Source: Candidatus Micrarchaeia archaeon
GTDB lineage: Archaea > Micrarchaeota > Micrarchaeia > Norongarragalinales > CAINOH01
DNA length: 63,972 nt
Direction of reading: 5' to 3'
Assembly: GCA_041663565.1 (NCBI GenBank)
Contig: JBAYMJ010000005.1
Location: forward strand, 1 to 63,972
Below the pieces are notes generated by a model, which was not told the DNA's origin, did not search any database, and saw only the letters and a list, made by a program, of their open reading frames with translations. Below, piece by piece: positions 1 to 63,972 of the stretch. How positions within the stretch are numbered: position 1 is the first letter of the stretch; each line of letters opens with the position of its first letter. Position numbers and translations under genes: made by a program.

Positions 1-168
1 AAATGCATTAATCGCTGCGCATGGCAACGAATTTCGGAGAACTGTTACCGCAGTTCTCACCTCTCTGGTGGGTTAACAAACCCACTAGAGGGGCTTTAGA
101 TAATAATTATTGGACAGTCTCGGTAAAAGCCGCAAAGGTGGAAAGGCGATGCGCCCACCGGCCGAAAG

Positions 169-1413
169 CTATGTCTCGGTCACGCTGTTGCCGTTGGGGA
201 ACCACGCAAGCAGCATCATAAGCGACACTGCGGAGACTGCTGCCGCAAAGCCGAACGCGGCCCAGGCGCCGAGGTACTGCCAGAGGAGCCCCGCAAGGGC
301 GCTTGCAAAGAACGTCAGGAGCCCGACTGTGCCAAAGTACGTCCCAAGCGCGGTTGCGCGCCGCTCCTTGCCCACTATGTCAACCACGAACGCGCGCTGC
401 ATCGTCTCGACAGTGCCCGTGAACAGACCGTACAGGAGTATCAAAAGCCAGCCGGCCTCCACGCCGCCGCCAACTGCCGCGAGTATGCAGAGGATGCAGA
501 ATATGGCGTACCCCGCTGCGAGTATGCTCTTGCGGCCTATCCTGTCGGACAGGAACCCCACCGGCGTTGCCGAGAGCATGTAGACGAGGTTGGATGCCAA
601 GTAGGCAACGGGAATCAGGGCGGCAGCGATGCCGAAGTCAACAAGCCGGAGCATCAAAAAGACGAAGCTGAAGTTGCCGAGCGCGAACACGAGGGCGATT
701 ACGAGGGCCTTGCGGTATTCCGGGGTAAGCTGCGGGTGGAAGAGGTTCCAGTTGAGGTTCATCTTCTTGGAATCCTTGACCTTGGCAGCCTCGATGCGCT
801 TCTTTGCGGGCTCGCGGATGTAGAAATAAAGCACCGCAAGAGAGAGGATGCCGGGAATTATTGAAAGCAAAAAGAAGTCGCGGTAGTTGTAGGCCATCAG
901 CGGAAGCAGGACGATGGCGATGAGGGGCCCGATTACTGCGCCGACCTTGTCCATCGAGCGGTGCAGGCCAAATGCCGCGCCCCTTTTCTTGGTCTTGGTG
1001 GAGTCCGCAATCAGCGCGTCGCGTGGCGCGTCGCGTATGCCTTTGCCTACGCGGTCCGCAACCCGCACTATGAACATTATGGGCGCGGACGTCGCAAAGC
1101 CGAACAGCGGCTTGGAAAATGAGGACAAGGCGTAGCCGAATATGACCACGTTCTTCTGCTTCTTGATTGCGTCCGACACTATGCCTGAGGCCATCCGGGA
1201 GATGTTGGCTGAAGCCTCGGCAAATCCCTCGATGAGGCCGATTACGGACGTGCTTAGGCCGAGGACCGAGGAAAGGTAGACCGGCAGAACCGCGAATATC
1301 ATCTCGCTTGCCACGTCGGTGAGCATGCTCACCACGCCGAGTATCCACACGTTGCCGGTTATGCCTGAGAATAGGCCTTTGAACTTCTTTGCGATGGAGC
1401 TTCCGGCTGCCAT
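169..1413 (-). CDS. MFS transporter
   Basis: About 12 hydrophobic helices; MFS loop motifs (DAIKKQK, GFLSDRIGRK, ADRVGKGIRDAPRDALIAD). Start moved to ATG 1413. Confidence 0.9.
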   Translation of the reverse strand: MAAGSSIAKKFKGLFSGITGNVWILGVVSMLTDVASEMIFAVLPVYLSSVLGLSTSVIGLIEGFAEASANISRMASGIVSDAIKKQKNVVIFGYALSSFSKPLFGFATSAPIMFIVRVADRVGKGIRDAPRDALIADSTKTKKRGAAFGLHRSMDKVGAVIGPLIAIVLLPLMAYNYRDFFLLSIIPGILSLAVLYFYIREPAKKRIEAAKVKDSKKMNLNWNLFHPQLTPEYRKALVIALVFALGNFSFVFLMLRLVDFGIAAALIPVAYLASNLVYMLSATPVGFLSDRIGRKSILAAGYAIFCILCILAAVGGGVEAGWLLILLYGLFTGTVETMQRAFVVDIVGKERRATALGTYFGTVGLLTFFASALAGLLWQYLGAWAAFGFAAAVSAVSLMMLLAWFPNGNSVTET

Positions 1414-1443
1414 TCTAGCCACGTCCGGGGGATGCCAGCGCAC

Positions 1444-2193
1444 CTAGACGGTCTCTACGCGGGGCGCAAGGTAGTATGCGAGCTTGGCCTGGCCTATCGA
1501 GTACGAAAGCTTCAGGGGCGCGTCGGACTTGAGCTCAAGGGTGAGCGTCTCGTCGTCCGGGCAGGCGCGGGTCATGTCGTCGAGGTACTCGAACGGGAAC
1601 ATCGCACGGGCCTTGGTGCCGGACTTGAGCTCGATGATGTCAGCTGAGCCCTTCTCGGTCTCGGCCTTCAGGTCGCCTGAGTCGCCGTGGGCCTCGAGGG
1701 TGAACCTGTCTGCAGCCACTTCAAGCGAGACGTGCGACGAGAGGAGCGACGCGTCCTTGAGGAGCTCCTTGAACGCTCCGCCGCGCATCTTCACATGCGA
1801 GTCGAACGGAATCTTTGGCTCCTTGGGCGACGACACCGCAAGGTCAAGGAGCGGGAGCTTGAACGTCCTCTTGTTCGCTCCTGCGAACTCGAGCGAGAGC
1901 TTGTTGGCCTCCTTCTCGTCAAGCACAAGCGAGAGCTTTTCGGAGGAGCGCGAGCGGGAGAGTATCTTGGAAAGGTCGATGAGGTTGATGCCGAGAGTGG
2001 CCGAGCCGTCCACCGAGAGCTTCTTGAAGGCGTCGCCACCCATCGCAAAGTCCACCATCGCAATCTGCGAAGGGTCCATTGTGCGCAGGTGCAGCCCCGA
2101 CTTTGACACCTCGAACGAGCCCTCGTCAACGAGGTTTACTATTGCGTCGATGCACGACTTGAAGAACTTGGCGTCTTCCAAAACAAGCTCCAT
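1444..2193 (-). CDS. pcn: DNA polymerase sliding clamp PCNA
   Basis: 249 aa; MDPSQIAMVDF and C-terminal YYLAPRVE typical of PCNA. Confidence 0.97.
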   Translation of the reverse strand: MELVLEDAKFFKSCIDAIVNLVDEGSFEVSKSGLHLRTMDPSQIAMVDFAMGGDAFKKLSVDGSATLGINLIDLSKILSRSRSSEKLSLVLDEKEANKLSLEFAGANKRTFKLPLLDLAVSSPKEPKIPFDSHVKMRGGAFKELLKDASLLSSHVSLEVAADRFTLEAHGDSGDLKAETEKGSADIIELKSGTKARAMFPFEYLDDMTRACPDDETLTLELKSDAPLKLSYSIGQAKLAYYLAPRVETV

Positions 2194-2322
2194 TGAAATC
2201 CCCCTTGGAAAATTGCGTTACCCACACGCACCTTGCCGGGTGCGCCCTTCCGAATTGGTTTGTAACGGGATAAATGGAGGATTTAAAGCATTAAAAAAGA
2301 GACTGCCCGGACATTTCCGCAA

Positions 2323-3237
2323 TCAGTTGCGCGAGAGCACGTAGTTGCACCCCGCCGGCGCGTCGAATGCCGACATCGCGTAGGCAAGGTCGCCAGTTGG
2401 CAGCCGGAGGATGAAGTCGAACCCCGCGAAGAGGAACACCTTGAGGTAGCCTATTGCGGGGACTGTGAGTATGACCTTGCCGTTGATGCGGTCGGCGGTG
2501 ACCGGGCTGATTCCGGACTGCTGGTCAAGCCCGGGGTTGTTGTCGCCCTTGGTAAGCAGGAAAGACTGGTTTCCGGCAGCAAGCCAGAGCACCGAGCGGT
2601 GGATTATGGCGCCGTAGGCCACAGGCTCCGCGTCGTAGATTATGACGTCGTTCTGCGTCCGCGCGGGGTAGTCGGACGAGCCGACCCGGACCGAGCTTAC
2701 GCAGGGAGTCGTCGCCTTCGAGCCGTTGAGGAAGTTCACCGTGCAGTTGACGTAGGAAATGTCTGCTGCCTTGAGCGAGGCGCTGATTTGCGCAGTCGGA
2801 GCGTTGATTTGCCCGCCCTGCAGGAAAACCAGGTCGCCCCGGTGGAGAACAGGCAGCATGCTGCACGAGGTCACCACGTTCATCGGCTTTCCGGTCTGCA
2901 AGATGATGCAGACAATCACCCACGCTGAAAGGGCGATGGCAAGGGTCTTTGCAAGCTCCCAGAGGGGCTTTGCGACGTTGCGCGTCTCGGCCTTGGTGGG
3001 GCGCATGTCCATGACTATGATGTACGCCATCGAGAGGAAGCACAGCAGGCCGAGCACCGCCGAGTATGGCGCAAGCTCAAGGGGGTAATAGAGGATGATG
3101 AGGACAAGCGGGATGGTGTACGCGCCCCAGCCTTGGGTGAAGAAAGAAATCGCTTTTGAAGGCAACCCGTTTTTCCTCGGCGATGCCGAGGGCTTGGCTT
3201 GTGGTTCGTTGTTTCTTTGCCTGTTGCGTCGCTTCAT
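2323..3237 (-). CDS. Signal peptidase I (S26B, Sec11-like)
   Basis: VVTSCSMLPVLHRGD (catalytic Ser), IIHR (His), TKGDNN; N-terminal TM helices. Confidence 0.88.
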   Translation of the reverse strand: MKRRNRQRNNEPQAKPSASPRKNGLPSKAISFFTQGWGAYTIPLVLIILYYPLELAPYSAVLGLLCFLSMAYIIVMDMRPTKAETRNVAKPLWELAKTLAIALSAWVIVCIILQTGKPMNVVTSCSMLPVLHRGDLVFLQGGQINAPTAQISASLKAADISYVNCTVNFLNGSKATTPCVSSVRVGSSDYPARTQNDVIIYDAEPVAYGAIIHRSVLWLAAGNQSFLLTKGDNNPGLDQQSGISPVTADRINGKVILTVPAIGYLKVFLFAGFDFILRLPTGDLAYAMSAFDAPAGCNYVLSRN

Positions 3238-3342
3238 CTGTTTATTCCACGCAAGCGATTAGTGATTTAGGGCTAATAAATGGAAAGGAAAACGAAAGAA
3301 TGCAGAAAGAAAGAGAATTGAAAAAAGAAGAAATTGAAAGGA

Positions 3343-3621
3343 TTAGTCCTTCTTCTTGGACTTTCCTGACGGGACCGAAAGCGCATCGAGCTTCTTTGCG
3401 CAGGCAGCAGCCGCCTTTGCGATTGCCTTCTGGCCGTCCTTTGCGCGCACGCGTATCACCGGGTTCGCGGTGATGGGGTGGTCGAGCGCCGCGTATGCGA
3501 ACTCGGCTGCGCCGCTTGAGACGAGCTCCTGCGCCACCATGTTCGCAAGCCCCAGGTCCTCGCCTGCAAGCTTGACTTCCAAGAAGTCCTTCTCTTCCTT
3601 GATTATCTGAACGTTCATCAA
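3343..3621 (-). CDS. rpoL: RNA polymerase subunit L (Rpo11)
   Basis: 92 aa; GED..LAN, FAYAALDHP motif; follows csl4 as in conserved archaeal gene order. Confidence 0.92.
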   Translation of the reverse strand: MMNVQIIKEEKDFLEVKLAGEDLGLANMVAQELVSSGAAEFAYAALDHPITANPVIRVRAKDGQKAIAKAAAACAKKLDALSVPSGKSKKKD

Positions 3622-3624
3622 TAC

Positions 3625-4185
3625 TCACATCCTTGAAGCGGTAATAGCCATCTTCCGAGTCTCGCGGTTGCGGCAGTTGGGGCACTCCATTATCCTGCCG
3701 GTGTTTTTCAGCTCGTGGCGGCAGGCCGAGCAGCGCGCCTTGACGACTCCGAGGCTGGAATCCATAATCGAAAGATAGATGCCGAGCGGCTTTATCTCGC
3801 GCACCTTGGCGACTATGACGTCGCCTATGCGCAACACGTCGCGGAAGTTCTCCACGTAGCCCTTGTCGACTTCGGAGATGCGCAAATATGCAAAGCGGTT
3901 GGTGTAGGACTTGCGCTCGCCGTTCGTCGGCACGGGCTCGAACTCGACGAGCGCGACCGTGTCGTAGATGTCGTGCACGAGGCCGTTCACCACGTCGCCT
4001 TCGCGGAGCGGCACGAGGCTCTTTTTCGACTTGACCGAGATGCCGTAGGTCTGCGGGTCGATGATGACGTTTCCCGCCACCGTGGCGTAGACCGCGCCGT
4101 CGGACTCCATCGCGCCTGTCGACGCTTCCCCCTCCTCGCTTACGGCAATCTGCTGGCCGGGGTATACGAGCTTGCTTTTATCCAA
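3625..4185 (-). CDS. csl4: Exosome RNA-binding protein Csl4
   Basis: LVYPGQ N-terminus, S1 domain (FRIGD-like LRIGDVIVAKV), C-terminal CSAC...CPNC zinc ribbon, ETRK. TTG start at 4185 inferred. Confidence 0.93.
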   Translation of the reverse strand: MDKSKLVYPGQQIAVSEEGEASTGAMESDGAVYATVAGNVIIDPQTYGISVKSKKSLVPLREGDVVNGLVHDIYDTVALVEFEPVPTNGERKSYTNRFAYLRISEVDKGYVENFRDVLRIGDVIVAKVREIKPLGIYLSIMDSSLGVVKARCSACRHELKNTGRIMECPNCRNRETRKMAITASRM

Positions 4186-4329
4186 AAATTGAACACCTAG
4201 TTGTGAAACCGCTCCCCTTGTCGGGGCGTAAAAACAGCTATTACTTGGGATATTATCTTGGAACCCAAGCAATTTAATTGCTTGCAGAAAAGCGCGCAAA
4301 GGCCGCCGCGGCCTGCTGGTGCGCGGGGG

Positions 4330-4725
4330 CTATTTCTCCGCGTCTTCCGCTGCCTCGTCGAAGGGGTACTTGCCGCCCCTCGACTGCTTGAACTCGGACA
4401 GGCTGTTCATCAGCTCGTCGGCCGCATCCACGTGCTTTCTCATCATCGGGATGGTGATTTCCTTGGGCGAGGCGGCGACCGCCTTTGCAAGCGTCTTCTG
4501 GGCCGCCTGGGCTTCGGCAAGCGCGGGGTGCTCGCCGTGGTGCTCCTCCAAGTCCGCGATTATGGACTCGACCTCGATGGCGACGTGGCGGATTATGGTC
4601 TTGTTTATGGACGCGGACGACGGGGAGTCCGCCGAGTCCATCGACTCCTTGAGTATGCCCACGAGCTCGTTGAGCCCCTTGAGCCTGCCTTCGATGTATG
4701 CGCTTTTCGAAACGGTGTCTTCCAT
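4330..4725 (-). CDS. Hypothetical helical protein
   Basis: 131 aa, coding-like codon usage; no family recognised. Confidence 0.65.
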   Translation of the reverse strand: MEDTVSKSAYIEGRLKGLNELVGILKESMDSADSPSSASINKTIIRHVAIEVESIIADLEEHHGEHPALAEAQAAQKTLAKAVAASPKEITIPMMRKHVDAADELMNSLSEFKQSRGGKYPFDEAAEDAEK

Positions 4726-4805
4726 GGAACATCACTAGCGTAGGGTAAATGCAAGAAATCTCATTGTGCCTTGCAGATATAAAACCTTTTGACGACTAAA
4801 GGCAT

Positions 4806-5657
4806 TTGACACTTATGGTCCTCGAAGCGATCATCGACCCCGACCGGGCCTCCTCAAGCCCGTGGGCCGTTGCCATACTCTCCTTCGTCTTCGTGACCAT
4901 CGCGGTATTCTCGGCAGGGTTCCTAATCAAGGACTCCACGAGCATGCTCGTGGTTGCGCTCGTGGCCATCCCTTCCGTCACCCTCCTTACCAGCATCTTT
5001 GACAGGGAGACAAACTACGACTACGACAACAGGAAGGGCACGCTGACGCGCTACCTGCCCATAATCATGGTGCTTTTTTCCTATTTTGTCGGCGTGATGG
5101 CCGCGTTCACGTTCTACTTCCTCGTGCTCCCAAACTCCGACACGGCGGTGCTTTTTGCGCAGCAGTCCGCCGAGCTTGGAAAGATCAGCTCGATGGTGTC
5201 GGGCCACGCGGTGCAGACCGCCTACTACGGCGACCTTGCCGGCGCGTTCGAGTTCCTTTTCAACAACAACCTCAAGGTGTTCCTCATCCTGCTCGCGGGC
5301 TCGCTCCTTTACGGCGCGGGCACGGTGTTCATAATCGACTGGAACGCGTCCATACTCGGCGTGTTCCTCGGAAGCATCGCAAGCGAGCTTGTGCACAACA
5401 ACCCCGCACAGTACACGATATGGGGCGGCCTGGGAAGCGGGGTGCTGGGGCTTTTGCCGCACGGCACGTTCGAGCTTCTGGCCTACCTGTGCATCGCGAT
5501 AGCTGGCGGCATACTGAGCGAGTCGCTGCTTCACCGCAAATACCGCAACCCGGAGTTCCTCGTAATCATCTACGACGTGACCAAGCTCGCCTCCTGGGGG
5601 CTTTTGTTCCTTGCAGCTGGCGCGCTCATCGAAGGCACTGCGCTTGCGGGGCTCTGA
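4806..5657 (+). CDS. SpoIIM-like (DUF95) membrane protein
   Basis: Multi-TM; FLFNNNLKV and LPHGTFELLAY motifs. Confidence 0.8.
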   Translation: MTLMVLEAIIDPDRASSSPWAVAILSFVFVTIAVFSAGFLIKDSTSMLVVALVAIPSVTLLTSIFDRETNYDYDNRKGTLTRYLPIIMVLFSYFVGVMAAFTFYFLVLPNSDTAVLFAQQSAELGKISSMVSGHAVQTAYYGDLAGAFEFLFNNNLKVFLILLAGSLLYGAGTVFIIDWNASILGVFLGSIASELVHNNPAQYTIWGGLGSGVLGLLPHGTFELLAYLCIAIAGGILSESLLHRKYRNPEFLVIIYDVTKLASWGLLFLAAGALIEGTALAGL

Positions 5658-7022
5658 CTAGAGGACCGGCAGGTACCGTTCGACTTCCCACGGCGTGACT
5701 TGGACGCGGTACTGGTCCCACTGCTTGCGCTGTGCAGCCATCAGCTTGGCTGACGCGAACTTGCCTAGAGAGTCCTTGATTACCTCGTCCTTGTCAAGCT
5801 CGTCAACGGCCTCGTCAAGCGATGCGGGCAGCGTGGCTATGCCCATCTTGGCAAGCTTCTCGTCGTCGAAGTGGAACACGTTCTCCTCAACGGGCGCAGG
5901 AGGCACGGCCTTTGACTTGATTCCGTCAAGCGCTGCTCCCAGCATCGCCGAGAACGCAAGGTACGGGTTGCAGGACGGGTCCGGGCAGCGCAGCTCGCAG
6001 CGGGTCGCCTTCCCGGTGCCCTTGGCGTGCCCCGGGATGCGTATGAGCGCGGAGCGGTTCACGCGCGCCCAGCAGGCGTACACCGGCGCCTCGTATCCGG
6101 GCACCAGGCGCTTGTAGGAGTTCACCGTAGGCGCGACAACGGCGGCAAGGCCGCGCGCGTGGGCAAGCTGGCCTGCGATGAACTGCCGTCCGGTCTTGGA
6201 AAGCCCGTAGGAGTCCGAGGGGTCCGCGAAGGCGTTCTCGCCGTTGCTCCACAGGCTCTGGTGCACGTGCATCCCCGAGCCGTTGATTCCGTAAACCGGC
6301 TTGGGCATGAACGAGGCGAACAATCCGAGGCGCTTTGCCATTATCTTGGTGGCCTCCTTGATTGCAAGCACGTCGTCCGCAATCTTTAGCGCGCTGCCGT
6401 AGCGGAAGCCTATCTCGTGCTGGCCTGCGGACACCTCGTGGGTCAGGCGCTCGACGGATACGCCCATGGCGTCAAGCTGCGGCACCAGGTCGCGCATGAT
6501 GCCGTCGGCACTGTCAAGCGGGTCGAGGTCCCAGTAGCCGGCGTTGTCGTGCGGCTCGGGAACCGGGTTGCCGTTCGTGACCTTGCCGTCCTTTTCGGCA
6601 AAGAGGAAGAACTCAAGCTCAGGGCCCACGAAATACTCGAAGCCCATCTCCTTTGCCTTCGAAAGCTGGCGCTTGAGCACGCCCCTCGGGTCGCCTTCGA
6701 AGGGCTTCTCGTCAACTCCGAACACGTCGCAGATGAGGCGGGCGACCTTGCCGCCGGTCCATGGGAGTGCGGCGTAGGTGGAAAGGTCGGGCACGAGGAG
6801 CATGTCGGACTCCTGGATGCGCATGAAGCCCTCTATCGAGCTCCCGTCCACCCAGAAGCCGGATGCGAGTATTTCCTCGAGCTTGCTTATGGGAACGGTG
6901 GCCGACTTGGGCGTGCCCAGTATGTCGGTGAAGCGCAGGGAGATGAACTCGACGCCTTCCTTCTTGGCCCTTGAAAGTATTTCGGGACCCAGCTTGGAGT
7001 CGCATAGCGGAGCGCCTGTCAC
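5658..7022 (-). CDS. glnA: Glutamine synthetase type I
   Basis: DGSSIEGF, GPELEFF, HEVSAGQHEI, FMPKP..GINGSGMHVHQSL, NSYKRLVPGYEAP, NRSALIRIP. Confidence 0.97.
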   Translation of the reverse strand: MTGAPLCDSKLGPEILSRAKKEGVEFISLRFTDILGTPKSATVPISKLEEILASGFWVDGSSIEGFMRIQESDMLLVPDLSTYAALPWTGGKVARLICDVFGVDEKPFEGDPRGVLKRQLSKAKEMGFEYFVGPELEFFLFAEKDGKVTNGNPVPEPHDNAGYWDLDPLDSADGIMRDLVPQLDAMGVSVERLTHEVSAGQHEIGFRYGSALKIADDVLAIKEATKIMAKRLGLFASFMPKPVYGINGSGMHVHQSLWSNGENAFADPSDSYGLSKTGRQFIAGQLAHARGLAAVVAPTVNSYKRLVPGYEAPVYACWARVNRSALIRIPGHAKGTGKATRCELRCPDPSCNPYLAFSAMLGAALDGIKSKAVPPAPVEENVFHFDDEKLAKMGIATLPASLDEAVDELDKDEVIKDSLGKFASAKLMAAQRKQWDQYRVQVTPWEVERYLPVL

Positions 7023-7184
7023 AAAAAACCACCCTCAAAAACAAAACGATTCAATGAAGTATTATCCTTGGATGAAACGGTATTTATGTTTTGGGCAACT
7101 TTTACAATACAAATGTTTTAAATTACCAATAATTCATACTATTTTGTTCGATTTTTTCGCAAAATTGTCGGGGTTGGTGGACGA

Positions 7185-7655
7185 ATGCACGAAGGGGAAG
7201 GCGCAAAGCAAGCAGGCGAGGTTGTACAGGTTGACGAGACCGACCGCGAAATCATTTCCGAACTGAAAAAGGACGCCCGCAAGTCCTATAGGGAGCTTGC
7301 TAGGGAAGTAGGCATCTCCGCATCCACGCTCATAAGCAGGATGAACCGGCTTGAGAAGGGGAAGGTCATCCGAGGCTACGAGGCCAGGCTCGACCTTTCG
7401 CGGATGGGCTACGATTTCTTCGCACTCGTCGAGGTCACGTTCACCCGCGGGGCGTCGCTTGAGCTGCAGCAAAAGATTGCGGCCATGCAGGGCATTTCCG
7501 CGGTTTACGACATCACTGGCGACTCGGACTCGATGGCGCTTGCGAAGTGCAGAAACAGGCAGGAGTTCTCGCGGCTTGTGAAGAAAATCGGCGCGATTCC
7601 GGGAGTGGAGCGGACGAACACGCACGTAATCCTGAACGTGGTAAAGGAGGAGTAG
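7185..7655 (+). CDS. Lrp/AsnC family transcriptional regulator
   Basis: VDETDREII..LKKDARKSYRELA HTH, ITGDSD RAM domain; divergent from glnA across an AT-rich spacer. Confidence 0.93.
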   Translation: MHEGEGAKQAGEVVQVDETDREIISELKKDARKSYRELAREVGISASTLISRMNRLEKGKVIRGYEARLDLSRMGYDFFALVEVTFTRGASLELQQKIAAMQGISAVYDITGDSDSMALAKCRNRQEFSRLVKKIGAIPGVERTNTHVILNVVKEE

Positions 7656-7695
7656 GAAAAGCGCGGGCGGCCACCCGGAAATCCGGCCCACTGCC

Positions 7696-8292
7696 CTACT
7701 TGACAAAGACCCTGCCTTTCCTTGCGCCGGCCTTGCCAAGCTCGTCTTTGTTCTTGAAAAGCTCTTCGCGCTTGCATACCAGCATCTGGGAGCCGGTGGG
7801 CGTCTCGCCCATGTGCCGGAAGCCCAGATTCTCGTAGAAAGGCATCGCCTCGTGCGACGAGTGGACGGTGACTTCCTTGCCCTTCGGGACGTGCTGCGCA
7901 AAGAGGAGCACAAGGGACCGGCCGAGGCCGGCGTTGCGCCTCTCGCTGTTCAGGGCGTCTATCGAGACCGCGTCCTTTGCGCAGGTAAATACTATCTCGC
8001 CCTTCAGCCTGCCGTTGCGGTTGAGCGCGACTATCCTGTGCGAGGGCCCGGCGACGCCCGAAAGGACGTTGCGGTGCAGCACGAAGCGCAGCGGACCGTG
8101 GCTTGCGCTTGGAAGGAAGAGCAATGTGGACTTTCTCATCTGCGGCGAGTCGGTTATGGGAAGGTTGCCCCACGTGGCGCTCGCCCACTTGGGGTTCGCA
8201 ACTTCGCCGAACTTGCCGGCCTCGCGGCCTGCAATACCGGCCTCTATCCTTTCGCGCAGGGCGCTTAGCTTGCTGGAAAGCCCGGAAGGCAT
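7696..8292 (-). CDS. GNAT-like acetyltransferase, paralog 1
   Basis: RRNAGLGRSL (motif A) and AMPFYENLGF (motif B); start aligned to paralog 2. Confidence 0.65.
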   Translation of the reverse strand: MPSGLSSKLSALRERIEAGIAGREAGKFGEVANPKWASATWGNLPITDSPQMRKSTLLFLPSASHGPLRFVLHRNVLSGVAGPSHRIVALNRNGRLKGEIVFTCAKDAVSIDALNSERRNAGLGRSLVLLFAQHVPKGKEVTVHSSHEAMPFYENLGFRHMGETPTGSQMLVCKREELFKNKDELGKAGARKGRVFVK

Positions 8293-8458
8293 GGAACTCA
8301 AATCACCGAAGGACATTGGCCACCGCCGCGCCATTGTGCGGAAGGCGGCACGATAGAGAATCTGATTCGTGCTACTTAATGAATACGTTCCTTTTCGCAC
8401 CTGCGCATCCCCTCGACGCGTGGACTCGTTCCCCATTGCGGCAGCGGTTGCCTGGGAG

Positions 8459-9058
8459 CTATCTTACGAAGACCTTGCCCTTCCTCGCGCCGGTGCCTGC
8501 GAGTTCATCCTTGCGCCTGAAAAGCTCAGCCGCACCACATTCCATAAGGCATCCGCCCTTCGGCGAGTCCGCCAGCCTGCGGAACCCGAGGCCCGCGTAG
8601 AACGGGATTGCGTTGCGCGCCGCAAGGACGGTGACTTTTCTCCCGTCTTGCGGGATGTTCCTTGCAAGGAGAAGCACAAGGGAACGGCCGAGGCCGGTCT
8701 TTTGCCTTGCGGCGTTCAAGGCCCCGATGGAGACCGCGTCCCTGCCGCAGTTGAAGACCAGCTCGCCTTCAAGCCTGCCGTTGCGGTCGAGCGCGACGAT
8801 GCGGTGGCTGTTGTCGGCAACCTTCGGAAGGATGTCCTGGTGGAGGACAAACCGCAGCGGGCCGTGGCTTGCGCTTGGAAGGAAGAGCAGCGTGGACTTC
8901 CGCATCTGCGGCGAATCCCTTATCCGGTCGTTTCCCAATGTTACGCTTGCCCACTTGGGATTCTCCACGTCGCCGAACTTGCCGGCTTCCCTGCCTGCGA
9001 GACGGTCTTCTATGCTTTCGCGCAAGGCGCTGATTTTTTTGGAGAGCCCGAAGGGCAT
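8459..9058 (-). CDS. GNAT-like acetyltransferase, paralog 2
   Basis: RQKTGLGRSL and AIPFYAGLGF; colinear with 7696-8292 over its whole length. Confidence 0.65.
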   Translation of the reverse strand: MPFGLSKKISALRESIEDRLAGREAGKFGDVENPKWASVTLGNDRIRDSPQMRKSTLLFLPSASHGPLRFVLHQDILPKVADNSHRIVALDRNGRLEGELVFNCGRDAVSIGALNAARQKTGLGRSLVLLLARNIPQDGRKVTVLAARNAIPFYAGLGFRRLADSPKGGCLMECGAAELFRRKDELAGTGARKGKVFVR

Positions 9059-9079
9059 AATTGAAAAGCACCCATCAAG

Positions 9080-10381
9080 TCATGGCGTGAGCCTGTGCCT
9101 GTCGCGCGGGAACAGCGCGCACTCGCGGATGTTGTCGCGGTTTGCAAGCTTCATGGTCAGGCGCTCAGCTCCGATTGACCAGCCCGCGTGCGGGATTGAG
9201 CCGTAACGGAACGCGTCGATGTAGCCTTCGAATGCGGAAGGCCGAAGCCCCTTGGCCTTGAGCTGCTTGATGAGCAGGTCGGGCTGATGGATTCTCTGGG
9301 CGCCCGAGCATAGCTCGACTCCCTTGTACATCAAGTCGTAGGCAAAGCAGATTTCCGGCTTGTCCGGGTGCGGCATTGAGTAGAACGCGCGGATTGCAGT
9401 AGGCCATTCGGTGATGAAGAACGCCTCGGCGCCAAGCAGTGCGGGCATCTCCTTCTCCTGCTCCTTGGAAAAGTCCTCGCCCCACCCCATCGGGTAGCCC
9501 TTGGCGTTGAGCTTGTCAACGATTTGCGAGTAGGTGAAGCGCGGGACTTCCTTTGGCACGGTGACGTTGGAGCCCAGGAGCTTGAGTTCGTCCTGGCAGG
9601 TATCGGTGACTCGCGAAAGTATGTTGATGAACACCTGCTCAAGCACGCCGATGGCGTCCTCGTGGGTGGCGAACCCCATCTCGATGTCCATCTGCGTTAT
9701 CTCGTTGAGGTGGAAGGGCGTGTTGTGCTTCTCCGCGCGGAACACCGGCGTGACCATGTAGACTTTGTCCATCCCGCCCATCACCGCAATCTGCTTGTAA
9801 AGCTGCGGGCTCTGGGCGAGGAAGGCTTCCTTGTCGAAATATACCACCGGGAAAAGGTCGGTCCCGCCTTCGGTGCTTGAGGATACGAGGCAGGTGGGCG
9901 TGATTTCCTGGAACTCCAACTCGTCGAGCTTCTCGCGAAAACCGCGCACGGCCTGGCTGCGGATTTTGAAAACGGCGGTAGTCTCAAGGCGGCGCAGGTC
10001 GATGAACCGCTTGTCAAGCCGCACGTCCAAGTCAGCAGGGACCTTGCCGGTGACCTCGAAGGGCACGATGCCGTGCACCTCGCCCACGACCTCTATCTTG
10101 CTTGGCATTATCTCAAAGCCCCTGGGCGCAATCTTGGACGCCTTGACCTTGCCAGTGCAGAGTATGGCGACTTCCTTGACGAACTTGTCGACAATAGCTA
10201 CAAGCGCCGGGTCCGCTTCCTTCTTCTTTATGGTAAGCTGGACCAGTCCGGTCTTGTCGCGGAGGAGGATGAACTTGAGCCCGCCCAGGTCGCGTATCTC
10301 GTGGACCCAGCCCGCGAGCTTCACTTCCTTTCCGTCAAGCTCGGGCGTGACCTGTTTTGCATAGTGGGAGCGCATCGTCAT
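9080..10381 (-). CDS. aspS: Aspartyl-tRNA synthetase, archaeal type (likely non-discriminating)
   Basis: GWVHEIRDLGG, LAQSPQLYKQ, FRAE, PHAGWSIGAERL, FPRD. Confidence 0.95.
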   Translation of the reverse strand: MTMRSHYAKQVTPELDGKEVKLAGWVHEIRDLGGLKFILLRDKTGLVQLTIKKKEADPALVAIVDKFVKEVAILCTGKVKASKIAPRGFEIMPSKIEVVGEVHGIVPFEVTGKVPADLDVRLDKRFIDLRRLETTAVFKIRSQAVRGFREKLDELEFQEITPTCLVSSSTEGGTDLFPVVYFDKEAFLAQSPQLYKQIAVMGGMDKVYMVTPVFRAEKHNTPFHLNEITQMDIEMGFATHEDAIGVLEQVFINILSRVTDTCQDELKLLGSNVTVPKEVPRFTYSQIVDKLNAKGYPMGWGEDFSKEQEKEMPALLGAEAFFITEWPTAIRAFYSMPHPDKPEICFAYDLMYKGVELCSGAQRIHQPDLLIKQLKAKGLRPSAFEGYIDAFRYGSIPHAGWSIGAERLTMKLANRDNIRECALFPRDRHRLTP

Positions 10382-10442
10382 AGTAAACACCGTCGGGAGA
10401 ATTGTAGTCGAATTAAAAGGGTGGTTGAAGGAATATAAGAAT

Positions 10443-11240
10443 ATGAGAGAACCGGTGAAGCCGCAAGGGTGGACTGACTTGAGCGTCGGCAACGTGAAGG
10501 CGTACTGCAGGCCGGGCTACGAGAAGGTCCTAAGCGCGCCTTGGGTGCTTACCAGGAAGCGCGTGCCGCGGCCGGAGAACGAGGAAGAGAGGAAGTGGCA
10601 GGATTACTGCGCCGAGAAGCTCTTGATGGTGCACAAGAGGACGCGGGTAGCAAAAAAGGACGCCACGGGAAAACTCGCCGGCCTCATTATGCACGCGGCC
10701 ATACGGCAGTACCGCGTGGCGCACGTGGACATCGACGCAATCGAGAAGGCCCGGAAGGCGGGGGTACGGATGGAAAAGCCCCTGGCGGTCATCTACCTGC
10801 CAGACTCGCCGGATAGGCCAGACAAGTCGAATAATCCTATCCACGTATTCAAGTGGATACGCGGAAAGACTCTGGTCGACTTCCTCAAAAAGGAAAAATC
10901 CCCTTCGAAAAGAAAGAGGGTCATATCCGACGTATTCCGCCAGGTCGAAAAGCTGCACGCAAGCGGCCTGACCCACGGGGACCTGCGCGGCAGGAACGTC
11001 ATCGTGGACCGTTCCGGAAAGGCGCACCTCATAGACATGACGTCCAGGTACGCCGGATACAAGCCTGCCGACGACTTTTTAGAATTCGACGCGGACCTGC
11101 ACGACGAGGAAGTGAAAGGCAAACTGAAACTGCTCCGCGAAGGCGAGTGGCCCATTCGAAAGACCGCGAGGCAATGCGCGGAAAAACAGAGTGGGGGATC
11201 TGAGATTCGAACTCAGGTCACCAGGTCCCGAACCTGGTAG
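10443..11240 (+). CDS. Atypical protein kinase-like protein (Bud32/RIO/Kdo-like)
   Basis: WIRGKTLVDFL hinge, LHASGLTHGDLRGRNVIV catalytic loop, HLIDM; 3' end overlaps tRNA-Pro antisense. Confidence 0.7.
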   Translation: MREPVKPQGWTDLSVGNVKAYCRPGYEKVLSAPWVLTRKRVPRPENEEERKWQDYCAEKLLMVHKRTRVAKKDATGKLAGLIMHAAIRQYRVAHVDIDAIEKARKAGVRMEKPLAVIYLPDSPDRPDKSNNPIHVFKWIRGKTLVDFLKKEKSPSKRKRVISDVFRQVEKLHASGLTHGDLRGRNVIVDRSGKAHLIDMTSRYAGYKPADDFLEFDADLHDEEVKGKLKLLREGEWPIRKTARQCAEKQSGGSEIRTQVTRSRTW

Positions 11241-11264
11241 GATGCCAGGCTACCCCAATCCCCC
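11192..11264 (-). tRNA. tRNA-Pro(CGG)
   Basis: Acceptor GGGGGAT/ATCCCCC, anticodon arm CCAGG-TTCGGGA-CCTGG, TTCGAAT T-loop; no intron, no encoded CCA. Confidence 0.96.
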
Positions 11265-11490
11265 AGAATGAGCGTAATATTTCTGGGCGGTAAGGTTTAT
11301 TTGCCTTCTATAGCGAACCGGGTAAGTAAGCCTAAAGGATTCTCGGTTGCGCTAGAGGCAAAACGCGGAGAATGCCTCTGGTCATTTCGCGTTTTGCCGT
11401 AATTGCGTTTCGGTGCGTTGCAGTCGCGCCGGCCTGCCGGACAAATCGCAAATATAAGCCTGAAGCGGGATAATATCAACTTGCAAGAAT

Positions 11491-11565
11491 GGGCCCGTAG
11501 CTCAGCCTGGACAGAGCGACTGCCTTCTAAGCCGTAGGTCGTGGGTCCGAATCCCACCGGGCCCG
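11491..11565 (+). tRNA. tRNA-Arg(TCT)
   Basis: Acceptor GGGCCCG/CGGGCCC, anticodon loop CTTCTAA, T-arm GTGGG-TCCGAAT-CCCAC. Confidence 0.93.
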
Positions 11566-11583
11566 CATATTTACAGTGATGGC

Positions 11584-12462
11584 ATGAGGACAGCAGGTTC
11601 CGAAACGCGCAGCGAAGCGACGAAAATGAGGCGAAGAAATAGGGCGGTAGTGCTCACTGGCGGCATCGAAGCAAGGCCGTATTTCCTAAAGAATCATGTG
11701 TTGAAGGTGGTTTCACCTTCGGAAATCCCAGATAGCGTAATCGACGCACCTGACGAGCCGTCCAATGACAGGACTGCATCATTCAGGGGCCTGTCTGCGG
11801 CAGAGCAGACCACAAGAGTTCTCGGACTTTTCATGCGCGAGCACCCCAACATGGCACGGGTGCATTACGTGCTTCCCTTCTGGTCAAAAGACCACCGCGG
11901 CGGGTTTCCAAAACTGCTCGTTATTCAGGACCGGATAAGGCCAAACTGCGCCCAGCCAAAATCCACGGTGGAAATGACAGGATTGTGGGAACACAAAGTA
12001 ACAAGGGACAAACTAGAAATAGACCCGCAAATCATGAATACGATTTATGACATAAGGCTCGAACAAAAAGATGCCAATGGCCAACCAGCTAATAGGTATA
12101 CTCTTGTCGACTACCGCAAAGGAAAACCTGTGTTTAGGGAAGATAAGCCCAATCTTTTACGGATAAGACGAGCCGGAAAAACGCAAGATGTCCTCATCGA
12201 CGCCCTGCTTAAGGACGAAGCCATGGTCGGACAGGTGCGAAAGAAGGAAACGGAGGCCTGGCCGGGCAAGAAGCCGTGCGCCGAAACCGGCACTTGCGAT
12301 GCAGACTGGAAAAAGTTCGTAAATAACTCGAAGGAGGGCTTTGGGAGGATACCAAGGCAAATCACGTTGAGCCAACTTCGTTCAATCCACGAAATACGTC
12401 CGCTGCTGCCAATGCTCAAGAAAAAAATCGCGTCAGACCGCAGGGCGAAACGCGCACCCTGA
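11584..12462 (+). CDS. Hypothetical protein, possibly a divergent kinase-like fold
   Basis: Motif order LTGGIEARPY / VLKVV / HPNM / LLVIQDRI / EDKPNLL / VLID loosely follows kinase subdomains. Confidence 0.45.
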   Translation: MRTAGSETRSEATKMRRRNRAVVLTGGIEARPYFLKNHVLKVVSPSEIPDSVIDAPDEPSNDRTASFRGLSAAEQTTRVLGLFMREHPNMARVHYVLPFWSKDHRGGFPKLLVIQDRIRPNCAQPKSTVEMTGLWEHKVTRDKLEIDPQIMNTIYDIRLEQKDANGQPANRYTLVDYRKGKPVFREDKPNLLRIRRAGKTQDVLIDALLKDEAMVGQVRKKETEAWPGKKPCAETGTCDADWKKFVNNSKEGFGRIPRQITLSQLRSIHEIRPLLPMLKKKIASDRRAKRAP

Positions 12463-12524
12463 CTGCACTCCGCTTTCAAAACCGTTTTATTCGCCGCTTC
12501 GCTTCCTTCTAAAGGTTATAGAAC

Positions 12525-13304
12525 ATGAAGATACGGAACGGCTCCTTTCCCATGGATTGGGACGAAACTGAAAACGCGCTGTCTGTCGACGGCGTAAACA
12601 TTGAACCCTCGGTCCGCACCGTAGGCGACATGGCCGAGGTGCTTGCGGACCCGAAATACGCGCGCACCGCGCTTGCAAGCGACGCAGAAAAATCCAAGAT
12701 ACTCTACTACATGCACCGCAACGTGCACAAAAAGGAGGACGAGAAGGCGCTCTCCAAGTTCCGGCGCAGGTACGACGTGACGGTAATCCCGCCCGCGATG
12801 CTCGGCCAGGAGTACGTAAAGACAATCGGGCACTACCACGAGCTTTCGCGCAAGGGCGTGAGCTTCCCCGAGCTTTACGAGGTGATGGCCGGAGTTGCGC
12901 ATTTTCTCATTTTCAAAAGGAAAAGGGCCGCTGGAAAGGACATCGATGACAAGATTACCGATGCCGTGCTCATCGAGGCCGGCGCGGGCGACAAGGTGTT
13001 CGTGCCCTGTGACTACGGCCACGTGATGATAAACCCCGGAAGGCGCGTGCTCGTGACAAACAATATTGTCGAGTGGAAGTTCAAGAGCATCTACGAGCCG
13101 GTTGGCAAGATGGCCGGAGCGCCATATTTCGAGCTTGAAGGCGAGACCACCATCCCAAACGAGCGCTATGCCGAGCTTTCGCCGCTTTCAAAAATCAAGG
13201 CCAAGGACTACTCGCCCACAATCGACTTGCACCTTGACCGGGGCACGGCAATCTACGACATCTTCGCAAGGGACCCGGAGAAGTTCGCGTTCCTGGAGCC
13301 GTAG
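12525..13304 (+). CDS. Glucose-6-phosphate isomerase, cupin type
   Basis: KTIGHYH, PELYEVMAG, VFVPCDYGHVMIN metal-binding cupin motifs. Confidence 0.88.
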   Translation: MKIRNGSFPMDWDETENALSVDGVNIEPSVRTVGDMAEVLADPKYARTALASDAEKSKILYYMHRNVHKKEDEKALSKFRRRYDVTVIPPAMLGQEYVKTIGHYHELSRKGVSFPELYEVMAGVAHFLIFKRKRAAGKDIDDKITDAVLIEAGAGDKVFVPCDYGHVMINPGRRVLVTNNIVEWKFKSIYEPVGKMAGAPYFELEGETTIPNERYAELSPLSKIKAKDYSPTIDLHLDRGTAIYDIFARDPEKFAFLEP

Positions 13305-13397
13305 CCGGCTCTTGGAAAAAGATAAAAAAATAGGATTGAAAAAAGAAGGAAATGAAAAAATAAAGAGAATGGAAAAAGAAATAGGAAAACCTAATTC

Positions 13398-13976
13398 TTA
13401 TTGCGGCAGGACCTGCGGCCGCTCGTCGGTCTGCAGCCCCAGGTAGTACACGTAGGTCGCAAGGAACCTGCCGTACATGTACGAAAACTCCCAGAGCGTG
13501 CGGTTGCGGCGGCCCGTAAAGAGCACGATTATGGCCTGCAGCACGAGCGCCACGAACGCCACCACGCCGACTATTGTACCGATTATGTGGAACGCTATCG
13601 CGTAGAGGATGCGCACCAAAAGCTCGCGGCGCATCGCAAGGGGCTTGAAGGAATAATAGACCTTGACCTTGCGCATCGCGTCTCCGGGGACTATCGCGGG
13701 CCGCTCGTCAGTGAGCAGCAGGTAGTAGGCGAAGTACTGGAAGATGTAGTCGAGGTAGTACTTGTGGAAGAAGTCCGCTATGGTCTTGCTGCGTGCGCGC
13801 GAGAACAGGATGGTCAGCGCCTGAGCGACGAACGGCAGGATTAGCGTGAACAGGCCGAGTATGTGGAACAGCACGAGCATTATGACTGCGAAGGGAATCC
13901 CGTACACTAGGCGCACGAAAAGCTCGAGCCTCGACGCCTTGTCCGACCAGAGGACTGAATAGGTGACAGTTTGCAT
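13398..13976 (-). CDS. DUF4389-like membrane protein with two repeats
   Basis: Two repeats RLELFVRL...LLTDERP and RRELLVRI...LQTDERP; upstream Phe-rich extension is a T-tract artefact. Confidence 0.75.
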   Translation of the reverse strand: MQTVTYSVLWSDKASRLELFVRLVYGIPFAVIMLVLFHILGLFTLILPFVAQALTILFSRARSKTIADFFHKYYLDYIFQYFAYYLLLTDERPAIVPGDAMRKVKVYYSFKPLAMRRELLVRILYAIAFHIIGTIVGVVAFVALVLQAIIVLFTGRRNRTLWEFSYMYGRFLATYVYYLGLQTDERPQVLPQ

Positions 13977-14061
13977 GGGTTTGACCACCAGTAGGGAGAA
14001 TGCAGGGGCTGAATAAAAAACGTTGGAATTCCATTGGGGCGGAAAGCGCGAAACCCCTGTG

Positions 14062-14162
14062 AAAAAATAAGAAGGTTTGAAAAGGAAAAAATGAAAAAAA
14101 GAGAAAAAGAAACTTGAAAAAGAAGAAATTAAAAAGAGGAAAAAGAAAGTTTGGAAAAAAGG
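14062..14162 (-). terminator. Long U-rich tract after the thermosome gene
   Basis: ~100-nt A/G-rich tract on the plus strand; similar tracts follow rpoL (3282-3341), DUF4389 (13315-13390) and dsbA (18721-18770), and on the plus strand dsbA2 (46810-46843). Confidence 0.6.
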
Positions 14163-14172
14163 CACTATGCCC

Positions 14173-15810
14173 TTAGTCCATGTCTCCCATTCCCATGCCG
14201 CCGGGGCCGCCTTGCGGCATCTGGGGCTTCCCGCGGCTTGCGATGATGTCGTCGATGCGGAGTATCATCTCGCAGACCTCGGACGCTGACTGGAGCGCCT
14301 GGCGCTTGACGCGCATCGGCTCGATTACAAGCAGGGGCTTCATGTCGGAAACCTTGGTCGCGTTGACGTCCACTCCGATGCTCTTGCCGCCCTTCTCGTG
14401 CTTGCTGCGCAGGTCAACTATGGTGTCAATCGGGTCAAGGCCGCAGCTCTCCGCGAGAGTACGGGGGATGACCTCGAGTGCTTCTGCAAACGCTTCAATC
14501 GCAAGCTGCTCGCGTCCGCCGATTGTGACTGCCTTGCGCTTGAGCGCAAGGGAAAGCTCCATCTCTGCGGAACCGCCGCCGTAGACGAACTTGCCGTCAA
14601 TCATCGCCGCGCTTACCGCTCCGATTGCGTCCACGAACGCGCGCTCAGCCTCGTCGATGACGTGCTGGGTGCCTCCGCGGATGAGCAGGGTGACCGCCTT
14701 GGGCTCCTTGCAGTCCTCGACGAAAGTCATCTGCTCGCCTGAAATCTTGCGCTCCTCTACGTTTCCGGCCTTCCCGAGGTCGGAAGCTGAGAGGTCGTCA
14801 AGGGTGGTTACCACGCGACCGCCCGTTGCGCGGGAAAGCTTCTCCATGTCGGACTTCTTCACGCGCCTGCAGGCCATGATTCCCTTCTTTGCAAGGAAGT
14901 GCTGCGCCACGTCGTCGATTCCCTTCTGGCAGAACAGCACGTTCGCGCCGCTCTTTGCGACCTTGTCGACCATCTCGCGGAGCATCTTCTCCTCCTGCGC
15001 CAAAAATGCAGTCATCTGCTCGGGCGAGTTGATGTTGATGCGCGCGTCGGTCTCGGTCTTCTCAATCTCAAGCGCGGTGTCTATGAGCGCAATCTTTGCG
15101 TTCGCGACCTTCTTGGGCATCCCCGGGTGCACGATTTCCTTGTCAACCAGCACGCCGTTGATGAGCGTGGTGCCTGAGACCTCGCCGCCCTGCTTCTTCT
15201 CTATCTTGATGAAGTCCTTGTCAACGGTGAGCTTTGCATTGTGGGTGTCAGCTACCTTGGATACGGCCTCGACTACGAGCTTGGAGAGCGGCTTGTTGAC
15301 GTCGCCCATGCTCACTGCCTTGGAGCCCATCGAAATCTGCGCGATTTCCTCGAGCTTTGCGGTGTCCTTGATGGTGACCGGCTCGCTTATGGTGTCAAGG
15401 ACCTTGATTGCCTCGCTTGCCGCGTGCTTGTAGCCGCGGATTATGATTGAGGAGTGCACGTCCTGGTCGATGAGTTCTGCTGCCTTCTTGAACAATTCCC
15501 CTGCGATTACTACCGCAGTGGTGGTGCCGTCTCCGACCTCCTCGTCCTGGGTCTTTGCAATCTCGACCATCATCTTTGCCGCCGGGTGCTCGACGTTCAT
15601 CTCCTTGAGTATGGTCGCGCCGTCGTTGGTGATGACGATGTCGCCCATCTCGTCAACGAGCATCTTGTCCATGCCGCGCGGTCCGAGCGTTGACTTGACC
15701 GCCTGCGCCACTGCGTACGCGACTGCGATGTTGGTGCGCTGGGCGTCGCGTCCGAGGATGCGCGTGCTTCCCTCGGGAAGGGGACCCTGTGACTGTTGGA
15801 TGTTTGCCAT
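14173..15810 (-). CDS. ths: Thermosome (group II chaperonin) subunit
   Basis: [30 protein letters not shown]-rich tail. Confidence 0.98.
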
Positions 15811-16016
15811 ATACTGTTCCACCTCAAATAAATGCCGTTTATTTTACAAATAGGTCGTAAATTTGGCCACTTCCTTGCCGGCTTTGGCCTCTAGCCCTTA
15901 AATACAAGTAAGCAATAGGCGCGAACAAAAAATAAAAAGATTGGCTTACGGGACTGCCGGGCATCGAACGATTTAATAGAGGAAATGCCCTCACTAAATC
16001 GGCGAAAAACCGTCCT

Positions 16017-17150
16017 TTGCCATTAGGGGTAGATTTCGTGGTTCTTGAAAACATCGGCGTCCTGTTCAATATCATACTTCCGCTCATAGGCCTGGTAATC
16101 GGTGCCGAAATATTCCTGATTATCCTCAACCGGGTCATCAAGCCGCTGGTGCTCAAGTCCAAGACCACGCTTGACGACCGCCTCGTCGGGGCGGTCGAGG
16201 AGCCCACCCGCATGCTGGGCATCCTCCTCGGAATCTACTTCACCATAGAGCCGCTGGTAATCGGCTCCCTCTTTTACGGCCACGACTTCGGCTTCTGGTT
16301 CCAAAGCGCGCTAATACTCTGGACGGGCCACCTGGTCTCGAGGGTGCTCAACGCGCTGATCATCTGGTACATGCAGGAGTACTCGGCCGACCCCAAGAAC
16401 AAGGCGAGCCTGAAGATAAACAAGGACATCATCCCCATCCTGCGCTGGCTCTCGCGCATCACGATATACCTCATCACGGTAATCATCATACTCCAGCGCT
16501 TCGGCGTGGAGATAACGCCGCTTGTCGCAACGCTCGGGATCGGCGGCCTCGCAGTCGCCCTTGCGCTGCAGAGCACGCTGTCAAGCTTCTTTGCCGGGTT
16601 CTACCTCCTGTCCGACAGGCCCATCAAGGGCGGCGAGTTCATAGCCCTTGAGGACGAGAACGCGGTAATCAAGGGCTTTGTCGAGGAAATCGGCTGGAGG
16701 ATGACGCGCATACGCACGCGCGGCAACTACACCTACTTCGTGCCCAACGAAAAGATCATCTCGACAAGCATAGTCAACTTCTCGCGGGGCATCCAGAACA
16801 ACTGGAAGGGCGCGTCGCTCACAGTCGGCGTCAAGTACGGCTCGGACGTCGAGAAGGTGAAGAAAATCATAAAGGAAGCGGTGCAGAACGTGCAGAAGCG
16901 CGACCCGAAGATTGCGAAGAGCGAGCCCATAGTCCGGCTTGAGAAGTTCGGCGACTCCGCGCTAGAGTTCAAGGCGCTGTACGAGGTCAACAACTACTTC
17001 GAGACCGAGCTCGTGGCAAGCGAGGTGCGCGAGGAAATCCTCAAGGGCTTCGACAAGGCGGGGATAGAGATACCGTTCACGACGTACCACGTTTACCTGA
17101 AGGAAGAGGAAAAGGCTCCGAGCAAGAAGCAGAAGAAGCTGATTGAGTAG
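16017..17150 (+). CDS. mscS: MscS small-conductance mechanosensitive channel
   Basis: GIGGLAVALALQSTLSSFFAG, GFVEEIGWRMTRIR, VPNEKI, IEIPF. Confidence 0.92.
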   Translation: MPLGVDFVVLENIGVLFNIILPLIGLVIGAEIFLIILNRVIKPLVLKSKTTLDDRLVGAVEEPTRMLGILLGIYFTIEPLVIGSLFYGHDFGFWFQSALILWTGHLVSRVLNALIIWYMQEYSADPKNKASLKINKDIIPILRWLSRITIYLITVIIILQRFGVEITPLVATLGIGGLAVALALQSTLSSFFAGFYLLSDRPIKGGEFIALEDENAVIKGFVEEIGWRMTRIRTRGNYTYFVPNEKIISTSIVNFSRGIQNNWKGASLTVGVKYGSDVEKVKKIIKEAVQNVQKRDPKIAKSEPIVRLEKFGDSALEFKALYEVNNYFETELVASEVREEILKGFDKAGIEIPFTTYHVYLKEEEKAPSKKQKKLIE

Positions 17151-17231
17151 AAAGTGTGGGACGCGGAAGGATAAACCGTCTTGAGATTCCGCGCCCATCC
17201 GCCGTTCGTCTTTTTTCCATTCTTTTTCCAA

Positions 17232-17816
17232 TCAGGGCTTCCTGCACAGGAACCCCTGCAACCCCTCGTCCCAGCGCACGCCAACAAACCCGGCCTCCAC
17301 GAGCCGCTGCTTGAAGCCCTTGGTCATGTTCTTCCCGCTGTTCTTGCCCGGGTTCCCTGTGTAGTGGAACATCCTTCCCCCGCGCCTGAGCACGCGGAAG
17401 AGCTTTTTGTAGAACGCAAGCGAGTACAGCTCGCCTGCGAGGGAGAATCGCGGCGGGTCGTGCAGGACAAAGTCGAACGAGCCGTCGCCGAAATCGTCAA
17501 TGGACTCGAAGGCATCTCCGACCACGATTTTTATTGCCGGACTTGAAAAGAGCTCGGCGGAGTCCTTGTTTGTCTTTGCAAGCCCAAGCACGTTCTCGTC
17601 AAGCTCAAGCGTGGTGACCTTTGCGCCCTTCTGGGCGGAGGCGATTGCGGAGTAGCCCAACCCCGTGCAGACATCAAGCACGCGGCTTCCCGGCGTCACG
17701 CCAAGCGCACGGACCTTGTCCTGCGAGTCCTGCACTGGCGTCTTCCTCACGGTCTGGTGCATCCGCACCCCGTCAATCTCAATTGTGCCGTCAACAAGGC
17801 GGTAGAACGCTGGCAT
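17232..17816 (-). CDS. Predicted archaeal SAM-dependent methyltransferase (COG2521-like)
   Basis: LDVCTGLGYSA, HDPPRFSLAGELYS, FHYTGNPG. Confidence 0.85.
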   Translation of the reverse strand: MPAFYRLVDGTIEIDGVRMHQTVRKTPVQDSQDKVRALGVTPGSRVLDVCTGLGYSAIASAQKGAKVTTLELDENVLGLAKTNKDSAELFSSPAIKIVVGDAFESIDDFGDGSFDFVLHDPPRFSLAGELYSLAFYKKLFRVLRRGGRMFHYTGNPGKNSGKNMTKGFKQRLVEAGFVGVRWDEGLQGFLCRKP

Positions 17817-17864
17817 AACGAACAATCATCTTTTCCACTTGGGTAAATGCGACCGCTATAAGAC

Positions 17865-18674
17865 TCAGCCTGCGCCGAGCGCCCACGCGGCGACCATGAC
17901 CAGGCCCATCGCAAGCGCAAAGTAGGCGACGCTCACTTTCTTCATTACCTTAAGCAAAGTGTCGAGGGCAAGGTAACCGACCACGAAACTTGTCGCTGCA
18001 AGCAGCATGCCGTCGGCGATTGGAAATGCGGCGACTTCGCCGCTTATGTAGAACACCATCTCGGCGCAGATTACGGTGGGGATGCTGAGAAGGAAGCTCA
18101 GGTAGAAGCTGTCCTCGCTTGAGAAGCCGCGCCAGATGAGCCCGGTCGTGCTGGTTCCCGAACGCGACACTCCCGGAAGCACGCTCAGGCCCTGCAGGAC
18201 TCCGGTGAGGACGCCGTCCTTCCAGGTTGCGGACTCCTTCTTGCGTTCCTTTGTGCCGTTCTGGCTTAACAGGAGGATTCCGGTAAGCACCAGGCCAAGG
18301 CCCATCAATGCAAACAATACACTCGTGTCAAGGGTCGGGAAGAACTTCTTTTCCAGGTAAAGAAGCGGGAAGCCTATTGCGCCGGTAAGGAGGATTGCAG
18401 TCAGGAGGAAGCCAGTCTTTCCTTCGGAGTAGGTGGATTTTGAAAGGGGCTTTGAAAGTACTGCTTGGAAAATCTCGATGATTTCCTTCCGGAAGTAAAT
18501 CGTTGCGGCAAGCAGCGTGCCTATGTGCACGTAAAGGAGTATCGGCACAAGGGACGCGGGGTCGCCGTTGAACACCTTGAACCAAGTCAGGCTCACCTGC
18601 GTCTTGGAGCTTATGGGCACCCACTCGGCGATGCCCTGCACCAAGCCCAGAACAAAAATGGTAATTGCGTCCAT
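17865..18674 (-). CDS. uppP: Undecaprenyl-diphosphate phosphatase (UppP/BacA)
   Basis: GLVQGIAEWVPISS, HIGTLLA, LPGVSRSG, SFLLSIP. Confidence 0.9.
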   Translation of the reverse strand: MDAITIFVLGLVQGIAEWVPISSKTQVSLTWFKVFNGDPASLVPILLYVHIGTLLAATIYFRKEIIEIFQAVLSKPLSKSTYSEGKTGFLLTAILLTGAIGFPLLYLEKKFFPTLDTSVLFALMGLGLVLTGILLLSQNGTKERKKESATWKDGVLTGVLQGLSVLPGVSRSGTSTTGLIWRGFSSEDSFYLSFLLSIPTVICAEMVFYISGEVAAFPIADGMLLAATSFVVGYLALDTLLKVMKKVSVAYFALAMGLVMVAAWALGAG

Positions 18675-18782
18675 CGAATCAGCACCCGGTTGAAATTAAG
18701 AGTAAGAATGATTGCGGCCTTGGAAAATAAAAAAGAAGAAGAAAAGAAGAAAAAGAAAAAAGGGGGGAAATGGGCCGAGAGC

Positions 18783-19787
18783 CTACTTCTTGAGTATTGC
18801 CTCTACTGCGGACTGCATCGCGGAGCCGCCGACTGCCTCCTTTCCATTGACATAGAAAGTGGGCGTGCCGGTCACTCCGACGCTCGCGCCGTATTCCGCG
18901 TCGGCATTGACCTTTGCCGCAGTCTGGTTGTCGTCAAGGCACTTGTCGAACTTGACGGTGTCAAGCGAGAGGTTCTTCGCGTACGCCTTCAGGTCAGCCA
19001 CGGCCAAGCCGGTGCCGTCGCCCGAGCCCTTGGAAAACATCACGTCATACATGGCCCAGCCCTTTGCCTCGCCCTGCAGCATCGCGCACTCGAAGGCCTC
19101 CGAGGCCTTCTGTGCAGTCGCGTGCATCGAGAGCGGGAAGTGCACCAGGTAGTACTTGACGCTTCCGTTGTACGTCTTGAGCACGGTCTCGGTGTTTGCA
19201 TATGCGACCTTGCAGTACGGGCACTGGAAGTCCGAGAACTCCACTATCGTGACCGTTGCGTTGTCGGCTCCCCTGTACGGCCTTCCGGAGACGTTGATGT
19301 TCACTGCTGGCTTGGGAGTCGGCTTGACGAGCTTCTCAGTCAGGTCCATGTACGTGCCGAGGAAGAGCTTCTTGCCGTCGGATGTCACGTATCCCGAGCC
19401 GGACTGCGCGACCGCGCCGTCCTGCACAATGTCGTAGAACGCCTTGTACATGTCGCCTTCCTTGGTGATGTTCGCAACCTGCACGGTCACGCCGTCGGGC
19501 GCGCCGTTGATTGCGACAAGAGTCGTGAGGTAGTCGCTCATGTCCGTCTTGAGCGCCGCAAGCTGCGCCGAGGTCAGGCCCGAGGGCGTCGCCGTAGCGG
19601 CGCATACGTCAGTCGAGTTGTTCGCCGGGCAGGCCGCTGCCGGGCTGAACGCCGCGTGCGCAAAATACCCCACTACCAGGCAGACGAGCCCCACCAGGGC
19701 GAGCACCGCGACTGCCGGGATCTTCTTTCCACCAGCGTGGTAATGGCCCTCGTGGTGCTGTGGATGACTGTGTTCGTGTCCGTCCAA
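18783..19787 (-). CDS. Membrane-anchored DsbA-family thioredoxin-fold protein
   Basis: EFSDFQCPYC, HFPL, GVTGTPTF; His-rich N-terminus, TM anchor; TTG start after GGAGG. Confidence 0.9.
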   Translation of the reverse strand: MDGHEHSHPQHHEGHYHAGGKKIPAVAVLALVGLVCLVVGYFAHAAFSPAAACPANNSTDVCAATATPSGLTSAQLAALKTDMSDYLTTLVAINGAPDGVTVQVANITKEGDMYKAFYDIVQDGAVAQSGSGYVTSDGKKLFLGTYMDLTEKLVKPTPKPAVNINVSGRPYRGADNATVTIVEFSDFQCPYCKVAYANTETVLKTYNGSVKYYLVHFPLSMHATAQKASEAFECAMLQGEAKGWAMYDVMFSKGSGDGTGLAVADLKAYAKNLSLDTVKFDKCLDDNQTAAKVNADAEYGASVGVTGTPTFYVNGKEAVGGSAMQSAVEAILKK

Positions 19788-19963
19788 AATAACCTACCTC
19801 CTACATTCAGGTGTCTGGAAAAATTACCGTTTCTGTGCGCGGCCCCCAAATAGCCCTTACCCAACTGGCCGCAGAAAGAATAGTCTTGCAAGGTGATATT
19901 TAAACCGGTGGTTTTTGTCCGGAAGAACCGGGGGCGATGGGGGGTGGACTGCGGGGGCAACGG

Positions 19964-20254
19964 ATGCAAAAAGTCTTAAACGAAGAATTAGTAACCATTC
20001 CGGGCGCAATCGCCCGAAACCGCAGTGGTGATGGACATTTGGCAAAGGCTCAGAAGAAAGTTGCAGCAACAGGCGATTACAACGCGCAGGCGGCCAAGAG
20101 GATGAACCTCTTCTCCAAGGTCAGGGGGCTCATGATTATGCTCATAGGCGGCACGCTCGTAGGCTTCGGCATGGGCGGCTACGACGCGTTCCGCGCATCG
20201 CTGTTCATAGGCCTGGAAGTGCTGCTGCTCGGGTTCGTCTGGCTTGCGGACTAA
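19964..20254 (+). CDS. Small membrane protein (2 TM)
   Basis: 96 aa with two C-terminal hydrophobic helices. Confidence 0.55.
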   Translation: MQKVLNEELVTIPGAIARNRSGDGHLAKAQKKVAATGDYNAQAAKRMNLFSKVRGLMIMLIGGTLVGFGMGGYDAFRASLFIGLEVLLLGFVWLAD

Positions 20255-20278
20255 ACCCAAGTTCCTATTGGTTCTGAA

Positions 20279-20590
20279 ATGAAGAGGAAGAAGGCCGGCA
20301 GGGCTGTTGCGAAAAAGCGCAAGCCCGGCTTTAAGCCTGCAAAGATGCTTGCCCACTCCGTGCCGCTGCGCCGGATGCAAAAGAGGCTGTTCTTCGAGCC
20401 TGCGGTCTATTACGCCTGCACCGGCAACTGCCTCGGCCTCGTGACCAAGGAGGCGCACGGCAGGGGCCACACGAGCTGCAGGATAATCGTCTGCTCAAAC
20501 TACGGCAAGCCCCTCAAGAAGATGCACTACTGCAGAAGCTGCAGGACGCACTACGAGCCGCACAAGAAGCACCACTGCCCCGGCCGCTAG
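20279..20590 (+). CDS. Small Cys/His-rich putative metal-binding protein
   Basis: Basic N-terminus, then CTGNC, HTSC, C, CRSC, HYEPHKKHHC. Confidence 0.6.
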   Translation: MKRKKAGRAVAKKRKPGFKPAKMLAHSVPLRRMQKRLFFEPAVYYACTGNCLGLVTKEAHGRGHTSCRIIVCSNYGKPLKKMHYCRSCRTHYEPHKKHHCPGR

Positions 20591-22077
20591 GCGTAAAGGT
20601 ATTCCTCCGCCCGCAATGCCATCGCGACCGGCTCCTTTCTTGCAAAGAACTTCGCGCGGCGCTGCCACTCCGACAGGAACTTCCCGTGGTCGGCGTTCGA
20701 AAGGCAGGACATAATCTTTTCCTTGAGCTTGCCGCTTCCGAAACCGCAGAAGCGAAGCGCCGAGCCCTTCGCGTCGAACGAAAAGATGGGCCGCGCAAGG
20801 AATGAGCCTCCTTCCTGGCACACCTCGCAAACCTCGGTCACCCTCCGCACCTCGCCACCTGTCCGTGCTGAAAGGTCGTAGACCGGAATCCGCCTTGCAA
20901 CTATGATTAGGTCCAGCGCCGCAAGGTCGTGGTCAGTCGCGCCCATCAGCCTCATCCGGCCAAGGCACTCGGCAGCGCTGTCGGAGTGGAAGGTGCAGTA
21001 GGTGCCGCGCGCCTGTCCTGAAAGCAGGCAGTCGAAAAGCGCCTTGCAGTCACCCTGCGTGCGCACCTCGCCTACGAAAACGCGGTCGGGCCGCATCCTC
21101 AAAGTGTCCTTGACAAGGTCGGCCATCGCGGCCTTGGAGGCAACCAGCCTTGCCACGTGCTTTTGCGCGGGCATCAGTTCGGGAGTGTCCTCCACAAGCA
21201 CAATCCTCTCTCGCGTGCCAACAAGGTCACACAGCGCGTTGAGCACGGTGGTCTTCCCGCCGCCGGTGTTTCCGGCCACTATGATTGAGCAGTCCGACTG
21301 CATCGCAAACCACAGGAAAGCAGCCGCTTCGGTGCTGATTGCCTTCACAGCTACAAGGTCTGCCATGTCCATCCTCTTTGCAGGAAAGAGCCTGATGGAA
21401 AACGAGACCCCTGCGGGGCTGATGGGCGGGCAGGACGCGTGGAGCCTGCCGCCGTTCGCAAGCTGGGAGTCAAGCCGCGGTGTTGCAAATGAGAGGCGCT
21501 TGCCGCTCCTTACTGCCATCCTGTTGACAGCAGCCATTGCGAAGCGCTCGGAGCACAAGAAGCAGTTGGTCGCAAGCCACGCTTTCCTGGTGCAGGAAAA
21601 GACGTAGAGGGGCTCGGCTGTTGAGACGAAGGCAATCTCCTCCAAGTCGTCGCGGGAAAGAAGGAAGTCGAGGCAGCCGAAGCCGCAGAAGGAATGGAAT
21701 AGTGCTGCTGCGATTTTTCCAGAGGACGGTTCGTCGATGGCCGTCCGGTGCCGGTTGCATACCGCTATGACTATCTTTTCAAAAGTGGAGGTGCTTGCGG
21801 CAGCTGAGGGCGACGACTCGACTGCAGCCGCATACTCCGCCGAAGCCTTCGCGAATACGGCTTCCTCCAATGCCGAGAACTCGAAGCGCTCGGCTACGCA
21901 AAGGAAATCCTTGCCTGCCTCCGCCTTTCCAGCGGATTTCTTTTCCGCGGCAGCCGCAGCCGCAACCGGCGCGGCAACCTTCCAGCCAACTACCCTGCTC
22001 AAACGCCCAAACCACACCCGCAAAGGGTATTGTGTTGGAAGGGGGAATTTAGGCGCAGGTAGAAGAAAAATAAACAA
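20587..22077 (-). CDS. CpaF/VirB11-family secretion or pilus ATPase
   Basis: Walker A GNTGGGKT, Asp box VEDTPEL, LRMRPDRVFVGEVR, His box TFHSDS; start uncertain. Confidence 0.88.
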   Translation of the reverse strand: MFIFLLPAPKFPLPTQYPLRVWFGRLSRVVGWKVAAPVAAAAAAEKKSAGKAEAGKDFLCVAERFEFSALEEAVFAKASAEYAAAVESSPSAAASTSTFEKIVIAVCNRHRTAIDEPSSGKIAAALFHSFCGFGCLDFLLSRDDLEEIAFVSTAEPLYVFSCTRKAWLATNCFLCSERFAMAAVNRMAVRSGKRLSFATPRLDSQLANGGRLHASCPPISPAGVSFSIRLFPAKRMDMADLVAVKAISTEAAAFLWFAMQSDCSIIVAGNTGGGKTTVLNALCDLVGTRERIVLVEDTPELMPAQKHVARLVASKAAMADLVKDTLRMRPDRVFVGEVRTQGDCKALFDCLLSGQARGTYCTFHSDSAAECLGRMRLMGATDHDLAALDLIIVARRIPVYDLSARTGGEVRRVTEVCEVCQEGGSFLARPIFSFDAKGSALRFCGFGSGKLKEKIMSCLSNADHGKFLSEWQRRAKFFARKEPVAMALRAEEYLYA

Positions 22078-22130
22078 TGGGTTTATGTGAATGCGACGGA
22101 CCGGCCTGCTGCTGCCTGTCGCCTCCTTGC

Positions 22131-22511
22131 CTACTGCCGCAGCGTAACTCTCGTCCCGGGCTTCAACCCATACTTCTTCGCCCAGCCTTTTGGCATCTCG
22201 ACGAGGTACTTGAAGGGCTTCTTGGGAACTATCCAGGCCTTCCAGCCGGGTATTGCGGCCATCACTTCGACTACCTTCCAGCCGGAATCTATGAATACCG
22301 CGTCGTAGGGCAAGAAGCAGAAGAACGAGTGCGTGGCGTTCGCGCCCCTTGCCTCGGACTCGAACTCAAAGAAAAGCGGCCTGGAAAACGGCTTGCGCAG
22401 GGGCGTGCCCTGCCACATTATGCCGAGGGCGCGGGAAAAAAGGCTTGCCGCAACGTCGGTCCAAAACGACTTTTGGCATTTTCCCTGCCTTCCAATAAAT
22501 ATTTTAGCCAT
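22131..22511 (-). CDS. DUF192 family protein
   Basis: FSRALGIM, HSFFCFLPYDAVFID, KYLVEMPKG...GLKPG. Confidence 0.8.
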   Translation of the reverse strand: MAKIFIGRQGKCQKSFWTDVAASLFSRALGIMWQGTPLRKPFSRPLFFEFESEARGANATHSFFCFLPYDAVFIDSGWKVVEVMAAIPGWKAWIVPKKPFKYLVEMPKGWAKKYGLKPGTRVTLRQ

Positions 22512-22576
22512 CCAAGTAATAGCTATTGTACCGGTTAATCAGCATATCGCCGTCAATGTATAGTGGGCAAGCACCA

Positions 22577-23281
22577 ATGCACAAGACTCTTTCAAGCCTG
22601 GCAATAATCCCCGACGGGAACAGGCGCTACGCGCAGAAGAACAACATAGCGGTCGAGCAGGCCTACTTGGCGGGATTCCGCAAGTCCGAGGAGGCGGTCC
22701 GCTGGTGCGGCGACTCCGGCATCAAGACGCTCACGTACTGGGCGCTTTCCCTGGACAACTTCTCCAAGCGCTCCACTGACGAGCTTTCCTTGCTTTTCAA
22801 GCTGATGAAGTCGCACGCCCAGCGCGTCCTCGACTCGCAGGCTTACAAGGACAACGAGGTCACCGTGAGGTTCTTCGGCAAGCGCGAGCTCCTGCCTGCC
22901 GAGCTTAACCGCATGTTCTCCAAGGTAGAGGAGATGTACCCGGAGCGCAACGGCGGGCTTTCGCTCAACATGGGAATCGCATACTCGGGCCGCGACGAGC
23001 TTTTGAACGCTGCTCAGAAGCTCGCGGCAGACATTTCATCGCAGAAAGTGCGCGCAAACTCGCTCACCGAGTCGGAGTTCGAAAAATACCTATACTTGCG
23101 CGAATCACCCGACCTTCTCATCCGCACCGGAGACTCGCACCGGCTCTCGGGCATGATGCCCTGGCAGACGGTCTATTCCGAATTGTTCTTCTCGCCCAAG
23201 CTCTGGCCGGAGGTCACCAAGGCCGACTTCGAGGAAGCGGTCGCGTTCTACGACTCCACGGACAGGAAGTTCGGGAAATAA
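22577..23281 (+). CDS. uppS: cis-prenyltransferase (undecaprenyl diphosphate synthase family)
   Basis: IIPDGNRRYA, ALSLDNFSKR, PDLLIRTG, RLSG..PWQTVYSEL. Confidence 0.93.
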   Translation: MHKTLSSLAIIPDGNRRYAQKNNIAVEQAYLAGFRKSEEAVRWCGDSGIKTLTYWALSLDNFSKRSTDELSLLFKLMKSHAQRVLDSQAYKDNEVTVRFFGKRELLPAELNRMFSKVEEMYPERNGGLSLNMGIAYSGRDELLNAAQKLAADISSQKVRANSLTESEFEKYLYLRESPDLLIRTGDSHRLSGMMPWQTVYSELFFSPKLWPEVTKADFEEAVAFYDSTDRKFGK

Positions 23282-23312
23282 AAAAACGGATAGCGGAAAT
23301 ACCGCAACAAGA

Positions 23313-23888
23313 CTATTTCTTGGCCTTGCGGTTGTGCGCCACAACCATCTCGGAAAACCTCTCGCCTACAATCCGGTTCATCGTCTTGTATATCCCGTTG
23401 GGGTTCGGGCCGTAGAGGCTCCAGGGAGTGGAAAAACGGCCGTTCCTCACGCTGAACTTCACCCCGCAGTCCCGCTTTCCCGACCCGGGCAGCCTGCTCG
23501 ACACTGCCTTTGCGACGTCGGCCATCCGGATTTTGACAACCGCGCCGGCCAGCTTGGATTTCGTCTTCGTGTCAAGGGCGACGTCCTGATTGTGGACTTC
23601 CACGGTCTTCGGCCCCGAGAGGACGGAATGCACCTGTTCATCCGACTCGGCATAGGAAAACGGCTTGATTTTGAAGTCTTTCTTGAGCTTGAACTGGAAA
23701 TCGCCCGCCTCTTTCGGGGTGTTGAACGAATACTTGTGGTAGGCCACCGGAGTCAGGTAATCCAGGCCGAACTCGCGGCTGGAAGGCGAGTCGCTCACGG
23801 CCTTTGGCCGGAACAGTATGTTGACTCCGGTTGCGCCCAGCTCCTGCGCCAGACTGCGGATTTTGACTGCCTCTTCCAAGATGCTCAC
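23313..23888 (-). CDS. Hypothetical protein
   Basis: 3' part of ORF 23313-24335 that does not overlap gpmA; GTG start at 23888 is a guess. Confidence 0.5.
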   Translation of the reverse strand: MSILEEAVKIRSLAQELGATGVNILFRPKAVSDSPSSREFGLDYLTPVAYHKYSFNTPKEAGDFQFKLKKDFKIKPFSYAESDEQVHSVLSGPKTVEVHNQDVALDTKTKSKLAGAVVKIRMADVAKAVSSRLPGSGKRDCGVKFSVRNGRFSTPWSLYGPNPNGIYKTMNRIVGERFSEMVVAHNRKAKK

Positions 23889-23914
23889 CTTCGAGTATGA
23901 ACCTATAAATATTC

Positions 23915-24676
23915 TTATTGCTTCTTTGCCTTTCCCTGGCTCGCCACTTTTTCCATCGCAGCCCTGATTTCCTCCGGGTCGCCGAGGAAGTAGTGCTTTA
24001 GCGGCTTGAGGGTGCGGTCGTCGAGCTCGTACACGAGCGGGATGCCCGTCGGGAGGTTGAGCTCGGTGATTTCTTCGTCCGAGACGCTGTCCAAGAACTT
24101 CACGAGCGAGCGCAGGCTGTTGCCGTGAGCAGCGATGAGGACGCTCTTTCCGCTTTTGATTGCGGGCGCGATGTCGGAATCCCAGAAAGGAAGGGTCCTT
24201 GCGACGTTGTCCTTGAGGCACTCTGTAAGCGGGATTTGCCCCGGGGAAAGGTCCTTGTAAAGCGGGTCGTTTCCTGAATAGCGCGGGTCGGTCTTTTCGA
24301 GCGCGGGCGGCCGCACATCGTAGCTTCTCCTCCAAATCTTGACCTGCGCCTCGCCGTACTTTGCGGCCATCTCGGACTTGTTCAGGCCTTGGAGCGCGCC
24401 ATAGTGCCGTTCGTTGAGCCTCCAGGACTTGACAACCGGAATCTTGGTCAGGCCCATTTCGGAAAGGACGATGTCAAGCGTGCGGGTGGCGCGTACTAGG
24501 ACGGAGGTGAAAGCGAGGTCAAAGGAGTAGCCTTCTTTCTTCAAAGTCTCGCCTGCCTGCTTGGCCTCCTCGACGCCCTTCTCCGAAAGGTCGACGTCGG
24601 TCCACCCGGTGAAGCGGTTTTCCTTGTTCCAGACGCTTTCGCCGTGACGCAGGAGTACGAGTCTCTTCATACGCAT
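23915..24676 (-). CDS. gpmA: 2,3-bisphosphoglycerate-dependent phosphoglycerate mutase
   Basis: [43 protein letters not shown]. Confidence 0.97.
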
Positions 24677-24683
24677 TCACTTC

Positions 24684-25520
24684 CTATACCAAGACTATGC
24701 CCTTGGCGCCAGTAAAAGCCTTTCTCAGGTCCTGTTCGGCCTTGCCCGCATGCTCAAAGCGTATGCGGACAAGTGACTGGGGGCCTTTCCAGTTCTTGCC
24801 GTAGCGCAGCGCAAAGGCAACGGACAACTTCACTGCAAGGTCGGCCCCTTTATTGGGGTCAACTGACACGGTGAAGACTTCGCCGAAGTTCTTGTCCGGC
24901 ACCATCGAATCCTTTCCATAAACCAGGATTTCCGAGGGATGCTGCGATTCCGGCACCTTTGCCACCAGGTTTGGGTGGGTGCAGCTCTTGCTGCCTGAAA
25001 GCGCGCACTTTGCGCCTGCCGAAAGGACTTCAGGAGGTTCGCGCGCATCCGAGCACACGCTGCCGATTACGTCCACCTGCTTGCTGCGGTCCAGTTTTTC
25101 GAGCCCGTGGCTCGCTACCACTTCCACGCTGCCGTCGATGTGACCGTACTTGACTGCTATGACCGGAATGTTGTGCGCCTTGGCCTCTTCAAGGAGCCTT
25201 TTTGCGCGAGTGGCTGCGTCGGTCTCGAAGTTGATTTCATTTACTGCGGAAAGCAGTTGATGCTGCTCCATACCAAACCACTGCTTTGAACGGGGGTCCA
25301 GGTGGTATGCCTCCAGCGTTGCATAAATGTCCTTTACCCCCGCCTCCGCCTTCTGCGGGCTGAGGTTTCCAAGGGCGCCGCAGCCGTCGGGGCATTCGCG
25401 CGTCTTGCTGTGAGTTGCCACGACCATGAGCGGGTTTTCGTACTTTTGCCCCGTTTGGGGGACGAAAGTCCCTGCGAGGCTGTGGGCTTCCCTGATAACA
25501 ATCGGGGGCTGTACTGGCAT
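24684..25520 (-). CDS. Beta-carbonic-anhydrase-like protein with permuted motif order
   Basis: VVATH...CGA near the N-terminus, CSDAR mid-protein, QHP...DSMVP...GEVF...SVAFAL in the C-terminal half. Confidence 0.45.
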   Translation of the reverse strand: MPVQPPIVIREAHSLAGTFVPQTGQKYENPLMVVATHSKTRECPDGCGALGNLSPQKAEAGVKDIYATLEAYHLDPRSKQWFGMEQHQLLSAVNEINFETDAATRAKRLLEEAKAHNIPVIAVKYGHIDGSVEVVASHGLEKLDRSKQVDVIGSVCSDAREPPEVLSAGAKCALSGSKSCTHPNLVAKVPESQHPSEILVYGKDSMVPDKNFGEVFTVSVDPNKGADLAVKLSVAFALRYGKNWKGPQSLVRIRFEHAGKAEQDLRKAFTGAKGIVLV

Positions 25521-25679
25521 TCAAAAATCACCGTTTGGGGGTTTGATGGTTTTATCCAAATTAGCACAGTCAATCTTAAGAACCAAACGCAAAACTTGCC
25601 GTTCGTGCGGCCGCGCTTGCGGCTGATTTTTATTCCTTGTAAGCCCTAAAGGCATCAGCAACAAGGTGACTCTTACTTA

Positions 25680-27119
25680 ATGGCTCTTGAGAACTCGAAG
25701 GAAAAGGACTTCTCCGACTGGTACGCCGAGGTCGTGCAGAAGTCCGAGATGGCGGACTACTCGTCCATCCAGGGATGCATGGTGGTGCGCGAGAACGCGT
25801 GGGGAATCTGGGAGAACATACAGGACGCGTTCAACGCGATGATAAAGGCAACCGGGCACAAGAACGTGCTTTTCCCGCTTTTCATACCAAAGAACCTGCT
25901 TACGAAAGAGGCCGAGCATTTCGCCGGCTTCACGCCCGAAGTGGCGTGGGTGACCAAGGGAGGCGACACCGAGCTTGCAGAGCCGCTTGCAGTTCGGCCG
26001 ACTTCCGAGACGATAATGTACGAAAGCTACGCAAAGTGGATACACTCCCACCGCGACCTGCCGCTTCTTCTCAACCAGTGGTGCACTGTGGTGCGCTGGG
26101 AGACCAAGGCAACCAAGCCGTTCATCCGCACGCGCGAAGTGCCGTGGCAGGAAGGACACACAGTGCACGTTTCAAAGGAAGAGACCGACGCGGAAGTCAT
26201 GCTCATCCTCGGCTTTTACAAAAAGATTCTAGAAGATTACCTTGCGGTTCCGGTGCTTATTGGAAAGAAGAGCGACGGCGAGAAGTTCGCAGGCGCGCTC
26301 TACACGACCACCTGCGAGGCGATGATGCCCGACGGCAAGGCCCTGCAGTCCGCAACTTCGCACAACCTGGGCCAGAACTTCGCCAAGGCCTTCGGCATCC
26401 GCTTCAAGGACAAGGACGAGACCGAGCAGTACGCCTGGCAGGCCTCGTGGGGGATGTCAACGCGCACAATAGGCGCGATGATAATGGTGCACGGCGACGA
26501 CAAGGGAGTGGTAATCCCGCCAAAGGTCGCGCCTCTCAAGGTAGTGATTATCCCGATTGCATACTCCAAGCCGGACGACGCGAAGAAGGTGGCGAAATAC
26601 TGCGAGGGAATCTACGCAAAGCTCAAGGCAGCGGGCATCGCAGTCAAGCTCGACGACCGCGATGACAAGTCAGCTGGCTGGAAGTACAACGAGTGGGAGC
26701 TCAAGGGAGTGCCGCTTCGCCTTGAGATTGGCCTCAAGGACATCGAAAAGGACGCGGTGATGATGGTGCGCCGCGACACCGGGGTGAAGAACTCGGTTGC
26801 GAAGGAAGGACTTGAGAAGTCGGTTGAGGACGAGCTTTCAAAGATGCAGCACGACATGTTCGAGAAGGCAAGGAAGGCGCGCGACGAACGCATCTCCGAA
26901 GTCTCCGACTATGAGGAGTTCAAGAAGGCGCTCGAGACCAAGAAAGGGTTCGTGCGCATGAGCTGGTGCGACGAGCGCGAGTGCGAGGAGAAAATCAACA
27001 AGGACACCACCGCAACGGTGCGCCTGATTGCATTCGACGACCACCACCCCAAGCACAAGGCGTGCGGCCACTGCGGGAAGCCGGCGAAGGTAACCGCGTA
27101 TTTTGCTAAATCATACTGA
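25680..27119 (+). CDS. proS: Prolyl-tRNA synthetase, archaeal/eukaryotic type
   Basis: RPTSETIMY, NQWCTVVRWE, QEGHT, QSATSHNLGQNF, GMSTR; C-terminal CGHC and KSY. Confidence 0.97.
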   Translation: MALENSKEKDFSDWYAEVVQKSEMADYSSIQGCMVVRENAWGIWENIQDAFNAMIKATGHKNVLFPLFIPKNLLTKEAEHFAGFTPEVAWVTKGGDTELAEPLAVRPTSETIMYESYAKWIHSHRDLPLLLNQWCTVVRWETKATKPFIRTREVPWQEGHTVHVSKEETDAEVMLILGFYKKILEDYLAVPVLIGKKSDGEKFAGALYTTTCEAMMPDGKALQSATSHNLGQNFAKAFGIRFKDKDETEQYAWQASWGMSTRTIGAMIMVHGDDKGVVIPPKVAPLKVVIIPIAYSKPDDAKKVAKYCEGIYAKLKAAGIAVKLDDRDDKSAGWKYNEWELKGVPLRLEIGLKDIEKDAVMMVRRDTGVKNSVAKEGLEKSVEDELSKMQHDMFEKARKARDERISEVSDYEEFKKALETKKGFVRMSWCDERECEEKINKDTTATVRLIAFDDHHPKHKACGHCGKPAKVTAYFAKSY

Positions 27120-27130
27120 GAAGGCTAAAA

Positions 27131-27484
27131 ATGGAAAGAAAGCCGGCAAATGCACTTGAGTGGGAAGGCCACCTAAAGAAGGCCCGGGAGCAGCTTGACT
27201 TAGAGGAGTCCCGCTGGCTGCCCGGCGCTGGCGACAAGGGAAAGAGCATCGACGAGTTCTTCGGGCAGAGGAAGAAGAACCTCGAGCTTATGGGAAAGAA
27301 CATCAAGCGCCTGCATTTGCTTGAAAATGAACCCGTGCCAGAGAACCCCACCGACAGGAACCGATTGAACACCCTGATTAAGGAGACCACCAGACTCATT
27401 GAGCTTTCGCACAATATACATAAGGAAAGCTTCAACCAGCAAAAACCGGAAGCCCCAAAGAAGTGGCTATTCAAAACTGATTGA
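27131..27484 (+). CDS. Hypothetical protein
   Basis: 117 aa, starts 11 nt after the proS stop. Confidence 0.55.
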   Translation: MERKPANALEWEGHLKKAREQLDLEESRWLPGAGDKGKSIDEFFGQRKKNLELMGKNIKRLHLLENEPVPENPTDRNRLNTLIKETTRLIELSHNIHKESFNQQKPEAPKKWLFKTD

Positions 27485-27525
27485 ACAAAAGACCGATGGG
27501 AAATGCAAAAGCCCCTAGGGGGCGT

Positions 27526-27837
27526 TTACTTCTTCTCTCCCTTGAACGCCCACACGAAGAACTTGCCGAAAATAGAGCCCACCACGTTGACCAGGTTGCC
27601 CAGCGTGCCTGCAGCGTCTTCCATCGCCTTGCCGCTTCCGCCCGGGTCCCCGCTCCTTCCGGCCTGCTCGTGATGGTGATGCTCGTGCTCGCGGCTCCCG
27701 CCGACCTCTACAAGGCAGTACAGCACGAGCACCACAAGGGAAAGCAGGAATAGGAAGCTGGAGCCCGAGAGGAAGAATAGCCAGGCGACGACGCCGAGGA
27801 CGACCAACGTGAGCGCGTTCATGAAAGTACCTTTCAC
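27526..27837 (-). CDS. Small membrane protein with EHEHHH loop
   Basis: Two N-terminal TM helices, His patch, C-terminal amphipathic helix; start overlaps upstream stop. Confidence 0.7.
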   Translation of the reverse strand: MKGTFMNALTLVVLGVVAWLFFLSGSSFLFLLSLVVLVLYCLVEVGGSREHEHHHHEQAGRSGDPGGSGKAMEDAAGTLGNLVNVVGSIFGKFFVWAFKGEKK

Positions 27838-28115
27838 CCTTGTGGATAATAACCCTGCGGCCCGGCGCCCGCGCCGTCATCCTTGAAAAGCAGTATCAGC
27901 ACGAGCAACAGCCCGCCGCCTATCACGATGGGGTTGGTGCCGCCAAGCAGCACGCTCAGCGCGATTACCGCGCCGACTATCGCGACCAGGATGAGCGCCT
28001 TGTCCTTTGCAAGGACCAAAAGCAGGATGAATATCGCGCCCGCAACCTCGATGCGGTTGGCGCTGACTGCGAAAATCATCAGGAAGACGAGGAACAGGTT
28101 GGTGAAGTCAATCAT
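27834..28115 (-). CDS. Small membrane protein (3-4 TM)
   Basis: 93 aa, almost entirely hydrophobic. Confidence 0.75.
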   Translation of the reverse strand: MIDFTNLFLVFLMIFAVSANRIEVAGAIFILLLVLAKDKALILVAIVGAVIALSVLLGGTNPIVIGGGLLLVLILLFKDDGAGAGPQGYYPQG

Positions 28116-28154
28116 AGGCCAACACTCTTTCAGGCGTTTGTCATCCGCCCTTTC

Positions 28155-28388
28155 CTAGAACCACTCCGCGGGCTTTATCTTCGCAAACGCGCCTCCGAGG
28201 AACAGCACCGCAAAGAGCAGGTACCGGAACCAGTCGTAGGGCACCACCACGAGGTAGATGACGAGGATTGTGACTATTAGCGCGAGAAGGCGCGACTTGA
28301 TGACCCCGTCGGAAAGCAGGTTGTAGAGGCCGAAGAACACGAGTATCAGGGCGACGATGCCGAAGTCGTCCCAGAAGTCGAAAATCAC
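28155..28388 (-). CDS. Small membrane protein (3 TM)
   Basis: 77 aa; GTGA stop/start overlap; resembles 28788-29084. Confidence 0.75.
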   Translation of the reverse strand: MIFDFWDDFGIVALILVFFGLYNLLSDGVIKSRLLALIVTILVIYLVVVPYDWFRYLLFAVLFLGGAFAKIKPAEWF

Positions 28389-28756
28389 CGGCGAGACCTC
28401 CTTGCGGCAGGCTTTGCCTTGCCGGACTCAGCAAGCTGGGCGTATACGCGCTTGCGCAGGCCGAAGAAGTACTCGCCCTCGACCACTATTATGAACACCG
28501 CAGCGCCGAACACCGCGCCTGCGATGAACGAGTTGAACAAGAGGCCCGACACGGTGACGACCCTGCCCGAAGCCTCGGTTATCGCAGTTGAGTAGGTGGA
28601 CTCGAAGTAGTTGTACACCAGGGTGATGGCGATGATGCACACTATCATTGCGGCGTACCGGAGGTTGGGCGAGAACCACTGCCTGCGGTGCTGGTGGAGC
28701 CCGGAATAGACCTTCAAAAGGGCCTTGTGCCTTTCCTTGAGCATAACAACCTTCAC
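28385..28756 (-). CDS. Membrane protein (2 TM with short external loop)
   Basis: 123 aa; basic termini, two TM helices. Confidence 0.72.
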   Translation of the reverse strand: MKVVMLKERHKALLKVYSGLHQHRRQWFSPNLRYAAMIVCIIAITLVYNYFESTYSTAITEASGRVVTVSGLLFNSFIAGAVFGAAVFIIVVEGEYFFGLRKRVYAQLAESGKAKPAARRSRR

Positions 28757-28787
28757 TCTCCGATATTTGAAAACCCTTTGCCTGCCC

Positions 28788-29084
28788 CTAGTGCTTGCCC
28801 AGCCCGGGGATGAACGGCAGCACCATGGGCAGCATCCATATGATGCCTGAGAATATTATCGCCGAGAACAGCCACATCCCGATTCCCACCACCGGATAGA
28901 CTACGACCAGGTAGTAGATGAGCACGACAGCAACCACGAGGGCGAGCGTGGGCGAGAAGAACGCGAGGTGCTCCTGCGCCCAGTTGTAGAGGTACCACGC
29001 GACCAGCCCCAGCAGTATGAGCCAGGCTATGTCGCCCCAGAAGAAGACGTCGTCAAGCAAGCCGAAAAACGTTGGTGGGAACAT
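28788..29084 (-). CDS. Small membrane protein (3 TM)
   Basis: 98 aa; LYN...LAL...LIYYLVVVYP shared with 28155-28388. Confidence 0.75.
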   Translation of the reverse strand: MFPPTFFGLLDDVFFWGDIAWLILLGLVAWYLYNWAQEHLAFFSPTLALVVAVVLIYYLVVVYPVVGIGMWLFSAIIFSGIIWMLPMVLPFIPGLGKH

Positions 29085-29092
29085 ATCTCAAA

Positions 29093-29542
29093 CTACCTCC
29101 TGCGCATCATCTGGTTGGCCATCTGCTGCTGCTTCTGCTGCATGTCCGCCTGCTGGCTGAGGCTGTCGGCGTACTGCGACTTCTCTGCCGCGGAGACATC
29201 CTCGCCCTTGAGTATCCTCTGCTCAATCTGCTGCAGCTTCATGGCCTCGCGCTGCTCCTCCGGCATCTCGCCGGGCACCTCGACGTTGAACGTGCGCAGT
29301 ATCGGGTAGACGGCAAACGACAGTATCATCTGCAGGTTCTGGCCGAACATGACGAACACGAAGAACAGGGTCACGAGTGCCATCGTAAGCAGCGAGTTCG
29401 AAAGCAGGAAAGTCGCGCCAGCTATGGCCGCGAGGGCGAATATCATGGGCTGGTCGTGGAAGTTTATGTAGAGGATGTAGAGTATGTACGAGCCGGTGAG
29501 CACTAGGGCGACGAAGAACATGTCGGAGAAGAACTCGTCCAT
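29093..29542 (-). CDS. Membrane protein with Gln-rich coiled-coil tail
   Basis: 3-4 TM helices followed by QQADMQQKQQQ. Confidence 0.72.
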   Translation of the reverse strand: MDEFFSDMFFVALVLTGSYILYILYINFHDQPMIFALAAIAGATFLLSNSLLTMALVTLFFVFVMFGQNLQMILSFAVYPILRTFNVEVPGEMPEEQREAMKLQQIEQRILKGEDVSAAEKSQYADSLSQQADMQQKQQQMANQMMRRR

Positions 29543-29611
29543 GAAGAAGGCGAGCGGCAGGAACGGCGTGACCATCAAAGAGTTGTAGCCGCCGCCCGAA
29601 TAAAAAGCATT

Positions 29612-30100
29612 TCAGCAGGCCGCGCCCAGGGAGCATCCGAGGAAGCCGAAGCTTGTGAGTACGAAGGGCCTGGCGAACATAAGCACCAGGAGCAGGCCGA
29701 AGCCGATTAGCGCGAGCTTGATGCCCTCGGACCAGTAGTTGTATATGTTGCCCTCGCCCGACCAGTCGGCCATGACGCCCTCGCCCAGCTTGGAGGCTGC
29801 AAGCATCGCGCACAGCTCGGGGAGGATGAAGACCAGGTCGTAGACGGGGAGTATGGACACGAGCACGGCGTACTTGGTGCCCTCGATGGCCATCGCAATG
29901 GGCGCGCCCATGCCGAAGAGGAGCAGGGAGAATATGAGTACGAAGAAGTACGCGTTCATGTAGCTCAGCGCGTCGTCCTTGATGAAATAGTACGGCGGCG
30001 CGTAGGTGACCTTCTCCGTCCCCGGCACGGCATTGTAGGCGAGCACTCCGAAGAAGCTTATGAGGAGGACGGCGAATGCAAGGAGGCTGAGCGCGTTCAT
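29612..30100 (-). CDS. Membrane protein, weakly SpoIIM-like
   Basis: Multi-TM; FILPELCAMLAASKLG resembles the SpoIIM C-terminal PH..E..A..G segment. Confidence 0.6.
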   Translation of the reverse strand: MNALSLLAFAVLLISFFGVLAYNAVPGTEKVTYAPPYYFIKDDALSYMNAYFFVLIFSLLLFGMGAPIAMAIEGTKYAVLVSILPVYDLVFILPELCAMLAASKLGEGVMADWSGEGNIYNYWSEGIKLALIGFGLLLVLMFARPFVLTSFGFLGCSLGAAC

Positions 30101-30201
30101 AGGTATCTGGAGGGAAGGGGCCAATAAAAACATAGCCGGAAAGGGCGTCGGCGCACCTGCAGGCAATAAGCTCTTTATACGGTGCGGGCCAGAAATTCCT
30201 T

Positions 30202-31038
30202 ATGGAGCCGACGCGCTTTGTCAACATCTCGCCCTGCACGGCGTGCCCAAGGGGATGCGCAGGATGCAGCGGAAAGGCCCGGCTTGGCGGCTTGGAAAAG
30301 GATGAACGGCACCTCAGGCTGACCCCGACAGCCCGGAAGACGATTTCCAAACTGGTCAGGGGAGCGGTTGTTGAGGTTGCAGGCGAGACCGGCGACCCGC
30401 ACTACTATAGCCATGGCAAGGACCCAAACAGCAACCTGGAGGGGCTCCACAAGCTGCTGGTCAAGGCCGGCGCAAAGGAGATTACGTACCTGATGAATGG
30501 AGACCTTTTCCGCAACAAGGAAAAGGCGATGGAAGAAGTCTCCCGGTTCAAGAGAATAATCGGCGACCGCCCGGTCAGGATGCAGTACATGATATCAGTA
30601 GGGTTCCCCAAGACCGGCGTAAAGAACTGGCGGAAAATCACTGCCGGGCACCCGAAGGTAAAGGAACAAAACAAAATCCTGGACAACCTGCACGAGGTTG
30701 CGACCCGGCTTGGGGTGGACTACCAGGTCACGCTGCACGGCCATTTCGAAAAGTCCGAGACCGCAAGCAAGGAGTTCAAAAAATACAAGGAAACATTCCA
30801 CCTGCAGGTGCCGTCGGAACAGTCCGCATTCAAGAAATTCTCCTACGCAAAGTGGCTGACCCCGAAGGAAATCGGGGTTCGATACCAGGGCAACCCAGCA
30901 ATAATGCTGGGAGCCGAACCAATCAACATCCTGCACAACGGGCTGATTTACCGCGATTCCGACGGGTTTTTCAAGCGGCCAATCGGAAGCGTCTACAGGG
31001 GCGGGATGTTCGGCGTCGAGGAAGCTTGCAGGAAATAA
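30202..31038 (+). CDS. Divergent radical SAM-like protein
   Basis: CPRGCAGC (Cx3Cx2C), GETGDP in place of GGEP, LMNG in place of TNG. Confidence 0.6.
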   Translation: MEPTRFVNISPCTACPRGCAGCSGKARLGGLEKDERHLRLTPTARKTISKLVRGAVVEVAGETGDPHYYSHGKDPNSNLEGLHKLLVKAGAKEITYLMNGDLFRNKEKAMEEVSRFKRIIGDRPVRMQYMISVGFPKTGVKNWRKITAGHPKVKEQNKILDNLHEVATRLGVDYQVTLHGHFEKSETASKEFKKYKETFHLQVPSEQSAFKKFSYAKWLTPKEIGVRYQGNPAIMLGAEPINILHNGLIYRDSDGFFKRPIGSVYRGGMFGVEEACRK

Positions 31039-31089
31039 TGCCACGGGGCCTTTCCAGGCTTCAGTCTTGCGAATTTCCGGGAAAGAAAG

Positions 31090-31100
31090 TGCGACCACCG
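31090..31100. repeat. Distal att core (copy of the tRNA-Gly 3' end)
   Basis: TGCGACCACCG identical to 52820-52830; on the minus strand it is followed by CTTTCTTTC, like a displaced tRNA terminator. Confidence 0.85.
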
Positions 31101-31196
31101 CATCCTGAGGCGTAGGCTCAGTCCAGCTTTGAATCGTGTCGCAAGATGCACAATTGTGCACTAAATCTATTATTATCTCGTCCTCAGGAGTTGAGG

Positions 31197-32411
31197 ATGA
31201 TGAGAATAAGCGCATCGATATACAGGAACGCCGGGGACCTAGAGGCGGCGTTCCTAAACCTTGAGGCTGACAAGGGCGTCGAACAGGCCAACAAGGAGCT
31301 AATCCGGAAGTTCGTCAACACCTGGCTTGCGAAGGGCTTCACCAGAACGCGTGCAGTCAAGCTGGTTTATGTTCTGCGCAAGCTGGCAAGCGTTCTGAGC
31401 AAGCCTTTCCAGGACGCCACAAAGGACGACCTGATTGCAATGGCAGGCAGGCTGGAGTGCCTGAAGCTTGCGGAAAGCACGAAATACGACCTGAAAGTAA
31501 CCCTAAAGACGTTCTACCGCTGGTTCAAGGGCGGCGAGGATGAAACAACGCCCAGGGAAGTCGCCTGGCTAAAACCGCGAATGAAAAACCGCTCCCACAA
31601 GCTGCCGGAAGACCTTTTGAGCGAGGAAGAGGTCTTGCGGATGGCTCAGGCCGCTACCACCCCACGCGACAAGGCGTTGGTGCTCGTTCTTTATGAAAGC
31701 GGTTGCCGGATTGGCGAGTTGCTATCCCTGAAAATCAAGAACATCAAATTCGACCAGTACGGTGCAATCCTAAGGGTCACAGGAAAAACTGGGGATAGGC
31801 GAGTGCGAATCATCAGCTCCGCACCAGCCTTATCCACATGGCTGGAAAATTACGAGGGAGCGGACGACCTGGAAGCGTACCTTTGGCCGCCCCGCTCAAA
31901 CAATAACCATGAAACTTGCTACCCGGCAGTCCACGCGTCAGTCCACAAAACGCTTGAAAAGCTTGCTTTGGCTGCCGGGATTAAGAAGCGGATTCACCCG
32001 CACTTGTTCCGGCACTCGCGGGCAACGGCCTTAGCTAACAAGTTGACTGAAGCACAGATGAAGGAGTATTTTGGCTGGACGCAATCCAGCAAGATGGCCA
32101 GCGTCTATGTCCACCTAAGCGGCAGGAACATTGACAGCGCCTTGCTGGAACTACAGGGCTTTTCCATGAAGGAAGACAAGCAGGAGGAGCAGATGAACGT
32201 GGTTTTCTGCAAGCGTTGCCACGAAAAGAACTCGCCTTCCATGAAATTCTGTGCACGTTGCGGCTCTCCCTTCAACCAAACCCTGGTTTCCGACGAGTAC
32301 GGCAACAGGTCGAACGAGCTGATGAATGAGTTGTTCCAAGATCCCGAAGTCAAGGAATTCATCGCGCGAAAGGTCATCGAAAAAGGCTTGGTAGACCGGC
32401 TTTCCGCTTGA
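31197..32411 (+). CDS. Tyrosine recombinase/integrase with C-terminal double zinc ribbon
   Basis: YESGCRIGEL (R), GKTG (K), HLFRHSRAT (HxxR), FGW, MASVYVHL (Y); CKRC...CARC. Confidence 0.95.
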   Translation: MMRISASIYRNAGDLEAAFLNLEADKGVEQANKELIRKFVNTWLAKGFTRTRAVKLVYVLRKLASVLSKPFQDATKDDLIAMAGRLECLKLAESTKYDLKVTLKTFYRWFKGGEDETTPREVAWLKPRMKNRSHKLPEDLLSEEEVLRMAQAATTPRDKALVLVLYESGCRIGELLSLKIKNIKFDQYGAILRVTGKTGDRRVRIISSAPALSTWLENYEGADDLEAYLWPPRSNNNHETCYPAVHASVHKTLEKLALAAGIKKRIHPHLFRHSRATALANKLTEAQMKEYFGWTQSSKMASVYVHLSGRNIDSALLELQGFSMKEDKQEEQMNVVFCKRCHEKNSPSMKFCARCGSPFNQTLVSDEYGNRSNELMNELFQDPEVKEFIARKVIEKGLVDRLSA

Positions 32412-32430
32412 AGTCCGTTCAGGCAAAACA

Positions 32431-33318
32431 CTATTTTGCATACGTCTTGTATTCCTTGACGTATCTTTTGAAGAACCACAAGACAAAGACAACATCCGTT
32501 TTCTTTACCTGCGAACGCTCAAGCGCGTTGTAGTAACTGTTCCTGTTCTCGTAAGGGATGTTCAAAAGCGGGAAACCGTTCTTGTACAGCACGAAATTCA
32601 TCAGCAATCGGCTCATGCGTCCGTTCCCGTCACCGAACGGGTGTATTGTCACTAGCTTAAGGTGCACCAAGGCCGCAAGCTCTACTGGGTGCGTCTTTGC
32701 CTTGGCTTTGTTGTACCAGTGGAAGAACTCGTCCAAGGCAGCTGGGACTTCCATCGGGCTTGGCGGCATGAACCGGCTTCCTGAGATTGCGACTTGGTGG
32801 TTCCGTACTTGTCCTGCAATGTCCGGTTTGGTTGATTCGAACAGTTTCTTGTGCCAGTAAAGCACGATGTTCAGGGATAGGTCTTTCTTGTAATCAAGGA
32901 TTTCGTAGAACACTTTTTCGTGCGCCTCTGCTTCCTTGATGTCCTCAAGCGGCTTTGAACGCGGGGAGAGACCTCGTTCGAGGAGGTCTGCGGTCTCTCG
33001 GTAGGTAAGCTTGGAGCCTTCGATGCGGTTCGTGTCGTAGGTGAACTTGACTGAGAATCCGCGAATCTGTTTCTGCAGCGCGGTCTTCGGCATCTTGCGT
33101 TCTTCCTTGTCGCTGTTCTGCCGAATCTTGTCCAGCGTGGAGTGCCACTTTTCCTTGTAGATTTCCGCAAGGAACTCGCTCTTGACTTCCTCAATCTTTG
33201 CCGGGAGCTTTGTCCCAAGGTATTTTTCCTTCGTCTGGACGCCTTTTTCAGTCCGTACGGTGTGCTGGAGGTAATAGTAGGTCTTTCCGTTGACGACTTT
33301 CCTCTTTACGAAGGCCAT
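32431..33318 (-). CDS. Fic-domain protein, class II (internal inhibitory motif)
   Basis: HPFGDGNGRMSR Fic motif; TNRIEG matches the (S/T)xxxE(G/N) inhibitory motif. Confidence 0.93.
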   Translation of the reverse strand: MAFVKRKVVNGKTYYYLQHTVRTEKGVQTKEKYLGTKLPAKIEEVKSEFLAEIYKEKWHSTLDKIRQNSDKEERKMPKTALQKQIRGFSVKFTYDTNRIEGSKLTYRETADLLERGLSPRSKPLEDIKEAEAHEKVFYEILDYKKDLSLNIVLYWHKKLFESTKPDIAGQVRNHQVAISGSRFMPPSPMEVPAALDEFFHWYNKAKAKTHPVELAALVHLKLVTIHPFGDGNGRMSRLLMNFVLYKNGFPLLNIPYENRNSYYNALERSQVKKTDVVFVLWFFKRYVKEYKTYAK

Positions 33319-33328
33319 ACCATATTCA

Positions 33329-33379
33329 TACCCTTACATATTTATAAATAATGCGTTTTATTGCACAAATGTAGGGGTA
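33329..33379 (-). promoter_or_regulatory. Candidate fic promoter with inverted-repeat operator
   Basis: TACCCTTACAT (33329-39) and ATGTAGGGGTA (33369-79) flank TATTTATAAATA. Confidence 0.55.
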
Positions 33380-33450
33380 AAGCCTTTGCCTTCACGCAAG
33401 GGCTTGCCAAGGCGTCTGCCCCAGCCGTTGCCATTGTGCGCTTGGTGTGT

Positions 33451-34385
33451 GTATAATTCTTAGAAGCCATTTACGCTCATTACGCTCAAGCCTCCCGTCT
33501 GAAAAACCTGTTTTTACGGTCAAATTTACGCTCTATTTTTGTTTAAATACGAAACGAGTTTTTGCAAAAACGGTTTACGCTCAAGATTACGCTCACGGTA
33601 TCAAAACTCTCGCTTGATGGTGTAGATATAATTCCTGAACGATTTTTCAGCGAAAACAAGCAAACCCCGCATTCTAGGAACGCTTGAAAATCAAGCGGGA
33701 ATCAAGCGACATTTCTATATATACTCTGTCGCTTGATTCTGTAAAACCGGCCTTGCGAGAGTCAAGCGCAAGAAAACAACCGAATTGACGTTATTTGATA
33801 GATATAATTCTGAGGACGCGATTACGTGGCACGGCACCAGCTTTACAGACGTGAAACGCCCGTTTCAGGCTGCGTTTTTACGTGGCACTTTGAATATATA
33901 CCAAAACCGACATGCCACGTAATCGAAAAGTCCGGGATTCACGTGGCACACACGGGAAAAATCAGCTTACCTTCAGCATCTTTGGGACTTCAAACCAGAT
34001 TACGCTGGCAACCGCAGCGATTATGCAGTAACCGATTTCAGAGGTTGCAAGCGACCCGAACTTGAATATCTGGCCAGGAAGTTCAGGCAATTGGAGAAAG
34101 ACTTCGCCAAAGTCTACATCTTGGTCACGAACAAGAAGCTGAAATACAAGTACACCAAGTACGGCGAGGTCGTGACCAGGGGAACGCTTAGGAAAACGAT
34201 AAGGCAGTTTTTCCGAATCAGAACGCCGGAAAAGCAGCCTGAGATATAGGTTCAGGTAGGGGGGTGTATACATATGGAGTTGGTTAGGGGTTAGAAAATT
34301 GGGGCGTTCCACGAATGGGAGCAGACCCCTAAAAGGCGATAATTTAGGGGTTAGTAAAACGCGATTTCACTTACCCTAAAATTTA
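33451..34385. repeat. Gene-poor block with four successive short-repeat families
   Basis: TTACGCTCA x4 plus variants; TCAAGCG/CGCTTGA x6; ACGTGGCAC x3 plus one inverted; TTAGGGGTTAG x2 plus CCCTAAAA x2; AGATATAATTC x2. Confidence 0.8.
33912..34249 (+). pseudogene. Possible frameshifted gene remnant
   Basis: ATG 33912 frame stops early; a second stop-free frame runs to TAG 34249 (..RKFRQLEKDFAKVYILVTNKK..) with no start codon. Confidence 0.25.
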
Positions 34386-34397
34386 ACGGCAAATCAC

Positions 34398-34931
34398 CTA
34401 ACCGCCGCAACCGCAACTTCCACTTGAGGCAGGAACAGCAACCGTGTTTGTCGGGACACTTCCGGCCCCGTCCTCTACTACGAGCTTTCCGCCACCCATT
34501 CCCATGGAGCAGGTGATTGGGTATGTTCCAGCTTTGTCTGCAGTAAACTCAATGACATTGTCGCCCGCAACAATCCGTTTGCTTATCCCGTATCCTCCTA
34601 TGGTGACTGATGCCATGCAGCCCCGCAGTGTACTAGTGTCGCCCTCAAGCCGCACAACCGTCCCCTGCTTCACCCGTATTTCACTTGGGGTGTAACGCGT
34701 CCCGTCGAATCCGAACTTCACTATAGTCGGTTGATCAACGGCATCAGTGGCCGATGCAGAAGGAACGGTTATTGCAGAGGTAATCACATCAATTTTTTTC
34801 AAAGGCGGGGTGGTTGGGCCTTGCAAGGCGGCTTGCGCACCGGTTGCAGGTGCGCCTGGTGGATGGAAAGCCATCACAAGTCCGAACGATGCCGCTAAAA
34901 GCAATATCGTGGCAAAGATCAAAGGTTTCAT
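34398..34931 (-). CDS. Secreted cupredoxin-domain protein
   Basis: Signal anchor, YTPSEIRVKQG, GC...TCSMGM, C-terminal SCGCGG. Confidence 0.85.
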   Translation of the reverse strand: MKPLIFATILLLAASFGLVMAFHPPGAPATGAQAALQGPTTPPLKKIDVITSAITVPSASATDAVDQPTIVKFGFDGTRYTPSEIRVKQGTVVRLEGDTSTLRGCMASVTIGGYGISKRIVAGDNVIEFTADKAGTYPITCSMGMGGGKLVVEDGAGSVPTNTVAVPASSGSCGCGG

Positions 34932-34948
34932 TGCAAAATCATCTCTCT

Positions 34949-35764
34949 TTAGTTCAACTGATTTTCATTTAAGGGCAAAAAATGAATCATGTCGATTACG
35001 GTGCCAGTCGGCTTGAGCACGCCCACTACTATGACGTCCTTTCCGAAGAACCCGCGGATGATGTCACCGGTTCTTGAGAACAGCTTCTCATCCCTCATGA
35101 CTTTGGCCTCGTCCGACCCAATCACAAGCGGGTACAAAGTCTCTCCCCCGAACTCATGCTCCTTATAATCAGCTGGTGTGCCTTCCGCAAATTCCATCGA
35201 GGGAAGCCGGAAAGTCGAATTCGGAGCCTCGTTGATGCCGATGACGTAGAAGACTTTGGTCATATTTTTGTCGTTTTGCTTGAGGTATATCCGATTCGTC
35301 TGGCCGTTAATCTTGTCAAACTTGTCGCGGTCAAGGAAGTGGAACATGTCCGCGGGAGTATTGGTCTTTTGCAGCACTCCGCCCACTATTACGTCTGTCC
35401 CAAAGAAACTCAGGATGTTGTCGCCAGCCTTTGCGAACAGATTTTCCTTGCGCATCATCTGCGCTTCTGAAAACCCGATGACCACGCTGTCCCCATCGGG
35501 TATGCTGTCGCCCTCAACAACCGGCATCTTTGCCATCGTGTTGACTTTTGCGTTCGCGAATACCTTGAGGACTCCTTCGGGGGTCGTCGCGGCCTTGAGG
35601 CGGATGCCCCCAAAAAGCGCAGTATTCTCCCCTTTCTGCGCGGCAGCCATCCCGCCTTCCGAGAGGCTTCCCTGGAATACATATGCGCCGCCAAGTACCA
35701 CTATTATCAACAGGGAAAATAGCAGTCCCTTGCCGTTCTTGTTAATGAAACCCATGATATCCAT
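34949..35764 (-). CDS. Membrane-anchored protein with an internally duplicated MacB-periplasmic-like domain
   Basis: Repeats VIGFSEAQMMRKE..GD...FFG..V.GVL.KT.T.ADMFHF and VIGSDEAKVMRDE..GD...FFG..VVGVL.PTGT.IDMIHF. Confidence 0.7.
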   Translation of the reverse strand: MDIMGFINKNGKGLLFSLLIIVVLGGAYVFQGSLSEGGMAAAQKGENTALFGGIRLKAATTPEGVLKVFANAKVNTMAKMPVVEGDSIPDGDSVVIGFSEAQMMRKENLFAKAGDNILSFFGTDVIVGGVLQKTNTPADMFHFLDRDKFDKINGQTNRIYLKQNDKNMTKVFYVIGINEAPNSTFRLPSMEFAEGTPADYKEHEFGGETLYPLVIGSDEAKVMRDEKLFSRTGDIIRGFFGKDVIVVGVLKPTGTVIDMIHFLPLNENQLN

Positions 35765-35788
35765 CTTTCTGCACCTCAACCCAATTCG

Positions 35789-37975
35789 CTATACCTTCAT
35801 CCACCGCAGTGTAAGCGCGTTGACTACCACGGAAACGGATGACATTGCCATCGCGCCACCTGCAATGATTGGCGACAAAAGCCAGCCAGTGAACGGGTAA
35901 AGCAATCCTGCCGCTATCGGAATTCCTGCCACGTTGTAGACCATTGCCCAGAAGAACCCCTGCTGAATCTTGCCCATTGTTGCCCTGCCAAGCCGTATGG
36001 CCTTCGGCACGGACGAGACGTCGGACTTTACCAGCACCACATCCCCGCTTTCAATTGCGATGTCGCTTCCGCTTCCCATCGCGATGCCCAAATCAGCCTG
36101 CGCAAGAGCCGGTGCGTCATTTATGCCGTCACCTACCATCGCAACCTTGTCACCATTTGACTGGAGCTTCTTGATTTGGTTTGCCTTGTCAGCAGGAAGC
36201 ACCTCGGCAATCACGTTCTCGATGCCTACGTTGTGGGCAACCGCCTTCGCAGTGCGTTCGTTGTCTCCGGTGAGAAGCCAGACCGTCAGCCCGAGCGACT
36301 TGAGTTCTGCAACTGTCTCCTTCGCATTTTCCTTAATCGGGTCCGCTACTGCAAGGATGCCTGCGATTGTCTTTCCTGAACATAATATCATCACGGTCTT
36401 GCCGTCTTCCTCAAGCGAGGAAATCCTGTCCGACAATTCTGCACTGACCCTGGCTCCAGCTGAGGATGCCATCTTCCGGTTGCCAAAGGAAACGTGTTTC
36501 CCGCCAATCACGGCAGTTACCCCTTGTCCTGGCACGGCCTTGAATTTATTGGACGGAAAAAGATGGAGCTTTCCCTTTTCTGCAGCTGCCAAAATCGCGC
36601 CTGCAAGCGTGTGCTCCGAGCTTTTCTCGATACTTGCCGCAAGCAGGAGCACCTTCTTTTCGCTGAAATCCTTTGCAATCGAAATTATTTCGGTGACTGC
36701 AGGCTTGCCTATTGTAAGCGTCCCAGTCTTGTCAAACACAACTGCCTTGACCTTGTGCGTATTCTCAAGAGCCTCGGCGTTCTTGAAAAGGATGCCGCGT
36801 TGCGCTCCCATACCTGAACCCACCATTATTGCAGTGGGGGTCGCAAGGCCGAGCGCGCACGGGCAGGCGATTATCAGCACCGAGACAGCGATAAGCAAGG
36901 CGAACGAAAACGTTGAGCCAAGAAGGAAATACCACACTGAGAAAGAAAGCAGCGCCAGCACTATGACGATTGGCACGAAAACCCCGCTGATCTGGTCGGC
37001 AAAGCGCTGGATTGGCGCCCGGCTTGACTGCGCCTCTTCAACCAGGCGGACTATGCGAAGCAAGGCGGTATCCTCGCCGACCTTGTCGGCTTTTGCCTTG
37101 AGGAAACCATTCCCATTTATGGTTGCGCCATAGACGCGGCTTGACTTGAGCTTCTCAACGGGCATGCTTTCTCCAGTTAACATCGACTCGTCAACTGAGG
37201 AGTGGCCTTCGATTACCGCACCATCGGTCGGGATTTTCTCGCCCGGTTTGATGACCATTATGTCGCCAATCTGGATTTGCGAGGCGTCGATTGTAAGCTC
37301 CTGCTTGTTGCGGATGACCGTCGCCTTCTTTGGCGCAAGCTCAAGGAGCTTGCGTATGGCATCGGAAGCCCTGCCCTTCGCCATCGCTTCAAGGTATTTT
37401 CCAAGGACAACAAGAGTAATCAAGACCGCGCTGGTTTCGAAATACTGTTCAGGGACTATCCCGAACAAAGCGCCTACACTATATATGTAGGCGGCGCTGG
37501 TGCCTACTGCGATGAGGGTATCCATTGACGCGGACTTGTTGCGTGCAGCCGCGATTGCGCCCTGATAGAATGGGAAGCCGACGACGAACTGGACAAGGGT
37601 TGCAAGCACGAACAGGATTGGAAGCCTGAATGGGAAGTCCATCAGGAACATTCCCAAAATGAAAGCCGGAATGGAAAGCAGTCCGCCAAAGACAAGCCTT
37701 TGGGAAAGGTCGGACAGCTCCTGCCTGCGAAGTTCCTTTTCGTCCTCGATTGAGAACCCGACGCTCGCTTTGTACCCGAGGGAGATTATCCTTGCGACAA
37801 GGGCGTCATCACTGGCCTGCGACTCGTCGTACTCGACCTTCGCCCTTCCCGTAGCGTAGTTTACCGTTGCGCTTTTCACACCAGGAACTTTCAGAAGTCC
37901 CCTAGTGATGAGGGTAGAGCACGACGCGCAGTGCATGCCGTTGATTGTGATGTCCGCCTTCCTTATCATAAGCAT
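35789..37975 (-). CDS. copA: Cu(I)-translocating P1B-1 ATPase
   Basis: [31 protein letters not shown] and MAMSS. Confidence 0.96.
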
Positions 37976-37983
37976 TAACCTCT

Positions 37984-38184
37984 TTACCCGCTGACCGGGT
38001 AGCCTTCCGCAATTATCGCCGCCTTGATTGACGACTCGGTCGCCGGAGTGCCAAAATCGACAGCAACATTGCCGGACTTGCTGTCGGCCTTGACGTGTTT
38101 TACTCCGGGCAGGTCGCCAACAGCCATTTCGACGATTTTCTCGCACGAACCGCAGTGCATCTTGACTTTGAATGACATCTTCAT
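37984..38184 (-). CDS. copZ: CopZ-like HMA chaperone 1
   Basis: 66 aa, MHCGSC. Confidence 0.9.
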
Positions 38185-38241
38185 CTGTTAATCACCTTGA
38201 ACAATGGACCGACAACCGCCCGAACGCCGCCTGCGAGACAG

Positions 38242-38442
38242 TCATCCGTTAATCGGATAGCCTTCGGAGATTATCACCGACTCAATCCAGGACCGGGTCG
38301 CAGGAGTGCCGAAATCGACGCTGAGCTTCCCCGACCTCTTGTTGGCATTCACGGAATTGACCCCGTCCATCCAACCCACTGCCATCTCCAGTATCTTCTC
38401 GCAGGAGGCGCAATGCATGCTTACCTTGAACGACGCCCTCAT
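38242..38442 (-). CDS. copZ: CopZ-like HMA chaperone 2
   Basis: 66 aa, MHCASC; colinear paralog of the adjacent gene. Confidence 0.85.
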   Translation of the reverse strand: MRASFKVSMHCASCEKILEMAVGWMDGVNSVNANKRSGKLSVDFGTPATRSWIESVIISEGYPING

Positions 38443-38468
38443 GTTTGCTCACCTTGAACATTGTTTAG

Positions 38469-38488
38469 ATATATACAAATTTATATAT
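38469..38488. promoter_or_regulatory. Palindrome in the divergent copZ/padR promoter
   Basis: ATATATA-CAAATT-TATATAT; low complexity limits confidence. Confidence 0.4.
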
Positions 38489-38514
38489 GTTATCATTTTG
38501 CGATATATATAAAT

Positions 38515-38976
38515 ATGAATACGTCACCTAACATTGCTATGGACCTCCGTATAAACAGCATAACCAAGCTCACGATACTCCTTGCCTTGCGCAAGAACCC
38601 CATGCACGGCTACGGCCTGATGGACTCCGTGCAGACCGCCACAGGCATAAGGCCGGGACCTGCGCAGATTTACCCGTTCCTTTCGCAGCTTTCAAAGAAA
38701 AAGTACGTAAAAGCGGCTGCCAAGGGCGCGCGCGACAAGACCGTTTACGAGCTTACTGCAGAGGGCAAGCGTTTTACCGACGGTTTTACCGGCAAGATGG
38801 GCGTGCTGCTTGAGGGCGCGCTTGCGACGGGCATCACCGAATGCACGCATTGCTCGTGCAAGATTTTCGGAAAGCCCTACCTGCGTAAAATCGGCGGCCA
38901 CGAGTACGGCTTCTGCTGCCCTCACTGCGCCGAGAACTTCCTGGCAACAGGCGGCACGAAATCAAAGGTCAAGTGA
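38515..38976 (+). CDS. PadR-family regulator fused to an archaeal TRASH metal-binding domain
   Basis: PMHGYGLM, IYPFLSQL, RDKTVYELT; C-terminal CTHC...YGFCCPHC..F. Confidence 0.88.
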   Translation: MNTSPNIAMDLRINSITKLTILLALRKNPMHGYGLMDSVQTATGIRPGPAQIYPFLSQLSKKKYVKAAAKGARDKTVYELTAEGKRFTDGFTGKMGVLLEGALATGITECTHCSCKIFGKPYLRKIGGHEYGFCCPHCAENFLATGGTKSKVK

Positions 38977-39004
38977 CAAGAGAATAACGTTCTGGTGAAG
39001 GAGT

Positions 39005-39457
39005 ATGAAAGTTTCAAAAGGAAAGATAATTGCAGCAATAATCGTCATTGCACTTGTTGCGGCCGCGGCATTCGTTTTCGCGGGACAGAAGGCATCGGCA
39101 AACACGGTTGTGACGCCGACCCCGATGGCAACAGTCAACCCCACGGCAACAGCATCGGCCGTACCAACTGCGACACCCACTCCGGGCAACGTCCAGGTAA
39201 TATCCATAAGGGCGCTTGCCAATGGCCAATACGACCACGAACAAATTACAGTCAACGCGGGCACGCCAGTAAGGCTTGACTTCTCAGCGGAGGCGAATGC
39301 AGGATGCGGAAAGCAGCTTGTGATGCGCGATTTTGGTGTCAGCCTGATAAGCAGGAACGGCGAAACCGTGTCGGCCACATTCACCCCTAAGGCCCCGGGA
39401 ACATTTACATACCAATGCGGCATGGGAATGTGGACGGGCACGCTGATAGTAAAATAA
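39005..39457 (+). CDS. Membrane-anchored cupredoxin-domain protein
   Basis: TM anchor, PT-rich linker, GC...YQCGMGMWTG. Confidence 0.87.
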   Translation: MKVSKGKIIAAIIVIALVAAAAFVFAGQKASANTVVTPTPMATVNPTATASAVPTATPTPGNVQVISIRALANGQYDHEQITVNAGTPVRLDFSAEANAGCGKQLVMRDFGVSLISRNGETVSATFTPKAPGTFTYQCGMGMWTGTLIVK

Positions 39458-39485
39458 TTGGATGGAATTACGAGGTATTGTGCTT

Positions 39486-40394
39486 ATGGAAAACACTGTT
39501 GAAAAAAAAGTCATTCTGGCAGGGCTTTCGTGCGACTCGTGCGTAAAGCTGATTTCACGCACCGCCAAAGGTCACGGTGTGATGGTCAAGTCCGCTGACG
39601 TTGAAAGCGGCGAATTTGTTTTTGAGGCCGGTTCTGAGCAGCAGATTGGCTCCCTTCTTGCCGAGCTTGAAGGCCAGGGGTATTCCCAGGGCAACAATTC
39701 CGGTCAGGCCAAAAGGGCAGCCCATTTTATCAAGGGCCTGTTCAACGGCAAGTTCTACAACGAGCTTGACATGATGTCAACTGCTTTTTTTGCGTTGGTA
39801 ATTTCAGCAATAGCCCAGTTTTTAGTGTTCTCATACTTGGGGGTAATGGACGTTTCCAAGCCCGCTATGCAGCTTGTAGTGTTCCTTGACATTTCCCTTG
39901 CCGCAATAGCCTTTTCCCTTTGGCACTTCTTCTCACTCAGACGCCAGGTGCCCTGCATGACCGGGATGATGGTAGGCATGACAGTTGGAATGATGGCGGG
40001 ATTCCTCGTAGGATACGTCTTCGGAGCAACCAATGGAATGTTCATCGGAAGCGTCATCGGGATGGCAGTCGGGATGTCGCTCGGCGCGTTCGCAGGAAAG
40101 TGCTGCGGGGTGATGGGAGTGATGGAAGGCCTGATGGGTGGCTTGATGGCCAGCACGATGGGCGCGATGCTGGCGGTCATGCTTCTGGCGGACAACCTCA
40201 TGTTGTTTACAGTGCTGCTGTTCGCGACCTGCCTGCTGATACTCCTTTTACTCCTTTACATGCTTGCAAAGGAATATGGCCCGGTCAAGCACGTGGAAAA
40301 CCACGCGGAAGTAATTGCAGTAATCGTCGCGGCATCGCTGATGCTGGGGCTGTTCGCGATAATCGGGCCGAAGGGAGCGATTTCGCTCGGATAA
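39486..40394 (+). CDS. HMA domain fused to a Met/Gly-rich multi-TM domain
   Basis: GLSCDSC N-terminal HMA; PCMTGMMVGMTVGMMAG...GKCCGVMGVMEGLMGGLMASTMGAM. Confidence 0.8.
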   Translation: MENTVEKKVILAGLSCDSCVKLISRTAKGHGVMVKSADVESGEFVFEAGSEQQIGSLLAELEGQGYSQGNNSGQAKRAAHFIKGLFNGKFYNELDMMSTAFFALVISAIAQFLVFSYLGVMDVSKPAMQLVVFLDISLAAIAFSLWHFFSLRRQVPCMTGMMVGMTVGMMAGFLVGYVFGATNGMFIGSVIGMAVGMSLGAFAGKCCGVMGVMEGLMGGLMASTMGAMLAVMLLADNLMLFTVLLFATCLLILLLLLYMLAKEYGPVKHVENHAEVIAVIVAASLMLGLFAIIGPKGAISLG

Positions 40395-40645
40395 GCAGAA
40401 GGCAATACAGTCCCCCTGATGCGTGCACATGCTGAGGAAGGGGGATTGTATTTTTTCCCTGACTCTTAAGTGAGTAAAACATGATTGGAGCGGTTATCCT
40501 AGCAGGCATGCAAAAAATTTGCCAAAAGGAAACCCTGACGCCGCTTCTTCTCCCTATGGCCGAACTGCCCTTCGAACAAATTATTTGCCCGGCATTCGCC
40601 ATGAATAAATATAGGCCAATATAAATGCAATCAGGTGGTGTTGGG

Positions 40646-40918
40646 ATGGAGAAGGGTCAATCACTAAATGAGAAGGCCGCGGCAATATCGGGCGCCGTCA
40701 CTGGCAGCGTACTTCACCTGATTTTCGGCATGATGGTCTTAGCCGCTCCTGGTGCCTTGATGGGCTCATACCAGACGATGTACTACGGAATGATGCAGTT
40801 CGGAAATCCCGGTTTCGCCTTTGGCGGATGGATAATCAGCGCAATTATGGGCGCCATAGCAGGCGGATTCGTAGGCTGGCTGATTGCAGTCTCGTACAAC
40901 TGGGGACTCAAGGCTTAA
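40646..40918 (+). CDS. Small membrane protein (DUF5676-like)
   Basis: Two Gly-rich TM helices, Met-rich loop, terminal SYN; directly upstream of a P1B ATPase. Confidence 0.6.
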   Translation: MEKGQSLNEKAAAISGAVTGSVLHLIFGMMVLAAPGALMGSYQTMYYGMMQFGNPGFAFGGWIISAIMGAIAGGFVGWLIAVSYNWGLKA

Positions 40919-40924
40919 GGACGA

Positions 40925-43192
40925 ATGGCCAAAGAAAACCAATCAACCCGGATAGTATACACTTGCACAATGCATCCGGAAGTCCGTATGGGCAAGCCGG
41001 GGCAGTGCCCGAAATGCGGCATGACGCTGGTTCCGAAGGAATCCGCTGACCATCAAGGACGTGAAATGCACGAGCACGCGATGGGAAGCGTGGGGCAGGC
41101 CCCTTTCGAAGTCCACGCGATGCCAACAGCAGACTCTTCGTGGTGGGACCGGCTGCGAATGAGCATGACAATGACCATGGGAATGGAGCATACCGGCTTG
41201 GCAGGCCGGGAAACGGCCCGGCTTATGGAGGAAGACATACGCAACAAGTTCTTCTTCGCACTCGTCCTCTCGTTACCAATCATCGCCTATTCCGACCTGG
41301 GCAAGAGCATGCTCGGCCTTGACCTTCCGTCGCCAATCCCAGTTCCAATGCTGCTTTTCCTCCTCTCCACACCCGTCTTCCTCTATTCCGGGTGGATATT
41401 CCTCTACTCTTCCTATAAGGCGCTTTCCGAACGCAAGCTCAACATGGCGGTGCTCATTGCGGTTGGCATTACTGCCGCATACGCTTCCAGCATCATGCTT
41501 ACGATCCTTGGCTCGAAGGACACGTTCTACGACTCATCGGCGATGCTAATCACATTCGTGCTTTTTGGCCACTGGATGGAGATGAAATCCCGACGTGGGA
41601 CAACTGATGCGCTCCAAGCACTCTTTTCGCTCCTTCCCCCTTCTGCCAGGCTAGTGCGAAATGGAAAGGAAACAATGGTAGCCACGTCGGAGGTCAGGAT
41701 TGGCGACATAATCATGCTCAAGCCGGGCGACCGGGTGCCTGTTGACGGCGAAATAGTGGAGGGCGAGACCGCAATCGACGAGTCGCTGATTACCGGAGAA
41801 TCCCTGCCGGTTGCCAAAAAGTCCGGGGACGCGGTTGTGGCAGGTTCAATCAACCAGTCGGGTTCGGTAAGGTTCCGTGCAACCAAGGTCGGCGCGGACA
41901 CCGCGCTTGCGCAAATCGTAAAGATGGTGGAAACCGCCCAGAACTCCAAAGCACCAGGCCAGCGCCTCGCGGACAGGTTCGCAGGATACCTGGTCATACT
42001 TGCGATTGGCAGCGGGGCAATCACATTCATAGCCTGGTACGTGCTGGCCAAAGCCGATTTCATCCAAGCGCTAACGTTCTCAATCTCGGCGATTGTCATC
42101 GCTTGCCCCGATGCGCTTGGCCTTGCCACGCCGACCGCAGTTGCGGTTGGCACCGGGCTTGCGGCAAAGCACAACATCCTCATCAAGGACGCTGCCTCAC
42201 TTGAGCGGATATCCAAAATCCAGGCAGTAGTGATGGACAAGACCGGAACCCTGACGGAGGGAAGGCCGAGGGTAACGGACGTTGTCGCTGTCGCCGGGTT
42301 TTCAAAGGACAAAGTGGTTGGAATGATTGCAGCTGCGGAGTCCAAATCCGCCCACCCCTTAAGCAAGGCAATGCTTGACGAGGCCGAAAACCGGAACGTG
42401 GAAATCCCGTCGCAAGTCGAACGCTTTTCTGACATTCCCGGCAAGGGCGTGGAAGCGGGCATAGCCGGCAGCAATGTAATCGTTGGGACTCCCAGGCTAA
42501 TGGAAGAACGGGGCATCGACCTTTCGCCTCTGAAAAAAGAAATCGATGTTTTCCTTGAAGATGGAAAGACCATAATGGTTCTTGCCTCGGACGGCAAGGC
42601 GAGAGGGGTCGTCGCTGTCGCAGACGAGTTGAAACCGACAGCCAAGGCCGCTGTGGCGCGCATGCGGCAACTGGGGCTGGAGGTAGTAATGATTACCGGC
42701 GACAACCGCAAGACTGCGGAAAAAGTCGCAGGAGCCTTAGGGATTATTCGGGTGTTTTCAGAGGTCCAGCCTGCTGACAAGGCCCGTTACGTCAAGCAAC
42801 TGCAGGACGAAGGCAGGTTCGTCGCAATGGTCGGCGACGGCGTCAACGACGCCCCTGCTCTTGCCCAGGCGGACATTGGTGTTGCAATAGGCGCAGGCAC
42901 CGATGTTGCAATTGAAACAGCAAAAGTCGTGCTGATGAAATCCGACCCTGCCGATGTGCTGCGGGCAATCAGGCTAAGCAAGGCGACGGTTGAGAAGATG
43001 AAGCAGAACCTGGCTTGGGCTTCGGTATACAACATCTTTGCAATTCCAGTGGCTGCTGGCGTCCTCTACCCGGCATACGGGATTTCCTTGCGGCCGGAAG
43101 TATCCGCCTTGCTGATGAGCGTCTCATCCATCATCGTCGCCACCAATGCAATGTTGCTTTCGCGTGCGGAAAAGGACTTGGTTGGGATTTGA
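40925..43192 (+). CDS. Copper-type P1B ATPase with CPD motif and N-terminal YTCxMHP domain
   Basis: YTCTMHP...CPKCGM, His/Met-rich linker, TGES, ACPDALGLATP, DKTGT, YN, MSVSS. Confidence 0.93.
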   Translation: MAKENQSTRIVYTCTMHPEVRMGKPGQCPKCGMTLVPKESADHQGREMHEHAMGSVGQAPFEVHAMPTADSSWWDRLRMSMTMTMGMEHTGLAGRETARLMEEDIRNKFFFALVLSLPIIAYSDLGKSMLGLDLPSPIPVPMLLFLLSTPVFLYSGWIFLYSSYKALSERKLNMAVLIAVGITAAYASSIMLTILGSKDTFYDSSAMLITFVLFGHWMEMKSRRGTTDALQALFSLLPPSARLVRNGKETMVATSEVRIGDIIMLKPGDRVPVDGEIVEGETAIDESLITGESLPVAKKSGDAVVAGSINQSGSVRFRATKVGADTALAQIVKMVETAQNSKAPGQRLADRFAGYLVILAIGSGAITFIAWYVLAKADFIQALTFSISAIVIACPDALGLATPTAVAVGTGLAAKHNILIKDAASLERISKIQAVVMDKTGTLTEGRPRVTDVVAVAGFSKDKVVGMIAAAESKSAHPLSKAMLDEAENRNVEIPSQVERFSDIPGKGVEAGIAGSNVIVGTPRLMEERGIDLSPLKKEIDVFLEDGKTIMVLASDGKARGVVAVADELKPTAKAAVARMRQLGLEVVMITGDNRKTAEKVAGALGIIRVFSEVQPADKARYVKQLQDEGRFVAMVGDGVNDAPALAQADIGVAIGAGTDVAIETAKVVLMKSDPADVLRAIRLSKATVEKMKQNLAWASVYNIFAIPVAAGVLYPAYGISLRPEVSALLMSVSSIIVATNAMLLSRAEKDLVGI

Positions 43193-43234
43193 CGACCGGA
43201 TTTGGGCTCTGAACAGTCCTCATAAATTGAAAGT

Positions 43235-43313
43235 GCTTCAATCCTGACGAGGGCAAGACTATAGATTAGCGCCGTTCAAGGCTTGCAGGAACTGAGCCTG
43301 TGGTTGGATGCGA
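43235..43313. repeat. Second copy of the att arm (79 bp) ending in TGCGA of the tRNA-Gly end
   Basis: 5 mismatches in 79 nt against 52746-52824. Confidence 0.9.
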
Positions 43314-43986
43314 GAACATCAAATTCGACCAGTACGGGGCGATTTTACGCGTTACTGGAAAAACCGGGGATAGGCGAGTGCGAATCATCAGCTCCGCACC
43401 AGCCTTATCCACATGGCTGGAAAATTACGAGGGCGCGGACGACCTGGAAGCGTACCTTTGGCCGCCCCGCTCAAACAATAACCATGAAACTTGCTACCCG
43501 GCAGTCCACGCCTCAGTCCACAAAACGCTTGAAAAGCTTGCTTTGGCTGCCGGGATTAAGAAGCGGATACACCCGCACTTGTTCCGGCACTCGCGGGCAA
43601 CCGCCTTGGCCAACAAGTTGACTGAAGCCCAAATGAAGGAATACTTTGGCTGGACGCAATCCAGCAAGATGGCCAGCGTCTACGTCCACCTGAGCGGCAG
43701 GAACATGGACAGCACGCTGTTAGGATTGCAGGGCGTTACCATGAAGGAAGAAAAGCAGGAGGAGCAGATGAACGTGGTTTTCTGCAAGCGTTGCCACGAG
43801 AAAAACTCGCCTTCCATGAAATTCTGCAACCGTTGCGGCTCTCCCTTCAACCAAACCCTGGTTTCCGACGAGTACGGCAACAGGTCGAACGAGCTGATGA
43901 ACGAGTTGTTCCAAGACCCCGAAGTCAAAGAATTCTTTGCACGCAAAGTCGTAGAACGCGGGTTGGTGGACAAGCTGGTGGTTTGA
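43313..43986 (+). pseudogene. 5'-truncated integrase
   Basis: Near-identical to 31738-32411; lacks the N-terminal half including the first catalytic Arg. Confidence 0.9.
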
Positions 43987-43987
43987 A

Positions 43988-44434
43988 ATGAAAATATTGG
44001 ACGTACTGATTTACGACATTCCCGAAAAAATAGCAGACATTCACCAATGGCTGGTCGATACCTACTACCACCTGTTTCCGGGAGCGTTGAGGGCTAAGGA
44101 ACGCCGGGAGAAAGCGGAGTTGCTGATTACTTTCGAGGAGTTAGCAAAAAAGCGGGAGGACTTGAAGGAACTCCTTGAGGCGCAAGCGGAAATGCTCGAA
44201 GACCTGGCGATGAAAATAATGAACGTGGACGGAGACGTTTTCCGCCGCAGGCTGGATGAGAGAAGCGCTGAAGAAATCATGGACAAGTATGATGTCGAAC
44301 AATTATGGCCTTATGAGAAAATCCGGGCAACAGCCGTTGAATACGAAAAGACGCTCTTTAGGATTTTCACTGTTTGCAAAAAGCTAGAGCTTTACGGAAT
44401 TGACCGAGGTATCAAACCAATTGAAGGCAAATAA
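43988..44434 (+). CDS. Hypothetical helical protein (element backbone?)
   Basis: 148 aa immediately after the integrase fragment. Confidence 0.6.
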   Translation: MKILDVLIYDIPEKIADIHQWLVDTYYHLFPGALRAKERREKAELLITFEELAKKREDLKELLEAQAEMLEDLAMKIMNVDGDVFRRRLDERSAEEIMDKYDVEQLWPYEKIRATAVEYEKTLFRIFTVCKKLELYGIDRGIKPIEGK

Positions 44435-44918
44435 ACTTACCGCAGAGGAAATCGCGTACCTTTCCACGCACCAGAAAACACCAGTCTGGACAGAGTACCA
44501 CATACGAAAAACAGCGGATGCTTTAGGCGTCAAGAAAACGGATTGGCTGTCTGAAAAACAAAAAACGGTTATTGAGGAGGAATGCCGCAAGCTGGATGCT
44601 TTTTGTGAGGTTCTTTGCAATAGCAAGGCCAACCACATTACCGCAGAAAAGAAAGCGTTCGGGATTACAGGCGATTTTTACGTCCAATGCGAGAAACTGG
44701 TTAGCGAGTGGAACGACCAGAAAGCCAAGGAACGAAAGAAACAGGAAAGGCTGGCCGCCAAAGCGAAAGCCGAGGCAGAAAAGATTAGGAAAGCCAAGGA
44801 AGAGGAGGAAAAACGGGCTAAACTAGACAAGGACTCCAACTTGTTCCTGGAAAAGGGCTTGACCAAGAAGCAACGCGATGAATTGCTGGCCCGCGGCCAC
44901 CTGAAGCAGCGTTTCTGA
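44400..44918 (+). CDS. Hypothetical Lys/Glu-rich protein, possibly truncated
   Basis: Coiled-coil-like ORF; start uncertain. Confidence 0.5.
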   Translation: MTEVSNQLKANKLTAEEIAYLSTHQKTPVWTEYHIRKTADALGVKKTDWLSEKQKTVIEEECRKLDAFCEVLCNSKANHITAEKKAFGITGDFYVQCEKLVSEWNDQKAKERKKQERLAAKAKAEAEKIRKAKEEEEKRAKLDKDSNLFLEKGLTKKQRDELLARGHLKQRF

Positions 44919-45033
44919 ACCACGGTACGCATTTGGCCGCACCCATTGAAAGCCTAAAAAGTTTGGACGGCCAAACGAGCAGGAACGTGGTGCCAAGGCA
45001 GGCTGCAATCCCGTTTTCGTCAGTTTTTTAGGG

Positions 45034-45528
45034 TCATACCAGCCCGTTCCGCAGGTCATCGTTAAGTTTCACGATGTTCGTCTTCCCGAACCGCTCAATC
45101 TTGATGGCACCGCGTTGGTGGAGCCGCCGTATAATCCTGTGCGACTTGACCTTGCTCATGTCAGGCAGCCGGGTTATCTCCGCCTGCAGCGCCCTCCCCC
45201 CGCCTTCGATAAGCCGCTCTATGACCTTCCGCTCGTCGCTGTTGAGGAGGTTCAGTATCAGGCTCCCATTCTTCTTGAGGCTCTCCTCTTTCACTTCGAT
45301 TTTCTGGGACATTAAATAATATACGCCGGCGCCGATGAGTATGGAAAAAGCGGCTATTATCGGGATGAAGTCGAGAAGAAACTCATCCATGGCGCAGACG
45401 CCGCAAGTCTCGCGTATGGGAGAACTTCCGGACTTGAGGAACATGCTGAGTAGCGAAGCGAAAAAAACGGCCCCCGCAAGCAGGGCGATGCCCAATATCA
45501 CTTTTTTCTTTTGAAGCTCAAAGGCCAT
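45034..45528 (-). CDS. Membrane-anchored winged-HTH regulator (COG2512-like) with external CxxC
   Basis: 2 TM with TCGVC loop; LNSDERKVI...GGRALQAEI...SKVKSHRII..L..RG.I.IERFGKTN. Confidence 0.82.
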   Translation of the reverse strand: MAFELQKKKVILGIALLAGAVFFASLLSMFLKSGSSPIRETCGVCAMDEFLLDFIPIIAAFSILIGAGVYYLMSQKIEVKEESLKKNGSLILNLLNSDERKVIERLIEGGGRALQAEITRLPDMSKVKSHRIIRRLHQRGAIKIERFGKTNIVKLNDDLRNGLV

Positions 45529-45569
45529 GAGATGGGTAATGCCCTTGGGGATTATTACTTCTTTCGCCA

Positions 45570-45680
45570 GGTTTCAAAAAACGGCAACCAGGCGTGGTGG
45601 TCACGCAAAGGATTATTCATGGTTTCATGTTTTGTAAACCGCGTATTTGACGGTTTCATAAAAACATAAGTATGGTTTCA
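45570..45680. promoter_or_regulatory. Four GGTTTCA direct repeats in the divergent wHTH/dsbA promoter
   Basis: Copies at 45570, 45621, 45652 and 45674. Confidence 0.55.
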
Positions 45681-45780
45681 GCACCGATTTTTACGTTGGG
45701 ATTTACCGACAAGGCAAATGCCGGTGAAATTACTGGCAATGGTCATTCTTTGGGCATCGAAATATTGGAGGTAGGTTATT

Positions 45781-46809
45781 TTGGAAGGACATGAACATAG
45801 TCATTCGCAAGAGCATCAGTCAGTGCACCCTAACAGCTACGGTCACGCTGGTGCAAAGAAGGTGCCGCCGGTGGCAATCGTTGCGATAGTCGCGCTAGTA
45901 TGCGTCATAGCCGGTTATTTCGCGTATGGGGCATTCAACCCGGCAACCTCGTGCAATTCAGATAACTCAACGTCAACGGACGTTTGCACATTGTCAACAT
46001 CAACGCCAGGCGGCCTTACTGCAGCCCAGCTTTCAAAACTCAAGACGGACCTGAATGATTACTTGACTACTTTGATTGCAATCAATGGCGCGCCAGATGG
46101 CGTGACTGCAGCGGTGGCGAACATCACCAAAGATGGCGACATGTACAAGGCAAGTTATGACATAATGCAATCCGGTTCCGTTGCGCAGTCCGGTTCGGGC
46201 TACGTCACTTCGGACGGCAAGCGCCTTTTCCTCGGAAGCCCCATGGACCTGACGGAGAAGCTAGAGAAGCCGACCCCGAAGCCTGCGGCCACCATCAACG
46301 TTACGGGAAGGCCCTTCAGGGGGTCTGAAACCGGTACTGTCACCATAGTGGAGTTCTCGGACTTCCAGTGCCCGTACTGCAAGGTTGCAGCTGCCAACGT
46401 TGACACGGTTATCAAGAACTACGGCGCAAACGTCAAGTACTACCTGATGCACTTCCCGCTCTCTTTCCACGCCTCAGCGCAGAAGACATCCGAAGCATTC
46501 GAGTGCGCGATGCTCCAGGACCAGAACAAAGCATGGGCCATGTCGGACCTGCTCTTTGAGAAAAGCACGTCCGATGGCGCAAAGCTGGCTGTTGCAGACC
46601 TGAAGCAGTATGCGGCAGACCTTTCGCTGGACACCGCCAAGTTCAACAAGTGCCTTGACGAAAACCAGACTGCGGCCAAGGTCGCTGCTGACGCGGAATA
46701 CGGCGCAAGCCTCGGAGTGACCGGCACGCCCACATTCTACGTCAACGGCGTGGAGGCAGTCGGCGGCTCCGCGATGCAGTCCGCTGTAGAGGCAATCCTG
46801 AAGGGGTAA
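45781..46809 (+). CDS. DsbA-family protein, paralog of 18783-19787
   Basis: EFSDFQCPYC, GVTGTPTF; same leader GGAGGTAGGTTATTTTG. Confidence 0.9.
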   Translation: MEGHEHSHSQEHQSVHPNSYGHAGAKKVPPVAIVAIVALVCVIAGYFAYGAFNPATSCNSDNSTSTDVCTLSTSTPGGLTAAQLSKLKTDLNDYLTTLIAINGAPDGVTAAVANITKDGDMYKASYDIMQSGSVAQSGSGYVTSDGKRLFLGSPMDLTEKLEKPTPKPAATINVTGRPFRGSETGTVTIVEFSDFQCPYCKVAAANVDTVIKNYGANVKYYLMHFPLSFHASAQKTSEAFECAMLQDQNKAWAMSDLLFEKSTSDGAKLAVADLKQYAADLSLDTAKFNKCLDENQTAAKVAADAEYGASLGVTGTPTFYVNGVEAVGGSAMQSAVEAILKG

Positions 46810-46866
46810 CTACCCCCCACCCCCTTTTTTTTATTTTTTTTTAGTGCGTAAGCGGAGCGAATCATT

Positions 46867-48093
46867 ATGACAAAAGGCGCAAAGGACTTTCTTTCAATAC
46901 CGTTCAACCGCAACCTGCTCATTGCACTGGCAGTGATAGGTTTCTTCCTTCTTGCGTTCGAGCAGGCGCCGGCGTCCGGCTTGGCTGCCGAAGGCAACGG
47001 CACGTCGGCAGGCAACCTCACAGTCCACTTCTTCTTCCTTCCAACTTGCCCGCACTGCGCGGAACAAAAGCTGTTCAATGCCGAGCTTATGAGGGAATAC
47101 CCGCAGGTTGCGTGGATACAGCACGACATATCAAAGACCGCCGAAGCCCAAGCCATGTCCCAGATGATGAAGGACCACGGAATGGATGGCGACAACCTCC
47201 GCGTGCCGATGACGTTCATCGGAAATAATTACCTCCTCGGCTACGAGTCCAAGGCAACGACCGGAGTCCAGCTTTCGGCAATGCTGGCAGATTACGTTTC
47301 CAAGAACCCCCAGGCCGCAAACAACACGGCTGCGGCTGACAGCAGCAAATTCACGTTCGACATGCCTTTCCTTGGCAAGACCGACCTGCGCGGGATGTCG
47401 CTGCCTGCGCTCTCGGTAATCCTCGGCTTGGTTGACGGGTTCAACCCGTGCGCAATGTGGGTGCTTGCGTACCTGATTGCGCTGGTAATGGAACTGAACG
47501 ACAGGCGGAGGATGTGGCTCATAGTTGGCACGTTCCTCTTTGCATCGGGCGCGCTTTACTTCCTGTTCATGACAGCGTGGCTAAACCTGTTCCTGCTGGT
47601 CGGCTTCCTGCGCCCGGTAGTGATAATCATCGGCCTGATTGCGCTTGGAAGCGGAACCCTTGCTGTGCGCGAGTACTTCCAGACAAGGGGCAGGCCGGTG
47701 TGCAAGGTGGGGAACGAGGAAAGCAAGTCAAAGCAGGCCAACAGGATGCAGGAGATAATCACCTCGCCGCTGACCATCTCGACTTTGCTTGCGATTGTGG
47801 GCCTTGCCTTTGCGGTCAACGCGGTGGAATTCGTGTGCTCCGCGGGAATCCCCGCGGTGTTCACCCAGATTCTCGCCCTGTCCAACCTCAACGGGGTCGA
47901 GTACTACGGCTACATCCTGCTTTACGACGTATTCTACATGCTGGACGACATCATAATCTTCTGCGTCGCGGCATTCGCAATCTCGTCAACCGACTTTACC
48001 CAGCGTTATGCCGGATTCTCCAAGATTGTGGGCGGGGGAATCCTGTTCATCCTCGGGTTCCTGATGCTGTTTGCCCCGGGACTGTTAAGATAG
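46867..48093 (+). CDS. Glutaredoxin/thioredoxin domain fused to a CcdA/DsbD-like membrane domain
   Basis: CPHC; GLVDGFNPCAMWVL and EFVCSAGIP transmembrane Cys pair. Confidence 0.85.
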   Translation: MTKGAKDFLSIPFNRNLLIALAVIGFFLLAFEQAPASGLAAEGNGTSAGNLTVHFFFLPTCPHCAEQKLFNAELMREYPQVAWIQHDISKTAEAQAMSQMMKDHGMDGDNLRVPMTFIGNNYLLGYESKATTGVQLSAMLADYVSKNPQAANNTAAADSSKFTFDMPFLGKTDLRGMSLPALSVILGLVDGFNPCAMWVLAYLIALVMELNDRRRMWLIVGTFLFASGALYFLFMTAWLNLFLLVGFLRPVVIIIGLIALGSGTLAVREYFQTRGRPVCKVGNEESKSKQANRMQEIITSPLTISTLLAIVGLAFAVNAVEFVCSAGIPAVFTQILALSNLNGVEYYGYILLYDVFYMLDDIIIFCVAAFAISSTDFTQRYAGFSKIVGGGILFILGFLMLFAPGLLR

Positions 48094-48187
48094 CGGCTGT
48101 GTTGCTTGACTGCACAGCGGCAGCCTAGCGCAGGTGAAGACGTGGGCGCCCGGCGGACCCGATACCCCCAAAGAAAAGCGGCCGGCT

Positions 48188-50119
48188 TTAGAACGGGAGC
48201 ATCTGTTTCGTAAGCCCGAGCCTCAATGCGTTAAGTATCACAAGCAGGGAAAGCCCCATGTCGCCGACAGCCACTGCAACCCAAAGGCTTGTCATCCCTA
48301 ATACGGCCATCACTCCGACGCTCCCCTTCACGAGTATGGATACCCCGACGTTCTCCTTCACCACCACCATCGTCTTCCGGCTCTGCCGTATCAGGAACGG
48401 TATCCTATTCAGGTCGTCATTCATTATCGCAATGTCAGCAGTCTCTATCGCGACATCGCTTCCGATTGCTCCCATCGCCATCCCCACGTTCGCCGCAGCA
48501 AGCGCCGGCGTGTCGTTGATCCCGTCGCCGACAAAGATTACCTTGCCATACTCGCGCTTTAGCCGGTTGACCTCGGCCAGCTTGTCCTGCGGCAGCATGC
48601 CGGAGCGGAAAATCGCTATGCCGGTCTTTTTAGACACCGCTTTCGCGGTCTCCTCGTTGTCGCCGGTAAGCATTATCGGAGTGATTCCCAACCCCACCAA
48701 TTCGCTGACGACGCGCCTGGCTTCCGGCCTTATCCGGTCCGAGATGCTTATCATCCCGATGACGCTACGCCCCTTGGAAACAGCCACCACTGTCTTGCCT
48801 TCGCGTTCTAGCCGGACAAAGACGTCCTTTGAACTGGCGCTGATCTGCACGGGCAGCTTCAAGTTGCCTATGGAATACTCCGTCCCATTAATGGTCCCGC
48901 GGACCCCCTTGCCCGTAACGGAGGCAAACCCCGATACTGGACGGAGCTTCTTTGGCGCCTTGCGGAGTATTGCCGCGGCAATCGGGTGGGAAGAGGACGA
49001 TTCAAGCGAAGCAGCGATCTCAAGCAGCTCGTTACGGCCAAAGCCGTTGACCGGCACGACGTCATCAACCTCGAAAACCCCCTTCGTCAGCGTCCCGGTC
49101 TTGTCGAATACCACCGCCCTCGCCCTGCTCGCCTCCTCCAGGTAGTCGCCGCCCTTCACGAGGAGGCCGTTCCTTGCGGCGGACGTGAGCGAAGACACCA
49201 GCGATACCGGCGTTGAGATTGCAAGGGCACACGGGCAGGCTGCGACCAGCAGCACGAGCGCCCGGTAGAACCAATCGCCAAACGGCTGGCCAAACACCAG
49301 CGTGGGCACAACTGCAACCGCCACCGAGGCGATAATCACCAAGGGAGTATAATAAGAAGCGAATTTGTCAACGAACCTCTCGGTCTTTGACTTCTGCTTC
49401 CGGGCGTCCTCGACGAACTTTGCAATTTTGGATATTATGGTCTGGCCCGAAGCCTTTGCAACCCTCACCTCAAGATAACCGTCTCCGTTTATCGTGCCAG
49501 CGTAGACGCTGTCGCCCACGCGCTTTACTTGGGGGGTCGACTCGCCGGTAATCGGCGCCTCGTTGACATGGGACGCTCCCCGGACTACCTTGCCGTCAAC
49601 CGGGACCTTGTCGCCGTGCTTTACGATCACGACGTCGCCCACTGCGAGTCGGCGGACATCAACCTCTGTTTCCTGCCCGCCCTTTCTTACCCTTGCGGTA
49701 TCGGGCGCAAGCGAAAGGAGCTTGGCTATAGAATCCCTGGACCGTTCTTCTGCGTACTCTTCCAGGAACTCGGCTATCGCGAACAGGAAAATGACCGACG
49801 CGCCCTCCTCCGCGTGCCCGGACAGGAACGCACCCGCTGCGGAGACGGCAATGAGGACGTTCATGTCAAGGCGCTTGCCCAGCAACGACGTCCATGCCCG
49901 GGCCAGTATGTCCTTTCCGGAGGAAATGACCACTGCGAGATAAAGCACGTGGCCCAGAAGTTCCTCCCCCAGGAAGAACTCAAAATAAAGCCCCATTGCA
50001 AGTACGACCAGCGAAAACGCGAGCACCGCGACAGTCTTTTGCTTCCACAACGGCCCCTTCTCCTCAGGTTCGCCGCCCGAACCGCACGTGCACGCACCGC
50101 TACATTCATTCTTTTGCAT
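48188..50119 (-). CDS. cadA: Zn/Cd/Pb-translocating P1B-2 ATPase
   Basis: TGES, CPC, DKTGT, N-x7-K in the penultimate TM, GDMG in the last TM; Cys-rich N-terminus. Confidence 0.92.
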   Translation of the reverse strand: MQKNECSGACTCGSGGEPEEKGPLWKQKTVAVLAFSLVVLAMGLYFEFFLGEELLGHVLYLAVVISSGKDILARAWTSLLGKRLDMNVLIAVSAAGAFLSGHAEEGASVIFLFAIAEFLEEYAEERSRDSIAKLLSLAPDTARVRKGGQETEVDVRRLAVGDVVIVKHGDKVPVDGKVVRGASHVNEAPITGESTPQVKRVGDSVYAGTINGDGYLEVRVAKASGQTIISKIAKFVEDARKQKSKTERFVDKFASYYTPLVIIASVAVAVVPTLVFGQPFGDWFYRALVLLVAACPCALAISTPVSLVSSLTSAARNGLLVKGGDYLEEASRARAVVFDKTGTLTKGVFEVDDVVPVNGFGRNELLEIAASLESSSSHPIAAAILRKAPKKLRPVSGFASVTGKGVRGTINGTEYSIGNLKLPVQISASSKDVFVRLEREGKTVVAVSKGRSVIGMISISDRIRPEARRVVSELVGLGITPIMLTGDNEETAKAVSKKTGIAIFRSGMLPQDKLAEVNRLKREYGKVIFVGDGINDTPALAAANVGMAMGAIGSDVAIETADIAIMNDDLNRIPFLIRQSRKTMVVVKENVGVSILVKGSVGVMAVLGMTSLWVAVAVGDMGLSLLVILNALRLGLTKQMLPF

Positions 50120-50459
50120 GTTTGACACCCGCCTTAAGCAATTCCTTGACGTGGCCGTCGGCAAGGCGATAGTAGACCATCTTTCCTTCCTTCCTGAAGC
50201 GCACGAACCGCAAGTCCCGCAGCACCCGCAGCTGGTGGGATACTGCCGACTGACTCAACGAAAGGATGCTTGCGATTTCGCAGACACAAAGCTCCCTCGC
50301 TGACAACGCGATGAGTATCTTCACGCGGGTCGGGTCCGCCATGGCGGAAAAGGCTCCAGAGACCGTGAGGATTACCTCGTCGCAGGGAATGGCCGAATTT
50401 GCCCTGCGGACAGCTTCCCGGTTTACCGACCTGATTTGGCACACGAACCTGCTTTTCAT
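50106..50459 (-). CDS. cadC: ArsR/SmtB-family repressor (CadC-like)
   Basis: ELCVCEI, SQSAVSHQL, alpha5 site D-x-H-x10-H-x2-E. Confidence 0.92.
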   Translation of the reverse strand: MKSRFVCQIRSVNREAVRRANSAIPCDEVILTVSGAFSAMADPTRVKILIALSARELCVCEIASILSLSQSAVSHQLRVLRDLRFVRFRKEGKMVYYRLADGHVKELLKAGVKHAKE

Positions 50460-50477
50460 ATGAATGATTATTCATAT
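50458..50477. promoter_or_regulatory. SmtB/CadC-type operator
   Basis: Perfect inverted repeat ATATGAAT-GATT-ATTCATAT over the repressor start codon. Confidence 0.75.
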
Positions 50478-50843
50478 ATTCAAATATTAAGGGCTGTGAT
50501 GGCAATGCGTTGCGGCTGAGCGAGGCAAAACGCGAAAGTAAACCCGGATGATTCCCCTACGTTCTGCCTGACGCAATCGATTTTGTCCCAGATTGGTTAA
50601 CCGGTTCGCCATTAGTGCAAAGCCAGTCTGCACTGAAAGCATTAAATAGTTTGAATGGTCAAACGAGTAGGCACATGATTCCCAAGGCAACTGCAATTTC
50701 GTTTTTCTGTTGTCGCTAGTTCTGACCAACGGCTGCGCTTAGCAAGCCGTACAAAAAAGCACCTCCGCCCCTAAGCGGCCGTGCCGCCGGGTTGCCGGCA
50801 AGACCAAAGAGCCAAATCATCTTAACGCATAGTCAATACCTGT

Positions 50844-50914
50844 GCGGAGGTGGCGGAACGGCTACGCGATCGCCTGCAAAGCGGTTCAAGAGGGTTCGAC
50901 TCCCTCCCTCTGCT
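50844..50914 (+). tRNA. tRNA-Cys(GCA)
   Basis: Acceptor GCGGAGG/CCTCTGC, discriminator T, loop CTGCAAA, GGTTCGACTCC. Confidence 0.94.
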
Positions 50915-51142
50915 CTAAAAAAAAGTTGACTGAAAACATCGGCTGGTTGAACCTGCAATGGAACAAAACATACTTGCATCCGGCATTTCGCCCTCCCTAG
51001 CCACTTACTTCTGCTGTCACTGTTGAACCGGTCACAAACCCCTGGCACTTGATTTTTTGCTGCCAGACTACGGTTCATTCCTTTTGCCGCCCCGTTTGTT
51101 TTTTTCGGGCGGGCGTTGAATTCAAAGGGAGATGTTTGAAAG

Positions 51143-52081
51143 ATGGCAACTGCTGGAAACGGCATCAAGAACAACATACTGGAAGCTATAGGCAACACGC
51201 CGCACGTGCGGTTAAACCGGCTCGTCAGCGAAAACGATGCAGAGGTCATAGCAAAGATAGAGTCAAGGAATCCCGGAGGGTCGGTAAAGGACCGCATCGG
51301 CCTGTATATGATACAGGAAGCTGAAAAACAGGGAAAAATCACTCCCGGAAAAACAATTATAGTCGAGCCCACTTCGGGAAACACCGGCATCGGGCTTGCT
51401 CTTGTGGCGGCCGTCAAGGGCTACAGGATAATCCTGACCATGCCCGAGACGATGAGCGTCGAGAGGCGTAGGCTCTTGGCCGCGTATGGTGCGCAAATCG
51501 TGCTTACCGAAGGCGCAAAGGGGATGGCGGGAGCGATTGCGAAGGCGGAGGAAATAGCGAAGGAAACCCCAGATGCGTTCATACCCCAGCAGTTCGAAAA
51601 CCCCGCCAACGTCAAAGCACACTACGAAACCACCGCATACGAAATAATGCGCGACATCGGCTCGTTCGACGCTTTCGTCGCAGGAGTAGGAACAGGTGGC
51701 ACAATCACTGGCGTTGCCAAGGCGTTGAAGGCCAAGCTTCCAAACGCAAAATTCTATGCAGTAGAGCCTGCGGAATCTGCAGTGCTTTCAGGCGAGCCCA
51801 AGGGAGCGCACGGAATCCAGGGAATAGGCGCAGGCTTTGTGCCCAAGGTCTTTGGCAGGGAGTACGTTGATGGAATCATCAAGGTAACCACCTCGGACGC
51901 ACTCGCAACCGGCCGCAGGCTTGCAAAGGAGGAAGGAATCCTTTCGGGCATATCTTCAGGTGCAAACGCACATGCCGCCATCCAGTTAGCAAAAACTCTG
52001 GGAAAGGGCAAGAGGATAATAGTGATTTTGCCGGACACCGGCGAGCGTTACCTTTCGACTGCGCTGTTTGAAACAAGCTGA
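51143..52081 (+). CDS. cysK: Cysteine synthase A (O-acetylserine sulfhydrylase)
   Basis: [10 protein letters not shown] (PLP Lys), [22 protein letters not shown]. Confidence 0.96.
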
Positions 52082-52096
52082 ACGCTTGTTAGGGGG

Positions 52097-52702
52097 TTGA
52101 AGGATATGTTCGAGTTTTTGGACGTCTTTGGCACTGCATACGAAAAGGACCCTGCGCTTCACGGCTTCTGGTCCGGTTTCGAGCTCTTGATCCACCCAGG
52201 AGTCCAGGTGGTACTGGCGTACAGGTTTGCGCATGGGCTGCACAAACTAGGTGTGCCCTTCTTCCCCCGGCTCATTTCGCTTGTTGCAAAGGCAATCACT
52301 GGTGCGGAAATCCACCACGGCGCAACAATCGGCCGCAAGTTCTTCATAGACCACTGCACCGGCGTCATAGTGGGCGAGACTGCGGAGATTGGGGACAATG
52401 TGATGATTTACCAAGGAGTGACGCTTGGCACCAAAGGCTGGTGGAAGGACGTGCGAGGCGGAAAACGCCATCCCACGCTCGGAAACAATGTCATCGTAGG
52501 TGTGGGTGCGGCAGTCCTTGGAGCGGTAACCGTGGGCGACAACGCAAAGATTGGCGCGCATGCGCTTATAGTGGACGACATACCAGAAAACGCAATAGTA
52601 GTGAGCCCGAAGGGAAGGCTTCTTGTAAAGAAGCTTGCAGGAAAAGGCAAAGGAAAGCTTGAGGAGATAACGGAAAACTTCTTGGAACACCAGCCGATTT
52701 AG
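52097..52702 (+). CDS. cysE: Serine O-acetyltransferase
   Basis: KDPA, EIHHGATIG..FFIDH.TG..VGET, KRHPTLG; TTG start. Confidence 0.94.
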   Translation: MKDMFEFLDVFGTAYEKDPALHGFWSGFELLIHPGVQVVLAYRFAHGLHKLGVPFFPRLISLVAKAITGAEIHHGATIGRKFFIDHCTGVIVGETAEIGDNVMIYQGVTLGTKGWWKDVRGGKRHPTLGNNVIVGVGAAVLGAVTVGDNAKIGAHALIVDDIPENAIVVSPKGRLLVKKLAGKGKGKLEEITENFLEHQPI

Positions 52703-52745
52703 CGGTCAATTGGCTTTCGCGAAGGCTGCTTTATTAAACCGAAGC

Positions 52746-52830
52746 GCTTCACTCCTGACGAGGGCAAGACGATAGATTAGCGCAGTTCAAGGCTTGCCGG
52801 AACTGAGCCTGTGGTTGTATGCGACCACCG
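52746..52830. repeat. Proximal att arm plus core
   Basis: Matches 43235-43313 (arm) and 31090-31100 (core). Confidence 0.88.
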
Positions 52831-52890
52831 GGAGTCGAACCCGGGCTTACAGCTTGGAGGGCTGTCATCATACCGTTAGACCATGGTCGC
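52820..52890 (-). tRNA. tRNA-Gly(TCC), integration target
   Basis: Acceptor GCGACCA/TGGTCGC-A, arm ACAGC-CCTCCAA-GCTGT, GGTTCGACTCC. Confidence 0.96.
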
Positions 52891-52999
52891 GCGTAGGATT
52901 GTGATATTACGACTAATAGTAGGAAAATAATCTTGCAAGGCAACCAATAAAAGAGGTGCGAAGGCAAAAGGCCCCCTGCCGGGCAATCCCGCTTTGCCT

Positions 53000-53509
53000 T
53001 CACCACCTGTCCTTGTGCACGCGCGACTTGTCGAACCGGTCGGTCACGGGCTTCTGCTCGGCAGGATAACCTATCGGGATGACCGAAAGCGGGATTACGT
53101 TCTCGGGCAGGCCGAGAATCTTCTGTATCCCGGTGGCCCTTCCCGGGAGCGGGTACGCCGCGGTCCACACCGCGCCCAAGCCCAGCGAGTGCGCCGCAAG
53201 GAGGATGTTTGTCGATGCTATTGCGCAGTCCTGCTGCCACAGCCCGTCAATCTTGAGCAGGCCGGTGTCCCCGCATACCACTATCGCGAGGGCCGCTGCC
53301 GGCACCATCTGCGCGTGGGCGCTGACTTTTGGGATTTCCGAAAGCACGGCCTTGTCCGTAATCACGATGAAGTGCCAGGGCCGCTCGTTTACCGCGCTCG
53401 GCCCCTGCATGGCGGCGGTAAGTATCGCGTCTATCTTTTCCTGCTCGACCGGCTTCTGCTGGTACTTGCGGATGCTGTGCCTGGTCTTCTGCGCTTCGAG
53501 TACGTCCAT
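53000..53509 (-). CDS. Nitroreductase family protein
   Basis: RHSIRKY, PSAVNERPWHF, AHSLGLGAVW, IPIGYP. Confidence 0.93.
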   Translation of the reverse strand: MDVLEAQKTRHSIRKYQQKPVEQEKIDAILTAAMQGPSAVNERPWHFIVITDKAVLSEIPKVSAHAQMVPAAALAIVVCGDTGLLKIDGLWQQDCAIASTNILLAAHSLGLGAVWTAAYPLPGRATGIQKILGLPENVIPLSVIPIGYPAEQKPVTDRFDKSRVHKDRW

Positions 53510-53513
53510 AAAA

Positions 53514-54002
53514 TCACCATATGGGCGACTTCAGTACGCCCTTTTTCAACAATTCTGCAACGAATTCCTTATGAGTGCCTTGGGAAAAATGCTCCTTCGC
53601 CCTGCGGATTAAGGCGGCATAATTTGCTTGTGAGGTCCGGTTTTCCAGGTGGTGCTTTTCAAGGGCAAGAAAGACGTTGTATTTTTTCAAATCGGGGTCG
53701 AATGGAGTCACCTGATACTTGTTGACGCGGGCAGCATAGGATTTTTTTAAATCGCTGAGTTCCCTAGTATGGTCACGGACATACTCCTGGTCCGTCTGGG
53801 GGGTGCCGGCCTTGCAGGACAAATCCTGTTGGACCGTGAACTGAGGGATTTGCTTGTCGAACGCCTCGAAGGTGAGTTGTCCGGGCTGTTTTTTGCCAAT
53901 CGGACCGGGTTTGCCGCCTGTTTTGCCTGTCAGAAATTCCGCGTCCGACCCAGGCAAAGCAGCCTTGACGTCCTTGCGAATATTGCGCTCACCGAAGACC
54001 AT
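53514..54002 (-). CDS. Hypothetical protein
   Basis: 162 aa; stop lies 4 nt before the nitroreductase start. Confidence 0.5.
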   Translation of the reverse strand: MVFGERNIRKDVKAALPGSDAEFLTGKTGGKPGPIGKKQPGQLTFEAFDKQIPQFTVQQDLSCKAGTPQTDQEYVRDHTRELSDLKKSYAARVNKYQVTPFDPDLKKYNVFLALEKHHLENRTSQANYAALIRRAKEHFSQGTHKEFVAELLKKGVLKSPIW

Positions 54003-54050
54003 AAGCCAACCACCGACTGCGTATCAATAGACCCTGAGCGATTCAAGAAT

Positions 54051-54210
54051 AAAAAATGGCAGTCCACACCCGAAGTGAGGTGCTTGCTGTTGGCGGACCC
54101 GAAAGTCACGCAAAGCAAGGTTAAAATAAGCCGGGACGGGTAAAGGAATTCCGAAGGATTCCAAGTCCTCAGGTCGTGTTAGAACAAAACCCGGTGCACC
54201 CGCAAGACTA
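54051..54210 (-). ncRNA. Candidate structured ncRNA or leader
   Basis: Three UUCG-containing hairpins, complementary ends and a trailing U6 tract on the minus strand. Confidence 0.5.
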
Positions 54211-54303
54211 TTGTTGATTTTGGGCGCGCGCAAAAATCTTTTCCGGCTTGGTGCTTTGTTGCCATATTAGGCGTCGCCTTGTCGGACGTGTTGGTGGCCT
54301 TGG

Positions 54304-55671
54304 ATGCAGATTCTTGAAAACCTTGAAAAGCCGTTACCGCTCAAAAAGGAGCTCGGCCTGCTGGGCAGCTTCGCGATGGGCTTTGCCGACGTCGGCGCTG
54401 ACGTCTTCCTCGCACTCGGCCTGATTGCGGCCTACGCGCACGGCCTGATGCCGCTCGCGCTCATCGCCGCGTCGATAGTATACGTGTGTTCGGGCTTTTC
54501 GTACGCCGAGCTTGCGGCCGCGATGCCGGTGTGCGGTGGCGCGTCGGCCTTCGGCAAGCGCGCGTTCGGAAACTGGGCCGGCTTCGTCGCGGGCTGGGGG
54601 CTGATGCTCGACTACACCATCGACATCGCGCTCTTTGCAGTAGCGTCCGCGGGTTACCTCTCGTTCTTCGTGCCGGAAATCCGCGCGTTCTTCCCGCTTG
54701 TGGCAGCTGGGATTACGTTCATCCTCATGCTAATCAACCTATTCGGCATACGCGAGTCTTCCGCCTTGAACGGCGGGCTTACCGTGATAGTGATTGCGAT
54801 AGTGCTGGGGCTCCTTGCGTTCGGCTTCGGCACCACGTTCAGCATGGAAAAGTTCACTGCCGGGCTGACGCCGATTAATGCCGACCCGGGGGTGGACAGC
54901 TTCCTTTACGCAATCACGCTTGCGATGGTGACCTTCGTGGGAATCGAGAGCATCTCGCAGGGGGCCGAGGAGACGCGCGACCCGGGAAAGACCATACCTC
55001 GCGCGACGATGCTTGCGGTGTTCTCAGTCGTGTTCTTTGCCATCGCGGTGTCGGTGCTTTCGCTGGGCGTGGTCTCGTGGCAGGCGCTGGCGGACAACAT
55101 GGACCACCCGTTCGTGGCAGTAGGCCAGGCGCTGCCGGCGCCCGAGATAGTCGTGCCCATAATAGCGTTCGCGGGATTTGTCATCTGCTTCGTGTCAGCG
55201 AACACTGGGATAATAGGCGTGTCGCGCGTCGCTTACTCGATGAGCTGCGCCAACCTGATTTCGCGTAAGGTGAAGTGGCTGCACCCGCGCTTCCGCACTC
55301 CCTGGGTCACGATAATATTCTTCTCCGTAGTGGCGATGTTTCTTGCGTACTTCGGGAACATGGTGCTGTTGGGCGAGCTTTACGCCTTCGGCGCGCTCAC
55401 CGCGTACACCATCACCAACCTCTCGCAGATAGCGCTCCGCTTCAAGGAGCCCGGGCTCGTGCGGCCGTTCAAGGTGCCGCTCAACATAAGGTTCGGCACC
55501 GGCGACGTGTCGCTTGTGGCGGTAATCGGCGTCGCAAGCTGCCTTGCCGTGTTCTTCCTGGTGGCCCTTTTGCACGAGCAGGGCCGCAACTTCGCCTTCG
55601 TGTGGTTCGCCGCAGGGATTATCTATTTCGCGGTTGCCAAGAATGGTAAGCAGCCAGCTGCGATGTGTTGA
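54304..55671 (+). CDS. APC-family amino acid permease
   Basis: About 12 TM; GFADVGADVF, GGASAFG, FVGIESISQGAEE.RDP, RFRTP. Confidence 0.92.
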   Translation: MQILENLEKPLPLKKELGLLGSFAMGFADVGADVFLALGLIAAYAHGLMPLALIAASIVYVCSGFSYAELAAAMPVCGGASAFGKRAFGNWAGFVAGWGLMLDYTIDIALFAVASAGYLSFFVPEIRAFFPLVAAGITFILMLINLFGIRESSALNGGLTVIVIAIVLGLLAFGFGTTFSMEKFTAGLTPINADPGVDSFLYAITLAMVTFVGIESISQGAEETRDPGKTIPRATMLAVFSVVFFAIAVSVLSLGVVSWQALADNMDHPFVAVGQALPAPEIVVPIIAFAGFVICFVSANTGIIGVSRVAYSMSCANLISRKVKWLHPRFRTPWVTIIFFSVVAMFLAYFGNMVLLGELYAFGALTAYTITNLSQIALRFKEPGLVRPFKVPLNIRFGTGDVSLVAVIGVASCLAVFFLVALLHEQGRNFAFVWFAAGIIYFAVAKNGKQPAAMC

Positions 55672-55674
55672 ACT

Positions 55675-56130
55675 ATGTCTTTGAAGAAATCCAATGCAAA
55701 ACAGCCAGGGCTCCCCGCAAGGCAGGCAAGGTCGCCGGCAAAGCATAATGATGTTTTCACGAAGGGCGAGCGCAGCGCAGTTGACGGCCTGATTGCGCAG
55801 AAGTTCGGAAACTTCGCGCCAGGCAATTCAAGCGTCGAGCTTGTCGAAAGCGACGGAAAGTCGATAGTGGACGTGCGCGAGTCAATAGTCACGGACGAAA
55901 AAGGGGACAAGGCGGTCTCCGACACGCGCACGGTAATTGACAAGACCGGAGTCCACGTCCAGCAGGCTACTGTCGCCGACGCTTCCGACCCGAAGATTTT
56001 CATGGACCTTCTTTACAAGCTCAACGCCGAGCCCGTTGACGAGGACAAGATGCGCTCGTTCGAGGAGAGGCTTGCGAAGATGCGCGAGAAGCTGCGCAAG
56101 CCAAAGCATGCTGAAAGCGAAAAAACCTGA
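55675..56130 (+). CDS. Hypothetical protein
   Basis: 151 aa, 3 nt downstream of the permease. Confidence 0.55.
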   Translation: MSLKKSNAKQPGLPARQARSPAKHNDVFTKGERSAVDGLIAQKFGNFAPGNSSVELVESDGKSIVDVRESIVTDEKGDKAVSDTRTVIDKTGVHVQQATVADASDPKIFMDLLYKLNAEPVDEDKMRSFEERLAKMREKLRKPKHAESEKT

Positions 56131-56238
56131 AGCCATCGCCCCGCACACTATTTTATAGCCGCGACAGCCAAATGGTAAATGTGACAATAGCCAGGCAAAA
56201 AGGACAAAAACCTGGTCTCATTTACGGGGTATTACCAT

Positions 56239-56910
56239 ATGGCAAAGGAAGAGGAAAGCCCGATCTCAAAGCAGGTCCGCGAGGAGCTTGAGTCGGACAT
56301 CTACGTGAACAAGGCCATCCGCCTGGGCATAGCCAACTGCTCGGCAATCGCAAAGAGCCTGTCGCACAAGGTCGGCGGCAGCGAGGACGCGCTCAAGATG
56401 GCGGTGCTGCGCTACTCGCGCGAGGCCTGCAGGAAGTACGAGGAGGAAAGCATCGGCATAGCGGGGGTGCTTGAAAAGACAAAGATTACGCTCATCTCCA
56501 ACGTCTGCGTGCTCGTGTTCGAACGTTCGCCTTCCACGCACGCCGCAGCCGACAGCCTTGGAGGCGACGACGAGATATTCTCCATCCTCGCAAGCCAGAA
56601 GGTCATCCTCGTGATGACAAGCGACGAGAACGAAGGCTACGTGGTTGACAAGCTCGGCCGCGAGAACATAATCCAGAAGACCGAAAGCCTGTGCATGCTG
56701 CGCCTGACCTCGCCGAGCAGGATAGAGAACGTGCCCGGAGTGATTGCGCACGTGCTTGACCAGCTTGCGCAGCACGGCATCAACATAGTGGACCTCTACT
56801 CGTGCTACACTGACACGAACATCGTAATCGAACGCAAGGACGCGCTCAAGGCGTTCGAACTATTGGAAAAGATGTGCCGCAAGCCGGCTGCTGCCAAGAA
56901 AGTAAAATAA
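56239..56910 (+). CDS. ACT-domain protein (archaeal amino-acid regulator-like)
   Basis: N-terminal helical domain; C-terminal ACT PGVIAHVLDQLAQHGINIVDLYSCYTD. Confidence 0.82.
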   Translation: MAKEEESPISKQVREELESDIYVNKAIRLGIANCSAIAKSLSHKVGGSEDALKMAVLRYSREACRKYEEESIGIAGVLEKTKITLISNVCVLVFERSPSTHAAADSLGGDDEIFSILASQKVILVMTSDENEGYVVDKLGRENIIQKTESLCMLRLTSPSRIENVPGVIAHVLDQLAQHGINIVDLYSCYTDTNIVIERKDALKAFELLEKMCRKPAAAKKVK

Positions 56911-57043
56911 CTCCCGGACTGTTCGGCAGGAGAATACTGCCTTTCAACCCAGTTTTGACAGCCCGCCAGATTTTTTGTCGCAATTGCGACGCCAGCGTAA
57001 TATCCCGCCCCGGGCACTAATCCTTTGCCAAGTGAGTTTACCC

Positions 57044-58000
57044 ATGAAAAAGGACCTAGTGAACATCCACGACCTTTCGCCAGACGAGCTCAACGGCCTG
57101 GTCGATGCCGCACTCCTTTCAAAGAAGAACCCCCACCTTCTTTCAAATGCGATGGACAAAAAGACGCTGGTGATGTTCTTCGAAAAGCCCAGCACGCGCA
57201 CACGGCTCTCCTTCGAGGCGGGGATGACGCAGATGGGAGGCCACGCAATCTACTTCGGCAAGGACTCGCAGCTTTCGGCAGGCAACGAGGACCTGATGGA
57301 CACCGCGAAGGTGGTGTCGCGCTACGCGGACGTAATCTGCGCCCGTGTCTTTTCACAATCTACCGTTGAGGAGCTTGCGAAGCACTCCACAGTCCCGGTA
57401 ATCAACGCGCTTTCAGACATCGACCACCCCTGCCAGGCGCTGGCTGACGTGATGACCATAAAGGAGCTCTACCCAAACAAGCAGGACGTCAAGGTCGCCT
57501 ATGTGGGCGACGGCAACAACGTCTGCAACCCGCTTATGGTGGCTTGCGCGATGATGGGCTTTACTTTCGTTGCCGCGTGCCCGGAAGGCTACGGGCCTGA
57601 TGCAAAATACGTAAACATCGCAAAGCGGTATTCAAGCGTGGAAATCTGCAGCTCGCCTTCAAAGGCAGTTGCTGGCGTGGACATAGTGTACACCGACACG
57701 TGGGTGTCGATGGGACAGGAAGCTGAAAAGCAAAAGAAGATGGCTGCGTTCGCCGGGTTTACCGTTGACGGCAAGCTGATGGCGCTTGCAAAGCCTTCGG
57801 CAAAGTTCATGCACTGCCTTCCTGCGCACAAGGGCTGCGAAGTCACTGCGGAAGTGCTTGAAGGCAGCCAGTCGGTCGTGTACGACCAGGCCGAGAACCG
57901 GATGCACGTGCAGAAGGCGCTGGTTGCGTGGCTGTGCAAGTCAGCAGGAAAGGGCAGGGATGCGGACGTGCCGGGACTGCTGCCGCTTCCGGCATATTAG
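57044..58000 (+). CDS. argF: Ornithine carbamoyltransferase
   Basis: FEKPSTRTRLSF, HPCQALAD, YTDTWVSMG, FMHCLPA, QAENR. Confidence 0.95.
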   Translation: MKKDLVNIHDLSPDELNGLVDAALLSKKNPHLLSNAMDKKTLVMFFEKPSTRTRLSFEAGMTQMGGHAIYFGKDSQLSAGNEDLMDTAKVVSRYADVICARVFSQSTVEELAKHSTVPVINALSDIDHPCQALADVMTIKELYPNKQDVKVAYVGDGNNVCNPLMVACAMMGFTFVAACPEGYGPDAKYVNIAKRYSSVEICSSPSKAVAGVDIVYTDTWVSMGQEAEKQKKMAAFAGFTVDGKLMALAKPSAKFMHCLPAHKGCEVTAEVLEGSQSVVYDQAENRMHVQKALVAWLCKSAGKGRDADVPGLLPLPAY

Positions 58001-58081
58001 CACACAGGCATAACGCAAAAGCAGGACGCCCGGCCCTTTGCGATTCCCTAATTTTACCACATTAGCCCGCCACGCGAAAAT

Positions 58082-58130
58082 GTAAAGTTTATTATACTTT
58101 ACCTCTAAATATGTAAAATATATATTACAT
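58082..58130. promoter_or_regulatory. Two inverted repeats upstream of the membrane-protein/Xre operon
   Basis: GTAAAGT-N7-ACTTTAC and ATGTAA-N8-TTACAT. Confidence 0.65.
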
Positions 58131-58144
58131 TTCAGGTGAGCTGC

Positions 58145-58576
58145 ATGATTGGGAAGCCCGAATGGTTCAAGAGGAGGAAGTACGGCGGCTGGGGACTGAC
58201 GCCCCGCACTTGGCAGGGATGGGCGTACACCGCGGCACTTGCCTGCGCGGCGTTCGCCGCAAGCGCGCTGTTCAAGCCCGGAAGCGCCGAGTTCTGGGGG
58301 TACGTATACGTACTGACCGCATTCGCGGCGCTGGACGTCGGTTCGATACTGCTTGGGATGAAGAAGGACGAGCGCGAGGCCGCGCACGAGGCGGTTGCCG
58401 AACGCAACGCCGCCTGGGTGATGGTACTCGTCATCACCATTGCGCTCATATACCAAGTCACAACTTCGGCTGCCAGCGGGGCGTATGCCGGAGTTGACCC
58501 GTTCCTGGTGCTTGCGCTTTTTGCGGGAGTAATCGTGAAAGCATACACGAACCACAAGCTGGACAAGGAGAACTGA
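58145..58576 (+). CDS. Membrane protein (DUF2178-like) paired with an Xre regulator
   Basis: [33 protein letters not shown]; 4 TM. Confidence 0.75.
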
Positions 58577-58577
58577 A

Positions 58578-58772
58578 ATGAGGAACCACGTCGAAGGGGC
58601 GCGCAGGCGCGCAAAATTGACGCAGGAGCAGCTTGCGCAGGATTGCGGGGTTACCCGCCAGACAATCATAGCGATAGAGCGGGGCAACTACAACCCCTCG
58701 CTCCAGCTTGCCTACGACCTTGTAAGGGCGCTGAAAAAAAGGAAAGTCGAGGACCTTTTCGAAGGCCCCTAG
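58578..58772 (+). CDS. Xre-family HTH regulator
   Basis: 64 aa; [30 protein letters not shown]. Confidence 0.93.
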
Positions 58773-58805
58773 GCTGGTTCCCACGCGCCTGCGCGGACCG
58801 GGGAC

Positions 58806-59453
58806 CTATTTTTCCTCCTCAAGAACTATCTTGTTCGTCATCCCGAAGGGGAACGAGCGCACCACATTCTTGGCCTCGAGCCTCTTGATTATGCGGTAGG
58901 TCTTCACCGCGGAATAGCCCGTCGCGGTCGAGAGCTGCTTCTGTGTGGCCTCCCCGTCCGCCTTCACGAGCTCGTCGTAGAACACCTTCTCGTCACCCGT
59001 AAGCAGCGAGGATATGACGAACTTGCGGGTCTCCTTGCGCTCGACCTTGCGCGTGTGCGTAATCAGCGAGTAGCCGTTGAACAGGAAGAATACCCCCATC
59101 AGGAGTATGCCGAGGGCAACAGGCGACAGCACCTGCGACATCGGGTCAACAGACACGTTCACAAAGAGCCTGTCGCCCCGTTCGCCTGGCGGGAAACGGG
59201 GAGTGTCGTTGTCAGTCCCGTTGAACCAGGAGTCATTGAACCACGACTCGTTGGGCACGGGTGACATCTGCCCCGCCGTGGCAATCGCAGTAGTGCCGTT
59301 GCCGCTTGTCGCCACTATCCTCGCGCCGCCTGACGGCGCGACAAGGAAGAACTCGTGCTGCCAAAGGGCGTAGTATGCAAGCACGCCGTATGAAAGCACC
59401 AGGAACCCGCCGACTATGAGGGATGCATACCCGAGCATGCGTAAATGTTTCAA
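58806..59453 (-). CDS. Membrane-anchored winged-HTH regulator (COG2512-like)
   Basis: 2 TM flanking an external loop; LTGDEK....GEATQKQL...YS.VKTYRIIKRLE.....FGMTN. Confidence 0.82.
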   Translation of the reverse strand: MKHLRMLGYASLIVGGFLVLSYGVLAYYALWQHEFFLVAPSGGARIVATSGNGTTAIATAGQMSPVPNESWFNDSWFNGTDNDTPRFPPGERGDRLFVNVSVDPMSQVLSPVALGILLMGVFFLFNGYSLITHTRKVERKETRKFVISSLLTGDEKVFYDELVKADGEATQKQLSTATGYSAVKTYRIIKRLEAKNVVRSFPFGMTNKIVLEEEK

Positions 59454-59467
59454 CGAATACCACCCAG

Positions 59468-59514
59468 ATGGGTTATTACAGGATATTTCACAATACCCAT
59501 ATGGGTTATTACAG
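59468..59514. promoter_or_regulatory. 14-bp direct repeat in the divergent wHTH/ABC promoter
   Basis: ATGGGTTATTACAG at 59468 and 59501 (33-bp period). Confidence 0.65.
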
Positions 59515-59551
59515 TTTATAACAATATGGCCAAAACGACCGGATGTAAAAA

Positions 59552-60277
59552 ATGGACAACAAGTGCGTCCTCGAGTTCGAGGCCGTGGGAAAGGAATACA
59601 GCATAGGCGACAGGATGCTGCCGGTGCTGCGCGACGTGACGTTCTGCGTCAAGAAAGGCGAGTTCGTGACCGTGATGGGGCCTTCGGGCAGCGGCAAGAG
59701 CACGATGCTGCAGCTTATGGGCTGCCTGGACAAGCCCAGCTTCGGCAAGATTTTCGTGGACGGAACCGACGTATCCAAGCTGGGCTCGGACGAGCTTGCG
59801 CGGGTGCGCAGCGAAAAGATAGGCTTCGTGTTCCAGGCGTTCAACCTGCTTTCAAACATGTCTGCGATACAGAACGTGGAGATTGCGATGGCCATAGACA
59901 ACGTGCCCGCAGCCGAGCGCCACGAGCGCGCGCTTTCGCTGCTCAAGAGGGTGGGCCTGATTGAGCGGGCCGACCACAAGCCCAACGAGCTTTCGGGCGG
60001 GGAGAAGCAGCGCGTGGCAATAGCGCGCGCCCTTGCGAACGACCCCGCGTTCCTCCTTGCCGACGAGCCTACGGGCAACCTCGACTCGAAGTCGGGCACC
60101 GAGGTCATGGAGATAATCTCCGGGCTTTCCAGGAACATGGGCACCACGGTGGTGATAGTGACCCACGAGCCCGCGGTGGCAATGTACGGCAAGCGCACGA
60201 TAATGCTGGGCGACGGGAGCATAAAGTCGGACGGGCCCACCAGGAGGCCGGCAGTGCACGACCTGAAGCTCAAGTGA
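59552..60277 (+). CDS. ABC transporter ATPase (LolD/MacB-like)
   Basis: GPSGSGKS, FVFQAFNL, LSGGEKQR, LADEPTGNLD, VTHE. Confidence 0.96.
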   Translation: MDNKCVLEFEAVGKEYSIGDRMLPVLRDVTFCVKKGEFVTVMGPSGSGKSTMLQLMGCLDKPSFGKIFVDGTDVSKLGSDELARVRSEKIGFVFQAFNLLSNMSAIQNVEIAMAIDNVPAAERHERALSLLKRVGLIERADHKPNELSGGEKQRVAIARALANDPAFLLADEPTGNLDSKSGTEVMEIISGLSRNMGTTVVIVTHEPAVAMYGKRTIMLGDGSIKSDGPTRRPAVHDLKLK

Positions 60278-60327
60278 CGTTTAAGGACAAATCGGAAATC
60301 GATGGTTCAATAGAGGTGTTTTGTGAT

Positions 60328-61638
60328 ATGGATAAGTACGTGCCGATGCTTGCGGTGATGTTTGTCTTTCTTGCCTCCTTTTCGGCGGCGGCCAACCTTA
60401 CGAGCGTGACTGTGTACAAGGACTCGCCGTTTGGGATAACCAACCTGGTGCAGTCGCCCGACAAGATTTACCCCGGAGACAGCGCAAAGCTGCAGTTTAC
60501 GGTCACGGACGTGGACGCGGCCCGCAACAATGCGGCGCTCAACGTGCTGATACCCTTCGGCTCTGTACGGACCACCTACAGCATCGGCTCGATGTCCGTG
60601 GGCGAGGCCAAGGAAATCACGGTAAACTTCAACGTGCCTTCGACCACCAAGCCCGGCACGTATGACGCATACATATACGCGACCATCGACGGCGCCAACT
60701 ACCAGGTGGGGACCATACCGCTCACGGTCAACTCCGCCGACCTTTCCAACGCGGTCATCGCAAGCGTGACAACTGACGACCTGGTCGTCGCGGGGACCGA
60801 TACCGAGATGACGGTCACGCTGCACAACGTGGCCGGCTTTTCCACCGACGACGTGCTGGTGCAGATTGGCGGCAGCATCAACTCGTCCGACGAGACTTCG
60901 GAGTACCTCCTGCCGCTTTCAAGCGACCGCGTGTACATAGACAGCATCAAGGCGGGCGAGGAGGCCAAGGTCTACTTCAACCTCGCGGTCAGCGCAAGCG
61001 CCGGCCCGGGCTACTACCCGATAACGCTCACCACCACGTACAGCGTGGACAAGGCGGTCCAGGCCAAGATTACGCAGACGTTCGCGCTCAAGGTGAGCGC
61101 GCCCGCGTCGCTTCTGGTGACTGCCGAGGACCCCGTGACGATGGCGTCCAACTCGTCGGCATCCATCGACTTCACCATAGCCAACTCGGGCGGTGTGGCC
61201 GTGCGCGCGGTTTACGCGAAGGCAATTGCGGACAACTTCACGTTCAGCACGGACAGCGAATACGTCGGGACCCTGAACCTGGACGACACCGCGACGGTGT
61301 CAATCACCGCGTCGCCGAAGGGCCAGCTCACCGCCGGGACGTACCCCCTGACGCTCAACGTCACCTACAAGGACGCGGCGAACGTGGAGCGCTACCAGCT
61401 CAAGACCGTGAACGTCCAGTACACCGGAAGGTCCAGCCTTACTGCCTTCGGCTCGGGCACGATTCCCACGCGCACCAAGTCGAACACGATATTCGGGTTC
61501 GACTACCTGACCATCGGCGTGGCGCTCGTGGTCCTTGCAGCCGCGGGGTTCCTCGGATACAGGTACTACAACGGACGCAGGAAGGCCCAGGCTGCAGGCA
61601 AGGCCCTGACGGCTGCGGCAGAGGGGCGAAAGAAATAA
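60328..61638 (+). CDS. COG1361-like Ig-fold surface protein
   Basis: Signal peptide, repeated beta-rich CARDB-like domains (IYPGD, YVGTLNLDD), C-terminal TM and basic tail. Confidence 0.82.
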   Translation: MDKYVPMLAVMFVFLASFSAAANLTSVTVYKDSPFGITNLVQSPDKIYPGDSAKLQFTVTDVDAARNNAALNVLIPFGSVRTTYSIGSMSVGEAKEITVNFNVPSTTKPGTYDAYIYATIDGANYQVGTIPLTVNSADLSNAVIASVTTDDLVVAGTDTEMTVTLHNVAGFSTDDVLVQIGGSINSSDETSEYLLPLSSDRVYIDSIKAGEEAKVYFNLAVSASAGPGYYPITLTTTYSVDKAVQAKITQTFALKVSAPASLLVTAEDPVTMASNSSASIDFTIANSGGVAVRAVYAKAIADNFTFSTDSEYVGTLNLDDTATVSITASPKGQLTAGTYPLTLNVTYKDAANVERYQLKTVNVQYTGRSSLTAFGSGTIPTRTKSNTIFGFDYLTIGVALVVLAAAGFLGYRYYNGRRKAQAAGKALTAAAEGRKK

Positions 61639-61744
61639 ACGGCAAATGGGTTTCGGGCAAAAGCGGCACGCGCATATGGCAAAAGCCGTTGCGCCTGCAA
61701 TGGGGTGCCGCGCCCGGATTTTATAGTATAGGGGATTTGCTCAC

Positions 61745-63046
61745 ATGAAAATCGTTGACCTCGCCAGCATGGCCCTAGGGCACATGACCGGCCGGAAGCT
61801 GCGCTCCTGGCTCACCGTGCTGGGCATAGTCATAGCTGTCGCGGCCATCGTGGTGCTCGTGTCCATAGCCCTGGGCATGAACTCGCAGATAAGCTCGCGG
61901 CTGTCGGGCCTTGGCAACGACATCATCCAGGTGTCGCCCGGCTCGTCAAGCGCAAGCAGGATGGCGTTCTCCATGGGAAGCACAGCCGGAGCGGCAGGGG
62001 GGATGACCGGCGGGGCGCGTACGTCCGGCGGCGCAGGCGGCCCGCCCTCGAGCTTCACGCAGGGCAACACCGGAAAGAGCGTGATTACCTTCGCCGAGGC
62101 CGAGAAGCTTGCGGAAGTGGAGGGCGTGCTTGCGGTTGACGCGCGGCTGACGGGCACCGGGAAGCTGCTTGTCAGCGGCTACAACGCATCCGTGCAGATA
62201 ATCGGCACGGACATGGAGGACTATGAAAAAGTCAACAACGTCACGATGTACGAAGGCACGATGCCGGGCTCTAACGACAAGACCTCGGTAGTGATAGGCT
62301 TCAGCGTCTACAACCGCACGTTCTCCGGCCAGGACATGCTCAACAAGAAGGTAAAGATAACCACGAGCTCGGGCGACAGCTACTACTTCCGCGTGGCGGG
62401 GATACTCAACTCCAGCTCGGGCACGTTCACGTCAACCGACAGCGCGATACTGATGCCGCTCTCCGTTGCTAAAAAGTTCCTCAACCAGTCAAAGCAGGCA
62501 AGCTCGCTGATAATCAAGGTCGAGCCCGGCTACAGCACCGACGCCGTGTCCTCCGCGGTCAGCGCAAAGCTTGCGGAGCTGCACAGGGTGGACTCGGACA
62601 ACCTCGACTTTACCATAACCACTGCGGCCGCCATACAGTCGACCATCTCAAGCGTCACCGAGACTTTGACCCTGTTCCTCGGCGGGATTGCCGCAATCTC
62701 GCTTCTTGTGGGAGCGATTGGGGTTGCGAACACGATGTTCATGAGCGTGCTCGAGCGGACCAAAGAGATTGGCATCCTGAAGGCGCTTGGGATGAAGGAC
62801 CGCGAGATTACGCTGCTGTTCCTCTTCGAATCCGCGCTGATTGGCTTCATGGGCGGCTTCTTCGGCCTGCTTTTGAGCCTGTCGGTGTCGTTCATCCTGT
62901 CGATGTTCAGCGTGTCCTCCACCATAACGCTTGAGCTGATGCTCGGCGCGCTGATGTTCTCGGTGTTCGTAGGAGTCATATCTGGCATGATCCCGGCGCG
63001 CAATGCGGCCAAACTACAGCCTGTTGAGGCGCTGAGATACGAGTGA
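61745..63046 (+). CDS. ABC permease, MacB/FtsX family
   Basis: RKLRSWLTVLGIVI, GVANTMFMSVLERTKEIGILKALG, PARNAAKL.PVEALRYE. Confidence 0.95.
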   Translation: MKIVDLASMALGHMTGRKLRSWLTVLGIVIAVAAIVVLVSIALGMNSQISSRLSGLGNDIIQVSPGSSSASRMAFSMGSTAGAAGGMTGGARTSGGAGGPPSSFTQGNTGKSVITFAEAEKLAEVEGVLAVDARLTGTGKLLVSGYNASVQIIGTDMEDYEKVNNVTMYEGTMPGSNDKTSVVIGFSVYNRTFSGQDMLNKKVKITTSSGDSYYFRVAGILNSSSGTFTSTDSAILMPLSVAKKFLNQSKQASSLIIKVEPGYSTDAVSSAVSAKLAELHRVDSDNLDFTITTAAAIQSTISSVTETLTLFLGGIAAISLLVGAIGVANTMFMSVLERTKEIGILKALGMKDREITLLFLFESALIGFMGGFFGLLLSLSVSFILSMFSVSSTITLELMLGALMFSVFVGVISGMIPARNAAKLQPVEALRYE

Positions 63047-63157
63047 GGTCCTGCGGGGCTGTTCCCTCTACCCAAAAACGCCCATGAACGCCCTGCAGGA
63101 CCAGCTCAGTTCCAAACGGTTATTACGCGGCGTTTCAAATAACCTTCCAGTGCTCTT

Positions 63158-63853
63158 ATGGCAAGGCGCATCTGGACTATCGACTTCCTTCGCGGAGTCG
63201 CCATCGTGCTGATGGTCACCTACCACATAATCTTCGACCTCCATTACTTGGGAATCGCGCGGATGCCCCTGCACGACTGGCCACTCCTATTGATGCAGCG
63301 CACCATCGCCATACTCTTCCTTGGCTTGGTTGGCGCAAGCCTGGTGGTCAAGAAGCGGACTTTGCTTGAGGACGCAAAGCGCGCGGGAATAATATTCGCT
63401 TTCGCCCTGCTCGTCACCGTAGCCACCTCAATCTGGCCCGGCCGCGGGATGATAGTCTGGGGCGTGCTGCACTTCATCGCCCTCTCCATCCTGCTTGGGC
63501 ACTTCTTCGTGCGCCTCGGCAAGTGGAACGCGCTCGCAGGCTTCGGGGTCATCGCGCTCTGGGCCCTGCTTTCAGGCAAGGCCGCAGGCTCGCTTCTTTT
63601 GCTTTCCCTTGGCTTTCCGCCTGCCGGCTTCTTCTCCTACGACTACTACCCGCTTCTTCCGTGGTTTTCCCTTGTGCTATTTGGGATGGCAGTCGCAAGC
63701 ACCGGCGTCTTCCAAAAGCTGGATGCCAAAATCCGCAGGCCCGCTGCCGCGGGCCAAGTCTGCTGGCTGGGCAGGCACTCGCTTGCAATCTACTTGGTGC
63801 ACCAGCCAATAATCCTGTCAATCCTGCTTTTTGCCTTAGGGAAACCGGGCTAA
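63158..63853 (+). CDS. DUF1624 / HGSNAT-like membrane acyltransferase
   Basis: RIWTIDFLRGVAIVLM..YH, GVLHFI, DYYPLLPW, LGRHSL.IYL.HQP. Confidence 0.85.
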   Translation: MARRIWTIDFLRGVAIVLMVTYHIIFDLHYLGIARMPLHDWPLLLMQRTIAILFLGLVGASLVVKKRTLLEDAKRAGIIFAFALLVTVATSIWPGRGMIVWGVLHFIALSILLGHFFVRLGKWNALAGFGVIALWALLSGKAAGSLLLLSLGFPPAGFFSYDYYPLLPWFSLVLFGMAVASTGVFQKLDAKIRRPAAAGQVCWLGRHSLAIYLVHQPIILSILLFALGKPG

Positions 63854-63972
63854 TTTCAGCTTATTTCAGGCAAGGCATATGGGATATTTCATGCATAGTT
63901 GTTACAAGGTGAAACATCCAAAGCATGGAAATCGACGAATCACTTGTAAACAAAGTCTGCGCGCTCCTGTTG

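Follow-up and report, generated by a model that had tools for sequence, protein, structure and literature searches.

The question raised by this locus is whether a 155-nt element between divergent genes of a Candidatus Micrarchaeia archaeon encodes a structured RNA akin to TPP riboswitches, or whether that likeness has some other origin. The element occupies positions 54210–54051 of the minus strand of the window, the 63,972-nt stretch of DNA that was analysed, and its letters, strand and coordinates are all as first read. The DNA is real, since sequencing runs of two studies, one of them possibly from the source sample, carry identical letters; reads of the second study span 53974–54130 and 54133–54302, with no variant inside the element. 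In this genome (1.28 Mb, 81% complete) the element sits in a 301-nt spacer, and approximately 21% of the 229 divergent gaps are as long. On the minus strand the spacer is bordered by an orphan ORF of 162 aa (53514..54002), which starts 48 nt downstream of the element on the same strand, followed by a nitroreductase (53000..53509; PF00881, E 3.5e-24). On the plus strand lies an APC amino acid permease (54304..55671; PF13520) with homologs named Micrarchaeota, followed after 3 nt by a gene of 151 aa (55675..56130, plus). The orphan ORF belongs to no Pfam family and has two homologs, at 70% and 58%; the Atlas protein search gave no usable match for it.

As far as the order of its parts is concerned, the resemblance to TPP riboswitches holds: the words GGGTG...CTGAG...TACCC follow one another as in the original prediction, and the predicted fold has a P2/P3/P3a-like topology, with a P2 helix (pair probabilities 0.70–0.97) joined to P3 and a P3a-like hairpin in a three-way junction. 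As in those RF00059 riboswitches that carry P3a, a G-rich P2 strand is followed by the P3 hairpin, CUGAG, a hairpin in the P3a position and ACCC, and an outer helix closes two arms. A passage of PMC2258182 gives the junction order of the pyrimidine arm as P2-P3-UGAG-P3a-P2', the P3a stem being optional, and assigns a role in the TPP riboswitch to the unpaired UGAGA after P3. The element, however, reads UGAGG where all seven TPP riboswitches fetched for comparison (two from the same order as the genome) have UGAGA, and in its predicted fold UGAGG is half-buried in a stem with CUG paired; of the eight letters of GGCUGAGA, invariant in 7/7 of the set, it matches five. The pyrophosphate-binding half is absent, as had been recognised from the start, a fully paired hairpin taking the place of the P4/P5 arm. 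The element further differs from RF00059 in its long linker, in a 3' part that is host promoter DNA and in having no thiamine gene downstream; no link to thiamine was found for the orphan, and what lies downstream is the orphan and nitroreductase pair with a promoter block of its own. The RF00059 model (gathering threshold 54.3 bits) found no match at E ≤ 10 on three ranges and the whole genome, in a search that was positive in 13 of 14 control genomes, and all Rfam families together returned only tRNAs and chance matches (E ≤ 10 on the three ranges, gathering level on the window). A model of the seven riboswitches reached at best −1.6 bits in the region of the element, which was not among its 13 matches in the window, and a TPP HMM left the element unscored. 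With the Rfam model, the seven-sequence model, the HMM and the UGAGA comparison all negative, membership is rejected: the element is not a TPP riboswitch. True TPP riboswitches, at 48 and 65 bits, occur at L303:1501-1607 (-) and L312:1501-1614 (-), in two of 68 genomes of the order and within one genus, where they overlap the start of a hydrophobic ORF of 96–110 aa upstream of RNA polymerase genes.

Three UUCG words are indeed found in the element, but the second alone forms a true UUCG tetraloop in the minimum-energy fold, predicted to be closed by a U-G pair, at the tip of a long hairpin (54083..54119, minus; z −2.5); the first is folded into a loop of 3 nt, and the third is part of a larger one. 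Under a YUUCGG rule with a hairpin stem of at least four pairs, the genome holds 360 such hairpins and not one cluster of three, the locus of the element included. None of 1000 shuffles of the element yields three UUCG-containing loops. Genome-wide, 7 of 1453 UUCG triplets do so, representing four distinct loci with the element among them; the other three all lie within long ORFs, and the pattern therefore arises by chance at genome scale. The whole element folds at −47.1 kcal/mol (z −1.22), and 26 of 200 shuffles are equally stable, whereas sub-domains reach z −2.0 to −2.5. Since controls from the same genome range from z −4.4 for the SRP RNA and −3.5 for RNase P to 0.04 for 5S rRNA, and a genuine 5S rRNA thus scores near zero, z alone neither supports nor refutes an RNA. 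Of the two end pairings in the original prediction, AGUC/GACU has a probability of 0.44–0.58, falling to 0.34–0.40 if the RNA starts at 54209 and to 0 in a read-through transcript; GGTGC/GCACC is a possible helix, but its probability is below 0.15 and it clashes with P2.

No homolog of the element was found in several hundred relatives by model or by BLAST. A one-sequence covariance model, which is a blunt search of limited reach, gave a single weak match (18 bits, poorly aligned) among 149 other genomes and none in further sets of 150, 5 and 3. BLAST against 41, 401 and 400 genomes returned only pieces of 17–29 nt, and the nine pieces from the 401-genome search had no covariance model support; the genome samples overlap, so that these counts are not additive, and they refer to genomes other than those carrying the permeases P0004, P0005 and P0125, which are 89–91% identical to the permease of the window. 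At 78 loci of permease homologs the element was likewise absent from the upstream DNA (best E 0.14), and a permease riboswitch was rejected on this ground. Against phages and plasmids the best BLAST match had E 0.2. Pattern scans of viral sequences gave 14.4 bits as the best of 80 scored among at least 120 stretches, 9.6 bits as the best of 80 scored among at least 119, and 9.2 bits among sets of 12 and 49, all 61 of which were scored; viral contigs held no relative of the permease. The genome has no second copy of the element. Elsewhere in the window, at about 33785–33845, lies a repeated element of at least 58 nt, which contigs C5 and C14 (G000) share in almost identical form and of which C10 has a looser version. 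A literature search found nothing on the 155-nt element, and a full-text search found no paper in which Micrarchaeota and riboswitch occur together.

The corresponding loci of four close relatives, L027 and L028 (reached through the two homologs of the orphan), G001 and G002, point to how the element was assembled. In all four the permease and most of the element are missing at this place, and the gene that stands behind the permease in the window lies directly opposite the orphan or another unrelated ORF; the permease was also not found in any of five other genomes of the family (75–90% complete). G001 is nearest to the window genome and has a different spacer, while G002, the most distant relative (59–61% identity), has the same short spacer as L027 and L028, and therefore the short state is the older one and the long state derived. 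The last 30 nt of the element align without gaps to the promoter spacer of L027, L028 and G002, with 13–15 of 30 positions identical and 11–12 transitions (joint P 4e-6 to 3e-4). This in-register homology covers the segment at 54056..54087 (minus), old promoter spacer in which the third UUCG lies together with the 3' strand of the long-range helix, and the second TATA box of the relatives coincides with the third UUCG hairpin. The tract of six U residues, although present as originally read, aligns with a block conserved ahead of the orphan start in the same three relatives; this T-rich tract (54047..54057, minus) is the promoter block of the orphan gene, and its word also stands upstream of several tRNA genes of the genome. 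The tract is thus a promoter whatever else its role, and could also end a transcript.

Since the last 30 nt are old spacer and the U6 tract is a promoter block, the 155 nt are a mosaic of inserted DNA, at about 54120–54210, and old spacer, and in the proposed outer helix a new 5' strand is consequently paired with an old 3' strand. Between the two, the long hairpin resembles the start of a 147-aa gene in two relatives: anchored alignment of 54090–54120 with that gene start gave P 0.009 for L027, 0.038 for L028 and 0.22 for G002. Only anchored tests were significant for homology of the element to the relatives; in unanchored local alignment with the gene starts 206 (L027), 167 (L028) and 986 (G002) of 1000 shuffles scored as high, and G001 was borderline (17 of 1000). 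In the ancestral locus, the orphan and the 151-aa gene stood back to back across a short spacer; the window lineage gained the permease and about 180 nt of other upstream DNA at this site, and the last 30 nt of the element with the T-tract are what is left of the old spacer. In some relatives the slot opposite the 151-aa gene (53514–54002 in the window; L230:2045-2359; L231:2049-2551) is occupied by orphan ORFs unrelated from one relative to the next, and G002 keeps the same promoter block before a different ORF, so that the slot looks like a site of gene swapping. The short spacer of the relatives (L027:3912-3950, L231:1955-1994) also contains a G-U-rich, terminator-like hairpin just before the T-tract (z −1.1 to −1.4).

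As a 155-nt TPP-like RNA, the element is most likely not a real unit. The reading we prefer, with confidence that stays a little short of even, is that the 155 nt mark the seam of an insertion of about 1.6 kb, with the permease as its main cargo, into an old promoter region, and do not constitute one evolved RNA. The segment 54090–54120 would then be the decayed start of the 151-aa gene, whose old TATA box may have degenerated to the third 'UUCG hairpin' after the gene had come to be read together with the permease. The insert would have brought a leftward promoter, from which a transcript beginning at about 54209 could stop at one of the two U-tracts or run on into the orphan gene; the hairpins of any such transcript would be incidental and would bind no ligand. 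A conserved T-rich block, a decayed second TATA box and a new gene ahead of the old one are what the locus shares with a divergent archaeal promoter spacer split by gene insertion; unlike a plain spacer of that kind, this seam happens to take a multibranch fold with UUCG words. Against an insertion seam count the absence of three UUCG loops from all shuffles, the merely moderate significance of the second homology block, the stability of the sub-domains, and the third hairpin, whose five base pairs are paired in 20 of 20 cells over all four homologous sequences with one double change. Covariation was computable for this hairpin alone, and 85 of 500 shuffles score as high. Two further points against it, the position of a promoter and the strand preference of the 5' domain, lead to the strongest alternative.

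This alternative, possible but clearly the less probable account, is a lineage-restricted structured RNA that arrived with the permease cassette, has its own promoter and starts at about 54209. The best promoter-like site of the BRE/TATA type in the spacer 54003–54304 (54229..54242, minus; 8.0 bits) was located with a matrix for which 190 upstream regions of the same genome served as the training set, the spacer of the element being left out. It lies 33 nt ahead of A54209, the first base of the fold, and the corresponding distance in the same genome is 34–35 nt for RNase P and SRP RNA and 38 nt for 5S RNA; a site so strong falls by chance in a given 7-nt intergenic window with a frequency of 0.8%. 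The matrix is crude, however: the site that it ranks second (7.9 bits) falls within the element, and for tRNA genes the distance varies between 14 and 69 nt. The promoter-like site is overlapped by an imperfect inverted repeat (about 54216–54238), which forms a weak hairpin and is a possible binding site for a regulator.

The 5' domain (54129..54209, minus), which consists of inserted DNA and is absent at the site in the four relatives, is predicted to form a closed three-way junction made up of a short outer helix, the P2-like helix 54203-54197/54142-54136, a hairpin at 54193-54170, the UGAGG linker and a UUCG-containing hairpin at 54162-54145. The 84-nt stretch 54126-54209 folds at −25.7 kcal/mol with z −1.28 (z −1.96 for the core of the domain), as against z +0.21 on the other strand, G-U pairs favouring the minus strand. 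In an RNA begun at 54209 a local closing helix is favoured by 0.3 kcal/mol over the long-range pairing of the same 5' strand, giving an 81-nt three-way junction that lies wholly within inserted DNA, with a U-rich linker after it. This linker (54120..54130, minus), which marks the approximate seam, is unpaired in the best folds and scores 5.4–5.5 bits as a promoter on either strand; it is possibly the stop signal of a short RNA, or else a TATA-like block. The RNA might accordingly comprise the full 155 nt, or else a three-way junction of 81–90 nt with its end at the first U-tract. Since its 5' strand pairs either locally or beside the U6 tract, it could, judging from the modelled folds, act as an attenuator setting read-through into the orphan and nitroreductase genes; alternatively it could be a free small RNA. 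Like the archaeal stable RNA genes for RNase P, SRP RNA and 5S RNA, the element has a promoter-like site at a suitable distance before its first paired base and, after its last, a U-tract that is at the same time the promoter block of the orphan; the UUCG enrichment also speaks for an RNA. Unlike RNase P and SRP RNA, with their far lower z values, it stays at z −1.2 to −1.3 and has neither a detectable homolog nor, in the one hairpin open to comparison, covariation beyond what shuffles give, and near-equal alternative folds are probably common in G+C-rich sequence. That a real RNA is made here, mainly from the 5' half of the element, retains about a third of our belief, and the idea of a new ncRNA survives mainly for that half because the promoter-like site is well placed.

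A more elaborate form of the same idea, which we consider improbable, combines the two likenesses: a permease-borne small RNA that has a promoter to itself, and a TPP-like pyrimidine arm whose core is changed, would have been grafted recently onto a host promoter as an attenuator, its 5' strand switching between a local partner and one beside the U-tract that is also the TATA box of the next gene.

Also improbable is a dead, truncated TPP riboswitch. On this view the cassette would have brought along part of the TPP leader of a donor gene, namely its promoter and 5' half, the insertion seam having cut it where the pyrophosphate arm begins. The arm order agrees with the junction given in that passage of PMC2258182, the likeness stops near the seam at about 54120, the TPP riboswitches in two of 68 genomes of the order both have P3a, and the strict word pattern, which was picked after the sequence of the element had been seen, occurs once in the genome. 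A relaxed pattern, however, occurs six times, the linker that follows P2 is too long by about 11 nt, and three letters of GGCUGAGA differ; all three TPP models leave the element without a score. No such element was seen in the 30 permease leaders listed, and 13 permease loci scanned gave no riboswitch match.

That the element is a small gene or gene remnant, or acts through DNA hairpins instead of RNA, appears very unlikely. An open frame of 79 codons (54263-54024, minus) does run across it, but the only two matches of this frame among 1.84 billion proteins are repeat proteins, and no tblastx match fell below E 0.3. In G005 (L003:1490-1530) an 18-nt hairpin identical to 54145-54162 of the window caps a longer stem that directly follows a stop codon, a recurrence that may be chance; against this explanation also stand the single occurrence of the element in its own genome and DNA folds that are equal on both strands, at about −21 kcal/mol.

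Least probable of all, and very doubtful, is a working variant riboswitch responding to a thiamine fragment, a flavin or another ligand for the orphan and nitroreductase genes, since the orphan has, downstream of the element, a promoter block that persists in relatives lacking the element: the position on the same strand close upstream of the orphan and the loss of the long-range helix in the read-through fold would suit such a switch, but the element is absent from 4/4 nitroreductase-side loci or spacers of close relatives and nothing ties the orphan to thiamine.

Other identities were rejected. A divergent RNase P, SRP or 5S RNA was set aside, each of these genes being present at other places in the same genome. 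Likenesses noted by eye to an RNase P 3' end, a hammerhead core, a group I intron P7, an Sm site, box C/D and, on the plus strand, c-di-GMP-I and guanidine-I riboswitches have no Rfam support. A bacterial promoter and terminator scan was uninformative. At two other permease loci of Micrarchaeota, L162:604-745 and L164:2338-2471, a conserved common leader of about 140 nt was observed on the strand of the gene. It includes an identical block of 19 nt, and its 3' half may encode a short leader peptide. This leader has no Rfam match, and a model built from its two copies detects neither a further one in 99 other genomes nor a match to the element; it is a candidate cis-regulatory RNA or just a product of close kinship.

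If the preferred reading of an insertion seam is true, the locus is an ordinary one and serves as a warning that chance gives rise both to UUCG words and to motifs in the order of a riboswitch, and that in these archaea a TATA box can have the form of a U-tract. If instead the structured RNA is real, Micrarchaeota would have a new regulatory RNA, and one that offers a case of an RNA switch put together across a recent insertion. The TPP riboswitches in two genomes of the order and the conserved permease leader in two others may be better leads.
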